A stretch of DNA of 64,000 bases. It comes from Phoronis australis. Taxonomy: Eukaryota > Animalia > Phoronida. The first letter of the stretch is position 1; each line of letters opens with the position of its first letter. Shown here piece after piece: positions 1-64,000 of this stretch. A program made the position numbers and the translations under genes. The DNA is taken from the NCBI GenBank assembly GCA_002633005.1, contig NMRA01000265.1:178328-242327 (forward strand), given 5' to 3'. The notes beneath the pieces were generated by a model that saw only the letters and a program-made list of their open reading frames with translations, did not search any database and was not told the origin of the DNA.

Positions 1-469
1 TAACAAATAAAAAATGCGAAGTGTTTCAATAAATAGAACTACCGAATATGATAAGGACACCACTTAAACTTTGTCTTATTTCCTTACATTTTTAACACTT
101 CAACCTTTGGATACAAGTTTATGGTGACAGCCAGTTCTGTAAACAACTGCAAAAACCATATCTGGCATTTTCAAAGAGAAAAATGAGCTGTTGTATGTAA
201 GAGACTCTTAAAGAAATACAAGGGGAGCTACTTGATTTCTGTGATACTTACTTACAGTGCTGCATATGCTAAAGCCTGGCCAATTTCACACCAATATAAT
301 AGCCAAAATTACATAATTTTCATCAAGGTAGCGATGCACACTAAAGTTTTTTTCAATGTGACAATTTGGTAATATTTACATGTGCTAATTGACATTAAAC
401 TTATTTTTAAATCAATTGGTTTTTATTAGAGCAAAATATAAGCAGCTAGTAGTGACGGCACTACTCTGT

Positions 470-688
470 AATTATTGTTCATAACAGTGGCACCTGGCGA
501 TAACTTCTATTGGACCGAAGTTCACCGTTCATACAGCACCGCAGCGTCAACACTGCGCTGTTAAATCCACCTCTTAACTGCTATGTTAACTGGAGCTGTT
601 AACTTCGATACGGGACCGGAGTTAAGCATTCATACTGACCGCAACTCCCCAAACCATCGATGCGTCGACGGTAGTATGAAAGGCCCTA
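470..688 (-). mobile_element. Terminal fragment of a Harbinger-like non-autonomous element related to 38630-39326
   Basis: Ends in atgaaaggcccta, resembling the reverse complement of the taggccttttcc terminus at 38630. gttaaatccacctc (561) is the reverse complement of gaggtggatttaac (38725). Confidence 0.55.
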
Positions 689-2272
689 TGGATGATAGAT
701 TTGTCTGGAAGAACTCAATTAAAGCTGCGGTTCCCCACTGTTTAGCTGTCAATGTTGAATTCTTAATTGAAACATTTTGGGGTTTCTAAACCTCAAACCA
801 CATTGTTTAAGAATTCACACCCAGACCTACTTTGTCATCCGTTCTTGAATTGTGGCCAAAAGAGGGAGCCAGCAAACTCAGGTCATAGGCAATGCATGCA
901 CCATTTTGGAATTCACAATTTTAGGTTTGGCCAATCCTAATAAACTCTTAAGTCTTCTTCTTGAGTTGCTGACGGTTTCGATGTTCTTGCTGGTAACGGA
1001 AATAAAATCATATCATGGTAAGGTTCATTATGAGAGTGATTTTATGATAGAAAAATTACACCCAGGGTGAAATGCAGCTAGTAAAACATTTTATTTGGTT
1101 TACATAGGAGAAAAGATGTCTACCATGATTTAAGGTACATGTAAGCCACGCACAGATCCTGGTTTACTTCACACACTAATTTAAGTTACTGCTGCTATAC
1201 TATGGTCCAAGTCAACACTATACTATGGTCCAAGTCGACACTATATAAATACATACCGAACCTGGCAATGATGTCCTGTCATATGGACCCAGGGAAAGCA
1301 ATATGCCCCCACCCCCATTTTTTCTGTGCTGCGCCGCCCATGGTCTATAAGCGGTGCACCAATGAGGGGGGCTGGGGTCTTTAGCCCTCACTTTTTTCAG
1401 TGTCGTGCCGCCAAGGTTGCTAGTTTTATTGCCCGACCACCATGACCAATGCTTCTTTCCTCTGACTTTTTGCCACTTGTTATTAGATTTGCTTGTTCTT
1501 ACGTGCTTTGATATACTAATACTGTATGTTAGCTTTGGGGTCTGAGTTTATCAGTGGTTTCTGCAGCCTCTGATTAGTCAAATCGCAAATGGCCATACCT
1601 GAAGTCTGGGTAGCATGTATTGAAAATTGTATCTTACACTAAGTTGATCAATATTATGCTCCATTACAAGTTTTCAGAAGACAGAAGCATCAGAGGCTGT
1701 TTAATGATATTATGTAGTCATCAAACTCTTATCATCTTCATTCTAACAATTGTTGCCAGTATCATTGCGACCAATAGGTTGTGCTAAGTAAGAATGGCCA
1801 CCTTTTTATCAAGAAAAGAAAGTTGTTTACCAGGACAGGACACATTTGTAAGTTAACAGTTTCACCTGACAACCTGAATGCATGTATACACTCATTTTAA
1901 GCCAGTGTTTACTGCTGCAATCATTGCTAATGTGGTAATTCCTCCTCTCCACAAAAACGACCTTTACCTTGATGACAGTGGGAATTTTACAATTCTATTG
2001 GTGAAGAACAAAACAGTAAAACAGACCGAGTTTCTCAGATGTAATTTCAGGATTGTTGTCTCTAAGTGTCACCAGGTAAATTTCAATTTTCCCATTGTAG
2101 CAGTCATCACCACTGTCGCCATTATTTCCAAATATGTATTTTACACAAGGCCAGTAGTTACAAGCCAAACCATGATCAGTCACGTAGTACATAAATAGAA
2201 AAAATGCGTTGACAAATATGTGTTCTCAATTTCAATAAAGACTTAACCCAGGAGTAAATCAACCCATTTTAC

Positions 2273-2363
2273 CTTGGAACATAGCATAGAACTAATGGAG
2301 ATGATTGGTTCCATACTGACAAACAGTATCCTGTAGTCTTCCATGCTTAGGGATGAAAACTTT
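2273..2363 (-). CDS. Internal exon of the same gene; DH domain continued
   Basis: Acceptor tttaatttcag and donor aag|gtaaaa; 91 nt, phase 2 to 0. Translates KFSSLSMEDYRILFVSMEPIISISSMLCSK, matching the DH pattern LSxEDxxxLFxNxExIxxxxxxF/L. Confidence 0.85.
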
Positions 2364-4187
2364 CTGAAATTAAACATATTCAATGCAATATTAATTCGGG
2401 GTCAATTTGTCAAACTTAAGCAGATTTAAAGCCTGTTTTGGGCAGTACATGTAATTTTAGTTCCTACAATATGTCAGTACCGTGCTTTGACCACACTGAA
2501 ATCTTTAACTGCCAAATCTAATGAACGCTCAGGCTTATTGATTGACTTTTGTCTTGTCATCAGTTAGAATCCTTAAGTTGTTCAAACAGCTATGAGCAAC
2601 AATCACACTCACATGTTGATCAATTAGATAACCAAGCTTGGTGGACAAAAACTCAAATACAGTTGGGCCTGAAATGCAATATGCAATGTTAATTGAGTTT
2701 GTGTATTCTGCTGACTGGCTACTATCCATTTTGGCAGAAATCTATTAGCCTCACTGTCCAGCTAAGCTGAGTACAGCCTAGGGTAACAATGGTATATGGC
2801 CTTGTGATGTTGGTTTGTGTAATGAACCAATTACCAGGAGAGCACAATGCCCAGTGTCAGTTGATTGAAACTTTTATCATGGGTACCAGGGAATGTTCAA
2901 AACTACTAAACTACTGCTACTGGCCATTCTTCGATTTCCTCTTTTCTCAAGGTGATGCAATATGGCGTGAAAAAGCTACTTCATGCATTTTTGACATGAT
3001 TGTGATTGAGAGTTTAAATCATGTTTTCTTGTCTTGCTAAAGCATTTTCAGGACAACCTGAATAGTCCAGTATACTCTAACTGGAAGATTATAAATCACA
3101 CGAGTGGTTGCCAGTGAGCAAAACACAGAATGTATCGTGTTGAACATTTCAAAACATATTGGATTTGAATACACTGAATCTGAACATTAGCTCAGGGAGA
3201 TTTAAAGCAGATATAAGCCATAACAAAAAACAACTTTTGATTTGGTCGCTACTCAAGAAATTGGTCTCAAATTGCTCCTTCTGTCAAATTGCACATAATT
3301 TCAGGGTTTCCAAAAAATTGACAGTTTGTTATTTCTTAAGACCAATCAAGTTGTTAGCATGCTGTGACAAGAGCTTCACTTGAGAGCCTGTAGAGTCTCA
3401 AACAATAACAAACTGCCTGCTCTTTGCAAAACCCAGAGATCCCTTCTGATCTGAGTAAGGAACAAGATGACACCAATTTTATAGCACTATGTGATGTAAA
3501 GCAGTAAGTGGTGTTAATGAAAAATTTACTTGCTGGAGGGAACTAACATTTATAGCCACTTAAAGTGGGTACCTACAAACTACAGTGGAACATTAGCCTT
3601 ACATAACAGTACACATCCTAGCGGACATTAGCCTCACATAACAGTACATGTGGCATGGGGGATTTTAAAAGGCTTTTTTGCTTAGCTGGACATGGGTGTT
3701 AATACTACAGTGTGCGTTTCTCTAAATTGTGTAAACAAAGTAGTCTGCCACCCAAAGTAATTCTTGTTAAAAGTCTGGAGTGAATGATCATCATACAAGG
3801 AATATGGACTGAAAATGCTGCTACTGTAGTTGAAGCTTCCTATCGGCAAGCATCCTGTAAAACCTTTGTGAAAATATAACACATTTTTGGCTTCAAGCAG
3901 AAAGGTCTGCTATGGCAAGAGCTGGTGACTTTGCCATGACTAATTCATTGGAATAGTCAAAATTATTTAAGTGCCTACAATACATAAAATTACTTGACGA
4001 GGTGAGTGTCTATGTCACTGTTAATACAGGACTTTTTATGTTTTTAGAGCGGCTATGTGCAAAATGTTGAAATTCCAGTGTATATATTGCAGAGTGGATA
4101 GTTTCTATTTTGGTTGGAACTGATACGTGGAAAATGTACTGTAGTAGGCATGATACATGCAAACTTGCTTGGAACAGAAGTATACGC

Positions 4188-4435
4188 CACTGACACATTT
4201 TAAAATGTCAGTTATTATTAGAGTGCTATTTAGGTTTGTAGTGTTAGTGCAAAAAACATCTTTTCAGTTTCAGTTACCGTATTCTCAACCGAGCTTTGTC
4301 CAAATGCAAATTTGCGTGGAACACAAGTTACGTCACTGACACATTTCAAAATGTCAGCAATTATTTAGAGCGCTATTTAGGTTCCCAGTATTAGTGCAAA
4401 AACAACTTTTCAGTTTTCAGTCATCGTATTCTCAG
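4188..4435. repeat. Diverged tandem duplication, about 145-bp period
   Basis: cactgacacattt.aaaatgtcag...gctatttaggtt...ttagtgcaaaaa...ttttcagttt...cgtattctca occurs at 4188 and again at 4334. Confidence 0.8.
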
Positions 4436-4856
4436 TAGCTTTGTCCATCCTTACTCTCGCAATAGTTAAAATTAGCATTTCAACGTGGAAAATTGTGTTG
4501 AATGGAATTCCGAAAACCTATTGCTGAATAGAGCTGACTTTCAGTTCAAGAACACCAAATTTGTTGTTTCATTTCCTCTCCTTCATTCTTCTGAGATGCG
4601 TAGGTCGGCCGGTAAAATATTTTATTTCTTATACTTCAGCTCTCATTGGGAGACACTAGTTTTTGTCGCAAAAATACTGGCGTAGTTACAATTGAAGAAA
4701 TTCCTCTCTTCTCAGATTGTAATGTTCTGAGTCACGCACATATATTACAGTCAGTCGGGTCATGGGAAACAAACCAGTCAATTTTCATTTACACCTTTAG
4801 GACAAGCGCTATTGTTTACTGACCAGTGAGGTCCTGTAGTTCACCTGCGTTCTCAC

Positions 4857-4959
4857 CTGAGAGGATCTCCATAGAGGTCTTGTACACTCTTATACAGTCC
4901 ATAGCTCTCCCTCTCAGACTCCCACAAATGATGAACGAGGCGTAATCGACTCTCCATTT
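4857..4959 (-). CDS. Internal exon of the same gene; start of a Dbl-homology (RhoGEF) domain
   Basis: Acceptor tcttactgctag and donor cag|gtgaga; 103 nt, phase 1 to 2, matching both neighbouring exons. Translates (E)MESRLRLVHHLWESERESYGLYKSVQDLYGDPL(R), matching DH helix 1 (RxxVxxELxxTExxY..Y..PL). Confidence 0.85.
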
Positions 4960-6937
4960 CTAGCAGTAAGACAAAGGCATACAGATATGAGGGGTGGTCC
5001 AACGGTAGTGGGGATTAATCCCTGCATTACAACTCTTTCCAAGCATCACATTGTGTATTTAGTAGTAGTAGTAGTATTTATTTACTATAGTGACAAGTAC
5101 AATTAATTCAAACAGTTATAAGTATTACATTCGTAAGAAAGATAAGTACAGCCTTGCTGGGCTTATTAGTCACTTTAACCACACAACTCAGATGTAGGCC
5201 TACCATAAATGCGTTGGTTTCTAAGTTCAAAAGCAGACTTCACATGTGGCACATTTTCTAGGGAAATACTGAAACAGCAGTTTTAACATATCTAATCTTA
5301 TGAAATCTGCAAAGTTCGGGATTTGAAGTGAAACATGGTAGATTAGACTTGGTTACAGCTAGACCTACCTGCAGTTTCCACTGAAAAATGGATTTAAATA
5401 TGCAATCTTCAAATTAGTTTCAAGTAAGTGGAGCCAAAGTACAGAAACAATGTAAAATCTCGCCAATTTCAGACAAAAGAATCATCAATATTCCCTTAAT
5501 TTTTCAAAACTCTTTACATTGTTGATGATGGTAGGCCCGGAAATTTGCGAACAACTTGAACACGTAAAAGCATTAACGTGGCACCGCACGTTTTTTGAAA
5601 AAATAAGAATGCAAAATTTGACTTGTCTTCCATAATGTGTCCTAAACTCATGGGATTTCACGTAGCCTAGTAAGACATACTGTAAAATGGGAAGCCGATA
5701 ATCTTTGATCTGAAGCAGTTTATTACTTCTGCCACAACCACTGAACCCAATGTAAATGAGAAAACCTGACTGATCCTGTGTCTTAAGTTTTCAAAAATAA
5801 ATTTTCACTGAAAACTGTGAACATTGGTAATATACTAGAAACAACTGTACACCTAGTAGACCTTGAAATTTTCAAAGGCACAAACCAATCACAGAAATGA
5901 CTATGTAAACAAAAGCATATCCATTGACCAACATATCTTTTACTGATGTCTGGGTCTGGGATAAGCTGACAAGGTTTGCCTGAAGTACTTTGACATTCAC
6001 ACTACAAGTATACCAAGAACAAGTTACCAGAATTCTACACTTACTCCACCTATTACTAAAATTGTAACAACTGGCAGCTGCTGCTCCCTCTAGTGCCACT
6101 ATTTTGCAATATGAAAATTTGTTGTGTGAACAGAACACATTTTAATCTAGAATGTTTTAGCTAAAAAGTTTTAGAAAAAAATTATGCCCATGTGAATCCA
6201 GCTAATGATAACAATGAGAGAATGTTTTCTCCAAACATTTAAGGCACATAAAAACATAAGCAGTAACTCGGGATATTACATAGAACATATACTGAGCTCA
6301 ACCAGCTAAAACTATTAAACGGATACAAGTAAATCCTAAACTTAGTTATTACTACTCCGAAAATGGCGTTTTAGGCCGGCAGGGAGGCAAAACCCATTGA
6401 GCGTCGCAAAAGCTGGATAGGTAAGAATCAACATAAAGATGGGCACACCAAATTAGCAACAACTTCTTAGGACCCCAGGAAAGTAAAAATATAATTCCTT
6501 TGATTTTATGATGCAATGTGAAGGACAGTAGAATATCACTGATCACATATTTTAACAAAAATATAAACATTTTAATAAACTTTCTTTTAAGAATGTTCAC
6601 TTCACAGGGTTTGTACTGTTCACCAGTCCTCAAAAACATTTGGTGAAAGTGTGAGTTATTAACAACCGTGTAGTAACTCGTTTGAGAAATTTGAATACCG
6701 GTAATTTCTTTGTCCCAAATCAAACAAATTTTATCTTAGTAGGGGTCGATGTGCCCTCGCTGGCTCCCCTGCTTCACAAGGCCTCGCCTTTGAGTGGGAC
6801 AGCATTGGTTGCATTCCAATATCAGAGAAAACACTGATTTCACACTCGCTCAACTGCCGTACCAATTTCCAACTTGACATTCAAGAACAACCCGAAATCT
6901 ATGGCAGAAAGGTGAGAGGTGAACCTGACTAATCTAC

Positions 6938-7121
6938 CTGGTGCATCATCTGTTCCATCCTCTTCAAGAACAATAGTATCGCCGTCCAGTAATGAGGCAT
7001 TGGCAGTCATCTCTAATGGAACTCGAGGTTCATCTAGATCCATCTTGTAGCTCCTCAGATTCAACTCCTGAACCAAGTCAGCAATCAACTCTTGCACGGT
7101 TACATCATTTTCTCCATGAAG
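6938..7121 (-). CDS. Internal exon of an RBD-DH RhoGEF-like gene; Raf-like Ras-binding (ubiquitin-fold) domain, C-terminal part
   Basis: Acceptor ttcttatttag and donor cag|gtagat on the minus strand; 184 nt, phase 0 to 1. Translates LHGENDVTVQELIADLVQELNLRSYKMDLDEPRVPLEMTANASLLDGDTIVLEEDGTDDAP, which resembles RGS12/14-type RBD ends (PLDLxAxxSxLDGxxxVLEE, from memory). Confidence 0.8.
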
Positions 7122-7999
7122 CTAAATAAGAACAGTGTAAAGTGAGTTCAGTCCTAAGTGAAACATGTTGAACATGCATAGACAATTAAGATGCTCTCAA
7201 GTTCTGCCAGTCTGAGAGGGAGATAGCATAAACACCAATCTAAAGTAAATCTTCACCTACATGGGCAAACCTAGGGCAGAAGATTGGGATTTCTTAACAT
7301 CGCTTATTATTAGTGTAGTAAGTATTTTGCACGAACTTTAAAATCAGCGCATACGTAAACAGAGACATTGTAGTAGTGGACATTTCGATTAATTTTATCA
7401 CTAAACCATTCTCAAGACAAATGATCTTCACAATACTCTAGTCAGGTAACACAAGAGCACTGCGTCAGAACAGGTACATACCAAAATGCATTGTGCAGCT
7501 AACAAAAACAATATGTGGTTAAAATTTAGATTATCTGAAGAAGGCATGGTCAGAAATATTGGAAAGTCATATCAGTTCCAAAACGTTTTAAAGAAACAAA
7601 AACGAGTCAAAAGCTCTATAAAATATTCAACTACATGAACATAATGGAATGAGAAAAAAATAAGATACAGAATTACTTTTAGAACTAAAGTAATAATAAA
7701 TAAATAATTAATCAAACTGGATACCAATTTCATGCTTTGTGGAAGGCTTCCCAGTCTATGAAAAGAAAAGTAACAATGGTTTAGTAAATGTACCAATCCA
7801 TGTCAATAGAAGGCCAACATACTCTGGAGATGTATTCTACAATTCAGAAAATTATTTTAGTAAACAAACAACTAAGATATTCCCTCACTATGTACCGTAC
7901 AACAATAACATATTACCAAAGAATTTCTGCACAAGCCTAACACTCACATCAAACACATTCTGTCCCCTGGACTATCAGGATATTTGCTCAAGATGTTCT

Positions 8000-10900
8000 T
8001 TTGGTCAATTAGTTTAATGAAATCGGTTTGCATGTTGTTGCACGATAAATTCGCATAATAAATGCAAATTTGCGTAACTAATGCAAATTAACGGCGTCAT
8101 TATTCAAAATTCTACTTGTGCTTATAGCTGCGGATTACGAAGCACCACAGGTGAACTCTCATGATATTTGAACCCATTTTCCTATGGTCAATTAGGTTAA
8201 TGAAATCAGTCTGCAAGTAGCATGATAAATTAGCATAATTTATGCAAATAAAGGCAGACATTATTAAAAATTCTGTTCCTGCCCATAACTTTCTTACGGG
8301 GGGGGGGGACAACATGTAGATTATTTTGGTATTTTTACAGATGAATTTAATGTAATCAGCTGTCATTACATCATAAATAGTATTTTATCACACATTACAA
8401 ATACTAGTTTTGCCTGATACCCAGAGCAGTAGATGAGCAAATTGTTTAATTGCATAAACCAAGGACAATAACCTACCGAACGAAGACCCCGTTAGTCACA
8501 AGACGTTTGAAATGTTAATTCAACACTCTTAACACGAACACACTACTACAGTATAATGTGCCCAAAATATTGTGCGGGGGGGTACCCTTTCCGATTATTA
8601 GTAGCATGCCACCGTGTTAAGTTACACCCCAACAGAGCAGAGGGAGGAGACCTTCACAATATCGCTACATAACTTTATATCTGCAACTGTACTATCCTTA
8701 TTTGGTGATTTCATGGTTGTGGTATTTGAAGCTGCTCCTTGTCTTAGTAATGCACACGAAGGACAAATACATTTTTGTCATCCGAAACAACCTAAAATTT
8801 GTTAAGTTCATATGCATATTTCACGTCCTGTTGCACAATAATGGAGCTAGCTTTTTCGTCGGATGTGTCCAACGTCCTTGTACTATATTAAGGGACAAGG
8901 GTCTCCATCAGTGATTACCTATACTAGTGTTCCTGACTTACTGGTAGCCTTTCTCGAAGTTTGTAACATGCCTGCTTATTGTTTCATGTATGTTAACTGT
9001 TGGAGTAGCAATACTGTCAGTGGTAATATTCACCACTGCATCTTTGGGATCGACATTGTGATCCAATAGATCGATGCTGGTATCTACTTTTGACAGATTC
9101 ATGCAATATCCTGGGCATGTGCATCAAGACGTGACTAGTACTTTCTTCCGTGTGGTTTTAGTACAAGGTCTAATGTTACTGCTCTCCATCTCTCCAAGAT
9201 CTGTTTCAATTTTTTAGGGCAAATGGCAACTTGTGCGCAGAGGGCAATTCCCTACTATTCCCTCACTACTGACTATTTGTACCTCATGAATGTGGTCCCT
9301 ATAAACTGATCGTTCCGAGCTCCATTCCAGCATTCGCCCAAGTCATTAAACTAATCTGCATTTTTCTATGGTCTGTGGGAGCGCAGGACAATAGGCAATA
9401 CCTTTTTTGGACTTTAAGGTCTCAAACTGCAGAACACTCGCTACACAAATTATTTTCTTACTTCATCATCAAAAAGGAGATTCTGCAAATTGATCATGCT
9501 ACAACCTGCAAACAGATTTCATGAAATTCATTGACCACTAAAACATGGGTGCAAATATTTATAACAAACCTCTGACTGTAAATTATCAATTACGCAAACT
9601 CATGATGGCCATGAAAACATGAGATAAATTCGAAAATAATCTACATATGTAATGCCCATAAGGAAATTATGAGCAGAAACAGTATTTGGAATACTGTGGT
9701 CAGTTGCATGAAACAGTCCCAAATAGGCACTCATGACTAAGGTCCCAATGTCTTTTCGCGTATTTGTGTCTTTATGGACTCAGATGCAATTTTTTTATAT
9801 AATTTCATCTTTGTTATGAGCTCCTCTTTGATTAATGATATTTTCTAATAATATAACTAAAACCTGGCCCCAGAGTTCATGGAAAATATATGAGGACTCA
9901 GTCCTTAAACTGAAGGTGTTGCATAAAAAGATCCCTAATTATTTTCGATAATATTGACAATTCAACGTAGAGTTTACTCTAGATTTGTATCAAAGTCAAA
10001 AGTTGACTTAGTAATGATTCAGAAACTAAAACAGCATTAGAAAGGACAATCGGTGTTTTCACAAGTCCACAAATACGCAGTAGATTTAAGGAACCTACAA
10101 GTCCCTATTTGGGACTCTTTCATGCAACCGGGCACTGGTGTCCTTTATTTGTATAAATTATGAAAATTCATCATGCAACAATTTGCAAACTGATTTCACA
10201 GAAACATGGGTAAAGATGTTAAAATATTTTACTTGGAGTGCCTGGTATTTCAGCTATCAGCAAAAGTACAATTTTGAATAATGACGGCCTTAATCTGCAT
10301 AATATATATAATGCAAATTCACCATGTATCTACCAGCAAAGGAGGTCCATTAAATTCACTGACTGGAAGCATCAGTGAAAACATTAAAGTAACCTGCCTA
10401 AAGTGCTTTATAAGGGCTGTTTTAAGACATGATTTTGAATAATGGTGGCCTTAATTTGCATTAATTATGCAAATTTATCATGCAACAACATGCAATCTGA
10501 TTTCATTACACTGACCATAGAAACAATTAGGGCAAATATGATAATTCACCAGTGATGATTGGTACCACAGCTATTAGAACAAGGACCTTGAAAATTTTGA
10601 ATAATGGCGACCTTAATTTGTATAAATTATGCAAATTGACAAAGTATCCACCTAAAAATCTTCACTATTACATTTGCTGACCATGAAAACATGGGTGAAA
10701 GCATCAAAATAACCTGCCTGCAGTGCTTGGAAAGGAAATTATAAGCAAAAATAGAATTTTACATAATGGCGGCATTAATTCACCTAAATTATGCAAATTG
10801 ACACTGTATTCACCAAAAAACGTGGGCTATGAAATTTGTTAACCACGAAAACATGGTAACAACGTCAAAATTATCTGGCTGCAGTGCTTGGTAAGGAAAT

Positions 10901-11088
10901 CATAAGCAAAAATAGAATTTTGCATAATGGCGACCTCAATTTGCATATTTTAAAAACTGCTCAAGTGTTGCGAACGGTCACCCCCCTAAATCATCATTAA
11001 ACATGCCTAGGCTACAGAAACAGCAAAGGAAAAAACTTTATCCGGCAAATCCAGGCTCGGTAAAAAACAGCATTTGGTTCCCGGACTT
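8000..11088. mobile_element. Decayed TIR DNA transposon, Academ-like, with inverted subterminal repeat arrays
   Basis: Repeated units containing taatttgcataaattatgcaaat lie in one orientation at about 8010-8350 and the opposite at about 9480-9690 and 10140-10950. The right end ttggttcccggact(t)a resembles Academ TAGTCC termini. No left TIR found. Confidence 0.55.
9697..10134. mobile_element. PIF/Harbinger-type MITE nested in the Academ-like relic
   Basis: About 34-bp imperfect TIRs (tggtcagttgcatgaaacagtcccaaatagg / cctatttgggactctttcatgcaaccgggca) with a 3-bp CTG duplication. Removing it rejoins a host repeat unit. Confidence 0.85.
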
Positions 11089-11092
11089 ATAT

Positions 11093-11402
11093 AGTCATTC
11101 TAGCAAATCAGCATTCAATCTTTACTGAGCCAGCAAAAAGTCATTCTAGCAAATTAACATTCAATCATTACAGAGCCAGTAAAAAGTCATTCTAGGAAAT
11201 TAACATTCAATCATTACAGAGCCACCAAAAAGTCATTCTAGCAAATCAGCATTCAATCATTACAGAGCCAGTAAAAAGTCATTCTAGCAAATTAACATTC
11301 AATCATTACAGAGCCAGCAAAAAGTCATTCTAGCAAATCAGTATTCAATCATTACAGAGCCAGTAAAAAGTCATTCTAGCAAATAAACATTCATTACTGA
11401 GT
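11093..11402. repeat. 46-bp minisatellite, about 6.7 copies
   Basis: Unit agtcattctagcaaat(ca/ta)(g/a)cattcaatcattacagagccag(c/t)aaaa starts at 11093, 11139, 11185, 11231, 11277, 11323 and 11369. Confidence 0.95.
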
Positions 11403-14400
11403 TAGTCACAAAAATGTTCAACTCAATGTTAATGAATTATGACACAAAACTGTCAAAACAGTCAGCATAGTCTCTTGCTAATTAAACAATGTATCATAGA
11501 TCCATTAAATCAAATCTGACTGCCACACCTAATTGTCTTGAGTAGTTCCCTAAGTGAGGTTGTAAGCGAACATCATTTTTTACTTGTTTCTGAGTCGACC
11601 AACCAATAACCACAGTTAAACAGTTCAGTAATAGTAATATGAAAAGATTCAGCTCTCTAGATGACCATTAAAACGTTGGGCCTACTGAACTGTGACCCTA
11701 ACCATACATCACCTGCTTCAAATGAATAAACATGCACATCAGCAAATCACAAAATTTTATCAACCTATTAAAAAGAGTACTCTACCTCAAAAGTGCATTT
11801 TTTTTAATCGACTGACAATGACATTGTTGTAGTTAACATACCTTGACTACCTGTTCCCCTTGCCAGGTATCCGATCATTGCTATTTTTAGTTGTTATGTC
11901 AATTGGTCATGTGCACTTCGCCATTGGTGTGACAAACCATGACACGCACAGTTGTTTACAATATATTTTTCATGGTTTTGCTAGCTAGTAGTGTGAGCAC
12001 TCATGGGTCATTTGGAAACCTGTGAAATATTGTTCCACTTTTTCGCAATGCTTCATGTTATCCAGAACAGCCACACAAGACACCATCGTACTTGCAAAAC
12101 ATGCATGACCATATGACGTCAGCATTGGACACGGGCCTGCCATACATTATGTTTGGACATCTGTTGACAACAGCACCACGCGTGGTTGCTAATAGAAGCA
12201 TCGAAAGTATCTTGAAACACACCGTGATCACATCCAAACAACAAAAAACGTTAACTCAGTGTAACAGCAGAGTGCTTCTTTAATGTAGTTCAAATTTCAA
12301 TGTGTTTCTGAGACATTGGCTCCATTTCAATGCTGCTGGCACAAATTTCAGAAAAAAATGCACACACAATTACACACTTCACGCTATCCTTCAGTTCCTG
12401 TATCCTGGAAATCTATTACATCAGTTTATCCCACAACTGCACAGAGCGTTACCTACTGATGTTGCTTGAAGGTTGCACACCTTCCAGTCCTGTGGAGTAC
12501 CAGGTGCACTATTTTCTTAACCAAATTTGAACTCTGGGTTTAATTATTCATATAAAGCTAGCGTCCAATCAAAAATTTTCAGATTAACTATCAGTTTTAA
12601 ATTATTAGAGATGGCATTTAAAATCACCTAAGGCAGATAAAAGTTTGAGTTACAAAATTGGCCATAATCAGAAGAGAAAATCTTACATTGGTGGCAATAT
12701 TCAAATTGCAAAAGTTTGTATCAGCTTACCTGCAATGGCACCAATAAGTGAATTGAACAAATAATTGACCCTTTATTGCAGCACCAGTAACTGTTTTCAC
12801 TCTGGCGTGGTGTGTACTTATTGGGTAACCCCAAGTACTAACACTGCACCCGAGTGGATTTTTCAAGCACTACAAATACGCTATCAAATTCATAATGGTG
12901 AAATCCAAAATTCAAACAAGATTATGATATATTCACTGTGAAATGCAAATAGGTGGCAGAATGATCCGAAGGAGTGGGTGAGAGGATAGAAAAGCTAAGA
13001 AAATTACCCCCTGATAGCTTTGCAGATATACAAATATGATTTTTAGCCTGTTTAATATTTGTGTCCCTCAAGTACTGAGAGCTGAAACTTGCACGGATCT
13101 GACCCCAGCGTTAAAGCAAGGGCATAAGTATAAACGAAATTTTACCTTCTTGTAAAATAAAGCATTTTTGAGTTTAACGATCCAGGAGCAGTACTGTTAC
13201 CCAAATTTGTACCTCCAGGGTTAAATTTTGTTACAATGTTCTTTATTTTGTCACTGAAATGGCATTTTAAAATGTTAATTTTGGAAAAAATACAGTACAG
13301 CAGTCACAAGGCACACGTAAATCATGAGCGTACACAGGTGGATCCAGGGAGGGGGTCGGTCCAGAACCCCCTTTTCCCTTGATTTAAGTGATATCAATTT
13401 TCCTTTTTAAATCGTTTATTTGAATGCCTTATAATTGAGATTGTGTCTTTGCAGCTACATGCCAGCTCACTACAATCTCAAGATTTTTGATAAGGAAACT
13501 GCCTATACTTGTGTACTAGGACGCCAAGAAATTCACAGTAAAACAGTTTATCCTTTGCTCTTTGGATGATAACCAGAGATAATCTTCTAATCATGTCATT
13601 AACTAGGGCTATTAGTTTCTGGGGTTCCATTGTTGTGGACTTCACACCTGAGAAAAGCCAGACAGATCATGGCAATCAGCACTGAGGCAGACGTAAACAA
13701 GTAGTAATATTTGACACAGGGCAGGTGAAAGACCTCAAGGGTGAATTGAAAGGATGACACAAACATATTGTTTAACAATGTACATTAGTCAGATTTATGT
13801 TGTAGGTCAATCACTGGCTGAAAGACTATTACCTGGGTAATCTTCAGGTATTTTGCACATTAAGAACTGCCAAAATCATCACTTTCTTAATTTTTCAACT
13901 TGACGACCTTGCTCTAAAACTGTAATATATAAGTACGGGAAAAAATGAACTATAATTTTCCTTCATGTTTACCAGAAACTCAAAACATTAAAATGCGATT
14001 TTTTTCTGTCATATTGAGTGCATAGTAAAGGAAGATTGTCATGACATATAATCCTTATGAAGTCCTATTACCAGAGCAAGAATTAAGTTAAATATCTAAC
14101 ATTTAGTGGGGACTTTTCATTTTGGTTCTCTAGAGCAATGAGAGCATAAAAGCGATTTCCTCTTCATTCTGGTTGAGATTTGGTGGCCCCCCAGAAATTC
14201 AAGTACTATAGTGGTTCATTAATTTAAAAACAGAGGAACAAATCCCACTGTCAGTCCCTTCCACTGTTTGATTTAAGGCTGGGTTCAATAATTCATTTTA
14301 GCTTTTTGACATCAGCTGGGATTAGGATTTTCCCACTTTATTAGTCGCAGCTTCTGAGTTCACAGCCGCGGATTCTTCTTCACAGTGGGAAATGTATGGG

Positions 14401-17400
14401 ACATCGTGTCCTTCATCTATGAATATTTCGACAGGTTTGCCTTTCTGCATGAGTCATTTAAGTACACCCCACTGCACAGCAATGGAAATTGCCAAGCTTT
14501 GTGAAGGCCAGGAGATCGGTACCTCCCATCCGCGTTACATGGGATCTTTAAGTGGCGCTGAACACCTGTCCACCAAAGACCTGAACGCCATCTGACAAAA
14601 TAGTGAACGTTAATATGGCCTGGCTATGTATTTCAAAGCTCAATTATTCGCAGATCCGAAAAAAATTATGCAGAATCACAACTTCTGGAACTTGCAGTAA
14701 AGTAATTTGCCCGACATTGCAGAGCCGCCTCCAGGCTCCTATTAGAATTAATGATTGACTGGTTCCACGATAATTTTGCCGCCCCTCTTGGCTGGTGTTC
14801 CTATTGCAAGGTTGTTGTATTGTTAATTCCAGAAGTAGTGATATATATTCTTAGCATGTAGTTACTCACTTGGATGAGTGCTAATGTCAATCAACTAATT
14901 AATGAAGTCACATTTTACTGCTGGATCACACTGGCATTTTGTTGAAGACTTGTTCAAATAAAACAGCAGAACTTAAAACACGCGATGTTCATAGAATCAC
15001 AGTTGCCAACATTCCAAAGTGAATAACAGTTTATTTGTATTAAAGGCCAAAGTGCAATAAACAAAAATTAAACACAGGCACATTTGTACAGTCAACCCAT
15101 TTAAGAGTTGTTTTCTTTTAAGCCCAAAATACACATATTTAATAACAGACATCTCTGGATTAGTTAGCACTGGCCTTCTTGAGTTGGGTGCTTCCATTGA
15201 ACTTCTTTCATAAAACGTGACCTAAGTTCATAATATCCCTGGCAAATCAACAGGAAGCAGTATTCATCCTCTACAAGACCATCATTGCAAATCCAACACA
15301 ATCGTATAATATTGTACTTCCTCCTGCCTACCCATTTCCACTTGTAGTCTATGGTTGGAGCAATGTAACCCCAGTAAATGCTTGAACAATACTATAGGGG
15401 TAACAGCTTGAATAAGACTATTATGCAGGAGTAAATCAAGACAGGTTCAAAACAACAGCATTTAAGTTTTGCATTATGCTCAATTACTAATCGCCAATCT
15501 TGCCCACAGCAGTCACCAACTCTTAGAGCAAAGACACTTGAAAACGAGACCTCAAATGTGACACCTTGATTCAACCAAATTTCATAAAAACCCTTATTTT
15601 GATAGAAATTGTCTAACAGAAGATACCCAAGTTAATTTCTCCCATTCCGATCTGTACATAGTGTTCTCATAGTAACTTTTGCAATGACCAAGATCACAAT
15701 TAATATTCTGACTTAAAATTCAGGGATCTTGAAAATTGAATTAAAACAGATTTTATGAATACCCAAACTGAATTAAGTAAGAAACAAATTCTTTTAATTT
15801 AAATGTGTAAAACATGTTCCATCATTTACTGACCACAGCCTACATGGTTCACATACCTTCTGCCAATAACCATCAAGCACTACAGGCCTAGTGCAAAATT
15901 CCAACCCTAGTCTGCTGGCAAATCGTTTTTGCAAATTGACAAATTGCGAGATGAAAAAAAAAACCTCAAATAAATAATCACAGGACCTCCTGGTGAAACA
16001 TCAGAGAGGGATTTAAAACTACATCCACAAGAAATGATGAATGTGCCACACACAGCCTCCTTCAGGTTTTACACCACCATCTGAGATTGCTACAAGATAA
16101 TTTGACTCCAGCTCCACTTCAAGAAGAGGCTCTCACGCAAGAAAATTACGCAATCTACTGACTTTATGATTCTTGATAAAGTCGCCTAATAAAGCCTTTT
16201 CGCTGTCCCCGTGAATATGTGAGCTCAGTGTTTCAACACATTAAAGCTACGAGCAAGAGCCAATTTAAAACACATTTACCACAGGTGTGGCAATGCTTTG
16301 CTAGTAGAGACAACATGTCTCAGGCGATCAGGTGAAACCTTCACGTTTCAACAAATGACAAATTTAGTATTTGTGTGAGAAACACCTTTTCAAGGTATGC
16401 AAAAACATTCAGTAATAGACACCACACCCGATCTTGACAAAATCGTTTTCCCAGGCTGAAAGAAGTGCCTGAAATTTTCAGCACTACGGTGCAAAATGTG
16501 TTGCTAGAGTGACTTACTAGGAGACCAACTTCTGATCTTATAACACCACTTGAAGCATACCTATTTGTGCAAAGTTTCAACAACTATTTGTGCAAAGTTC
16601 CAACACTAAAACCTAGTGCACTGCAGATAAAAGCACATCCAATCCCTGGAAAGAAATGAAAACAAAACTCCAGTCAGCTTAACATTTGACATTTTGCAAC
16701 AGAACTGAGCAATCAACAACTAGCTTAAAATTTCCATTAGAGCCAAAATGAGATTTACCTATCGGTCTTCCCACTCATCAGAAAGGTAAGTTCATCAGTC
16801 AGTCAAAAGCATGCCAGACAACATTTAGTATTTGACTGACAAGCAAAATAATGTATCAATGATAAAACAGGATGAACATGAGTTAATAAGCATCACATGT
16901 TTTTTCAATTACACTGAAGATAAATCTGTTTCTGGACCAATTGCATCTGTATACTCATAATTCTTCAAGTGCAATTACTCCAGGTGTTAAGACTCTGATT
17001 TGAGCACCTTAAAAAGTTAGCAAAGAATGATAGTGGAGATGGATTACCTAATCAAATAGAGTTATTGCAACAATTACTACAAGGTGCAAATGTGTCTACA
17101 ATTTAGCTCCGTAACCATGCCAATGTCATGTACTCATCTCCATATGCAAGGACCACATTAAGTATTACAATACCTCCCTGACAATCCGAGTCTGAAGAAT
17201 GGTCCAACCATACCATAACACCTATGGCTACTTAGGCCCATGCACCTACATGTCCAAGAAAATGGATTTTTTAAAAACGAAGATTTAGCTTCAGTGTTTT
17301 GAGTTCACGGATATGTACCTGTGCATCACTGATAACAGTAGGTAACTACCTTTCTCATATTCATAAATTATGTGTTTTTCTTAAGACTTCTTCAAAGTTT

Positions 17401-19504
17401 TCATTTCAAAATTTTAAGCTGAATTTCAGTTCTTGAGCTGGCAAAAAAGCGAAAATTTAATCAGGCCTTTTACTTTCATAAAATTGGTATCATAGTTATG
17501 AAAGGGTTCCATTTCTGTTACTCAAGTAAAAAGCTTCACTTATATGTCCCATTTTTGGCCAATTCCCAATAAATTACGAAATATTTTAATGAGTCACTGA
17601 AGCTTTCAATCATGTTCTTGTTAGTAACGAAATAGATTTCTCAATCGTGGTTAGGAATAGTAGGAGACCAATTTTAAGAGAATAAAAGTCCGAACTAGAG
17701 TTTTGTTTTTAGTCAGAAAAATAAGGGAAAATGCAGCTTCATTTGCGAATGCAGGGGTCTACGTCACATGTAATGGATGTCATAGGTGGATTAAAGAAAT
17801 TTAATGCTTCTTGGTTTTTAACGAATTTATTACTTATTTATCTTCAAAAACTGTAACCATGTCATTTAGTCTGAAATGTGTATCTTAAAAAAAGTGTTTT
17901 GCATACCTGCACGTGTGCCTAGTTACGGATATACGCATCCTCACTTATACAGTCAGCGTACAGGAATCATTATGCTACACAGCAACAAAGAAACAGATGA
18001 TAGTTCAAAGTGCCCACTTTAATTAATTGATAAACATACCCTATTGGCCACGCTGTATCCAACAAAAGGTTGCCAGACAGACTAAATTGGTTACAAAAAT
18101 ATGCCAAACTTTTGATACCTTTCAACTATAGTCCTCATTAGTTTAGATATCAATGTACCCAAAAATAAGCCAGGAAAATGGCACAGGATGTGTTCAGCAA
18201 AGAAAACCTAAGGTAAGGTATGTGGTAAATGTTCAAGAAAATACACCCAGAGGGGGTCACACTTAGTCTGCGAAGACCAGAACAGGGATGTAAAAGCCCC
18301 TAGGTAGATATCTTTAAGACCCATCCCTCCCAAAAACTGGCTGAGGAACCTTGACCAGGGTATGTTCAAGGATATACAGACTTTGAATTAGTTGTCTGAA
18401 TCCGATTTTTTCATCAACCACTACTTCAATTTGTTTACATCAGAATGCACCTGAAGCATCAAGTAGACCTAGGCTGTTTACAGTAGGTCATATAACCAGA
18501 AAAGCACTGACTTTTGACTTTTTACCATTATCAAAATGTGAACACTGGAGATGAGCGGTGGGGGAATAGTCCGCAGCCAGACAGATTAGAAATACATGTA
18601 GAAAATGATAAGTATGACAGTGCAAAACACATTACATAGCTTGGGTGGCTGGGAACAAAGCTTATGACATGAAAACAAGTTAGACAATTTTGGGAGGGTC
18701 AAGTAATTATGTTTTGTCATTTGATTTTTAGTAATTGGTGAATGGAAAATTCAGTCCTCAAGAGTTCATCAATCATGTTTGCTCAGTGGGGATGGGCTTA
18801 GGTCACTGAGTTTCCATTTTTATGAGGTTTCCAAATTACAGCACTTTGAATTCAAAGTTTTTAAAATTTACTCTCCCACAAAACGTAGATTCACAGCATT
18901 TCTTTGAAAATTGTAGCGAAACTTTACACTAGTAATGCACGAGATTACACAACTCACAAAATGATGGTTGTCAATCTGCACCTTTTCACTGAAATTTTCT
19001 ACGAGTTTAGTCACTTTTTCATGAGCTTACAATTTCTATTCTTCAGGTTTTCCAAGCCAACTGCAGCCTTCTGGCATTACCACATGGCCTTTTACCAGAT
19101 TCATCAAAGAGGGGTTTAATTGCTGATGCTAAATTCTAAACCAAAGAACACAATACCACACTTTTCTGGTCTTGAATTGTTAACAAACAAGCTGGCAACT
19201 CAGTTACAGGCAATGAATTCATTCACCACTTTCAATTCGCAATTTTAGGGTTGACTGACCCAATAAAAGTGGAGTGCTGATGGTTTCAAAGTTGGCAACA
19301 GAAATCAAGTCTTATTATAGAAAGGAATGTTAGATCGATTTTTTTTGCGAATGCAGTTTTAAAACTGCTCAAATAAATGTAGTAACTTGATATCAATGCA
19401 ATTTGAGACCTGTGTTTTTTTTCTTAAAAAATTGGGGCATGTCTTTAAGTTAGAAACAAGTGAACATGTAATTAGATATCAATTCTTTTATGTCTGTAGA
19501 ACTG

Positions 19505-19752
19505 GGGCCCCATTCCAAGAAAATTGATTTAGCTAAGAAAAATCTTAAACTTAAGCCAATTTTAAGATAAAAATTTAATTTGTCTTAGGTCCATTCCAAG
19601 AAAATGATCTTCAGTTTGATTTTAAGTTTTGACTTAAAATTTGTCATAAATTTGACACAACTTCCCATATGTAGAAGTTCCCAAGTTTCTTGGAGGTTGA
19701 GACAATCAGTACTTAGTAAAAATGAACTCAGTTGGTTTCTTGGAATGGGCCC
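19505..19752. mobile_element. Harbinger-derived MITE (about 248-bp family), copy 1
   Basis: TIRs gggcccattccaagaaa / tttcttggaatgggccc; internal cttaag-rich repeats and a second TIR-like copy near 19588; flanks ctg/atg. Confidence 0.9.
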
Positions 19753-20479
19753 ATGGCCTTCAAAAATACAAATGCAACATTTTCCCCGACAAAATTCAGT
19801 ACCAGAAAGAATTTTGCCAAAATAGTTTTAGCCACTTCCTAAACTACATCAATTGAGACTTTCAAAGAAAATAAACAGTGCACATCACGGCAGTGCCAAA
19901 AAGTTTGTGTTTTCCACATAAAACAAATAGAACACCAACATTCAAACAGCCTACTCAACAAAAACATTTTCTTTCACATTACTGAAATACTTGGCTCTAA
20001 ATCTATTGCATAATAGAAAATGTGACCGAGAGGTCAGACACTAATTTTTTCTTTTTAGTTTTTTATTACATAACTGTTTTACAGCCATTATTAGCCATGA
20101 ATCATAAACAATGGTTGAATTTCTAGCATACTTGACCAGCAGCAAATTGGGAGTGGATCAGATTTCTAACAGCAGTACAGCTGAAACTATTTGTGATAGA
20201 ACACATATCTTGCAATATGACTTACCGGTAGATTCTGCTCCAATACCCTATTGTCACCTCAGCGGTTGTATTATTAAAACCCATATTTCACAAAAAATTA
20301 CATCAAAAACATCAGAACTATCTATGGAAAAACCCAGACATGGTTTTTGAGCACTTTTATCAAAGTTTCATACAAAAATTGGTGAATGCTGGTGAAAGGA
20401 CTTTTCCCTATCAATGTACCTTTCAAAAACGGCATTTGCCAAAAATACATGGTTACATGACCACGAGCATGGTAAAGTG

Positions 20480-21320
20480 GTGAAAGATATGATTAGACTT
20501 GTCTCAATTCCTTAAAAGTTTCAGAAAATATATCACTTTAAACGCTTTCATTTAGTGGTACAAGTGACCTTAAAGATAAACTCACGGTCTGAACACTTTA
20601 AAACCACTTTCAGAAGTTATAAATGTAGCCTGGTCAATAACCGTATGGGAGGGAGGTTTAGTGAGGTTGCAACTTGTACACATTAGGCAAATCTTAGCTA
20701 ACAGGATTTGCACACAAGTTGAAGAAAAAGTGTATCCAGCCAAGTCCTTGGCACATCAAAGTGTTGATGGTCCTCACAGATTGATTGATGCAAGTCTGAG
20801 TCACAATTCATGGCTTGGTTGAACATGCTGGATGGGATAATTGTGGTCATAAAACGCCTGTTTAGGACAGGAGTTTTAAAGTAAAAAAATCTGACAAGCA
20901 AGGCGAACGACCAATATGACTGTTTTTAAAATTGAAAAGTAAGAAGTATTCGTCTAAATTTTTATGATCAATGCATTATAAGAGAAATTAGAGAATAGAT
21001 GTTCTTCAGCATCGTGGCTAAGCCACGTGCATTAATTTGTGAATCAATTAGGACAGTTTAGTCACAGTCTGGCTTAGGCTCACTTAGGCATTGCGGCAAC
21101 AAAACCCCAAATGTTATAGTAGAAGTTGTCTCATGATTAGATTTGTCTCCATTCCTAGTTTCAGAAAATACATGCTTTAAAGTATGAGCAGCAGCTAGTT
21201 ACTTAGATATTTCAAGAGAAGACAACATTTTAATTAGAGGTACAAGTACCATTATACATTAGCTCTAAATGATCTGAACACTTTAAAACCACTTTCAAGA
21301 GTTTTAACTGTAGACGATAA
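20480..21320. repeat. Local diverged direct repeat (about 20480-20630 vs 21130-21320) flanking a dispersed element
   Basis: tgattaga.ttgtctc.attcct...gtttcagaaaata...ggtacaagt...tctgaacactttaaaaccactttca occurs twice. Confidence 0.7.
20683..21110 (+). mobile_element. Dispersed non-autonomous element, about 430 bp; other copies at 39428-39872 and (partial) about 44143-44360
   Basis: Shared blocks ttaggcaaatctta..aaca.gatttgc, gtatccagccaagtcc, tgactgtttttaaaattgaa and cagtctggcttaggctcacttaggcattg..aaccccaaa. Confidence 0.85.
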
Positions 21321-24300
21321 GCAACTCTTTGCAAGGATGGTTTAGAAAAATTACAACTGATAACTCGTAACAGTAACTCGTGTGAGTACAGCAGATGCAA
21401 AGTTATAACTCAGTAAGGCGTCACTGTTGTTGAATCTCCATGGAAATGGTGCACCCAGGCACTTAAATTGGGGTGAATCCAAAACTGAGCACTGGCATAT
21501 AACTCATACCAAAGCTAGGGTTACAAGAGTTTTAACAGCTGGTGTGAACATAATGGTTACATAACAGTTACAACTATAGAAAGAGTAACAAGCAGATTCA
21601 GTTGGTACGAATTTAGCTTTTAAAAATTGCAGAGGGTGAACAATTAGCATGCAGTAAAAAAATCTATATTAGATACACAGAAAAAACATGCTGTACTGCC
21701 CAGAAGCAAAATGTGGAAAATGGTTTTAAACATATTATAGACCAAAAGCTACTATTCAATATTTTCACCTGAAAATAAACCCACTATATGTATTCTTAGA
21801 TGTATTTCTGTATGTACTGTACTTGTCTGGGACAATGCCCATGTTCAACTTTGAGGTCCATCCCAAGAATTTCCCAAAATTCCACATTTAAACATCTACT
21901 TTCAGCTTAGCACCCACCCCCAATTTGTGCAGTGCACTCTCCCTTAACTGAGAGCCAGTGTGTCTTCCTCAGCTGCAAGTCTCACCACAGTGATTTTTAA
22001 TGAAGCTCCAGATACAGGAGAGTCAGTCAATTTCAGTGTCACTTTGTCATGTTTGGACAGGAAAATAACCACTCTTAGTGAAGGACACGTGAACTATGGA
22101 TGTGAAATGGTTCTTTTGGCTCTTCTAATATTACTAACTTATGTCCAAAAATGGTGAAGTCACTTGTATGAGTGAATCAACTGTTCAGATAAAAGGCCAT
22201 CCCAACTTCTCAAAAATTTTAAACTCCCATGCTCGGGTCAAACATCCACCCCCTTTTTGAAATTTACCAATTCCAAGTGCACCGTTCATCGATCATGCGG
22301 CGCAGCACTGAAAAAATGGGGGGCTTTATAGCCCTCCCAGCCCGCTATGGTACGCAGCCATGCTGCTGGGTGATAACCCCAGTAATACTAAACCTTGGTA
22401 AGTTAAAAAATCCACAGCAAACCAACAAAACAATTCTATAACATCCCTGGTGTTCTCTCCCAGCAGGGCAAGATTTGCTCCATTGCTTGAGTAGTCTGGG
22501 GTACTCCAACACTATCAGCAGGTGTCACCCACTACTCATATGTCTGTGGACATACCGATATCACTTGCAACAATGTCTTACATAAAGACAAATCCCTCTG
22601 GGGCCCTTCCCCCTGCCCCTAATTTGTAAACCACACCTGTGGATTATTTCAATATGTCCTCTAGACCAGGATAATGCACCAAAGATAATTAAAATGTGAA
22701 AACGGCACACATTTTCAAACGAAAATGATAAGCTGTGTTTGCATCAAACAGACATGATCTAACCAGACTCGTTATAAGAGACAAATTGCATGCAATAACC
22801 AGGTGCATCTTCACCTGCAGACAAGGAAGAGATATCAATAACAATGAACTGAGACAAAGCCCGATAACTAAGTCGGTACCTTTAAGTACTTGCTGTTTGC
22901 TGAAGAAAGTCTTTGGCAGTTTTGTGATGATCTAGTTGTGGCGACACTGTCGTTTACAACTCCCATAGATAAAAAGGTAGATACTGTTGCAGCTTTATGA
23001 CCTGGCCATAGATTATCACCTGGTGAAATGATACCTTGAACAAACTGATCTAGTACAAGGCTTATGCAATCTACAATCATCTTCATCACACCTTGTGAAG
23101 AGATACCGTAGGATAGTTCTTCTCTTATTTAGCACACACTATGGTGGACAAGTGAAATTTTTTTTTGTCAAGTTTTTCCACAAAAGCATGGAGAAATATT
23201 TAGTTTGCACTTTGTCGATGTCATAAAGCAATGTTTAGTAAAGGTCTCCTCATCTGTGGCAAAATAATCTGACTCTGAAAACTGGAAAAATGTTAATTTT
23301 AGCAATTATTTTTACGAGTAATACGTGAAAATTTACCGTACATCTAAACACATTTGTTGTGCAGAAAAGTTACGAAAAGTGTCCAATACACTTGCAATGA
23401 TGACTTTTGTGGATCACTGCAAAACTTATACCATTTTGTTCCATCTTGTCTAATATGACAGCGAATAAATTAAATGTCTGAAGCATATGTGACCGTGACC
23501 AGATCAAGAACAAAGGGGCATAGACCTTGCACTGTTTATTTACCAAAAAGGATTACATTATGTGCAGTGAAACAACAAAACACCCGAATTAATGGCAAAT
23601 TGCTATAAAGTCAAAAACATCAGTTTCTAAAGGGTTTCAACTTTGAGAATGTAATATACTTTTACTAAGTTACAATTTGTCATTTTGAATATATTTGGCT
23701 GAATACACAGGTCCTACGCAATCTTACCGTTACACTGTCAAATGCTGGAAAAAAATGCATTTCTTACTTATGATGGGTCTCGTGACCATTTGTCATTTTA
23801 CTAAAATTTAGCAAAAAGGAAAGCTGCGGTACATCCATACAACAAATGTTTCAAGAACTTATGGATAGATTTCATTTGATTTAAGTGCTGAAGATACAAA
23901 ATGTGTTACAGTTTTCTAAATAACCACTTTATTTTCGTTTTAGGAAAATTTTGATTTTCAAATAAAAAACATAAAAATCCCATTTTTGATAACCCTTCAT
24001 GCAAAATGGAACACTTTGAAAAAAACAATACTTCAGGAGAACAGCGCATGGTATCTGAAAGTTTCATACCACTCTGATCATCCACCTCTAAAATAAAATG
24101 TTCCAATGTGGAAAGAATGCTACAATGACATCCTCCTCTGAGTGGGGATAATGAGCAACTCCACCACAAACTTTCCACAAGAAGTTTTCATTAAAAAAAG
24201 GTTTCCTTAAAATTGGCAGAGGAATTATTTGGCTATGTTGTGCCTTTCTTAAAAAATAATTTTTGATTTAAAAAAGGTGTTAACGTAATAGTAATAATAA

Positions 24301-25067
24301 CGGCATATGAATATAAACATATTTTTATAATTCCTAATCTTTTTTCTTTTAGAAAATATAATTATACTTTTGCTAGTTGACATAGCCTGTTTTTTGATAT
24401 AGCAGTTGGAATGGACGCCACTAAATAAGGTTTGGGATGACCTTAAGTGATACGAATTTAAAAAGTATAACATTAAACCCCCATGGTCCATCCTCTTTCT
24501 AGTTCGGATCCTTAAAACATGACCAAAAGATCAGAAGTCCCCTAAGAATTCTCATTCACCACAATCACCAGCATCAAGACAACTATCCATAAGTGAACAC
24601 ACACTTTTACGTCTTTGAACAAGGTGCCACCTGGTGTTAAACAATGGGACTAGTTTATCACATTAAGTGCTTTGAAGATCCCAATAAAATCATATATAAT
24701 TCAAATGCCGAGTTGCAAGGTTTACTGTACGTTGTGTTTAGATTAGAAGCCTGTCAGAGTGGAATTTGAGTGAAACTCTTCTAGCATGCAATACTTACAA
24801 GACATTGTATGTTTAAGGTTATTGAACAAAAGCGGAGTACACAAACTTCAATTAAAGGCCTAAACCTATCAACAGAAATCAAACTAAGATTATGTTCATG
24901 ATTCACTTTGTGCCACACTTTCCACTATGTTGTCTCATACGTTCTTTGCAAATTAAAATGAACAAACAACAAATTGAGGGACAAAACAGTCAATTACATC
25001 AGTTTTTGGCAATAGTAGGATAAAAAACGGATGATTGTCACACAAATAAAAAAGTTAATATTGATTC

Positions 25068-25101
25068 AACGTTTCGTCTATTCATTAGACATCATCAGGT
25101 T
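25068..25101 (-). ncRNA. Minimal type-I hammerhead ribozyme-like motif
   Basis: Minus strand reads acCTGATGAtGTCTAatgaaTAGACGAAACgtt: conserved core boxes around a perfect 5-bp stem II. Stems I and III not convincingly resolved. Confidence 0.55.
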
Positions 25102-25131
25102 ATAAAACAATAAGACATCAAGTGTTGACAT

Positions 25132-25465
25132 TGTTTGCTGAGTGGTTAAAACAAACATATGAAAATTTTCATGTGGACAAGATAGCAGTTTTTTGTTTTT
25201 TTTTTGGGAAACATTCAGTCGGAGAATTGCAACATTAATCTGTTGATCATGCTAGCAAAAAATTACACATTTAGCCAAAAGTTTGTTAAAAAACCCTAAA
25301 TTTCCAATTGTTCATTAACTTTATTAAATTACATCCTGAAGGAAATACGGTACTTGTTGACTTATAATTTATAATGTTATTCTTTGTAAACAATGTATAC
25401 TGTATTGTTTTATGTGACATGTAATTATCATGCTAGAGCAAAATAAAAATATGAAAAAAAATTTC
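25132..25465 (+). mobile_element. Retroposed (LINE 3'-end-like) insert in the left arm of the inverted repeat
   Basis: Absent from the right arm; flanked by a GACAT duplication (25127-25131 and 25466-25470); ends with aataaaaatatgaaaaaaaa. Confidence 0.6.
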
Positions 25466-26043
25466 GACATACCAGTCAGGTTACATCCATGTAGTGAAAT
25501 GAGTGTATCAAGAAATACAGGGCGGAACTTAGTAAGTAGGTCATCACCATAGATGTAGGGTCACAGAGCTCTGCATGTTCAGAGAACCAGCAGCACATGC
25601 TGGTCCTGAATGGCCAATGACTCTTTAATGTACAGTAATTCCTTTATAGGTTCTTTACAGATAATACTGACTGAATTGGCTTGATGGTTGTTGCTAACAC
25701 AAAGCCTATAGCCCTAATTGCTTTTGTCAGAGGTGTGATGTTCTCTCAGTCTGTCATAGAGGCATCTCTGTGTGAGTTGATGTGCTTGTGTTAGCAACAA
25801 TCACCAAGCCAGTTCAGTCTGTATTGTCTGTAAAGAACCTATAAAGGAATTACTGTACCTTAAAGAGTCATTGGCCATTCAGGACCAGCATGCTGCTGGT
25901 TCTCTGAATAACATGCAGAGCACAGTGACCCTAAAGGTATGGTGATGACTTATTTATTATCCCTTGTATTTCTTGCTACACTCATTTCACTACATGGATG
26001 TAACCTGACTGTTATGTCAACACTTGATGTCTTATTGTTTAAC

Positions 26044-26078
26044 AACCTGATGATGTCTTATGAATAGACGAAACGCTT
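26044..26078 (+). ncRNA. Minimal hammerhead ribozyme-like motif, second copy
   Basis: acCTGATGAtGTCTtatgaatAGACGAAACgct, followed by AATAAA at 26083. Confidence 0.5.
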
Positions 26079-27202
26079 AACCAATAAAAACAGTCAACAA
26101 GTTTTATTTTAACACATGATGGGCAATATGTCTTTATGATAGTTTTCAAGGGTGTTTTTATTGTTCCCTTAAATTCCTATATAGTTAATAATAGGTCATG
26201 TCAAAATCAGCTTCAGACTAGACTAATTGAACTGTGCAGACAGCTCAGTCTAGCCACAGAATAAGCAATTCCCTTCAATTCATAGCTAATCATGTAAGAT
26301 TGGATTACGTAATTGCAACATTAAAAACATCAAATGATTTCCACAGACGAAAACAATGGCTTTATGGATGACATTGCACTGCTTTAAACTTTGATGATGC
26401 AACTGATAAAATAAATGTTAATTATTATTTTTACCATCAGTATTAGCGTTTCTCATACTTTCTTAGAAAAAGATAACGTAATATGTTGAATGCTGCGGAT
26501 ACATCCTGCAAACAATGGCATTCATGAAAAGGTGGGAACATGTGTAAAATAATCATATGCAAGTGTTGAATGTTACTGATAAGATCGTGCAAACAATGGT
26601 ATTGATAAAAAGGTGGGTAAATGTGTCAAATAATCACTGACATGACCATTGTGCTAATGCTAGGCTATACTTTTAGGAAGCAATAAAAATATAGACAAAT
26701 CTGACTGTGGAGGTACTTGCCTATAAATGTGTCGGTTTAATAACTCTTACAGAAGTCAACAAGTCACTTTATTCTTGTCATCGACACCTAAATTGACCAA
26801 TGTGAAATTCATACCTCATTTAGTATGCTTCATTTATCTCAATATTTGCATACATTATAGTGATGTCACAGTAATTCTTCACATATTTAGCACACAATAT
26901 GGCCGACAAATGAACCTCTGTTTTGTCAAATGTCTATGCAAAAGTAAAGAGTAAGAAAAATTTTTGTCTATTACTAGCCTGGTTTGGACTGTTTAGATGT
27001 CATAATAAAATAACATTTGTAGCAAAGCAATCAGCCTTTGGAAAAAGGAAAAATGAATCTGGCAATTACTTTTGTGCGAAATAAACGGAGAATTAGCATA
27101 TCCATTACCTGCAGAAAGAAGAAAGGGTCCTCTTTGCAGCAAACTAAACACACTGGCTGCACTTGACCGACAGCGCTGGTTCTGCCAGGTCAACCAGCAA
27201 TA

Positions 27203-27306
27203 CATCTGATTGGTTCTTGATGACCACTTCCATCTTATGGACCAATCAGATGTCTAAGCCGGATCACTCAGCGGAACAGGCGAGGTCAATCATTAGTTCA
27301 ACCAAT
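27203..27306. promoter_or_regulatory. Cluster of three CCAAT (NF-Y-type) boxes
   Basis: ATTGG at 27209, CCAAT at 27242 and CCAAT at 27302, in good NF-Y context (ccaatcag, ccaatgag). The first two form a 12-bp inverted repeat catctgattggt/accaatcagatg. Confidence 0.45.
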
Positions 27307-27586
27307 GAGAACAGAAAGCTCATGTGTTCTACAATATTGATGGAAGCTACGGCTACCACATGGCTAACCATATCCATGCATTTCACATTGATCATTGTTT
27401 CTCCAGCGCCACCTGATTGAAGACTTTTACTCATTCCAAAAGTCATAGCTACATTTTTCACTTCATTTTACAGTGAACGTTTATCATAATTTGAACATTT
27501 TATCCAATATGTGTAGAAAATAAATCTGAAACTAAATAAGGCGATGCAGATCCTCCCAAGGATACTATTGTTTTACGAAATGTAGA

Positions 27587-27712
27587 ATATAAATCGGTAA
27601 ATAAAACAACAAGAATGGATCAACTGAAATTTTCGAATGTAATAACTTCCTTTGTCAACAGAAACTGAAATAAAGTTGATCCATTCTTGTTGTTTTATTT
27701 ACCGATTTATAT
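27587..27712. repeat. Perfect 39-bp inverted repeat with a 48-bp spacer (tiny MITE or hairpin)
   Basis: atataaatcggtaaataaaacaacaagaatggatcaact (27587-27625) is the exact reverse complement of 27674-27712. Confidence 0.9.
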
Positions 27713-28429
27713 CCAATATGTGGTAAGGACAAGAACAACAATTTCTTGTTATGTACAAACAACAAGGTTTAAAAATGATGTGCTGATAAATGTCTTTAAA
27801 ACAAAGTTTAAAGCAAAGACTCTAAGAAGACGGGAATCACGGGAGACAACTAAATTTGAACTATCTCCAAAACCGATCAGGCTGTACTTAATCAGCTGTT
27901 TATCACATGCATAAACAGTACAGTTCACATGTTGCATTAAATGTCTTTAGGAAATGTAAAGTCAAATGTCTCGGAAAGATGGCAACTTCTATTTCACAAA
28001 ATGTATAAATTTAGATACTTTTTACAAATGACATCAATTTTGGTGTTCCACCATCTGGTCTGGTAAACAAAAACGGTAGTGGAACTAATATATAACGCAT
28101 GTAATTACTTTCCAAGACCAGGCTGGGCCTCTTTGGCAACTTGATCTTTTACAAACTTTCCTCAAAAAACTGCTTAACTGTATCCGTCGGGAATCTGAGA
28201 TTACTGCAGCCTGGCAAAAGATGAAGGGCTAATACTGAGAAGTCTGAGGTTTGATTTCATGTTTATTTTCACAAGTGATTAGCTGTGAACCAATGCTGCT
28301 GGGATACGTTTAACCAGGGAAAAAGCAAGGAATAAAACTATACACATAGACTTGTAGCTGCTATAAACCTCCAAAACAATAAATTATCAAAAGACGAAAG
28401 ACGCGATGAGTTTCAGGAAATAGAAAACG

Positions 28430-28765
28430 CAAAGCTGTATTTTGCCCTGTTTAACAGGCTAAAACCAAAATTAAATTAGGACTTCATATATTCCTTACCG
28501 TGATAGGATTTCATTTTCCTTACCAACTCAATTTACATGCAATGTGTACATGAGCCATTTTTGAATTTGCAATTTGAGTGTAACCTAACCCCAAACAAAC
28601 CTTGACGGGTCTTCACAAGAGTTTCTGATGATTTCGATGTTAATTATTGGTATCAGTGTTAGAATCCCATCATTTAAATCACACTATCAGATCGATTCGA
28701 TGGTAATTAAAGGCCTAAGTCAAGCTTCATTTTCAGCTCGCTAAACAGGGAAAATGTAGCTTTAA
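28430..28765. mobile_element. Old MITE-like fold-back; related arms at about 41730-41880 and 42230-42295
   Basis: aaagctgtattttgccctgtttaac...aaaa versus ttttcagctcgctaaacagggaaaatgtagcttt. The motif tcattttt..c..gctaaacaggg recurs at about 41842 and 42268. Confidence 0.55.
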
Positions 28766-31700
28766 AAATTGTAAGAACAAAAATGGACATCAAAAAACTA
28801 AAACATCTGAAATTTTATGAAAGGTTATGGAAAGTGCAACAAGCTGAAGACATAGAGAACAGCAGTGGAGTGGAAAGGGATCAGGGGAAGGGGGGTCATG
28901 ATGATATTGATAGTGAAAACAGAGCAGTCTTCAGGCAACATTAATCCTATTGGGCTACAGTTAAAAGAACAGCTCTCAGATGAAAACCCATTTTGCTAAT
29001 GTTAATTATCTCACAAAAATGTAAGCACGTGTATCAGGCTGTAAAATGTCTAACTGAAATTGTCAGTGAAGAACAGTGATTACCAACAGCAGTACCGGGA
29101 TTTATGGTAGGCGGCATGCATTTGTGCATAGGGATTTTGAAGGCAAGGTATGTGGAATACTACAGTCTAACCTTAAGTAGCCTTTTTATAGCTACCAAGA
29201 CCTACAGTGCACTAAAACGGCTGCTGACCTTTCAAGTGTAATTATGCATGATATTACACAGAGCATTTTTTACCAAGTGATTAGAACACCTGCCTACTCA
29301 ATAAGTCCAGCGCTTGCCAAAAGATTGCAACACGAATGCATAATAACCAGTCAATAACAAAATCTATTTGCACCTGCCTTCGGTGAAAAATATTGATTAG
29401 ACATTTTGACTATGTTACATAATTAGCCCCAAGTTGTTTTTATTCGAAACACAACTGTGAAACAATGAAATTTTGTAAAAAAACCATCCTGCTCACCTAC
29501 TTGGGACAATCAAAATTATTGAGCATATCATACTGGGTCTTTGTTTAGCAACTGACAGTGATATATATCCACCAACACATATTAAGCTGATGGTGTTACC
29601 GTAGCATAAGCCGCTGCCTCACAAATCAAATGTTTTCACTTTTTTGCTGGATTAGCCAGTTACTCAAATTCATGATAATAGCATGTCCAGTTAACAGACC
29701 CTGAAGTCCCTAAGATCCCATTAGGACCACTTTTTGTTATGTTTCTGAGCTGGGGAATAACTAACTGTCAATTCCTTATTATTTTTAGCTCAACAAAATG
29801 CAGTGGTTTCTTGTAAAGAGTAACAAATGCAATGGGACACAACCAGCTGGTTCCATGATCAAATGCTTAGATTGATACAGGTTTTTCCATGATGGCCTCT
29901 ACAATACATGCTGGTAAAAAAATGCAGGATCACTCAGAATGTTTGATGCCAAGCAATAACACAGTAGGGTGGGTGTTACACCCCTAAGGAAGCACAACCA
30001 AAAAAAACAACCAAAAAAACACCCCAGACAATACAAAACAATGCCTATGATTGAGTGCACCCTCACCCCTATACTGATCAGCCACTGTAACAGTGTATGA
30101 ATTTCTACATCCTTTGAAAAAATCTGCGTCATGAAGTACCATACAAAGGAGCAACCCACAGTTGTTATCAGAACATTTTTAACTATGGAAAATAACTCAA
30201 CAACCATCACTTTCCGGAAACAATCTATCCAAAGAAAAAACTCTAGCCTGAACACCAGTTGCAGTAAGCTTTGACATTAGTCAGACAGCAAAAACTTCTA
30301 GTTTTGAAATGATATTATCCTTATACTTAGTAACCACGGTGATTATCTTAGGCAAGAGTGATTCCTACAAAAACAGTTCATGCCAAAATTGTCATTTTTA
30401 CAATTTTCAAAAAACAAATGCTGATAACCAAGGTGCAAATAATAGAAACTGTAACAAATCTTGTTTTATCACATTTTCACAGCATAAGCAATGCTAATAG
30501 CAAACTAAAGTTTACTTAATCATGGTCTTTGTGGAGAATTCAATACAACAAAATAGAATTTCGCTTGTTGGCTATATTGTGAATTAAATAATGAACAATT
30601 ACCCTATAGCCAACAATCCCTCTGGAGAATGAAACAATACAACTGGATGCTCAACTGTGAAAACAGGCCCGGTGATGTCCAGGCCAGTTCTTTTACCCAT
30701 GATTTATTTCCCATGCTTAACCCCAGAGGTCAAGAGTAAGATGGTAGTTATAAGTAGTATGGGTAATAAATACACCTTTTCAAGTGATGGTTTTTATTCC
30801 AAGACAAGACTTTTTGCACGTGCCATTTACAAGTTACAAGGCCTTTAGTTTCCCACAAATATTTGTAATAGGTGAAACATCATACATACTTGACAACCTC
30901 TTGATATTTAGCTGGAGGTCACAGACATTTTTTTAGAAATATCCACAACTTAGGAAAAACCGGCAAATCCTTCTAATTTTCTTGAAAGCCATTTGAACAC
31001 TTTCCTTGAAGACCTGATGCTGCATCACGCTTCTTTCTCCTAGGATGCTGGTTTCGCAATTCCTTATCATGGTCAAGAGTGAAGAATTTGCAGGTATGCA
31101 GAAGAACTCAAGAACTGATTTTCTACTGGCCACCAAAAGTGACTATGCGCTCTTTAGCAGGTTCCTGCTACAATGATAAGTTTTGCAGAACTAAAGTTTA
31201 CCTGGTGTTGTAGGTCAGAGTCATCCTATGAGAACTGAAGCTGATCCAGACTCAAATAGGCCTTCCCCACTAGGAGTTTATTAGCATTCTTTCCTCACCA
31301 TACATACATGTAGTTGAATCCAAGTGTGAAAGCTCATTTACTCAGGACTAAATTTACTACAGTAACAAATTTATGATGGAACAAAAGACCTGCATTAGTG
31401 AGAGTGCTAAAGTCAATCCGATTACATAAGTATAGTGGGAAAGGTTTAGTATGGCCAGCAAATTTTGACAGTTAAAGCTAGTAATACACTTTATGGGTAA
31501 GTTAGTATAGGATGGGCACAATGTGTGCAGCAGAACACAGGAGATTTTTATGTTTATTTTTCAAGGAGTTTAATTAAATGATTACATCACCTTACACAGA
31601 GATAAGATAAGAGATTCATCTACTTATACTACCAGCACATTTCAAGGTTGTGCACTTGTGCAGCAAAGACAGTTTAAGTTTTTTTAGAACCTTATTGAAT

Positions 31701-32961
31701 AGTCTGTGTATTATATACCCCAAAACTATAGTTTTTAACTCAGTAAAAGTAAACATTTTCTGAAAGTAGAAAGCCTGCAGAATTTGATGTTTGACTTCAT
31801 ACCAATCTCCTATTAACTGGGTCACCTGACCATGGCTTTTTCATAAAATGTAGCGTACATAGCAAAGCAGCAGTATCTGTAACACGACGGAATTTCAATG
31901 TTCAAGATCCTCAAAATTGCTGCTACAATTTTCAAAAGTATCAATTCGTTTTCGTTCAATATGCAATTTTGGAGTTGAAATCATTAAAGTCCTATTTTTA
32001 ATAGCCCTCATGCAGAAACAGAACATGTTGAAACAATAATTATTCCACAACACTTTAAAGTTTCATAAGAATCCAATGAGCCATTTATGAGATATGACGT
32101 TGCAAACTTTGCCCAACATTTTTTTAGGAATCCACATAACCTTAATAACCAAAACAACATGAAAACCTGGACAAGTAATTCCTAGATTATCCAGCACTGG
32201 TTGCAGTTGATGATTTGAATGACATAACACATAGCAGAACCAGTTTTCCTCACACACATGTGACATACCAATAAATGTAATCCCGACTAAGGGAAGTAAT
32301 ACCGTAGATATATAATTCAGCATGGACTTCGGCACAGATTTAGTAAAAGTCTGTGACTCCAGTAAATCAAAAACACAGTCATACACACAAGAATGTTATC
32401 AAAACTTCAAAACTGATATTTCCTTGTTTGTAATCAAGCAGTAAAATATTTGTAGATGCAAAATAATATTTTAAAAACAAAAAAAAAACAACAACACAAC
32501 AGTACCTTCTAAATTTCTCTCAGAAAGTGAGAAGGCATTCTTAGCAGCAGCATTCTTCTGGCAGTAAGAAATATTGCCAAGTACTTGCTTGGTTCATGCT
32601 CCAGCACAATTCACTTGTAATGTTCTAGCACAGGTGGAATATGGAGCATATTTGTAATATTAAGCAGGTACTATATTGTGTTTACATACCAGAAACACTA
32701 TTCATTCATTTAATAACAAACACCTTCCCGGCCAAGTCACTTGAAAGCTTCTGCAGAATTTCATGCCTATCACAAATTCCATGAATTCTTCAATAATTAC
32801 ACTGCAGAAAAAGTAAATGCATCCTTTATATATCATTAAGATTTCACACATTTTTGAAGCAAGTCCTCTAAACCTAAGCTGTGGTCAGGTAGGGCTTGTA
32901 ACTGTAGTGTTATATAGTCATTAACCTTCGCGTGACACTAAAAACTGAAGGGAAGGGTTCA

Positions 32962-33204
32962 GGGGCTCTTTGCAAGAAAACTGACTTTGCTTAGACAAAT
33001 CTTAAATTTCCATCAATTTTAAGATAAAATTCGACTTTGTCTCAAGTCTGTTTTAAGAAAGAGATCTTAAGTTTGCCTTAAGATTTTGACTTAAGTTTTA
33101 TCTTAATTTTGCGGACTAACTGGATGTGGAAGTTTCAAAGTGAAGTAGACAAATATTAGACTTGAGTAGGAAATGAACTGAAGACAGTTTCTTGGAATGG
33201 GCCC
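32962..33204. mobile_element. Harbinger-derived MITE, copy 2
   Basis: gggctctttgcaagaaaac ... tttcttggaatgggccc with a CAG target-site duplication; colinear with copy 1. Confidence 0.9.
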
Positions 33205-36200
33205 CAGAAAGGCAAATCTTTTCCTAGGAAAACCAAGATCTTGCCAGACATTCCTGTGTATTTTCATTGAAAGAACATGACTTAGGTAGCGAGACAATTA
33301 TTGAATTCAACCTTGTTGTTGAGATTTACTTGAGCATCAGGCCAAATGAAAAAAAACATCTTAAGCATTAAGGATTATTATTAGTATCAAAATTGAGTTA
33401 AACTTGTCTTTGAATGAGAAAAATCCACTCGGGAGATATTGTTGTTTAAAAGAAATACAGGCTTCATCTCATTGTTCCTCCATGGTTGCAGGAAGTGTGA
33501 TTTGTCTTGGTAACATAATTATGATGAAAGTGAAGAAATGAAAGAATAAAAATTAAACTACGAAATTCAAGAAGATTCACATCAAACATTACGTACAGCC
33601 AAGACTAAACACTGACCGGCAATTTGCCTGAACACTGCGGGCTAGTACACACATAGAGAATAGTGTATTATGCATACAAGTAACATAGCATTCCTTGTAA
33701 TTATGCTACAGGCGGAAAGTAATCGGACAAAATACTTGTCCTCATCATGATGGCTAATTCTGTAAACAGCAAAAATGACCAGTAATAACCAACAAGGCGG
33801 CTAAGTTTTAAGTACAGAATGGCTTAACAGCCATCTTACTCAAAATTTCCCGTTAATTTCCCTTCATTCTGTGACAGTGAATTTGGCTTCTGCCCAGCTG
33901 TCTAGTGGAACACTAAAAATTGCAGGTGATTTTGTCTGAATAAATTGGCTTGTAGTGGGTAGCAGCAAACTGAATACCCACAGTCACACAGGTTCTCTAT
34001 TTTTGCGTTTACACGTTTAGTTGACACGGAGCAAGATGATTGGGAGCAACTTGCTCAACCTCACAAACATAGGAGACAAAAATTGTCACCATAGTGTCAA
34101 TTTGCTCTGTATCAGTTATGCTTTCATACTTCATGCACTCAATCATCTGGTTCTGTGTCAGCTGAACCTTGTCAACTTTAAGTCTAGTGCAAACAGGATA
34201 TATGAGATGGGTTAAAATATGACATTCATATACACAGAAATCACAAAATGACACACATTTGCTATACTGAGGATTCATTGAATGCACAGAAAGGGGAAAT
34301 TTAAATTCTCCAAAATGAATCAAACTCATATTTTTGGAATTAATAATGCCATACGCAGTATGAATACATCCTACCATAAACTCATTTACTGCACTGTATT
34401 ATGAGAAAATTCAATCATAAAAATTGCATGAAGACTGAGAAAGTTTTTAACAACCTTGAGTGACACAGCATTAACTTTAGAGCGATTTTTACGACAAACA
34501 ACACAGAAACACATGGAGCAACCTGAGTATACCCACTTCACTTAAAAGAATGTTCTGTTGTATATATCCAAATCCTGATACCCCATCTAATGACCAATGG
34601 TCGCAAACATGCACTTTGTATGATATATATTTATTTTGAATATGCATACTCAACACTTTACCACCACATCAATAGATACATCTAGGAAAAATTTTTATGG
34701 TAGGCTGAAAATTATAGCCAACCATTTCAGCTTTATGGGCTGGGCCTCGAAAAATGTTGTGTTATGTGGTCCTGTATGACACATAAAACCATACTAAAAA
34801 TGGTGAGTCCCATGACCCAATTTTATGCAAGTCTTTTGTGCCTCTGTCCTTGAAAATTGTACAATATATTTGACGCAATTTCTATTTTTACTGAATGAAC
34901 TGCGGAAGTGTTCTGAAATATTAAGAAGCCACACAACATACCCAAGGCAAAAAATACCAATGCCTAACTTGAATGAATCATCAACTTGAAGTAGAAATAT
35001 GACAAAAGAAGTCAATAAATTTAAAGATACTCTTTCCGTTTCTTTTCACTTCAAAATTCATTGCAGTAATTTGACCAAACCTCAAGCTAGTAGAAACTTT
35101 TAGCCAGGCAAATTATTTTGTTTCAATACGAAATCAAATCTCTTCAAAATAAGCAGAATTCGAATAAGAAATTTTTAGATAACTTTTAATTTTTGGCGGT
35201 GCAGCATCCACAAAAATGGCTTCTACTGTGCTGAGACAACTAGCATTTCATTTTTAAATATTTTTAAGTAAAAAATGGAAATACATGAAAGACTAATTTA
35301 CGAACTTGTTAATGCTGTCTCTCAATAGGTTGGTGAAACTCTTTCAATGATCCAAACTGGCGAAAAGTAAAGTTCATCAAGTTCACCCAGCGTTCATAGT
35401 GAAATCTGGAAAAATTAAGAACACAAGGCCTTTTCATGCAATTTCTTGTGGATTTTTTTCCAGAATCCTGTAATTTACCACATGAATGGCAAAACATGCA
35501 GAATTTCTGATCATAACCAATCAACTGAAAATTCTGCAGAAAATATCTGCAAAGAACTCGCATGAAGTCCTGCTAATTCACTGCCGACACAAAACAAATT
35601 TCACAGCACAAATGATGGTGGGGAAAACTACTTCCACAAATTTCACTGCAGTCGGCTTGGTTTGGCAACCTGGAGGATGAGGACCTCAAACTTTGTTCAG
35701 CTACCTGAGTGTTATAATGGGGCGTAGGCGCACATAGGCGCAGCCAACCACCTTTTGGCATTTGATCGTAGCGCCTATGCACCATAAGTTAGGTTCAGTG
35801 CTCAAGTTGATACGGTGGGCTTTGGGCGCCTTAACTTACCTCTAATTTTACCACTACAGCACTGTCAACTACCTGGTAGAAATCCAAGGTCACCACAAAA
35901 AATTGCCATGCTGCATTTAAGCACTCACTCAAAACACCATAGGAAGTAAACTGAAGTCAAAATCGTTCGGCATAAATCGGAAGACCGTGATCATGTTCAC
36001 CTGCCTCAATAGAGAGCTGAGCCTGTGCATGGAATATTGGGCCTGACTCGGAGAAACTAATCGTTACACAGCACGGGATATACTCCTAATTTCCCGCTCA
36101 AGCACAAAAACCTGTGCAGAATTTGGGTGCATTGGTGAATATTTGCTGAATTCCACGGCCTTTCACTTCAGGTATCTTATTTATTTCATTTCAGTATCTC

Positions 36201-38629
36201 CGTCTGAATACACGTGAGATTAGGCCACCTCAGTTCACGCACGGAGACCTGGGGATTTTACAGGTTCGCTTCTGTGAGATGACGCTATGCTAAACGTCGA
36301 GCCCTGCACTGGACTGCATTTGAAAGAATTTTTAGTGTACACTACTGGTCTAGTGTTAAGTGTGTTGGGATGTTGGCGAGGCCAAGTTTCTGAGAGTCAC
36401 ACTGTCATCCAAATAATGTTCATGCATAATGTTCAAGCATAATATGAGGGGATGTCTTTGGGATCATTATTGGATGAGATACACTTCTTAAAGTTGTTAT
36501 GGTAAACATTCTCCAAAATGTCGGGCATTGCATTCTTTAATTCTTGAACGTTGGGTGGCCAGTATGGCCTATTTCTAAACTGACCTAATACAAAATAATG
36601 TAATGATACTGCCTCAAACTGGAGATTCGATCAGAGGCTACAAAACAACAAAATCACTCGTTTTAGTCATTTTGCTACAACTCACCAGTTCTGGTGGTTG
36701 TCTGCAAGATATTTAATGATGCTTAAATTATACTGCTCTGTAACACATGGGATTTGGCTCAGCGACCACTTTACCGCTGCTGCTGCAGAGCTGATGCGTT
36801 CAATTCATGATTACGTACCTGACTTCTGATTTTTATAAAATTATTTTTCTCACAGAGAATGCCACTTTAAAGAAAATAAAATCAATACCTTTGTGAAACA
36901 CTATGAAGCTTATTTCACTCAGCACTACACGCTGCATTGCATTTCCCAACCAGCAACTACTGGCTTCTTGCAGGTTGGGATTACAATAGGAACTTGTTGC
37001 AGTGCCTGGTCTTTTATGACTGGCGCCTTTTGTTTGAAGATCAGGGAATAGAGATGGGTGTAAGTGATGACTGCTCCCTATTTGTGGCAGTAATCTTTCC
37101 TCACTTATTTTGTACACTCAGTGGACTATAAAAAACAAAATCCATCAAATTAAACTGATCATTGGTTGAACCATAAAAACCTCTCAACAACTGACCAGAG
37201 AAAAAACACTGCAACTGCTGTTTGTTTGTTGATATGTCCTAATCTCTACTGTGTGTAACCTGCCTGAGCAACACAATGAGGAGACTTGACTTCCCTTATC
37301 TGAGCGATCTATTCCCACAAAGAATGTAGTGAAATTTGAATACCATGTCATAGTTCTTGTTCATTCTTTATTTCTCAAGTAAAGTCTATTGTTTATCCAG
37401 CCCTATCTGACCCACATGTTTCGATCAGTGACAGGCACTTTTCCTTTTGTTGTTTCACTGTAGGCCTACATCATTCACATGTGCCTAAAGTGCATTGCAA
37501 AATCATTTCAACGCATTCGTTCACAAGATGATTCGTTGTCGTCGCAGACTCTGACTGCTCCTCACATGGAACTTCTGTTCATGATCCCAGTTGTGGGCTT
37601 GGATCGTGTGACATCACCGATACAAATGGTTATCTGTAAACATGCACCATACTGCTCCGAACAGTGCAACAAAAGTCACAGAGAGTTTTTCTCAAGAAAC
37701 AGACAGAAACAACTTGCCTGTTGAGAGGCATACTAACACATCTCATATACAAACTGCAGTTCAGAATAAAAACACAACTCATCTTCACTCCAGGTGATCT
37801 TATTCGCAGTGAAGAGCTGAAGTCAGCCTGAGTGTTTGAGTTACATTAATACTAACAAATAAGTTAAAACCCCACCAGAAAGCGATGTCTAAGAATAGTA
37901 TGTCATAGTATTTTAGAGTTAAACATATCAGCAAAAGTGTTTTTGTGTAAGCAGTTGCGCATTCCATTGAGAGAAACTGTGTTTGAAATGTTTTTTGTTG
38001 TTTGTATCAGATTTGAATAGAAGTCAAGATGCGTACTTTTGTTTTCTTTTTCCGACTACTGAAGTAATAGCTATAGAGTAGTAATGTAGAGTATTTAACA
38101 TTCAGAAACTACAATATGGTATTATACCCACAAGATGCAATGAAACACTGAGATAAAAGATTAAAACAAATTACCAGTTGTTACTAACAAATATTACTGA
38201 GTTTTGAAGCACACTTTTTTGTCCTGCACCCCGACTTCCATGCCAATTACAATGGTGATTACATTAAGGTGTATAAATTCGTCTGATTGATATACCGGTC
38301 AACAAATCAAATTTTATCGTTACAAGAACCTTCCGTTTCAATGGTTTCAACTCCAGACGACAGCACAGTTTCAAAACCGAGGCTAAATCAGATATCAATC
38401 TTAAGTCCATAATTAAGCGCTCATTTGCTCTTTTGTCTGGCATCAGGACTCACATGCCAATTATCTACCACAAGATTAGAACGAAACAAAACTACTTTGA
38501 TTAACTGAAGCCTAACAAAACTATTTTTGGTAAATTTTATGTATTTCTTGAGATTCCAAATGGTCCAAACATAACTTTTAACGAGGAGTTTCAGTAAAAA
38601 AGCCAAACCCTGCAAAGAATCACTAGCTT

Positions 38630-39326
38630 AGGCCTTTTCCACTGCCTCCGAAGCTCCGGTGTTGCCGAACACTTAACTTAAGTCTTGAATCGGAGTTAAC
38701 ATTGCAAGTTAACTCCGAAGTAAAGAGGTGGATTTAACATCGAAGCGTCGATGCTTCGCTACAATGGGAACACTATAATATTACTTCGACTGGACGCCAT
38801 CGGAGTTATCAGCAAGGGTCACAGCCTACAGTGTTCGTCAACAGTGGATGGTGACTGGTTACTGTTTGTTAATATTTATTTCTAATACCGGTAATTATTA
38901 TTTTGGCGGTATAAACATTCTGTTTCAATTTATCCATGCACATGTAGTGTGCTACCAAAACGAGGGGCCGCCACGCCATACTACTTTTGTTTGGAACAGC
39001 TGTTAGCCTGCACAAGAGTTGATTCCTTTAATATGTCTAGTATATCATCATCGTCCCAACGTGGAAACTATAGGCTGTCTTGTGAAGTTGACGTTCTCAG
39101 TTGCCAACTGGGGATAGGGAGAGGTGACCTTGCAATTTTTATGGGAAGCACTGTCGAAAAACAGCAACGCCATATGACCAAAGGTCATGTTAGCGCCGCC
39201 TTAAGATAACTTTGCTGAGCTATAACTCTGAAGGTGATGGAGACACTATCCCTCAAACTTCGCAGTAAACCACAATTAACTTCGAAGCTTCGATACTGGT
39301 GAAGTTAACAGCACAGGAAAGACCTA
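38630..39326. mobile_element. Harbinger-like non-autonomous element, about 700 bp
   Basis: Termini taggccttttcc / ggaaagaccta; recurrent gttaac, cgaag and cttcga motifs near both ends; homology to 470-688. Confidence 0.6.
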
Positions 39327-39427
39327 TTGCCAGGAAGTCATCACTTAATAGCTCTGCTCCACACAAAATGATCTCAAATGAAAGAACCTGATAAACAGGC
39401 ACCTGGATGACAGCTGTTCTTGTATAT

Positions 39428-39872
39428 TAGGCAAATCTTACCCTAACAAGATTTGCGCACAAGTAGATGAGAATTAGCGTGCATTGTTTATCCCAGAGTA
39501 TCCAGCCAAGTCCTCGGCACATAAAAGGCTTGACGGTGCCGTCACGGATTGAAGGGGGCTAGGCTGAACATGCTGGATGAGATAATTGCGGTCATAAACC
39601 AACACGCTTGTTAAGCATACGAGTTTCAACGTAAAAAACCGAACAATAAGCGAGGCAATTTAAAAGACCGAATGACTGTTTTTAAAATTGAAGTGAGCTG
39701 TGTTTGCCAGAATTTTTAAGATCGAGGCATTATAAAAGAAATTAGTGAATAGATTTTCTTCAGCATTGCGGCTAAGCAACGAGCATAAATAATTTGTGAA
39801 TCAATTATGTATGAAAGGTTAGTAACAGTCTGGCTTAGGCTCACTTAGGCATTGGGCGAACACAACCCCAAA
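39428..39872 (+). mobile_element. Second copy of the element at 20683-21110
   Basis: Colinear similarity over about 430 bp, including cagtctggcttaggctcacttaggcattg. Confidence 0.85.
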
Positions 39873-42800
39873 TTTAAAAGTAGAGGATTTGACATCTATG
39901 ATAGACGAAACAGTCGAGTTTGTTAATGTCAGTTTTGGCTGAATTTTTATGGTATTTCTTCAGGGGAAAATAATCCTAACTTAACTTTTCATGAGGAATT
40001 CAGTTTCAGATGACAATCATTTAAAAATCAATACTTATAGTATATGATTTTGCAATTTTCTTCCAATCGCAAATGTAGTAATTGCCCTGCGCTGTGGAAA
40101 AGGAGGTGAGTGTTCATAATACGGAGAATTGATGACATCAGCGGTTCCTGTTCAAATCTACTGAATCTACCATGAAACAGGCTAAGTAAAATAACTCACC
40201 CCCAAATCATGAACCAAACCAACAGGGGATTGCATGGGTCTCTAACAAGAGAACAAGAAACTATTGCAGATCTGGCTGAGGTCTGAGCTACCCTCCCCCC
40301 ACCCCTTAAGAAAAGTGTTTTACAAACTGTTTACACAAATCCAATGCCAAAAGATCCTGGTGCAAAACTTGACCAAGATAGAGAGTTACGAACTCTTCTT
40401 GATAAATAAAGTATCAAAACACCAGGTTCCAAACGTAGTACATCTGAAAACCTCCTAGGTTACTCCACAAATAAAGGATTTGCATGACAGCTGATGATTG
40501 TTTGTTATTAGTGCAGGCTGACAAAACCTTTACATGATTTGGATTTACAAACAATGGACTTATGGGATTTTCTTGATATCCAATTTTTTGACTTGGTAAA
40601 ATACAGGATGCAGCAAGCAGACAACAAGCTAAAATCTTAATTGCCAGGTTAACTAAGGATGGACACTCCTTCAGCAAAGCCTATGGACATTTGTGTATAC
40701 CATAAACAAATGCATATCTGAAGAAAAAACATGTTTAGGAAGGTATAAGATAAAAGTGCAAAACCTTTGTAATCTTTTGATCAGCGGCATCCAACTGTAT
40801 GTTTAAGGTATCAAAATGTGTTTGAATACAATGGTTTATCCTGATTAAGTTATTTGAAAACAATACACCAAGCAATGATACAGCATTTTAACTGGTTTTT
40901 CTTGAAAACACCAGGAAGAAAAAACAACAAAAGCCGGTGAAAGTACATTTGAAAGTCAAAACACACTTGAACAAATATGCGTTCCCTTTAAGTTCAAAAA
41001 GGTAGCACAAATTAAACACTTGAGAAGGCAAATAAGTGAGGTGTTGAAAGAAAAAAAGCCTGTCAAATACACCCTCTAAATCAACATAAAAGATACTGTC
41101 TTGCGAACATGGCAAGACTAATTAAAGTACACAACTTTTCTAAATTTAGCATCATATTTGATAAAACAGAAATACTTGTAAGGTAACCAATGACTTGGAA
41201 ATGCAGAGCATGTGTAAAGAGCGAGATAAAAAAATTTAATGTAGCTGAACTAATGTGGTATCATTTCATGTAAGCATACATCTGAGTAATTATCTGATAA
41301 CCCAGATTGGATCCTTAGAAATGTGGTAGAATTGACCTGCACTCAGACATAACTTAAGCAATTAATAGTCAATTGCAAAATACATACCACCTGCATTTTT
41401 CATTCATTTTCTTTCCAAGTTTTATTCCAACTCACGGATTGTGTCACCTGATAAATAATACACCAAAAATTTACACTTAAATTACCATACCTTATGATAT
41501 GTGTGTTTTATAATTTCTATTCAACAAACAGTAGTTCCAACACAGAGTAATTAAGGAATGGAAAGGACCCCACCACCCTCCCCACACACTACATACTGCA
41601 ACTCATATGCTATTAGCAACATACGGTCCGATTCATATGGTAAACAACCATGTTTACCTAAATGCCAACTATCACAACAAATTTTACCTATATTTTGCCC
41701 CATTGTGCTGGCTAAAAAAACAAAAATTTATTTAGTTTATCGGGGTTCGAAAATGGCACATGTACGCAATGCTTGCGAGTTTCCTGTCATGCTAAGGAAT
41801 ATCATCAGTTAATTTATGAGTTATAGGCCTTAAACAATTTTCATTTTTAGCCAGCTAAACAGGGTGAAATGAACTTTTAAATGCCCATGGTTGTCGTGTT
41901 CGGCTTAGCACCCACCCCCAAATTCATATTTGAGACTTCCGTAGCGCCAGTCAGTGAACTCCTGCCTAACAAGAATTTTAGCTCTCGAAATGTACACAAC
42001 TCGTTCACAGTTTGTCCAGTTTTGGAAGCTAAAAAGAAAAATCAACTAGACCTTTAACTCTCATGATAAATCAGTCTCATAATTTTCTTTTCCATGAGAG
42101 AAAATGCTTTTCAAGTTAACTGGGGTTGATCAACCCTAAAATTGAGGATTCGGAACTCAAGCAAATATGGCGCATGTACATATGGCCTGTATCTTCAGTT
42201 CCCTTATAATCATTATAAGGAATACCATGAGATTAATTTGACGAGAGTAAATAAGCCCAATTCGATTTCATTTTTAGCTAGCTAAACAGGGCAATAAGCA
42301 GCCCAAGCTTGACTTTGCATCTTGGCTTAGCTTAGCAACCACCTCAGAAATCATACAATCAAGACTTTCTGAAAAATGCCAGTGTCTTATGGTGAATGCC
42401 TGTCTCAAAAGAATTTTAGCTCTCAAAATGTACACAACTCACTTAACCTTCGGGAAACAAACTGTCAGTTTCAGCTGCCAATACTCTGCGGGGGGGATGC
42501 TTCTTTTGGCTCATGTATCCTGCTTGTGTTCAAAAATGGCAAAGGCATTTGAGTGACTGACTGAACTATTCCAATACACTCGCAACACAACTATTAATTT
42601 TTTTGTTTTTAATTGCTTGGCTGAACACCCACCCCACTAAATTTTTGTTCAATTCAAATGCTGTGCGGGCTTTGCATTAAGACTCAAACAAATACAGTAA
42701 GTATTTCAGTTATTTCTTAGTCGACAGACCTGTCTCCCGTTCAGTAAGGCTAGGACCTCGCTAAAAAGCAAGACTTCGCGAGATTTCGTGAGACATTGCC

Positions 42801-43664
42801 GTACATTTTAAATGAAAAAACTGACTATAGCTACATTTTAGCAGGGTCCTAGCATAGGTCCTAGCGTTACTGAACGCACGCCTGTCTACCACCAAAACTA
42901 CATTAAAGTACTTTGGACACCAGATTTGCAGAGTTTTTAGTAAATTTTCAGATTTCCGCAACAAGACCAAACATCGAAAATTCAAACATTTCAACATGTT
43001 AGCCTACTGAAACTGTGTTGTGCTGGTACTTTTTCTAGTTACGTACTTACTTTTGAAACAGTTTTTAAAATACACAGTGTCCTGTGTCGACCATAGTTTT
43101 ATTACCGGTAACTGTTTTTTCATCACTGAATAAATGAGTGTTGCAGGACCTGATCTACGTAATTTTCCACACAGGAAAAAAGAACTCCTTTGCAGGCAAC
43201 ATGCTGACTGGTCAGAGGGTGCTAAAAACTTCTAGTATTTTAATCACTCACATGAATCCTGTATCATATGCTAGAACTATCAAACATCTTTCTTAGAGCT
43301 ATCAAAGGTTGCCAGTATTAACCCAACAAAAATTCGTCTAATAAGACACTTGACCGGTACCTAACTTAGTGGTGAAATCCAACGGGAGTATTTGCCAATG
43401 TGCTTCCAAAAGCAACAATCCGAAAAGTTAAAGTGGGCGAGACTTTTATAACATGATCTGGACTAGCTGGGATATTTGATGATGATATAGGTTCACAAAA
43501 CCATGCTTTTATTATTGACTGTGAAGTTGGATTGGGAAATTAATGCACCTGAGTTCTCTCATTCAGGCACTGAGATAACTTCACTTTTGGAAGTGTTTCA
43601 CATAAACTTAACAACACAAGGCTTGAAAATCAACAAGCAATATCAGGATCATTTATCTAGAAAT

Positions 43665-43832
43665 CAATGGCGGATTTAAGGGGAGACAAGTGTGCCATGG
43701 CTCCCCCCGCCCCCGAAAAAAATTCTCCGATTCCATTTGGCAGTTCGGAGGTAAGAATGTCTGACAGGCAAAATCCTGGCAAATACTCTGCCCTGCCCCT
43801 CCCCCCAACTCAAAATCCTGGATCTGTCCCTG
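43665..43832. mobile_element. Short G/C-run MITE (hAT-like CAGGGGCGGAT termini); copies at 48190-48347 (inverted) and 55125-55486
   Basis: caatggcggatttaagggg ... cctggatctgtccctg. Internal gattccatttggcag is shared with 55171 and, as the reverse complement, with 48277. Confidence 0.75.
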
Positions 43833-46538
43833 TAAATGTGTTAAAATATGAAATGCTTCTTGCCACGATTTCCGCAATTTCCTTGGCGGACATCATTAAA
43901 TAGTGGAGTGTTGAACCCTCATGGGGGACATCAAGGAAAAGGCGTGGATCCTGGGTGAGGATTTCACACCGATGACAAGCTCAAAGCATCAGTGTAAAAC
44001 CTGGCAAAACTGTTAAAATCTGAGCAAAAAGTGTGTAATCCCTGAAAAAATGTAATAATTGTAGAAAAAAAAACTGCCATGCTACTGTGAAAACTTTAGG
44101 TACAATCAAGGAGCAGATCAATAGAGTTAGTGGTGAGCACCATAGGCAAATCTTAGTGGAACAGATTGTGTATTGATGGAGAATAACTGTTGTCGAAACA
44201 ATGAACAATGTTTACCGTAGGCCGTATCAAAGTAAAAAAATAAATCATAAGCAAACCAAAAGACCAACATGACTGATGACTGTTTTTAAAATTGAAAAGT
44301 AAATATCAGCCATCTTCAAATTTCTAAAATCTATGCGTTATGAGAGAGATTAGCTCATAGGTTCACAATCAGAAAAAAGCAAGCCCTGTATCAATGAGGG
44401 TTTGCTCATAATAAAAACATTTATAAATTCTAGGTATTTCTAAATTATTCCAAGTTCAATGTTCCTATGTAGACAGGTGCTGCAACTTCAAAGAATAAGT
44501 ATTAAAATTAAACTACTTGCACTGGACATATGTGTGAATTAATCGCACAATAACTCAAATAGCCAGTCTGCAGAAAGGCCTACGGTGCTCATTAGAAACA
44601 GTCCAACAAGCTGTGCACAAAAATGAGTCAGGAGACTGCATAATCAGCACACATGATCAAGCAAAAATAACCCAGATGACATGAATTTTCTGAAAAACAT
44701 TGATTTGCTATTTCTGGAGCTCCTTGTCAGATAAAACGCACATTAAGTGCAGCATATTCGATATAACATCCATTATGGTACATTTTATGTGATAAATATA
44801 TTCAGAATGTTCTTCCTCAAATGTAATGGTTTGGCTAATTGGTAAACTCTAGGATGTGTGAAGTTCATCTGTTACAAATAACCTCTTACTACGTTCCAGT
44901 TCAGGATCATTGTTTTTTCTATACAACACCCTTTTGAATTTGTCAAACAATGGACTTGTGACACAAATGACTAAATCTATGGCAGACTTAGGATGACGTA
45001 AGGGGGAACACCTTGAAAACAGCAGGCTCATGGCGTCTTTAGGGTGACGTTCATAGGGGGACCCAGACCTCCTCAGCCTCCAAAATCTGCCTTAATATGC
45101 AAATCTTTGTTACCTGGGACACGGCTTAGTAATACATACGATCCCTTTAAATCTCATTGAATGACGACCACTGTAGATAAAAGTTTTTACACTGGTATAT
45201 TCTGGGCAGTGATGCGGTGCTATTATCTGTAAACTTTGTTGACTGACATAACTGCATGGCAATAGCCAAACATAGTTTGTGTTCAGTTTCTAAGGTTACA
45301 TAGGGACTGCGGAAGTGTTCGATATGACATATGCAATGCTTAACTGCAGCTCTCTGGGTTGAAATGATGAGCTGCAGACATGCAAACTGATTACTGCAGT
45401 TTTCCCTTAATTGCAAAATAACATGCAGAGTGGCTTTAATATCTTTAATCAAGCTTCAACTGAAAAGAAATTGGATTGCTGGAATTTGCCAGTTCAGTCA
45501 GAAACTATTATAGCAAAGAATTCAGACACAGTACACTGAAAGACATACTAGAAAGATGAAACACAAACCTTTAAGCAACAACTAATGTGTGAATTCATAA
45601 ATTCAGGTTTTTTGCTGGTACACCAGAATTCAGAAAAACATGGTACATACAGTCAATTGCTTGATTTCGCATCTGAATTCTACCCTAACATCCCTAAACT
45701 CCAGTCTCAGACCAGCAAACTCGAGTCACAAATCCCCAGACCCACATACTCCTAATTCCACCCACCACACACCAAAAATGTTCCAAAAATTATGACCAAA
45801 TTCCGGTCTCAGCTGGGACCAGATTTTATGGCCATGCCCCAAACTACAGCCTAGCGGTGCAGCCCTGGAATCAGTTGTACCCAGACAAGGATCTGCAAAA
45901 AGTTTATCATATCTTACATCATCTTATTCTAACTATATATTCTGGACCTGAACAATTAGCTCTGAACCTGAAGTTAGCAAGCAAAAATAATCTCAAATGG
46001 TAACAGTAACTACCGTCTACTCAGGGGTTCTTGATGATGAGCAGGGCATCCAAATGCTGAACAGGGTGTCTAAATTTGAGTCAAGGGTGTCAATTTGGAG
46101 ACTGGAAACCTCCCATGGAGACCTTTTTCACTCCAAAACTGATGTCACTCTTGTAATCGGCTCATGAATATTCCTTAAAATGACTTAACCTAATATTTTT
46201 TGTTTCGTCTTTTCCGAGCATTGAAATGAGAAATGAGTTTTAAAAGATGGTCTTCCGTAAGTGGTTTTACCCAATTCTCCTCATTGAAAACAAATTGTGG
46301 AGACAAAATCACTTTCATGAATACTCTTTAAAAACAAGTAAAAATATTCAGTGTTAATTAATTTCATTCGAAGTATCCAAACACCAGCAGCCACACATTG
46401 AAAGGAATTCTTGTGTACCTCCTTTTGTCATGTTCATCTTAGAACATTGGAGTCTGCTAATTCATCTGGTAAACTCTTTCATGTCAGCTGGAGGGGGTTT
46501 GATACGCTTTACCTGACCTGCTGACCCCACAGAAAGAG

Positions 46539-46721
46539 GTGTTGTCAGCTGACTATTTTCATACCAACTCACTCAAACTCTCTTGTCCATGTATATTTTA
46601 ATCATCTGCAGGACAACAATGTAGATCACCAAGAGACATTATCACTAATTGTTGTCCTGTGGATGACCTACAAATATACAGAGTTTGAGCGAGCATGTAA
46701 GAATATCGCCAACTGACAACA
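46539..46721. repeat. Degenerate fold-back, about 180 bp
   Basis: gtgttgtcag..ctcactcaaactct..tgtatattt..tcatc..caggacaacaat is mirrored by attgttgtcctg..gatga..aaatatacagagtttgagcgag..ctgacaacac. Confidence 0.8.
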
Positions 46722-48189
46722 CTGTGGTGCATTTAATGAAGTCTGACAGATATTTCTGAAAAGTTGTGAGATTAAGTGTACAAGATAAACATTAACTCAG
46801 TAACCAGCCACTTTCACAAAAATCCATAACTCCAACTTCAACATGCAAGCATTTAAATAAGACGGCTTTTCAGACACCCAGAATACTTTAGCAATCGGAT
46901 GCCCGGGAATTTTGTATCATCATTTCTAAAATTGTGTTGGCCATTTCATTGTTAAGACCAAATATACTATCACCTCAAACATAACAGATTATCACCTAAA
47001 GCAAAACAAACTCTTAGATGTGTTTCTCTAGACTTGGAGTGTTGGTTGCATGTCTAAATAAACTACCATAAGATTCAGATAACCAGTAAAAGATATTTAG
47101 ATGATGGACATTATCATTCATCCATGTGGAGCAATAATTCTAGGAAAACAAATCACTTATATAATTTTCGGGCTCTCACTTGTGTGAATTTTCGGAGGGA
47201 CTCGAGAAAATCACGTAGAGAGCCCCCCCCCCTCATTAAACTCTGCAACCCAACTAGAAAATTGTGAGTTTGTTCCAAGTTTTGAATTGCAATGTTTTCC
47301 ATTTAAGACATGCAGATGCAATAAAGATGAAAGTTTACAAAACTGAAGCCAGTCGAAAATTCTCAGCTTGAAGATGGAACGCAACACAAGAATGTGATTT
47401 AGACACCTTGCAAATTGGTCTCAAACCATTCAGTTAGACCATAGATATTCGTAAAGAGATTCGCGACTCCGTGAAGTCTCGCGGCCTAACGCAAAAGTAC
47501 GTGAGCAGGATTCAAAACTTCCGGTCTCATGGCTAAGCATAGTAACGAAGGTGAACTTTCGTTTTTATTTCAGGCCCGTCAAGCAAATTTTTGAGTTTGA
47601 AATTAATTTGTTGTGTTTAATGCAAACTAAATCGCGTATGCGAGCCATTCAAGTCGGATTATTGCTACAAAACGTGTCGGAATTATCTTGACAAGTTGTT
47701 GTTGATCGGCCTGCTTGCTGACACAGTTCAACACACGAATCGAGGCGTTTGGCCCAATGAAAAGGTTGAGCTAAATGGATAATTCTTTTCACTAGTTGAA
47801 TTCTCAGTCGTTTACGATGAAATTTAGTTTGAATTTTGCGATTTTGTATGAATTTTGGCTCGACCTAAATGTAGTTTCTCATTCGTCACTACGTCTACAA
47901 TACATAAGCCATGGTTTACCAACTGAATATATCCAAAATTCAGCAAGAGCGAAATTTTGCCATTTTCATGATTTTCAGAAGCTCATATATATTAGCATGA
48001 AAAGTGGTGGAAAATGAAAAGTATGCCACTGATATATTTAAACTTTCTTCTTTATATTGATATTCGTTTCAACAAATGGGGGCATTAATGAATATTTTTA
48101 AAAATCGAACTACTGCAGCACGTCAGAAGAGGATAAATTTGCAGTTGCTAAATATCCATTACTGAACCGATTTTAATGATATGTATATC

Positions 48190-48347
48190 CAGGGGCAGAT
48201 CCAGGATTTTGTGTTAGGGGAACCAGAGAAGAGTATTAGCTAGGATTTTGTCATTCAGACATTGGCACTCCTGATCTGCCAAATGGAATCTGGGGGAATT
48301 TTAGGGGGGTTGTAGCCCTCTTGCCTCTCCCCTTTAATTCGCTATTG
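48190..48347. mobile_element. G/C-run MITE, inverted copy of 43665-43832
   Basis: caggggcagatccaggatttt ... ctgccaaatggaatc ... ccctttaattcgctattg. Confidence 0.75.
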
Positions 48348-49039
48348 ATGTCAAACTGCTAAAAAATCTGCCTTAAGTGTACATTTTAGTTGTTTTTTTT
48401 TGACAAAGTATGGGAAAATGTTGTTTTTTAATTTATTGCCTTGTCAATTTCTAACCTGGAAAATCCTGCATATTGTACTCTCAACGTAACAATTCCTATC
48501 GTGTCCTAATCCATTCCTCATCAATTTTTTCACTTCATCTCACCATTTCCATTTAGCAATACTTCCAAAAAAGGTAAATTCAGTCATTTTTGAAGAACCG
48601 TGCTGACCTTTCCAGGGTTAAAACTAAACTCAAATTTGATTGGTCAAATGGATTAAACAGAACCAGTCAAAACTTCCCTAAATTACATAAAGTGACCCAA
48701 ATTGGTGTAATATTTCATTTAAACAGTACAGAATATTTTAAAAATGAATTCCATTAAACTTCAGCTTTGGGGATAGATTCAGTCTATTTTCTTCGAAAAT
48801 AATTTTGTTACACGTTTTCTACCTTGTGGTGGTGCTGTGATCAGTTTCATTTTTAAAAAATTATATTTTGCATTAAAATAATTGTTTATTCAAGGCTGCA
48901 GTGCATCAAAACCGTTTAGAATGAGTGTGCTCTTTTTGGATGGTCACTAGCACAACGCCTCTCAATTCCTAAATTATTTCATGCTGCTCATGGGATGTAT
49001 GACATAACAGTTGGCTGAAAACAGTAATTGCACAGATAT

Positions 49040-49120
49040 CTGTCCTCAATAGAGAGCAATAGACCCGCAATCTAAAGACCTGTGGTCCGATTCCCAGTTG
49101 GGGTTCCTGATTTTTCTGTG
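49040..49120 (+). mobile_element. Degenerate tRNA-derived SINE-like head
   Basis: B-box-like ggtccgattccc preceded by an anticodon-arm-like segment and a degenerate A box; not a foldable tRNA. Confidence 0.3.
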
Positions 49121-50213
49121 TTAATTTGAGATGCTTAACTTAAGATTGTGAAAACATTGATCTAACTTGGGGAAAAAAGAATTCATATAACCTCAAAGAT
49201 TTTTGAATAAATGACGAAATACTCTGAAAAACTAGGTTTCTGGTTTTTGCTATTTTTGAATTCATTTGTTATACCAATTTCATTTTTAGAATTGTTTTGA
49301 AATATTTTGGAACAAAAATATTTTCACCGAACCATGGTAATTTTTTAAGTGTTTTGTCGTTTGAAAGTGGTTTGGTGACGATGTCATGTTGTTAACCTAC
49401 TTGTAAAAGACTCTCTTTCTTGTTTTAGCAATACAGTAAGCTATGGATTCCCAAATATAGTTGTTTAAACTTGATATTTTTTGTGGCCTGAAATTTTTGG
49501 GTGCTATTTGCTGAAAAAAGGGCTATTTTTGAGGCTGTAATACTTAAATAACTCCAGAGCCACTTAAACAATTTTAAAAAATATATATAAATGGCATGTC
49601 TAAAGCTACCATTTTAGACTATTGAAGTGTTTCTGATGAAATTTGTATTTTGCTTTGCTCTGACAGCTACTTTTTGTAAAACATAGTACGCAAAGGGTGT
49701 TTTTGTATTCCTTCTCAGAAATGTATGCAACACTGACTTTATGTAATGTTGTTATGTTTTGTCCTGTTTGTCATTGTAAAAATCAATTCCGTTGTATATT
49801 TGTGTTGTCAATTTTCACTTAACAATTGTAAAGTAAGGCAGGGGAATCTCAGGCCCCTGTTACTTACTCATTGGAACTGGGAAAATAAAGAAATGAAAAA
49901 TGTCTAATTTGTGTGTACTGTGCTATCTGATAACCACTAAAAATAAGGCTGACAGAACACCTTTCATAACCTGAGTCTTTCCCTCTCATGTTCTCTGTTT
50001 CAAATTTTGTGATATTTTGTTTCAGTTGGTTTCATTTCATGTTATAACTTTTTTCTTCTGCAGGCAAAAATATAACACTTAAAATTGAATTCCCTTCACT
50101 AAGTATACAGTACAAAAACTTAATTTATAAAAAATATACTTTTCCTTTCCTTTCCAACGTTGAATATCTGTTGGCGTCACAAAACCCTAAAGAAAATTAC
50201 AGTGCCAACTGGT

Positions 50214-51191
50214 CCTTCAAAATTTTGACTTCTTCAATTCACTGGTTATCTCCACAACTCAAAAGTGGAACTGATTCTGGGGTAGAAATTAAACATTCAC
50301 GCTCAATGCAATACTGGAAATTAGCTCAGTTTTTTGTTAAAAAGCCATAGAAGAGTCCTGGGAGAATGAGTTCACTTTCACAAAATCACCTTCCAGATAC
50401 AACTCTTCGTTCCATATTACTTTATAGATATTCTATGTATTTGTGACATTTAGAGGATGTTCAGACACTGAAAGAGAGAAATAGACATTAGGTCTTAATG
50501 AGCATGCCCACCTACATAATCATAAGTATCACTCGTCAAGAAACTGTGGAGAATACGCCAACTCAGTCGATATGGAGAGCATGATGTGCTGCTATTAAAA
50601 ATATTGAGAGTCCCTTTTGATTACATTCTCGGAGCCCGTTTTGAATGAGCAGCAAACAGGGTCATGCTGCACTTGTTTGCACGACATTCTTGTTACCCCC
50701 TNCCTTCAAAATTTTGACTTCTTCAATTCACTGGTTATCTCCACAACTCAATAGTGGAACTGATTCTGGTGTGGAAATCAAACATTCACGCTCAATGCAA
50801 TACTGGAAATTAGCTTAGTTTTTTTGTTAAAAAGCCATAGAAGAATCCTGGGGGAATGAGTTCACTTTCACAAAATCACGTTCCAGATACAACTCTTCAT
50901 TCCATATTACTTTATAGATATTCTATGTATTTGTGACATTTACAGGATGTTCAGACACTGAAAGAGAGAAATAGACATTAGGTCTTAATGAGGATGCCCA
51001 CCTTCATAATCATAAGTATCACTCGTCAAGAAACTGTATAGAATACGCCAACACAGTCGACATGGAGAGCATGATGTGCTGCTATTGAAAATATTGAGAG
51101 TCCCTTTTGATTACATTCACAAAGCCCGTTTTGAATGAGCAGCAAACAGGGTCATGCTGCACTTGTTTGCGCGACATTCTTGTTACCCCCT
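50214..51191. repeat. About 488-bp tandem duplication across an N; probable haplotype-overlap assembly artefact
   Basis: 50214-50701 and 50703-51191 are near-identical with scattered substitutions and are joined exactly at the N (50702). Confidence 0.85.
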
Positions 51192-52199
51192 CCATTTGTC
51201 GGTCTTTGCAGTATTTCACACCTGCTATGTACCATTGCATAATTGACTAGCTTTTGCTCTATGGTGGTATTACTGTGTCATTTTATTTCCACTTGATGAA
51301 ACAAGTATTTTCAAAATATCGTTTGTCGTCTCTTGGTCAGTTTCTTTACCAATGTTCTGATGACACGAACGGAATGGAATAAAGATTGTGACAGCAACAA
51401 GTGTCATGTATCGAACCAATTTTGCATTGTCATAGCTATGTTTAGAAGTTGCCTTACAATGTAATTCTGACCTATGATAGTAGTGACGGCAATTTTTTGA
51501 CACACAACTTTTTGACACTCAAGTTTTGCAAATGACATGTCAATGCCAGTTAGCCTTTGGCCCTTGCCCTGGAACAAAGCTGTGTGAATTACAAATATTT
51601 ATTGTGTAACATTGTTACAATTTCATTTTTGTTGATTAATACATGTGCTTATGATTAAGAGCTGATTCGTGCGGTAATCTATTTAAACAAACATCAATAC
51701 TAATTCCAACAAAAAATCAGCTGATGCGCCTGTGCAACACGGGAAAATCAGCTGAAGACGTTTCTGGCGTTAATAACTCATAACATGTCTGAATTATCTT
51801 GTGAATGTTTTAAATGACATGACAGAGAACAGTATACGCATTTTATTTTTACAAGTCTTAAAAACTCCAAACAATCGAGCAATTCGACTCATTACTTTAC
51901 CAAATCTTGAAACGAGGGAACGACCGCTCCGTAAAACCGGAAGTTTTCTATCCTGCGTGTGCAGCGCCCTCTCATCGTTAGTGCTTATGTCCCGTGGCCC
52001 GCGACATGCGCAACGCGCTCTAACGGGAGTTGGCAGTCCCTATCTATAGTCTATGATTGCACGAGCTTTCATTTGGTCGTCGTCTGCACTGGTTCATAGA
52101 CATAACGCATCGCTGTCATCGGAATATATGTGAGAGGTAATTTGGTTGCGAAGTGAGCTATTTTCTAGCACCAAATATGTCATGGTGACAAGGCCAAAG

Positions 52200-52617
52200 G
52201 CAAGAAGGCCCGTGGCCGTGGTCTTGATGAGTGAGTTTAATACACTAACCTTGACGCTATGTGAAGCCAAGCATCTCGCTTGGAGCTTTGTGTGACAGAG
52301 GATGAAAATTTGGACGATAAAACGTCATTGTGCTCGGCCACACCAGCAACCAAGCGAGATAGCTCCGCTACCGAAAAGTTCGGCTTCCTTTTGTCCATGT
52401 CGTCTGCTGCAAAAGCGCTTCTTTCTCCACCTCCAAGCTTTGAAACTTCCACATCCGGTAAGCTACGTCAAACTTAAGACAAAACTTAAGTCAAAAACTT
52501 AAGACGAACTTAAGATCACTTTCTTGGAACGGACTTAAGACAAACTTAAGATTTGTCTTAAAATTGACTTAAGTTTAAGATTTGTCTTAGCTAAGTCAGT
52601 TTTGTTGGAACGGGCCC
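52200..52617 (-). mobile_element. Truncated terminus of a PIF/Harbinger transposon, parent of the 248-bp MITE family
   Basis: TIR ttttgttggaacgggccc ends at 52617. 52440-52617 is colinear with the MITE at 59981-60228 and runs directly into the Myb/SANT exon. Confidence 0.85.
52250..52398 (-). CDS. First exon of a Harbinger Myb/SANT-like (MADF/MSANTD) DNA-binding protein; rest of the gene not found
   Basis: MDKRKPNFSVAELSRLVAGVAEHNDVLSSKFSSSVTQSSKRDAWLHIASR has the RKxNFSxxE...L..KF....K..AW..IA signature and ends at donor aag|gttagt. Confidence 0.85.
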
Positions 52618-53299
52618 AGGTTCCTAGAGTAAACTAACTTCTGTAGGCCTATTTACCGGTGTTGGAAAAGTTAGCGATAGTTCATCGGCTGCTGCTAAAG
52701 TTGTGATGTGTTCTCTTGAGTCGGCTTTTTGCGATTACGTCACCTGACCCTTGCCAGTTTCTTTTCCCCCGATTCTTTTATAAAGTTCGTCGATGACGGT
52801 ACCTAGGTTGCGTAAATGTTATAACAAATTATAGGAACTTGTTTCATTTTGTTACGAGTTTTTAGTATTTTTATACCAACAAACTGAATTTTTGAACAAC
52901 CTTCGTGTTGCGAAGCTGTCATAATGTCCCGAAAGACGTATCATTTTTTAGAAAATGGCGCGTGCGCCGTGTCACGAGCGTGCTGTTTTTGAACGGACGA
53001 CACACTTCTTTGTTAAAAAGGCGGCAAATTATGCTACCAAATGACGTTTATTTGATTGTTTTCCACTTAAACGGCTGCAACGAACAGTGGGAGTGTCGGG
53101 TGACTACCAGATTTTGCATGCGCCCCCGCCGGTCCGTTAGCTTTATATGTTGATGTAGACTAAGTTTTACGAGGAGGTGACGAGTATAAGTCAACTATAC
53201 CCAGGTAGTCAACGGCTGTCTGAAATTTCGGTGTTAAAGGAGCTCAACACACAGTGGTACGATAGTCTTCATACAGCTACAGTCGGTAACTTACCTACC

Positions 53300-53500
53300 C
53301 TTCAAGTTAACAACGCTGAGTATTGGGTGACAGATGGCTGACTGGCTGGCTAGAGTCCACATTGCCCACGGCACAGTCACACCAGTGTAAATTGTTGATA
53401 CGGACTGATTGCACCGGCAAATTTTCGTCTGACGATGACGATGACTGGGTATCACTTTGTGTTGCCTCTGCTCAAACAGGTATTCCTGGTGACCCGACAT
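53300..53500 (-). pseudogene. Frameshifted exon resembling the P2X7 C-terminal-like (Kolobok accessory) protein, in a Kolobok-like relic (about 53234-53970)
   Basis: Across frames: MSGHQEYLFE / AEATQSDTQSSSSSDENLPVQSVRINNLHWCDC / GQCGL, matching YxFEP..acidic..RxxNxxWCxCGxC. Donor gtaggtaag follows; ttaaaggag at 53234 and gtcacgtgac at 53813. Confidence 0.5.
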
Positions 53501-54203
53501 TTCGCACTAAAATTTCATATTCCGACAATATGAAAAACGCTACTTGATTTCACGCTAACACAGGACACTGATTGCCCCCGCCAAATACATGTACGTCACG
53601 AGACTGAGCAGCGCTCCAAGTCTGTAATTGTTTTGAAATTCGTTAGAGAATAAAAGTTTAATTTTTGTTGTTGAATTATTTGTGAAATTAATCAACTATT
53701 CATGGAAAACTATCCAGAATTTATTCAGAATAAAATACAGTTCCCTTTTAATACTATAAACCGGGCGCACGCGCTACTGCAGCTGACAACTTGAGGCCAT
53801 TTAGTGTTACTGGTCACGTGACACGGTTAATTGCCGTGTAAACAAACGGGGAAATCTGCTCTTTTCAAAGCGCGATATCTAACAAATAAAGGGGCGGAAG
53901 AGTGTGATTTTTCCAGAAACATACAAAAACATACAGATGTATGCTGTAGCACTTTCTTGCGTTTTTTAAGAGTTAATCACTCGACAGGGAAAATATCAAA
54001 CTAATAGAAGATCGCAACCAGTGGCAGATTCTCGAATTGTCTGAGCGGCTGCACGCTTGTTATCCACTATGAGCGTTTTATTTTTTTCGTTTTTTCAAGA
54101 GAAACCAGTAAGATCGCGCAAATTTATCATTTTTAAATTAAAATTCGTGTCGCTCGATGCAAATACATTATATCCAGGAGACGCGCTGCTCACTTGGGAC
54201 GTA

Positions 54204-54233
54204 CATTAAATGCGACCCAGGTCGCATTTAATG
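54204..54233. repeat. Palindrome, 14-bp arms with a 2-bp spacer
   Basis: cattaaatgcgacc-ca-ggtcgcatttaatg. Confidence 0.9.
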
Positions 54234-55124
54234 GGGAATCTAAATTTAATGTGAACTACTGTGGAAAATGACCTCATTGGAGTCATATAGATAAATGACA
54301 GGTTTTTAAAGTTCATTATTGTGTTTTCGCCCACCTTGTGCTATACAACTAAATTCGAGAATTCCATAATGTAATAAGCAAAAAACAAAAACTCAGTTCC
54401 TCTCCTGTGCATCGCTCGGGATTATCAACGGACAAACATTTTTCTCTCACGCACGGCATTCCTCTCTCACGGATCTGAAGTCACCCCCGATCAAGAACCA
54501 GGCACTTGTTGGTGTTTTGCAGTATCTCCACATCGTGTAATTATGTAATCACAAAGAGATCAGCCCCGCTCCCACACATTATTTCGAACCCTTCCAATCC
54601 ATCCCCGCCCTTAATCTGATATACATGTACGTGCTGCGCGTCCCGCAGCCGACGAGAAATTTAAAATAAATTCTTCTCCCACGCACACTTGGCCTCAGTT
54701 CTCACGATTCCAAATAGACTTTTATAGTAAAAAAACTTGGCAGCTACACGAAGATTCTTAACATGTGGCCATGTATTTTGGATTAGTCTTCATGCAGTTC
54801 AGTAGTCAGATATTATATCCTGGCATGAGCAGTGTAAAATGGCCATTTGCCAAGTTGAGCAACTGAACAAAGGACTGTTCGAAAAATTATGCTTGTTTTT
54901 GCTTCAGCCCAGCTTTTCCACATCATATTTCTGGTCTGCACGCCGTTCGGTACTTTCACTCCCTAATTGCGGCATATATTGAAAAAGTAAGATTTCCAAT
55001 GCCGCACGTTACTCAGGTGATCCCGAGACCTAAACATTCGAGTATCGAACATTATTGAAAGATCGCCAGTTGCAGGTACAATGTATCGCGTCTGCTTATC
55101 CCAACCCCCAGTTGCGGAGAAACC

Positions 55125-55486
55125 CAGTGGCGGATTTAGAGGGGGGCCAAGACCCCCTAAAATTCTCCCAGATTCCATTTAGCAGTTCAGGGGTGCGAAA
55201 GTCCGACAGGCAGAATCCTAACTAATACATGCGCGAACCCAGGCCGGGGGGCTCGGGGGCTTCTTAGAGAAACAAAAAGTCCGAGGAAAGGGAACAAAGG
55301 TCCACAGGAATTCGTCGCGAATGCACAGTGCATGGGGTTGAACCTAGTACTCGTCTTTTTGTTCCAGTAAAAGGTCCACATTACCGGAAAATTCGACCCC
55401 CTCTATATTTTAGGCTGGGTGCGCGCATGTGAGCCTCTGCCTTGCCCCCCCACCCCCTAAAATCAAAATTCTGGATTCGCCCCTGG
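55125..55486. mobile_element. G/C-run MITE copy carrying a nested 202-bp TIR element (55228-55429)
   Basis: Outer cagtggcggattta ... ctggattcgcccctg; inner TIRs catgcgcgaacccag / ctgggtgcgcgcatg. Confidence 0.75.
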
Positions 55487-56360
55487 AATCGTTGAATAAT
55501 GACGGGGCGGGTTTTTACGGACGTGAGGTCATTTTTTCATGGGTTAAAAAGTCTTCAGATTAAATTTAAGCCCCTGTAAAAAAACTAGCCGGAGTCATTT
55601 TTCCTGGGGTCATTATTTAGTGCTACACCGGCTCGCTTGGGTACATTTCCACTCGGTTTCCAGTGGGAAATTCTGTATTTCGGGTATAGCTCGGATGCGC
55701 AATTCAGTCGTACAGGTTTGATGTTTTGATTACTATGTACTTTCACTTTTTTGTGCAAGTTTTGAGTCACAAAACAAAGAGCTCGTAAGCAGGCAATGCA
55801 AATCCACAAAATTTCCAATATCAATTTTAACATAAGTACAGATTTTGCAGGGATATGTTTTAATAAACAGAATAAATCTGACTTCGGAATGCTTGTTGAG
55901 AAATGAGTTTTTAGAGCAGTAAATATTTCAACAGAGAATACATTATTCACTTAGATGTACTGATTTCAATGGCTAGTGAGTAGGCTCGGGGATGTTATTT
56001 TTCAGAACAAGTAAAAATACATATGATTGTCATTGATACCAAATATTTACTTAAGTACAATTAACAAACATCATCATCATTGGATAAAAGCATATGCTGG
56101 TCAATAATTATCTTTTAATTGATCTTATATGATCTCAATCACCAAGACTGATTTGGAAACAACGCATAATCGCTCCGCTTAAACAACGGTGGCAGCAACT
56201 TTCTACTCCATGGCCGAACCAAAAATCCCATGACTCCAAGGCAGGACCAAAAAACTTAACTCTTTGACTGCAAGCATAACACTGCGAGACCGCCGATTTT
56301 CAGACTGATGCCGTCACTTTTGTCCTGTGTAACACTCTCCAATAGCACCCCGGCCAACCC

Positions 56361-56823
56361 GCGATCGAGAACAACCGGAAGGCGATCGAGAACGAAATTT
56401 GGCGCGAGAAGCGAAGCCAGAAAATGTAAGTAAATTTGATGAATTTTTGGTTGTTTTGAGCTTCAATACGAAAACAGAGACATGAGTTCAAGGCGCAATG
56501 CATTGAGGAAGAACAGGTAGAAGTTTAGGCTTGTGTCTCGTCCAAATATTGGAGAAAAGTTACGTTAACCGATGCATCGCTTGAGCCGAAGGTGATTTGT
56601 ATGTCATTTTTACAGATTTTGGTTATTTTTGGTTCTATATCAATATATTAATCATGAAGTTATGAAGAAATGACGTATGAAAATGTAACCCAACGCTTGT
56701 TTTCCGTAGCATTGTCAGGATCTCTGATTTATGAACCTTTTTCTGTTAAAAGAAGCGATCGAGAACGCAATGATAAGCGATTGGGAACGCACATTTGAGT
56801 TCGCTAAAGCGATCGATAACGCA
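56361..56823 (+). repeat. Five dispersed GCGATCGAGAAC-type motifs around exon 1 of the transposase gene
   Basis: Exact at 56361, 56382 and 56755; variants at 56777 and 56809. Confidence 0.8.
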
Positions 56824-56970
56824 TTGCGGTGTGTTGAACAATAGTGAACTTTTCAGTAATAAAGAGTTTTAAAAGTTACAAAACAAGTGTGGTTCAATGA
56901 ATTAATGATATTTTGCATCATTACTGTGTTACTTTCGTGTCAAAAAAAACTAAATTTCATAGCATAGCAT

Positions 56971-57265
56971 CCCATACCAAAAAGGCCTCCTGCAAACACT
57001 TGCAGCAAACTTGCCGCAAAAGTTTCTGCAAACCAGCCACAAACACATGGAATGATCTGTTGTAAGTTTCCTGCAACCCAGCCGCAAACATTACAGCAAG
57101 CCTGCTGCATGTTTGCCGCTAGCATGCAGCAAACTTTCACCATCCAAATGAAGTTTGCAGCAAGCTTGCAGCAAACATCTCCATGTCCTTATTTGGAACA
57201 GTTCCTGCAAGGCAGCTGCACACATTGCTGCAAGCTTGCTGCAAACATCTTCATGAGGTTATGGA
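56971..57265. mobile_element. CACTA/EnSpm-like non-autonomous element in intron 1 of the transposase
   Basis: cccatac ... ttatgg ends; filled with palindromic tgcagcaa(a/g)cttgc(t/a/c)gcaa repeats. Confidence 0.6.
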
Positions 57266-59980
57266 TATTTTCACAAACGATTTTATTTTTATTTCAGGAA
57301 ACAATTTCATTGTTATTATTGCCCGGCAAGCTTCAACGACAATGTAAAAATCATTGCCCACGCTGTGGCGGTGCACTCTTCCAGGGTTTTAAAGTACAGA
57401 CGTCTCCTTTTAGATGAAACTACTGGGAAAATGGGACTCCAAACTAAGACGCACCCAGCAGTTATTCCACGAGACGTATCAGCCGGGGGAAAACAAATTG
57501 TTGCGGCTGATGAAAGTGAGTACCGAATATTTTTACAAAACTGCGACGACAAAAGAAAAAAACGAACACGCCAATGAAGTCAAGCAATGATAGTGAGTTT
57601 GCCAAAGAAAACCTGAAAATAGATGAGACTCCCAGTAATGAAGAATTAGAGTTTGACAAGTTGTGCTTCTTGCTTCCCCAAGTCATAGAGACAATGAAAG
57701 AAAATGGTCTCATGGAATCTTACGTGAAACTGAATGAACTTCTTGCCTCAGGTAGACTGCCTTTGAACAACATATGTTTCCTACTATTCTTGGATATAGT
57801 CGAGTGGTTTTCGGTGGAAAACACTTCCAAAATGCGTTACCAAAACCCACAAACTCTTCGGTTCTGGGAAATTGGCTACCAGCTATTTCATGGAAAGTTC
57901 ATCAGATTTATGTCTGGACAACGAAATACAGGTCAGATTTTAGATCAGTCAACATCAAGGGGAGAGTATAGCCCAGATGAATCCAAAGTGAACTTTGCAG
58001 TNGATAATGCAGAACCAATAATGATGTATGAAAACAAGTGCAAAGCACCCCAGTCCTATAATCCTAACGCATACTACAAGATTCCTAAATATTATGCTAT
58101 AGCCTACAGTTACTCTCTGAGATGTTTGCTTACAGATGTGACAAATTACTCTTTACGTGCTGGTCAGAGACGTCACTTACTGCTTTCATGGTTAATTTCG
58201 ACCACCATCTATGAGGAATGTGCTGGGAGGAAATGCCAGAAGTGTATGGCAGTCCAAATCCAAAGCTACCTACCAAGTTCACACCTAGTCGAAAGCTCAT
58301 CCAAGAACAAATCGCTGCATTTATGGAGAATAACATCCACTTTCTCGGTGAGTTGATGTCGTGTGTTGCTGTGAGATCACCATCGTCAGACGTCCAAAGT
58401 GATGACGCTTATATATCGCCACAGAGTTCAAATGACGCCAAGCCAATTTTTACAGCTAGAGACTTACAGAACTGCCTTGTGTCGACGAAAAACTGGATTA
58501 ATCGGGCTTATCAGTTTTCTAGGACAACTGCATCCGAGATTCTGGTCTATATGGTGAACGATTTAGACCGGACTTACCATGCCGAAATAAATGTTGCTCA
58601 TCCTATAGTGTATGCAATGAAGGGAACAAGCATGAATAATGCCACCTTTAGAAGTACGATGAATCACGTTATCTCTGAATGTGAAGCAAGGGGTCTAAAC
58701 GTGCTGGCCACGTCTAGTGATGGACAATGGCATAAGTACGGAGTTCGCTGTGATGACAACGAACCATTGACTGTCTTGCAATTACAGAAAGATCACTGGT
58801 CAAGTGTGATGTCACAAGATAAGAAGACGATTATGTCCCAAATAAAATCTAAAGCAAATGTAAAGAGTTTTCCTGAAGATGTCCAAAAAGAGTACAATGT
58901 CAATGGTTCCGTGACTGTCTGGCACAAGACAGATTCACCGATGACTGGGTATCTAAACACAGAGCACTCAAAATCCCAGAGAAATGCAATCATTGATGCT
59001 ACTTGCCAGAACAGATATGATGGAACTGAATCTCAGCTGTTACCTGTAAAAGAAACATGCCTCGCACACCTTGAGGATGAACACTTTGAAAACACCTCTC
59101 TCGAAACTCTAAATGCTGTTGAAAATATAATTGAAAGCTCAGTAACAAATAACGTGCAGAATTCGCAGGAGTTCCTTGGACAGGACTATTTTGTCGAACC
59201 ATGGTTGTTCCAAGAAGAACCAGGTGCTACACAAAGTTTTGGCGTAACATCTGACGTGCTCTCTGGGGCTTTTTAGGCCATGTACAGTAATGACCATGAC
59301 GACTTCTATGTGCAAACTGTGATCGATATGAGTGTTGATATAATACCTTTAAGAAGAGATGGTGACCATATGGAATTGGGCGAAGAAAATCTCAACTACA
59401 CAGTATATGCCAATGATGACAACACATGTGTGGACACAGAACATGTACTTGAAAGTAAGGAGAATAGAAATGCGGAGCTGTTAGTTTCTGAGAATCGTTA
59501 CACTGTGGACACTGCAACGTCTGAATCCATGCTGAATGCTTTAAAAGCAAATGAAATGGCTGAAAACTATCATACATGGTCACGAAAAACTGTTGAAGAC
59601 TTCAAAAGACTTTTTGCATGTAAGACGACTTGCAATAAGGCACTCCACAAGTTTGAACTCCAAATGTGTCTACAAGTGTTACGTGTGCAGCACGGTTTTT
59701 GTTTTGACATTAAACCTTCAAAGAAGGAGCTAGTGCAGTTGTTCACGTCTACATTGAACTTTGGGGTAAATCCCCCTAATAGGAAGTATCATCAGCGCAA
59801 TCGAAGTGTTTGCTCACTTAGAAAAATGTGTTGTTCTGTTTTAGAACGTGCATCAAAACAAGAGCTTGCTAAGATTCTCGCAGAAAACACATGAGGTAAA
59901 GCTTTACAACAGTGGATTGAATCTGGACCATTGTACCACACTTCGTGTTTTCTTGATAGTGAAAATAGCATGAAGAATTG

Positions 59981-60228
59981 GGGCCTGTTCCAAGAAACTA
60001 ACTTAAGTTCATTTTTGACTTAAGTTTATGATTTGTCTTAACTTTCAAACTTTGAAACTTCCACATTAGGCAAGTAAGTCAAAATTAAGACAAAACTTAT
60101 GTCAAACACTTAAAACAAACTTAAGATCTCTTTCTTGAATTGGTTTTGAGACAAATTTAAGTTTTATTTTAAAATTTACAAAAATTTAAGATTTGTCTTA
60201 GCTAAGTCAGTTTTGTTGGAACGGGCCC
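59981..60228. mobile_element. Harbinger-derived MITE, copy 3, inserted in the transposase ORF
   Basis: TIRs gggcctgttccaagaaa / tttgttggaacgggccc with a TTG target-site duplication. Excision restores the frame SMKNW-FSRPNTDQ. Confidence 0.95.
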
Positions 60229-62626
60229 TTGGTTTTCTCGTCCAAATACTGACCAATACGGCAAGAACAGGTTCCACTTCACCGACGCCTGTCACATTTT
60301 GACTTGTATTAGGACAAAACTCTGTACTACTGGAATTGCTGGTTTAAAGCGAAAAGCATGGGAAGATGTTGCTCTATCTCGAAAAACCCATTTCAATATT
60401 GCTGTGATTGAGGATTGCGTTGGCAAGCAAGATGTAGCTTCAGCATGACGTGTATTTTCCAGGGATGTTCAAGAAAATATGCTTGACGAATATGTCAACG
60501 AGAAAGAATTTTGTGAGTTAATACGAAACTGGTTTGATGCCAAGGACGAGCCTGCCATACCTGATGCTGAAAGATGCATCCGAAGGCTTCGACTTAGAAA
60601 ATGGCTTTTAGAAGAATTTGCAGTGAACACGTTTCCGCCACAAACCCGATATATCAGAGGCATACCGATACAGACTTTCGAGGCATTGTTGGTGCACTTG
60701 GAAAGGAAAATGCAAATTTTCCCTTTCTGCAGAAATCAAACATATAATGTTCGTGCAATAGGTTCTCAGCAGGTGGAAAACTTTTCAACATTCCGAGATA
60801 TGGACTCCACTGGACAAGGGACACCAAAACCAGACTCCATTCCTCAAATGATGACAGCAGTTGCAGATTTAGACAACTGCAGAATTGACCCAAGCAGGTA
60901 AGCATGATTTAGAATCAAGCTTGTTTCCTACACATGATTAACTGTAAATTACGTGGAAATATCAACTCTCATGTTTGATATTTGTTATTTTTCAGTTAAA
61001 ATTTTGAAGATGTGGCAACAAAACGCTCCGTGAATAAAAAATGGAAAAGTTTCACATACCTATCCTCTGAGCTGTGACGGGAAAAAAGTTTTGAGGGCGA
61101 TGTAAGTGTAAATTTATTTTCACACAAGGGCTCGTATGTATAATCAAAATAGTTAGGAACTAGTTGGACTGTAAGAAATTACATTAATTTAACAATTAGC
61201 TTGTCAGGTTTTGTAAGAAGTGCCACTAAGAATTTGAATTGTTTCAAATGCATTCACGTTTACATGTTTAATCTTCTATAAAACCCCCTACTTGGTTTCA
61301 GATCATTCTATTTGTCAACCACACGAGCCGGAGTGTATCCAATGAGACAGTTTGAGTCCGATGGAATCCAAGAATGTTTTCACGGCCAAACGCAAGGCAT
61401 TCATTCTGCATTAGTTTCTAGTCTGATAACTCCAAGGTTAGTGTTATGTGATACACGTTAACTGTAATTGTTTTCTTATATACATTACTTTTTTCTGTAG
61501 TCAACTTTCTCTTTTTTCGTCTTCATCTATTCGTTATCATGTCGCATATTAGTGCTGATAAAGTCAGGTAAAGCACCATTGTTTTAAAAAATATTCAAAT
61601 CGTGGCATTGCCAAATAAGCAAGGTTTTCATGAGCGCCGGGTCAAAAATACCCCTCAATAAACAAACGTCCAAGCGCTCATGCGTCGTATTACGGTATTT
61701 CCACTACTTTGAAAACAACGGGCAAGTGTAATGCAGCTTACAGGCTAGCGTCGAAAGCTTTAAAGGAGGATTGATTACTCATTAAATTTTGAGACGTCAT
61801 AAGGTCGTAACCCTTTCATTCTCTTCAGTAGACGACGATACCAAATCCAAGATTCCCTTTTCCAGGGACCATTACTTTGATTCAGTACAAACAGATTGGA
61901 AGAAGCATCTTCGGAAAGGAGGGAAAGTGTCGTTGCCAAGCGAGTCCGCCCATGGTGAGAAAGGAGTGCGACAACACCATTCGCGAGATGACTCGAAGAT
62001 ACTTGCTCATAAACGACTCGGATTTCAAAATTTGTCAGAAGTTGTGTAGCCAAAAGTATTGTGGTGATAAAAGTGGTGGGATTTTGTTTAATGGTTTACT
62101 AATAACATCCATACAGAGTTGAACAGACTGACTTGCTACATCCTTGTGGCTTGTATGTGTTTTTTGTGTTCTTGGTCCCGAGTTTACTGTGCTATTTCAG
62201 TTCATGGGACATTGAAAAAGAGTGAGAGGAGTTGTAATACACATACTATATTGTGATTTTCTAAAAACGTAGTGACAATGTTGTCTTTAAGTCATTTCAA
62301 GACACACTATAGTAACTACACTGGAAATCAACAATATGAAAGCAAATTCCGTAATAATAGTAATCTTCTCAAAATAGGTCATAAAAATATATAAAATACA
62401 GCTCTGGGTAATCAACATTACAAAGGCATTGAACATTCACACGAGGTATTTTTGGAATGCATTGCACTTATTATAGACACTTATTTTCTTTTTAAAATCT
62501 TATGGAAATAACAATGGCCTATGGCACTTAGTATGGTCATTTGAATATACCTAAACACTACAAAAATGTACTGGTTCTGTTTAAGATAGATAAAATAAAA
62601 CAAATGTAGAAACTTTAGAAAAAGGT

Positions 62627-63223
62627 TCAAAATATCACATCTGGCAACTGCCAACCATAAACTCTTTTAATCAGAATAAAAACTAATTTCACTACTGGAC
62701 TTAATGAAGCTTCTGTTTTTGTGCCTACCGAGGGAGACATAATGCTTGTACGATTTGCCTCATTCACAACAGAAAGCTTTAGGCTCACTTTCTCTGTGAA
62801 ACATTGGTTGCAGGCATGACACTGAATTGTCTTATCTCCTGAGCACAGTGTTTCATGTTGTGACTTTTTGTACCTATTGAAAAACTTTTTGCCACATGAA
62901 ACACATGAAAATGCTTTGTAGTTTGCGTGCTGGCTCATGTGATCTTGAAACTTTGTTTGTCTCACGAACACTTTCCCACAGTCCGTCACTGGGCAAGCGA
63001 ACGTCTTGGTTGCAGTCCTGTCACAATGCTTTGTTGCCATGTGGTCAAGCAGTGTTGATTTTTTACTAAACGAAGCTCCACAAGTCACACACAGTCCTTT
63101 GTCACAAGCACTAGTTCTCCTTTTTGAAGGTGTAGACGTTAAGAAGCGAAAAAACTCATCTTGTAAATTCCCGGATTCGCCGAAGAAAATTTCGGGCCAC
63201 ATCTTAACGTGATAAAACTTCAC
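62627..63223 (-). CDS. Tandem C2H2 zinc-finger protein (two canonical fingers, one C2HC, one broken), possibly truncated
   Basis: LCVTCGASFSKKSTLLDHMATKH, FACPVTDCGKVFVRQTKFQDHMSQH, FSCVSCGKKFFNRYKKSQHETLC, IQCHACNQCFTEKVSLK (His pair missing). Confidence 0.8.
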   Translation of the reverse strand: MKFYHVKMWPEIFFGESGNLQDEFFRFLTSTPSKRRTSACDKGLCVTCGASFSKKSTLLDHMATKHCDRTATKTFACPVTDCGKVFVRQTKFQDHMSQHANYKAFSCVSCGKKFFNRYKKSQHETLCSGDKTIQCHACNQCFTEKVSLKLSVVNEANRTSIMSPSVGTKTEASLSPVVKLVFILIKRVYGWQLPDVIF

Positions 63224-64000
63224 AAAACAACGGTGTTTCTACTAATTCTTAAGCGATAAAATTACCAAACTTTGTGGTGGACAAAAAGTTTATTTTTCAC
63301 ACAAGATGTACTTATTACATGTACCAAATATCCACGACCATATCCCTGATATGGCACTGCGGCACCGCCCCGCGCAAGCGGTCCCGGCAGACAATCGTGT
63401 CTTAGACTGAGATGTGCTTCTCCTTTTTATCGTATTAAGACAGCCAATGTGAAAATGACAACCTTATTAATCGCCAAACGACGGTCACATCTTTACTTTC
63501 AGTTGCCAAGAAATTCTCAAACCCTTTACTTGTTTCTGGGGCTACGTGTGCGAAATATGATTTGCCTTTCACACGTTGTTGCCAACGTAAAGTGTAGGCC
63601 TACTCCAGCGATTCAAGTGGGTGAACTCACGCGTGCGCATCACTTCAAAGAACAGCGACAGTCCTAAATGAAAGAGTATACCGGCTTGGCTCTGGTTTAT
63701 TTGAAAATGAACTCAGATTCCCAGCGGTTATAAACTGAAGACCGGATGTCCCGGGACCGATATAACCCAGAACTGACGTTTTCCTGTTCCGATGTTTCCC
63801 GAGGTCGATGTTCTGTAAACCCTGTATTCTATGCCCGTAGCCAGCTATTGCAACTAAACTGGCACTAGATGCGAAATTGTGGTTCAAGTTAGCGAACTTT
63901 TCATTCTTCTCTTTATACACCCCCCCCCCGGCAACTTTTCGGTCCCCGAACCACTGTCGCCGTAAAATGTTCAGACTCCTATAGAAACAACCTTGTTCCG

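Follow-up and report, generated by a model that had tools for sequence, protein, structure and literature searches.

A decayed DNA transposon of Phoronis australis encoding a P-like transposase with a predicted nested YqaJ nuclease domain

Introduction

A 64,000-nucleotide stretch of Phoronis australis DNA (hereafter, the window) raises the question of whether a P-type DDE transposase and a YqaJ/lambda-exonuclease nuclease can belong to one polypeptide and, if so, what the nuclease does for the element. According to the analysis, the window carries a DNA transposon copy that has decayed and that encodes a single spliced transposase with a P-element-like DDE core. Structural modeling predicts that a complete lambda-exonuclease (YqaJ) domain sits within this transposase, between strands 1 and 2 of the RNase H fold. 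The domain order, the conservation of the catalytic residues of both enzymes, and transcription and splicing in the species are directly observed. We consider the combination of a P-like DDE core and a YqaJ nuclease in one protein virtually certain and the mobile nature of the gene highly probable; for the complete reading, a decayed transposon whose nuclease likely resects 5' strands at the donor-site break, the case is evenly balanced.

Results

Gene structure and decay of the window copy

The transposase gene and its interruptions comprise the following features:

56424..56425, + strand: inferred end of exon 1 (first two letters, AT, of the start codon; splice donor GTAAGT at 56426)
56946..57268, no strand: insertion of a palindromic repeat into inferred intron 1, with internal repeats
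57298..60897, + strand: exon 2 (tblastn of homologues; RNA cover)
58002, no strand: single N standing in for 1,021 missing bases (bridging contig; homologue residues 260 to 606)
59981..60228, no strand: MITE foreign to the element (13-bp TIRs, GGGCC...GGCCC, 12/13 paired; 3-bp TTG duplication)
61302..61436, + strand: exon 3 (in-frame join)
61866..62049, + strand: exon 4, basic C-terminal tail up to the stop (43-49% identity to homologue C-termini)

Spliced expression was detected in all three RNA runs, chosen by species label, with 14 spliced reads across the three runs for intron 60898-61301 and 18 for intron 61437-61865. A first intron (56426-57297), predicted from GT..AG signals only, probably splits the ATG; the join yields MKQFHCYYC, which resembles homologue N-termini at the sequence level, and none of the listed reads spans this intron. 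Exon 2 encompasses the C2H2 finger, a helical region, a gap, the nuclease C-terminus, RNase H strands 2-4, an acidic insert, DxxH, the P-type helical insertion domain and the catalytic Glu.

The stops, two frameshifts and one MITE that the original prediction had bridged were all located: the frameshifts lie near 57562 and at 58099-58104, and the stops at 58212, 59274, 59892 and 60446, of which the last two are not among the listed contig and RNA comparisons. The window copy also has a 3-nt in-frame deletion at 60780. The MITE, with a depth about 85 times that of the gene, is bypassed by contigs of runs X1, X3 and X4 and by 18 RNA reads, and the palindromic repeat is absent from an X1 contig (joint 56945 to 57269). 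Run X5 (small share) was left out of the evidence. The N at 58002 could have joined unrelated loci, but this is ruled out by contig 1 of run X1, which connects 58001 to 58003 through 1,021 letters with the frame kept, fitting the approximately 345 residues missing relative to the homologue P0007 (residue 260 to 606). The missing segment contains the strand with the first catalytic Asp, a coiled coil and the first three quarters of the nuclease, counted from its N-terminus. The proposal of a single protein stands, but not its length: rather than somewhat over 1,100 aa, the full protein would have about 1,560 aa.

A YqaJ nuclease inside the transposase

The motifs of the original prediction (C2H2 finger, ExKC, QLLSEM, SDG, DACH, KQDV, IRNWFD and Glu) were all found in the proposed order, within these domains:

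57311..57379, + strand: zinc finger of C2H2 rather than THAP type at the N-terminus (zf-C2H2_4 at E 0.008, short of the cut-off)
58003..58265, + strand: what remains of the YqaJ/lambda-exonuclease domain, its C-terminal part (family profile; ExKC, YYxxQxxxEM; frameshifted near 58100)
58530..58730, + strand: strands 2-4 of the RNase H fold, bearing the second catalytic Asp (SDG, 58719-58721; strands in model)
58850..59977, + strand: second insertion, separating strand 4 from DxxH (a variable acidic stretch followed by a helical subdomain)
60229..60897, + strand: DxxH, P-type insertion domain and catalytic Glu (DACH, 60284-95; KQDV, 60425-36; WFD; Glu, 60776-78)

ExKC occupies 58030-58041, and QLLSEM follows the frameshift near 58100. 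The YqaJ match expected at 58010-58230 was obtained not with Pfam YqaJ, which matched none of 10 window pieces searched alone, but with a family nuclease-region profile, which matched 58095-58265 (iE 3.5e-17) and a stretch ending at 58101 (8.5e-07) and gave no other match anywhere in the six-frame translation of the window. This profile aligns to LHK-Exo and lambda Exo, bearing out the assignment of ExKC..YY..Q...M to the PD-(D/E)xK core of YqaJ nucleases. Among the homologues, Pfam YqaJ scored above the cut-off in 23/37 and below it in 4 more, with no match in 10. The nested domain combines the PD-(D/E)xK core, a W/R 5'-phosphate pocket and the YqaJ/lambda-exonuclease fold. As a side lead only, an Atlas search with the first 600 residues returned one unnamed YqaJ cluster at 0.83.

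The nuclease had been placed next to, or inside, the RNase H core; the predicted structure puts it inside, between strands 1 and 2 and flanked by long helices. It precedes strands 2-4 in every protein with both (91 by one count, 132 as the sum of groups of 49, 41, 28 and 14), and the reversed order occurs in 0/176. Homologues such as P0007, P0010 and P0110 hold nuclease and transposase in one uninterrupted ORF. Chance juxtaposition of nuclease and transposase was rejected, as was a bacterial or viral identity for the gene.

P-type features of the DDE core

The prediction that the last motifs follow the order of P/THAP9 transposases held: an RNase H fold with a DDE triad, DxxH and a helical insertion domain with the GBD fold are present. 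The Asp and His of DxxH are kept in 42/42 proteins; PF21787 is weak in the window (E 0.094) and above the cut-off in P0027 and P0031. Sequence similarity to P is weak. Structural alignment with a wide aligner recovered the GBD fold, at 15-17% sequence identity to P in the fold matches, but Foldseek with the isolated helical domain returned nothing at E<=0.001, the core profile does not reach 6p5a, and PDB sequence searches likewise miss P transposase. Pfam gave no P-type match on five first-Asp stretches and no GBD or RNaseH_C match in 19 core stretches or in any of the 50 proteins scanned. The first Asp would pair with D230 of P, a pairing we infer because the structural alignment gives end points only.

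Like Drosophila P and THAP9 (6p5a, 6pe2; PF21787-PF21789), the family has a split RNase H DDE core with DxxH, a GBD-fold helical insertion, a basic C-terminal tail and a spliced gene. In contrast to them, it carries a YqaJ nuclease within about 470 additional residues that separate strands 1 and 2, has another insertion ahead of DxxH and is about 1,500 aa long. The distance from the second Asp to DxxH is 168-562 aa in 31 homologues, and pLDDT is low at 642-679 of the model, consistent with assignment of these residues to the second insertion. No THAP domain was matched in 13 + 37 proteins, and a C2H2 finger stands in its place (CxxC..H..H in 10/10 long homologues checked), so that the lineage lies outside the P/THAP9 family in the strict sense. 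As mapped by motif spacing only, the GTP contacts of P (D528, K385, K400, V401, S409, F443, D444 and N447) appear to be kept only in part. The position corresponding to D528, three residues upstream of the catalytic Glu, has L in 31/41 and Q in 9/41; V401-, S409- and F443-like positions are mostly kept, the K400-like position is S/N/D, and the N447-like position is D in 40/42.

The substitutions at the D528 position, the missing THAP domain, the two large core insertions and the lack of Pfam P C-terminal domains would also suit a nuclease with another role (degradation of competing or excised DNA, or annealing-type insertion), or a lineage that moves by its own chemistry as a separate superfamily. 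We consider these possibilities quite improbable.

Comparison with other nuclease-bearing transposons

Three known groups were considered and rejected as the identity of the element. KolobokE (PMC9587614; supplement rows ADGSW/ADGTW..GDS) differs in domain order, the nuclease here lying inside the core and before strands 2-4, and in its zinc fingers: in the homologues, no column reaches at least 50% C/H in the stretch from the first Asp to the nuclease, where the KolobokE CCHC finger was sought, and between DxxH and Glu there are two lone Cys columns (62% and 53%) rather than the KolobokE zinc finger. ISL2EU (PHIS superfamily; PMC4482050) encodes a YqaJ exonuclease in a separate ORF alongside a Harbinger-type transposase with THAP and HTH domains and has GG ends, unlike the single-ORF homologues described above. 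Dada of Laccaria and Ectocarpus (PMC3706591) likewise nests an exonuclease in a DxxH-type DDE core, but this is a DEDDy 3'-5' enzyme located between the second Asp and DxxH, in an element that targets small-RNA genes; the window has no Rfam match. Kolobok, MuDR and Dada chains are absent from the fold lists, an absence that does not exclude them; Kolobok was set aside for its domain order and zinc fingers rather than on this absence. Lambda exonuclease and LHK-Exo (1avq, 3sm4, 3syy), in contrast, are stand-alone trimeric toroids with an annealase, a partner not seen for the nested nuclease.

Element ends and a neighboring gene

Outside the transposase gene, the window contains:

56346..56450, + strand: candidate left end, beginning CACCCCGGCC (loose ends, mixed upstream flanks)
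56361..56820, + strand: four subterminal direct repeats GCGATCGAGAAC (at 56361, 56382, 56755 and 56809)
62627..63164, - strand: convergent multi-C2H2 zinc-finger gene (zf-C2H2, E 2.7e-11)

Loose ends at 56346 were seen in 4 X1 contigs, 36 reads of X6 and 31 reads of X7 (agreement 0.49-0.57). X1 depth is about 340 at the candidate left end vs 42 in the gene body, and this high-copy segment is likely common to non-autonomous derivatives. The candidate end starts with CA and has no TTAA; P-superfamily elements have TIRs and an 8-bp TSD, Kolobok elements a TTAA TSD and RR..YY ends. The window holds no inverted partner at <=3 mismatches, and scans of 53000-57300 vs 62050-64000 gave only short chance-level pairs; neither a TIR pair, a TSD nor a right end was found in the window. 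The repeats GCGATCGAGAAC match four times vs 0.05 expected (0/100 shuffles reach four) and could, judging from their sequence, be putative transposase-binding sites. The zinc-finger gene, with opposite-orientation RNA in all three runs, may be a second gene carried by the element. It is broken by a repeat at about 63161, the X1 contig departs from the window after 63164, and none of 137 candidates among longer proteins is a homologue at E<=1e-8.

Relatives, copy number and mobility

The family is widespread among marine invertebrates, the window copy being a broken member. The homologue set was gathered with a query that contained the nuclease tail and so covers relatives with the insert. A tree restricted to the family, built from 60/69 proteins after removal of near-identical copies and without a P or Kolobok outgroup, groups the window copy with P0003-P0005 (support 0.93). 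Identical protein copies occur at several loci of the bivalve Solemya, and Solemya velum has ten family loci (e.g., KAL5005948.1, KAL5011103.1, KAL5013497.1 and KAL5016408.1). Locus scans retained 1/23 candidates from metagenomes (L001, distant and intron-containing), 1/15 from GTDB (L002) and 0/11 from viral contigs; neither L001 nor L002 extends to an end of the element or shows similarity to the left end.

Over the gene, the depth of the X1 contigs is low and even and one version predominates, a pattern that a low-copy gene or one retained by the host would give as well. Together with spliced expression in every RNA run and the lack of a visible TIR pair, this could indicate that the gene is, in this species, a domesticated, immobile host gene of which the window carries a null allele. 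Such a history appears very improbable given the window copy's lesions (at least 7) and three nested insertions, another version at low depth in X3/X4 that is about 9% diverged, opposite-strand reads carrying different alleles, the high-copy left end and the identical multi-locus copies in Solemya. The 40 displayed substitutions (a partial sample) comprise 13 silent and 27 residue-changing ones.

Discussion

For a mobile element of this kind, the DDE core would act by cut-and-paste as in P, and the nuclease would perform 5'-phosphate-dependent 5'-3' resection. It would likely chew back the 5' strands of the donor-site break, baring 3' tails and pushing repair toward copying of the sister chromatid or homologue; such repair would put the element back where it had left and increase its copy number. 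That the nuclease acts on ends made by transposition is probable, and that donor flanks are its main substrate is close to an even call.

Alternatively, the nuclease might trim the element's own ends, with the DDE core cutting at or near the terminus and the non-transferred strand being cut back to bound protein, leaving the long 3' extension that P transposase produces by staggered cutting in GTP-dependent transposition. P ends need 17-nt 3' extensions, the strand-cleavage mechanism of which is stated as unknown in a review; a 5'-3' exonuclease generates precisely this kind of end, the domain forms part of the catalytic fold, and the exonucleases of Dada and KolobokD have been proposed as processors of cleaved ends. 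However, the P transposase of Drosophila generates its ends although it has no nuclease domain, processive exonuclease action on the element termini would endanger the TIR, and YqaJ also accompanies superfamilies not known to require long overhangs; we regard own-end trimming as unlikely. Resection of donor flanks is retained as the working reading. A bolder extension, in which this is an undescribed, still-active marine-invertebrate transposon branch with superfamily rank and a polypeptide that both excises and resects, making cut-and-paste effectively duplicative, is tentative and rather doubtful.

The interpretation as a P-related transposase-nuclease fusion is upheld by domain order and conserved catalytic residues, and an entire enzyme can apparently split an RNase H sheet behind the first strand. 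YqaJ nucleases occur in several transposon lineages, with no tested function in the cited literature, and the family bears on the processing of P-type ends. Because both conserved active sites lie in one protein and recent identical bivalve copies exist, single-gene mutants can feasibly separate the two activities. Invertebrate proteins annotated as "YqaJ viral recombinase", which number in the hundreds and include some entries from bacterial MAGs, probably belong to this transposon family.

Reconstruction of the window copy

Three-frame translation of 57200-62300 recovered all the motifs of the original prediction in the order given there, and the transposase-nuclease is a real feature of this locus. 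The features discussed are as follows:

50214-51119, direct duplication of about 430 bp (94-96%) flanking the N at 50702, which probably reflects overlapping assembly
56346, candidate left end of the element
56946-57268, palindromic GCAGCAAAC-rich repeat within inferred intron 1, where 7 RNA reads carry a tandem join of 57 bases (57250 to 57194)
57298-62049, decayed P-like transposase gene with a YqaJ/lambda-exonuclease domain
59981-60228, MITE of high copy number that has GGGCC ends and a 3-bp duplication, and which we take to be Harbinger/Tourist-like; a second, incomplete copy is located 7.6 kb upstream (52424-52619)
62627-63164 (-), C2H2 zinc-finger gene, transcribed from the other strand, tail-to-tail with the transposase, and possibly part of the element; it is broken by a repeat at about 63161 and lacks about 27 bases at 62776 compared with sequencing run X1 and RNA reads

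Two frameshifts (near 57562 and near 58100), four stops (58212, 59274, 59892 and 60446) and the MITE interrupt the reading frame. Pfam searches of ten window pieces yielded only a weak C2H2 finger (E 0.008) and a weak TNP-like RNase H N-terminal match (E 0.094), with no YqaJ match in any piece, so that the case depends on relatives. A nuclease profile built from the family matches the remnant both before and after the frameshift, and no other part of the window; the predicted YqaJ match at the remnant holds with this profile and not with Pfam.

The window contains two Ns, at 50702 and 58002. The possibility that the latter joins unrelated loci is ruled out: a contig from X1 spans 58001 to 58003 with 1,021 letters between them and the frame kept, and the alignment of the homologous protein P0007 stops at residue 260 at this N and restarts at residue 606. 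The hidden sequence comprises the first Asp strand, the coiled coil and the greater part of the nuclease.

Relatives and their hosts

A search with the C-terminal core retrieved 13 longer proteins (52-66% identity); all seven with at least 1,091 aa exceed the Pfam YqaJ cut-off, and the other six start downstream of the nuclease. When the nuclease tail plus strands 2-4 were searched against 1.84 billion representatives, 599 clusters were matched at E<=0.001 and 340 at 1e-10; the best 150 clusters were retrieved. Among 37 further long proteins, 23 scored above the Pfam YqaJ cut-off, 4 below it and 10 were unmatched, with the catalytic motifs kept in all.

The named hosts are Batillaria, Owenia, Branchiostoma belcheri, Branchiostoma floridae, Mercenaria and Solemya. 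Family members assigned to Sedimenticola and Thiodiazotropha MAGs (GTDB locus L002 and proteins P0009 and P0199) are likely host DNA contamination because L002 has a GT donor directly after the DPxR codon, the codon where intron 2 begins in the window. A distant relative in a metagenome (L001, 1097-3967) has several introns within the part of the gene that the window copy carries as a single exon, and shares the order first Asp, nuclease, strands 2-4.

A nuclease predicted to lie inside the transposase core

All 44 proteins of at least 1,000 aa share an invariant order: C2H2, helical region, D(G/A)KK strand, GDxDxWG, coiled coil, YqaJ, A(S/T)ExL strand, PxAYxMKG strand, DGQW, variable acidic insert, DxxH, D(K/R)Q..A..F, W..D and E..F. 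In 31 proteins, the first and second Asp are 495-579 aa apart (median 544; the alignment behind the 495 is doubtful), versus 73 in Drosophila. Among 176 proteins surveyed, a set skewed to nuclease-bearing proteins by the choice of query, the nuclease lies between the first-Asp strand and strands 2-4 in all 55 that hold both, and the 37 proteins that have strands 2-4 but no nuclease extend no more than 141 residues upstream. The nuclease is predicted to be nested within the RNase H core.

The family profile aligns with LHK-Exo at E 1.2e-6 and with lambda Exo at E 2.7e-4, and the alignment spans the W24/R28 pocket, E85, D119 and K131. These positions are kept in all covering sequences (42-44 of 42-44), and the DDE residues in 34/35 (first), 42/44 (second) and 41/41 (third). 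Judging from these residues, both enzymes appear to be alive.

Relation to known transposons

KolobokE is described as placing its nuclease downstream, with zinc fingers inside the core (PMC9587614), ISL2EU as encoding its nuclease in a second ORF (PMC4482050), and some Dada elements as carrying a DEDDy exonuclease nested between the second Asp and DxxH (PMC3706591). The window lineage has none of these arrangements, and all three identities were rejected. DGKK and DGQW had no matches in four supplement files of PMC9587614, a weak test because the aligned rows contain gaps.

We regard the lineage as P-related, and it would work like P: its fold agrees with the predicted P-type assignment, it lacks THAP, and no TSD was found in the window; membership of the broad P superfamily is likely. 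No description of this architecture was found in the literature searched (including PMC12730594, PMC7826175 and PMC10225492), a scope outside which subscription journals, Repbase Reports and Dfam fall; Repbase may well contain such an entry under P.

Versions and transcripts in Phoronis australis

In three sequencing runs of one sample (X1, X3 and X4), the MITE is absent, 59274 is G (no stop) and indels restore the frame; summing the listed indels gives 1,563 codons. RNA reads (about a fifth of those in three runs of one study, chosen by species label) cover the transposase exons without introns 2 and 3, with 14 and 18 reads, respectively, spliced at GT..AG junctions, and 18 reads skip the MITE. 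The stop at 58212-14 is absent in 17/17 RNA reads and the extra 5 bases near 58100 in 7/7; 3 bases at 60780 are present in 27/28 and the extra base at 57562 in 4/10. From the positions covered here by DNA and RNA, to which the stops at 59892 and 60446 do not belong, we infer a working, probably intact version of the gene in the same species.

Reads have a single orientation in RNA run X8 and on the 3' exons; runs X6 and X7 add opposite-orientation reads on exon 2. Over 57430-60970, these carry a different set of alleles from the spliced sense reads (at 57816 in X7, 0/8 versus 8/8), which suggests a second allele or copy transcribed antisense. In X3 and X4, a second version, about 9% diverged and at less than a tenth of the main depth, was seen at 57258-57952 and 59096-59753.

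Mobility and the possible role of the nuclease

Ten loci were found in one Solemya velum assembly: one 1,532-aa sequence recurs under four accessions, each on its own contig, and the remaining loci are 97-100% identical to it. In two further clusters, the four full-length members differ by 1-19 and 1-8 residues, respectively; these members may represent alleles or separate assemblies. Position 56346, with mixed loose ends and about eight-fold depth followed by four 12-bp repeats, is likely the left end of the element, starting CA; no right end was found within the window.

The domain order, residue conservation, expression and multicopy identity of the transposase-nuclease are established. P-like excision would leave recessed 5'-phosphorylated ends. 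In PMC7776569/PMC7496540, lambda Exo is described as preferring such ends and digesting 5'-3', and the P donor break as being repaired via homologous recombination or NHEJ. The nuclease could instead trim the element's own non-transferred strand; this main rival, which we consider less likely, would endanger the TIR. Resection of the donor flanks is favored for that reason and because superfamilies that differ in end chemistry have captured YqaJ. Resection favors homologous repair. We rank first, at an even chance, the role in which the nuclease would resect the donor flanks after excision.
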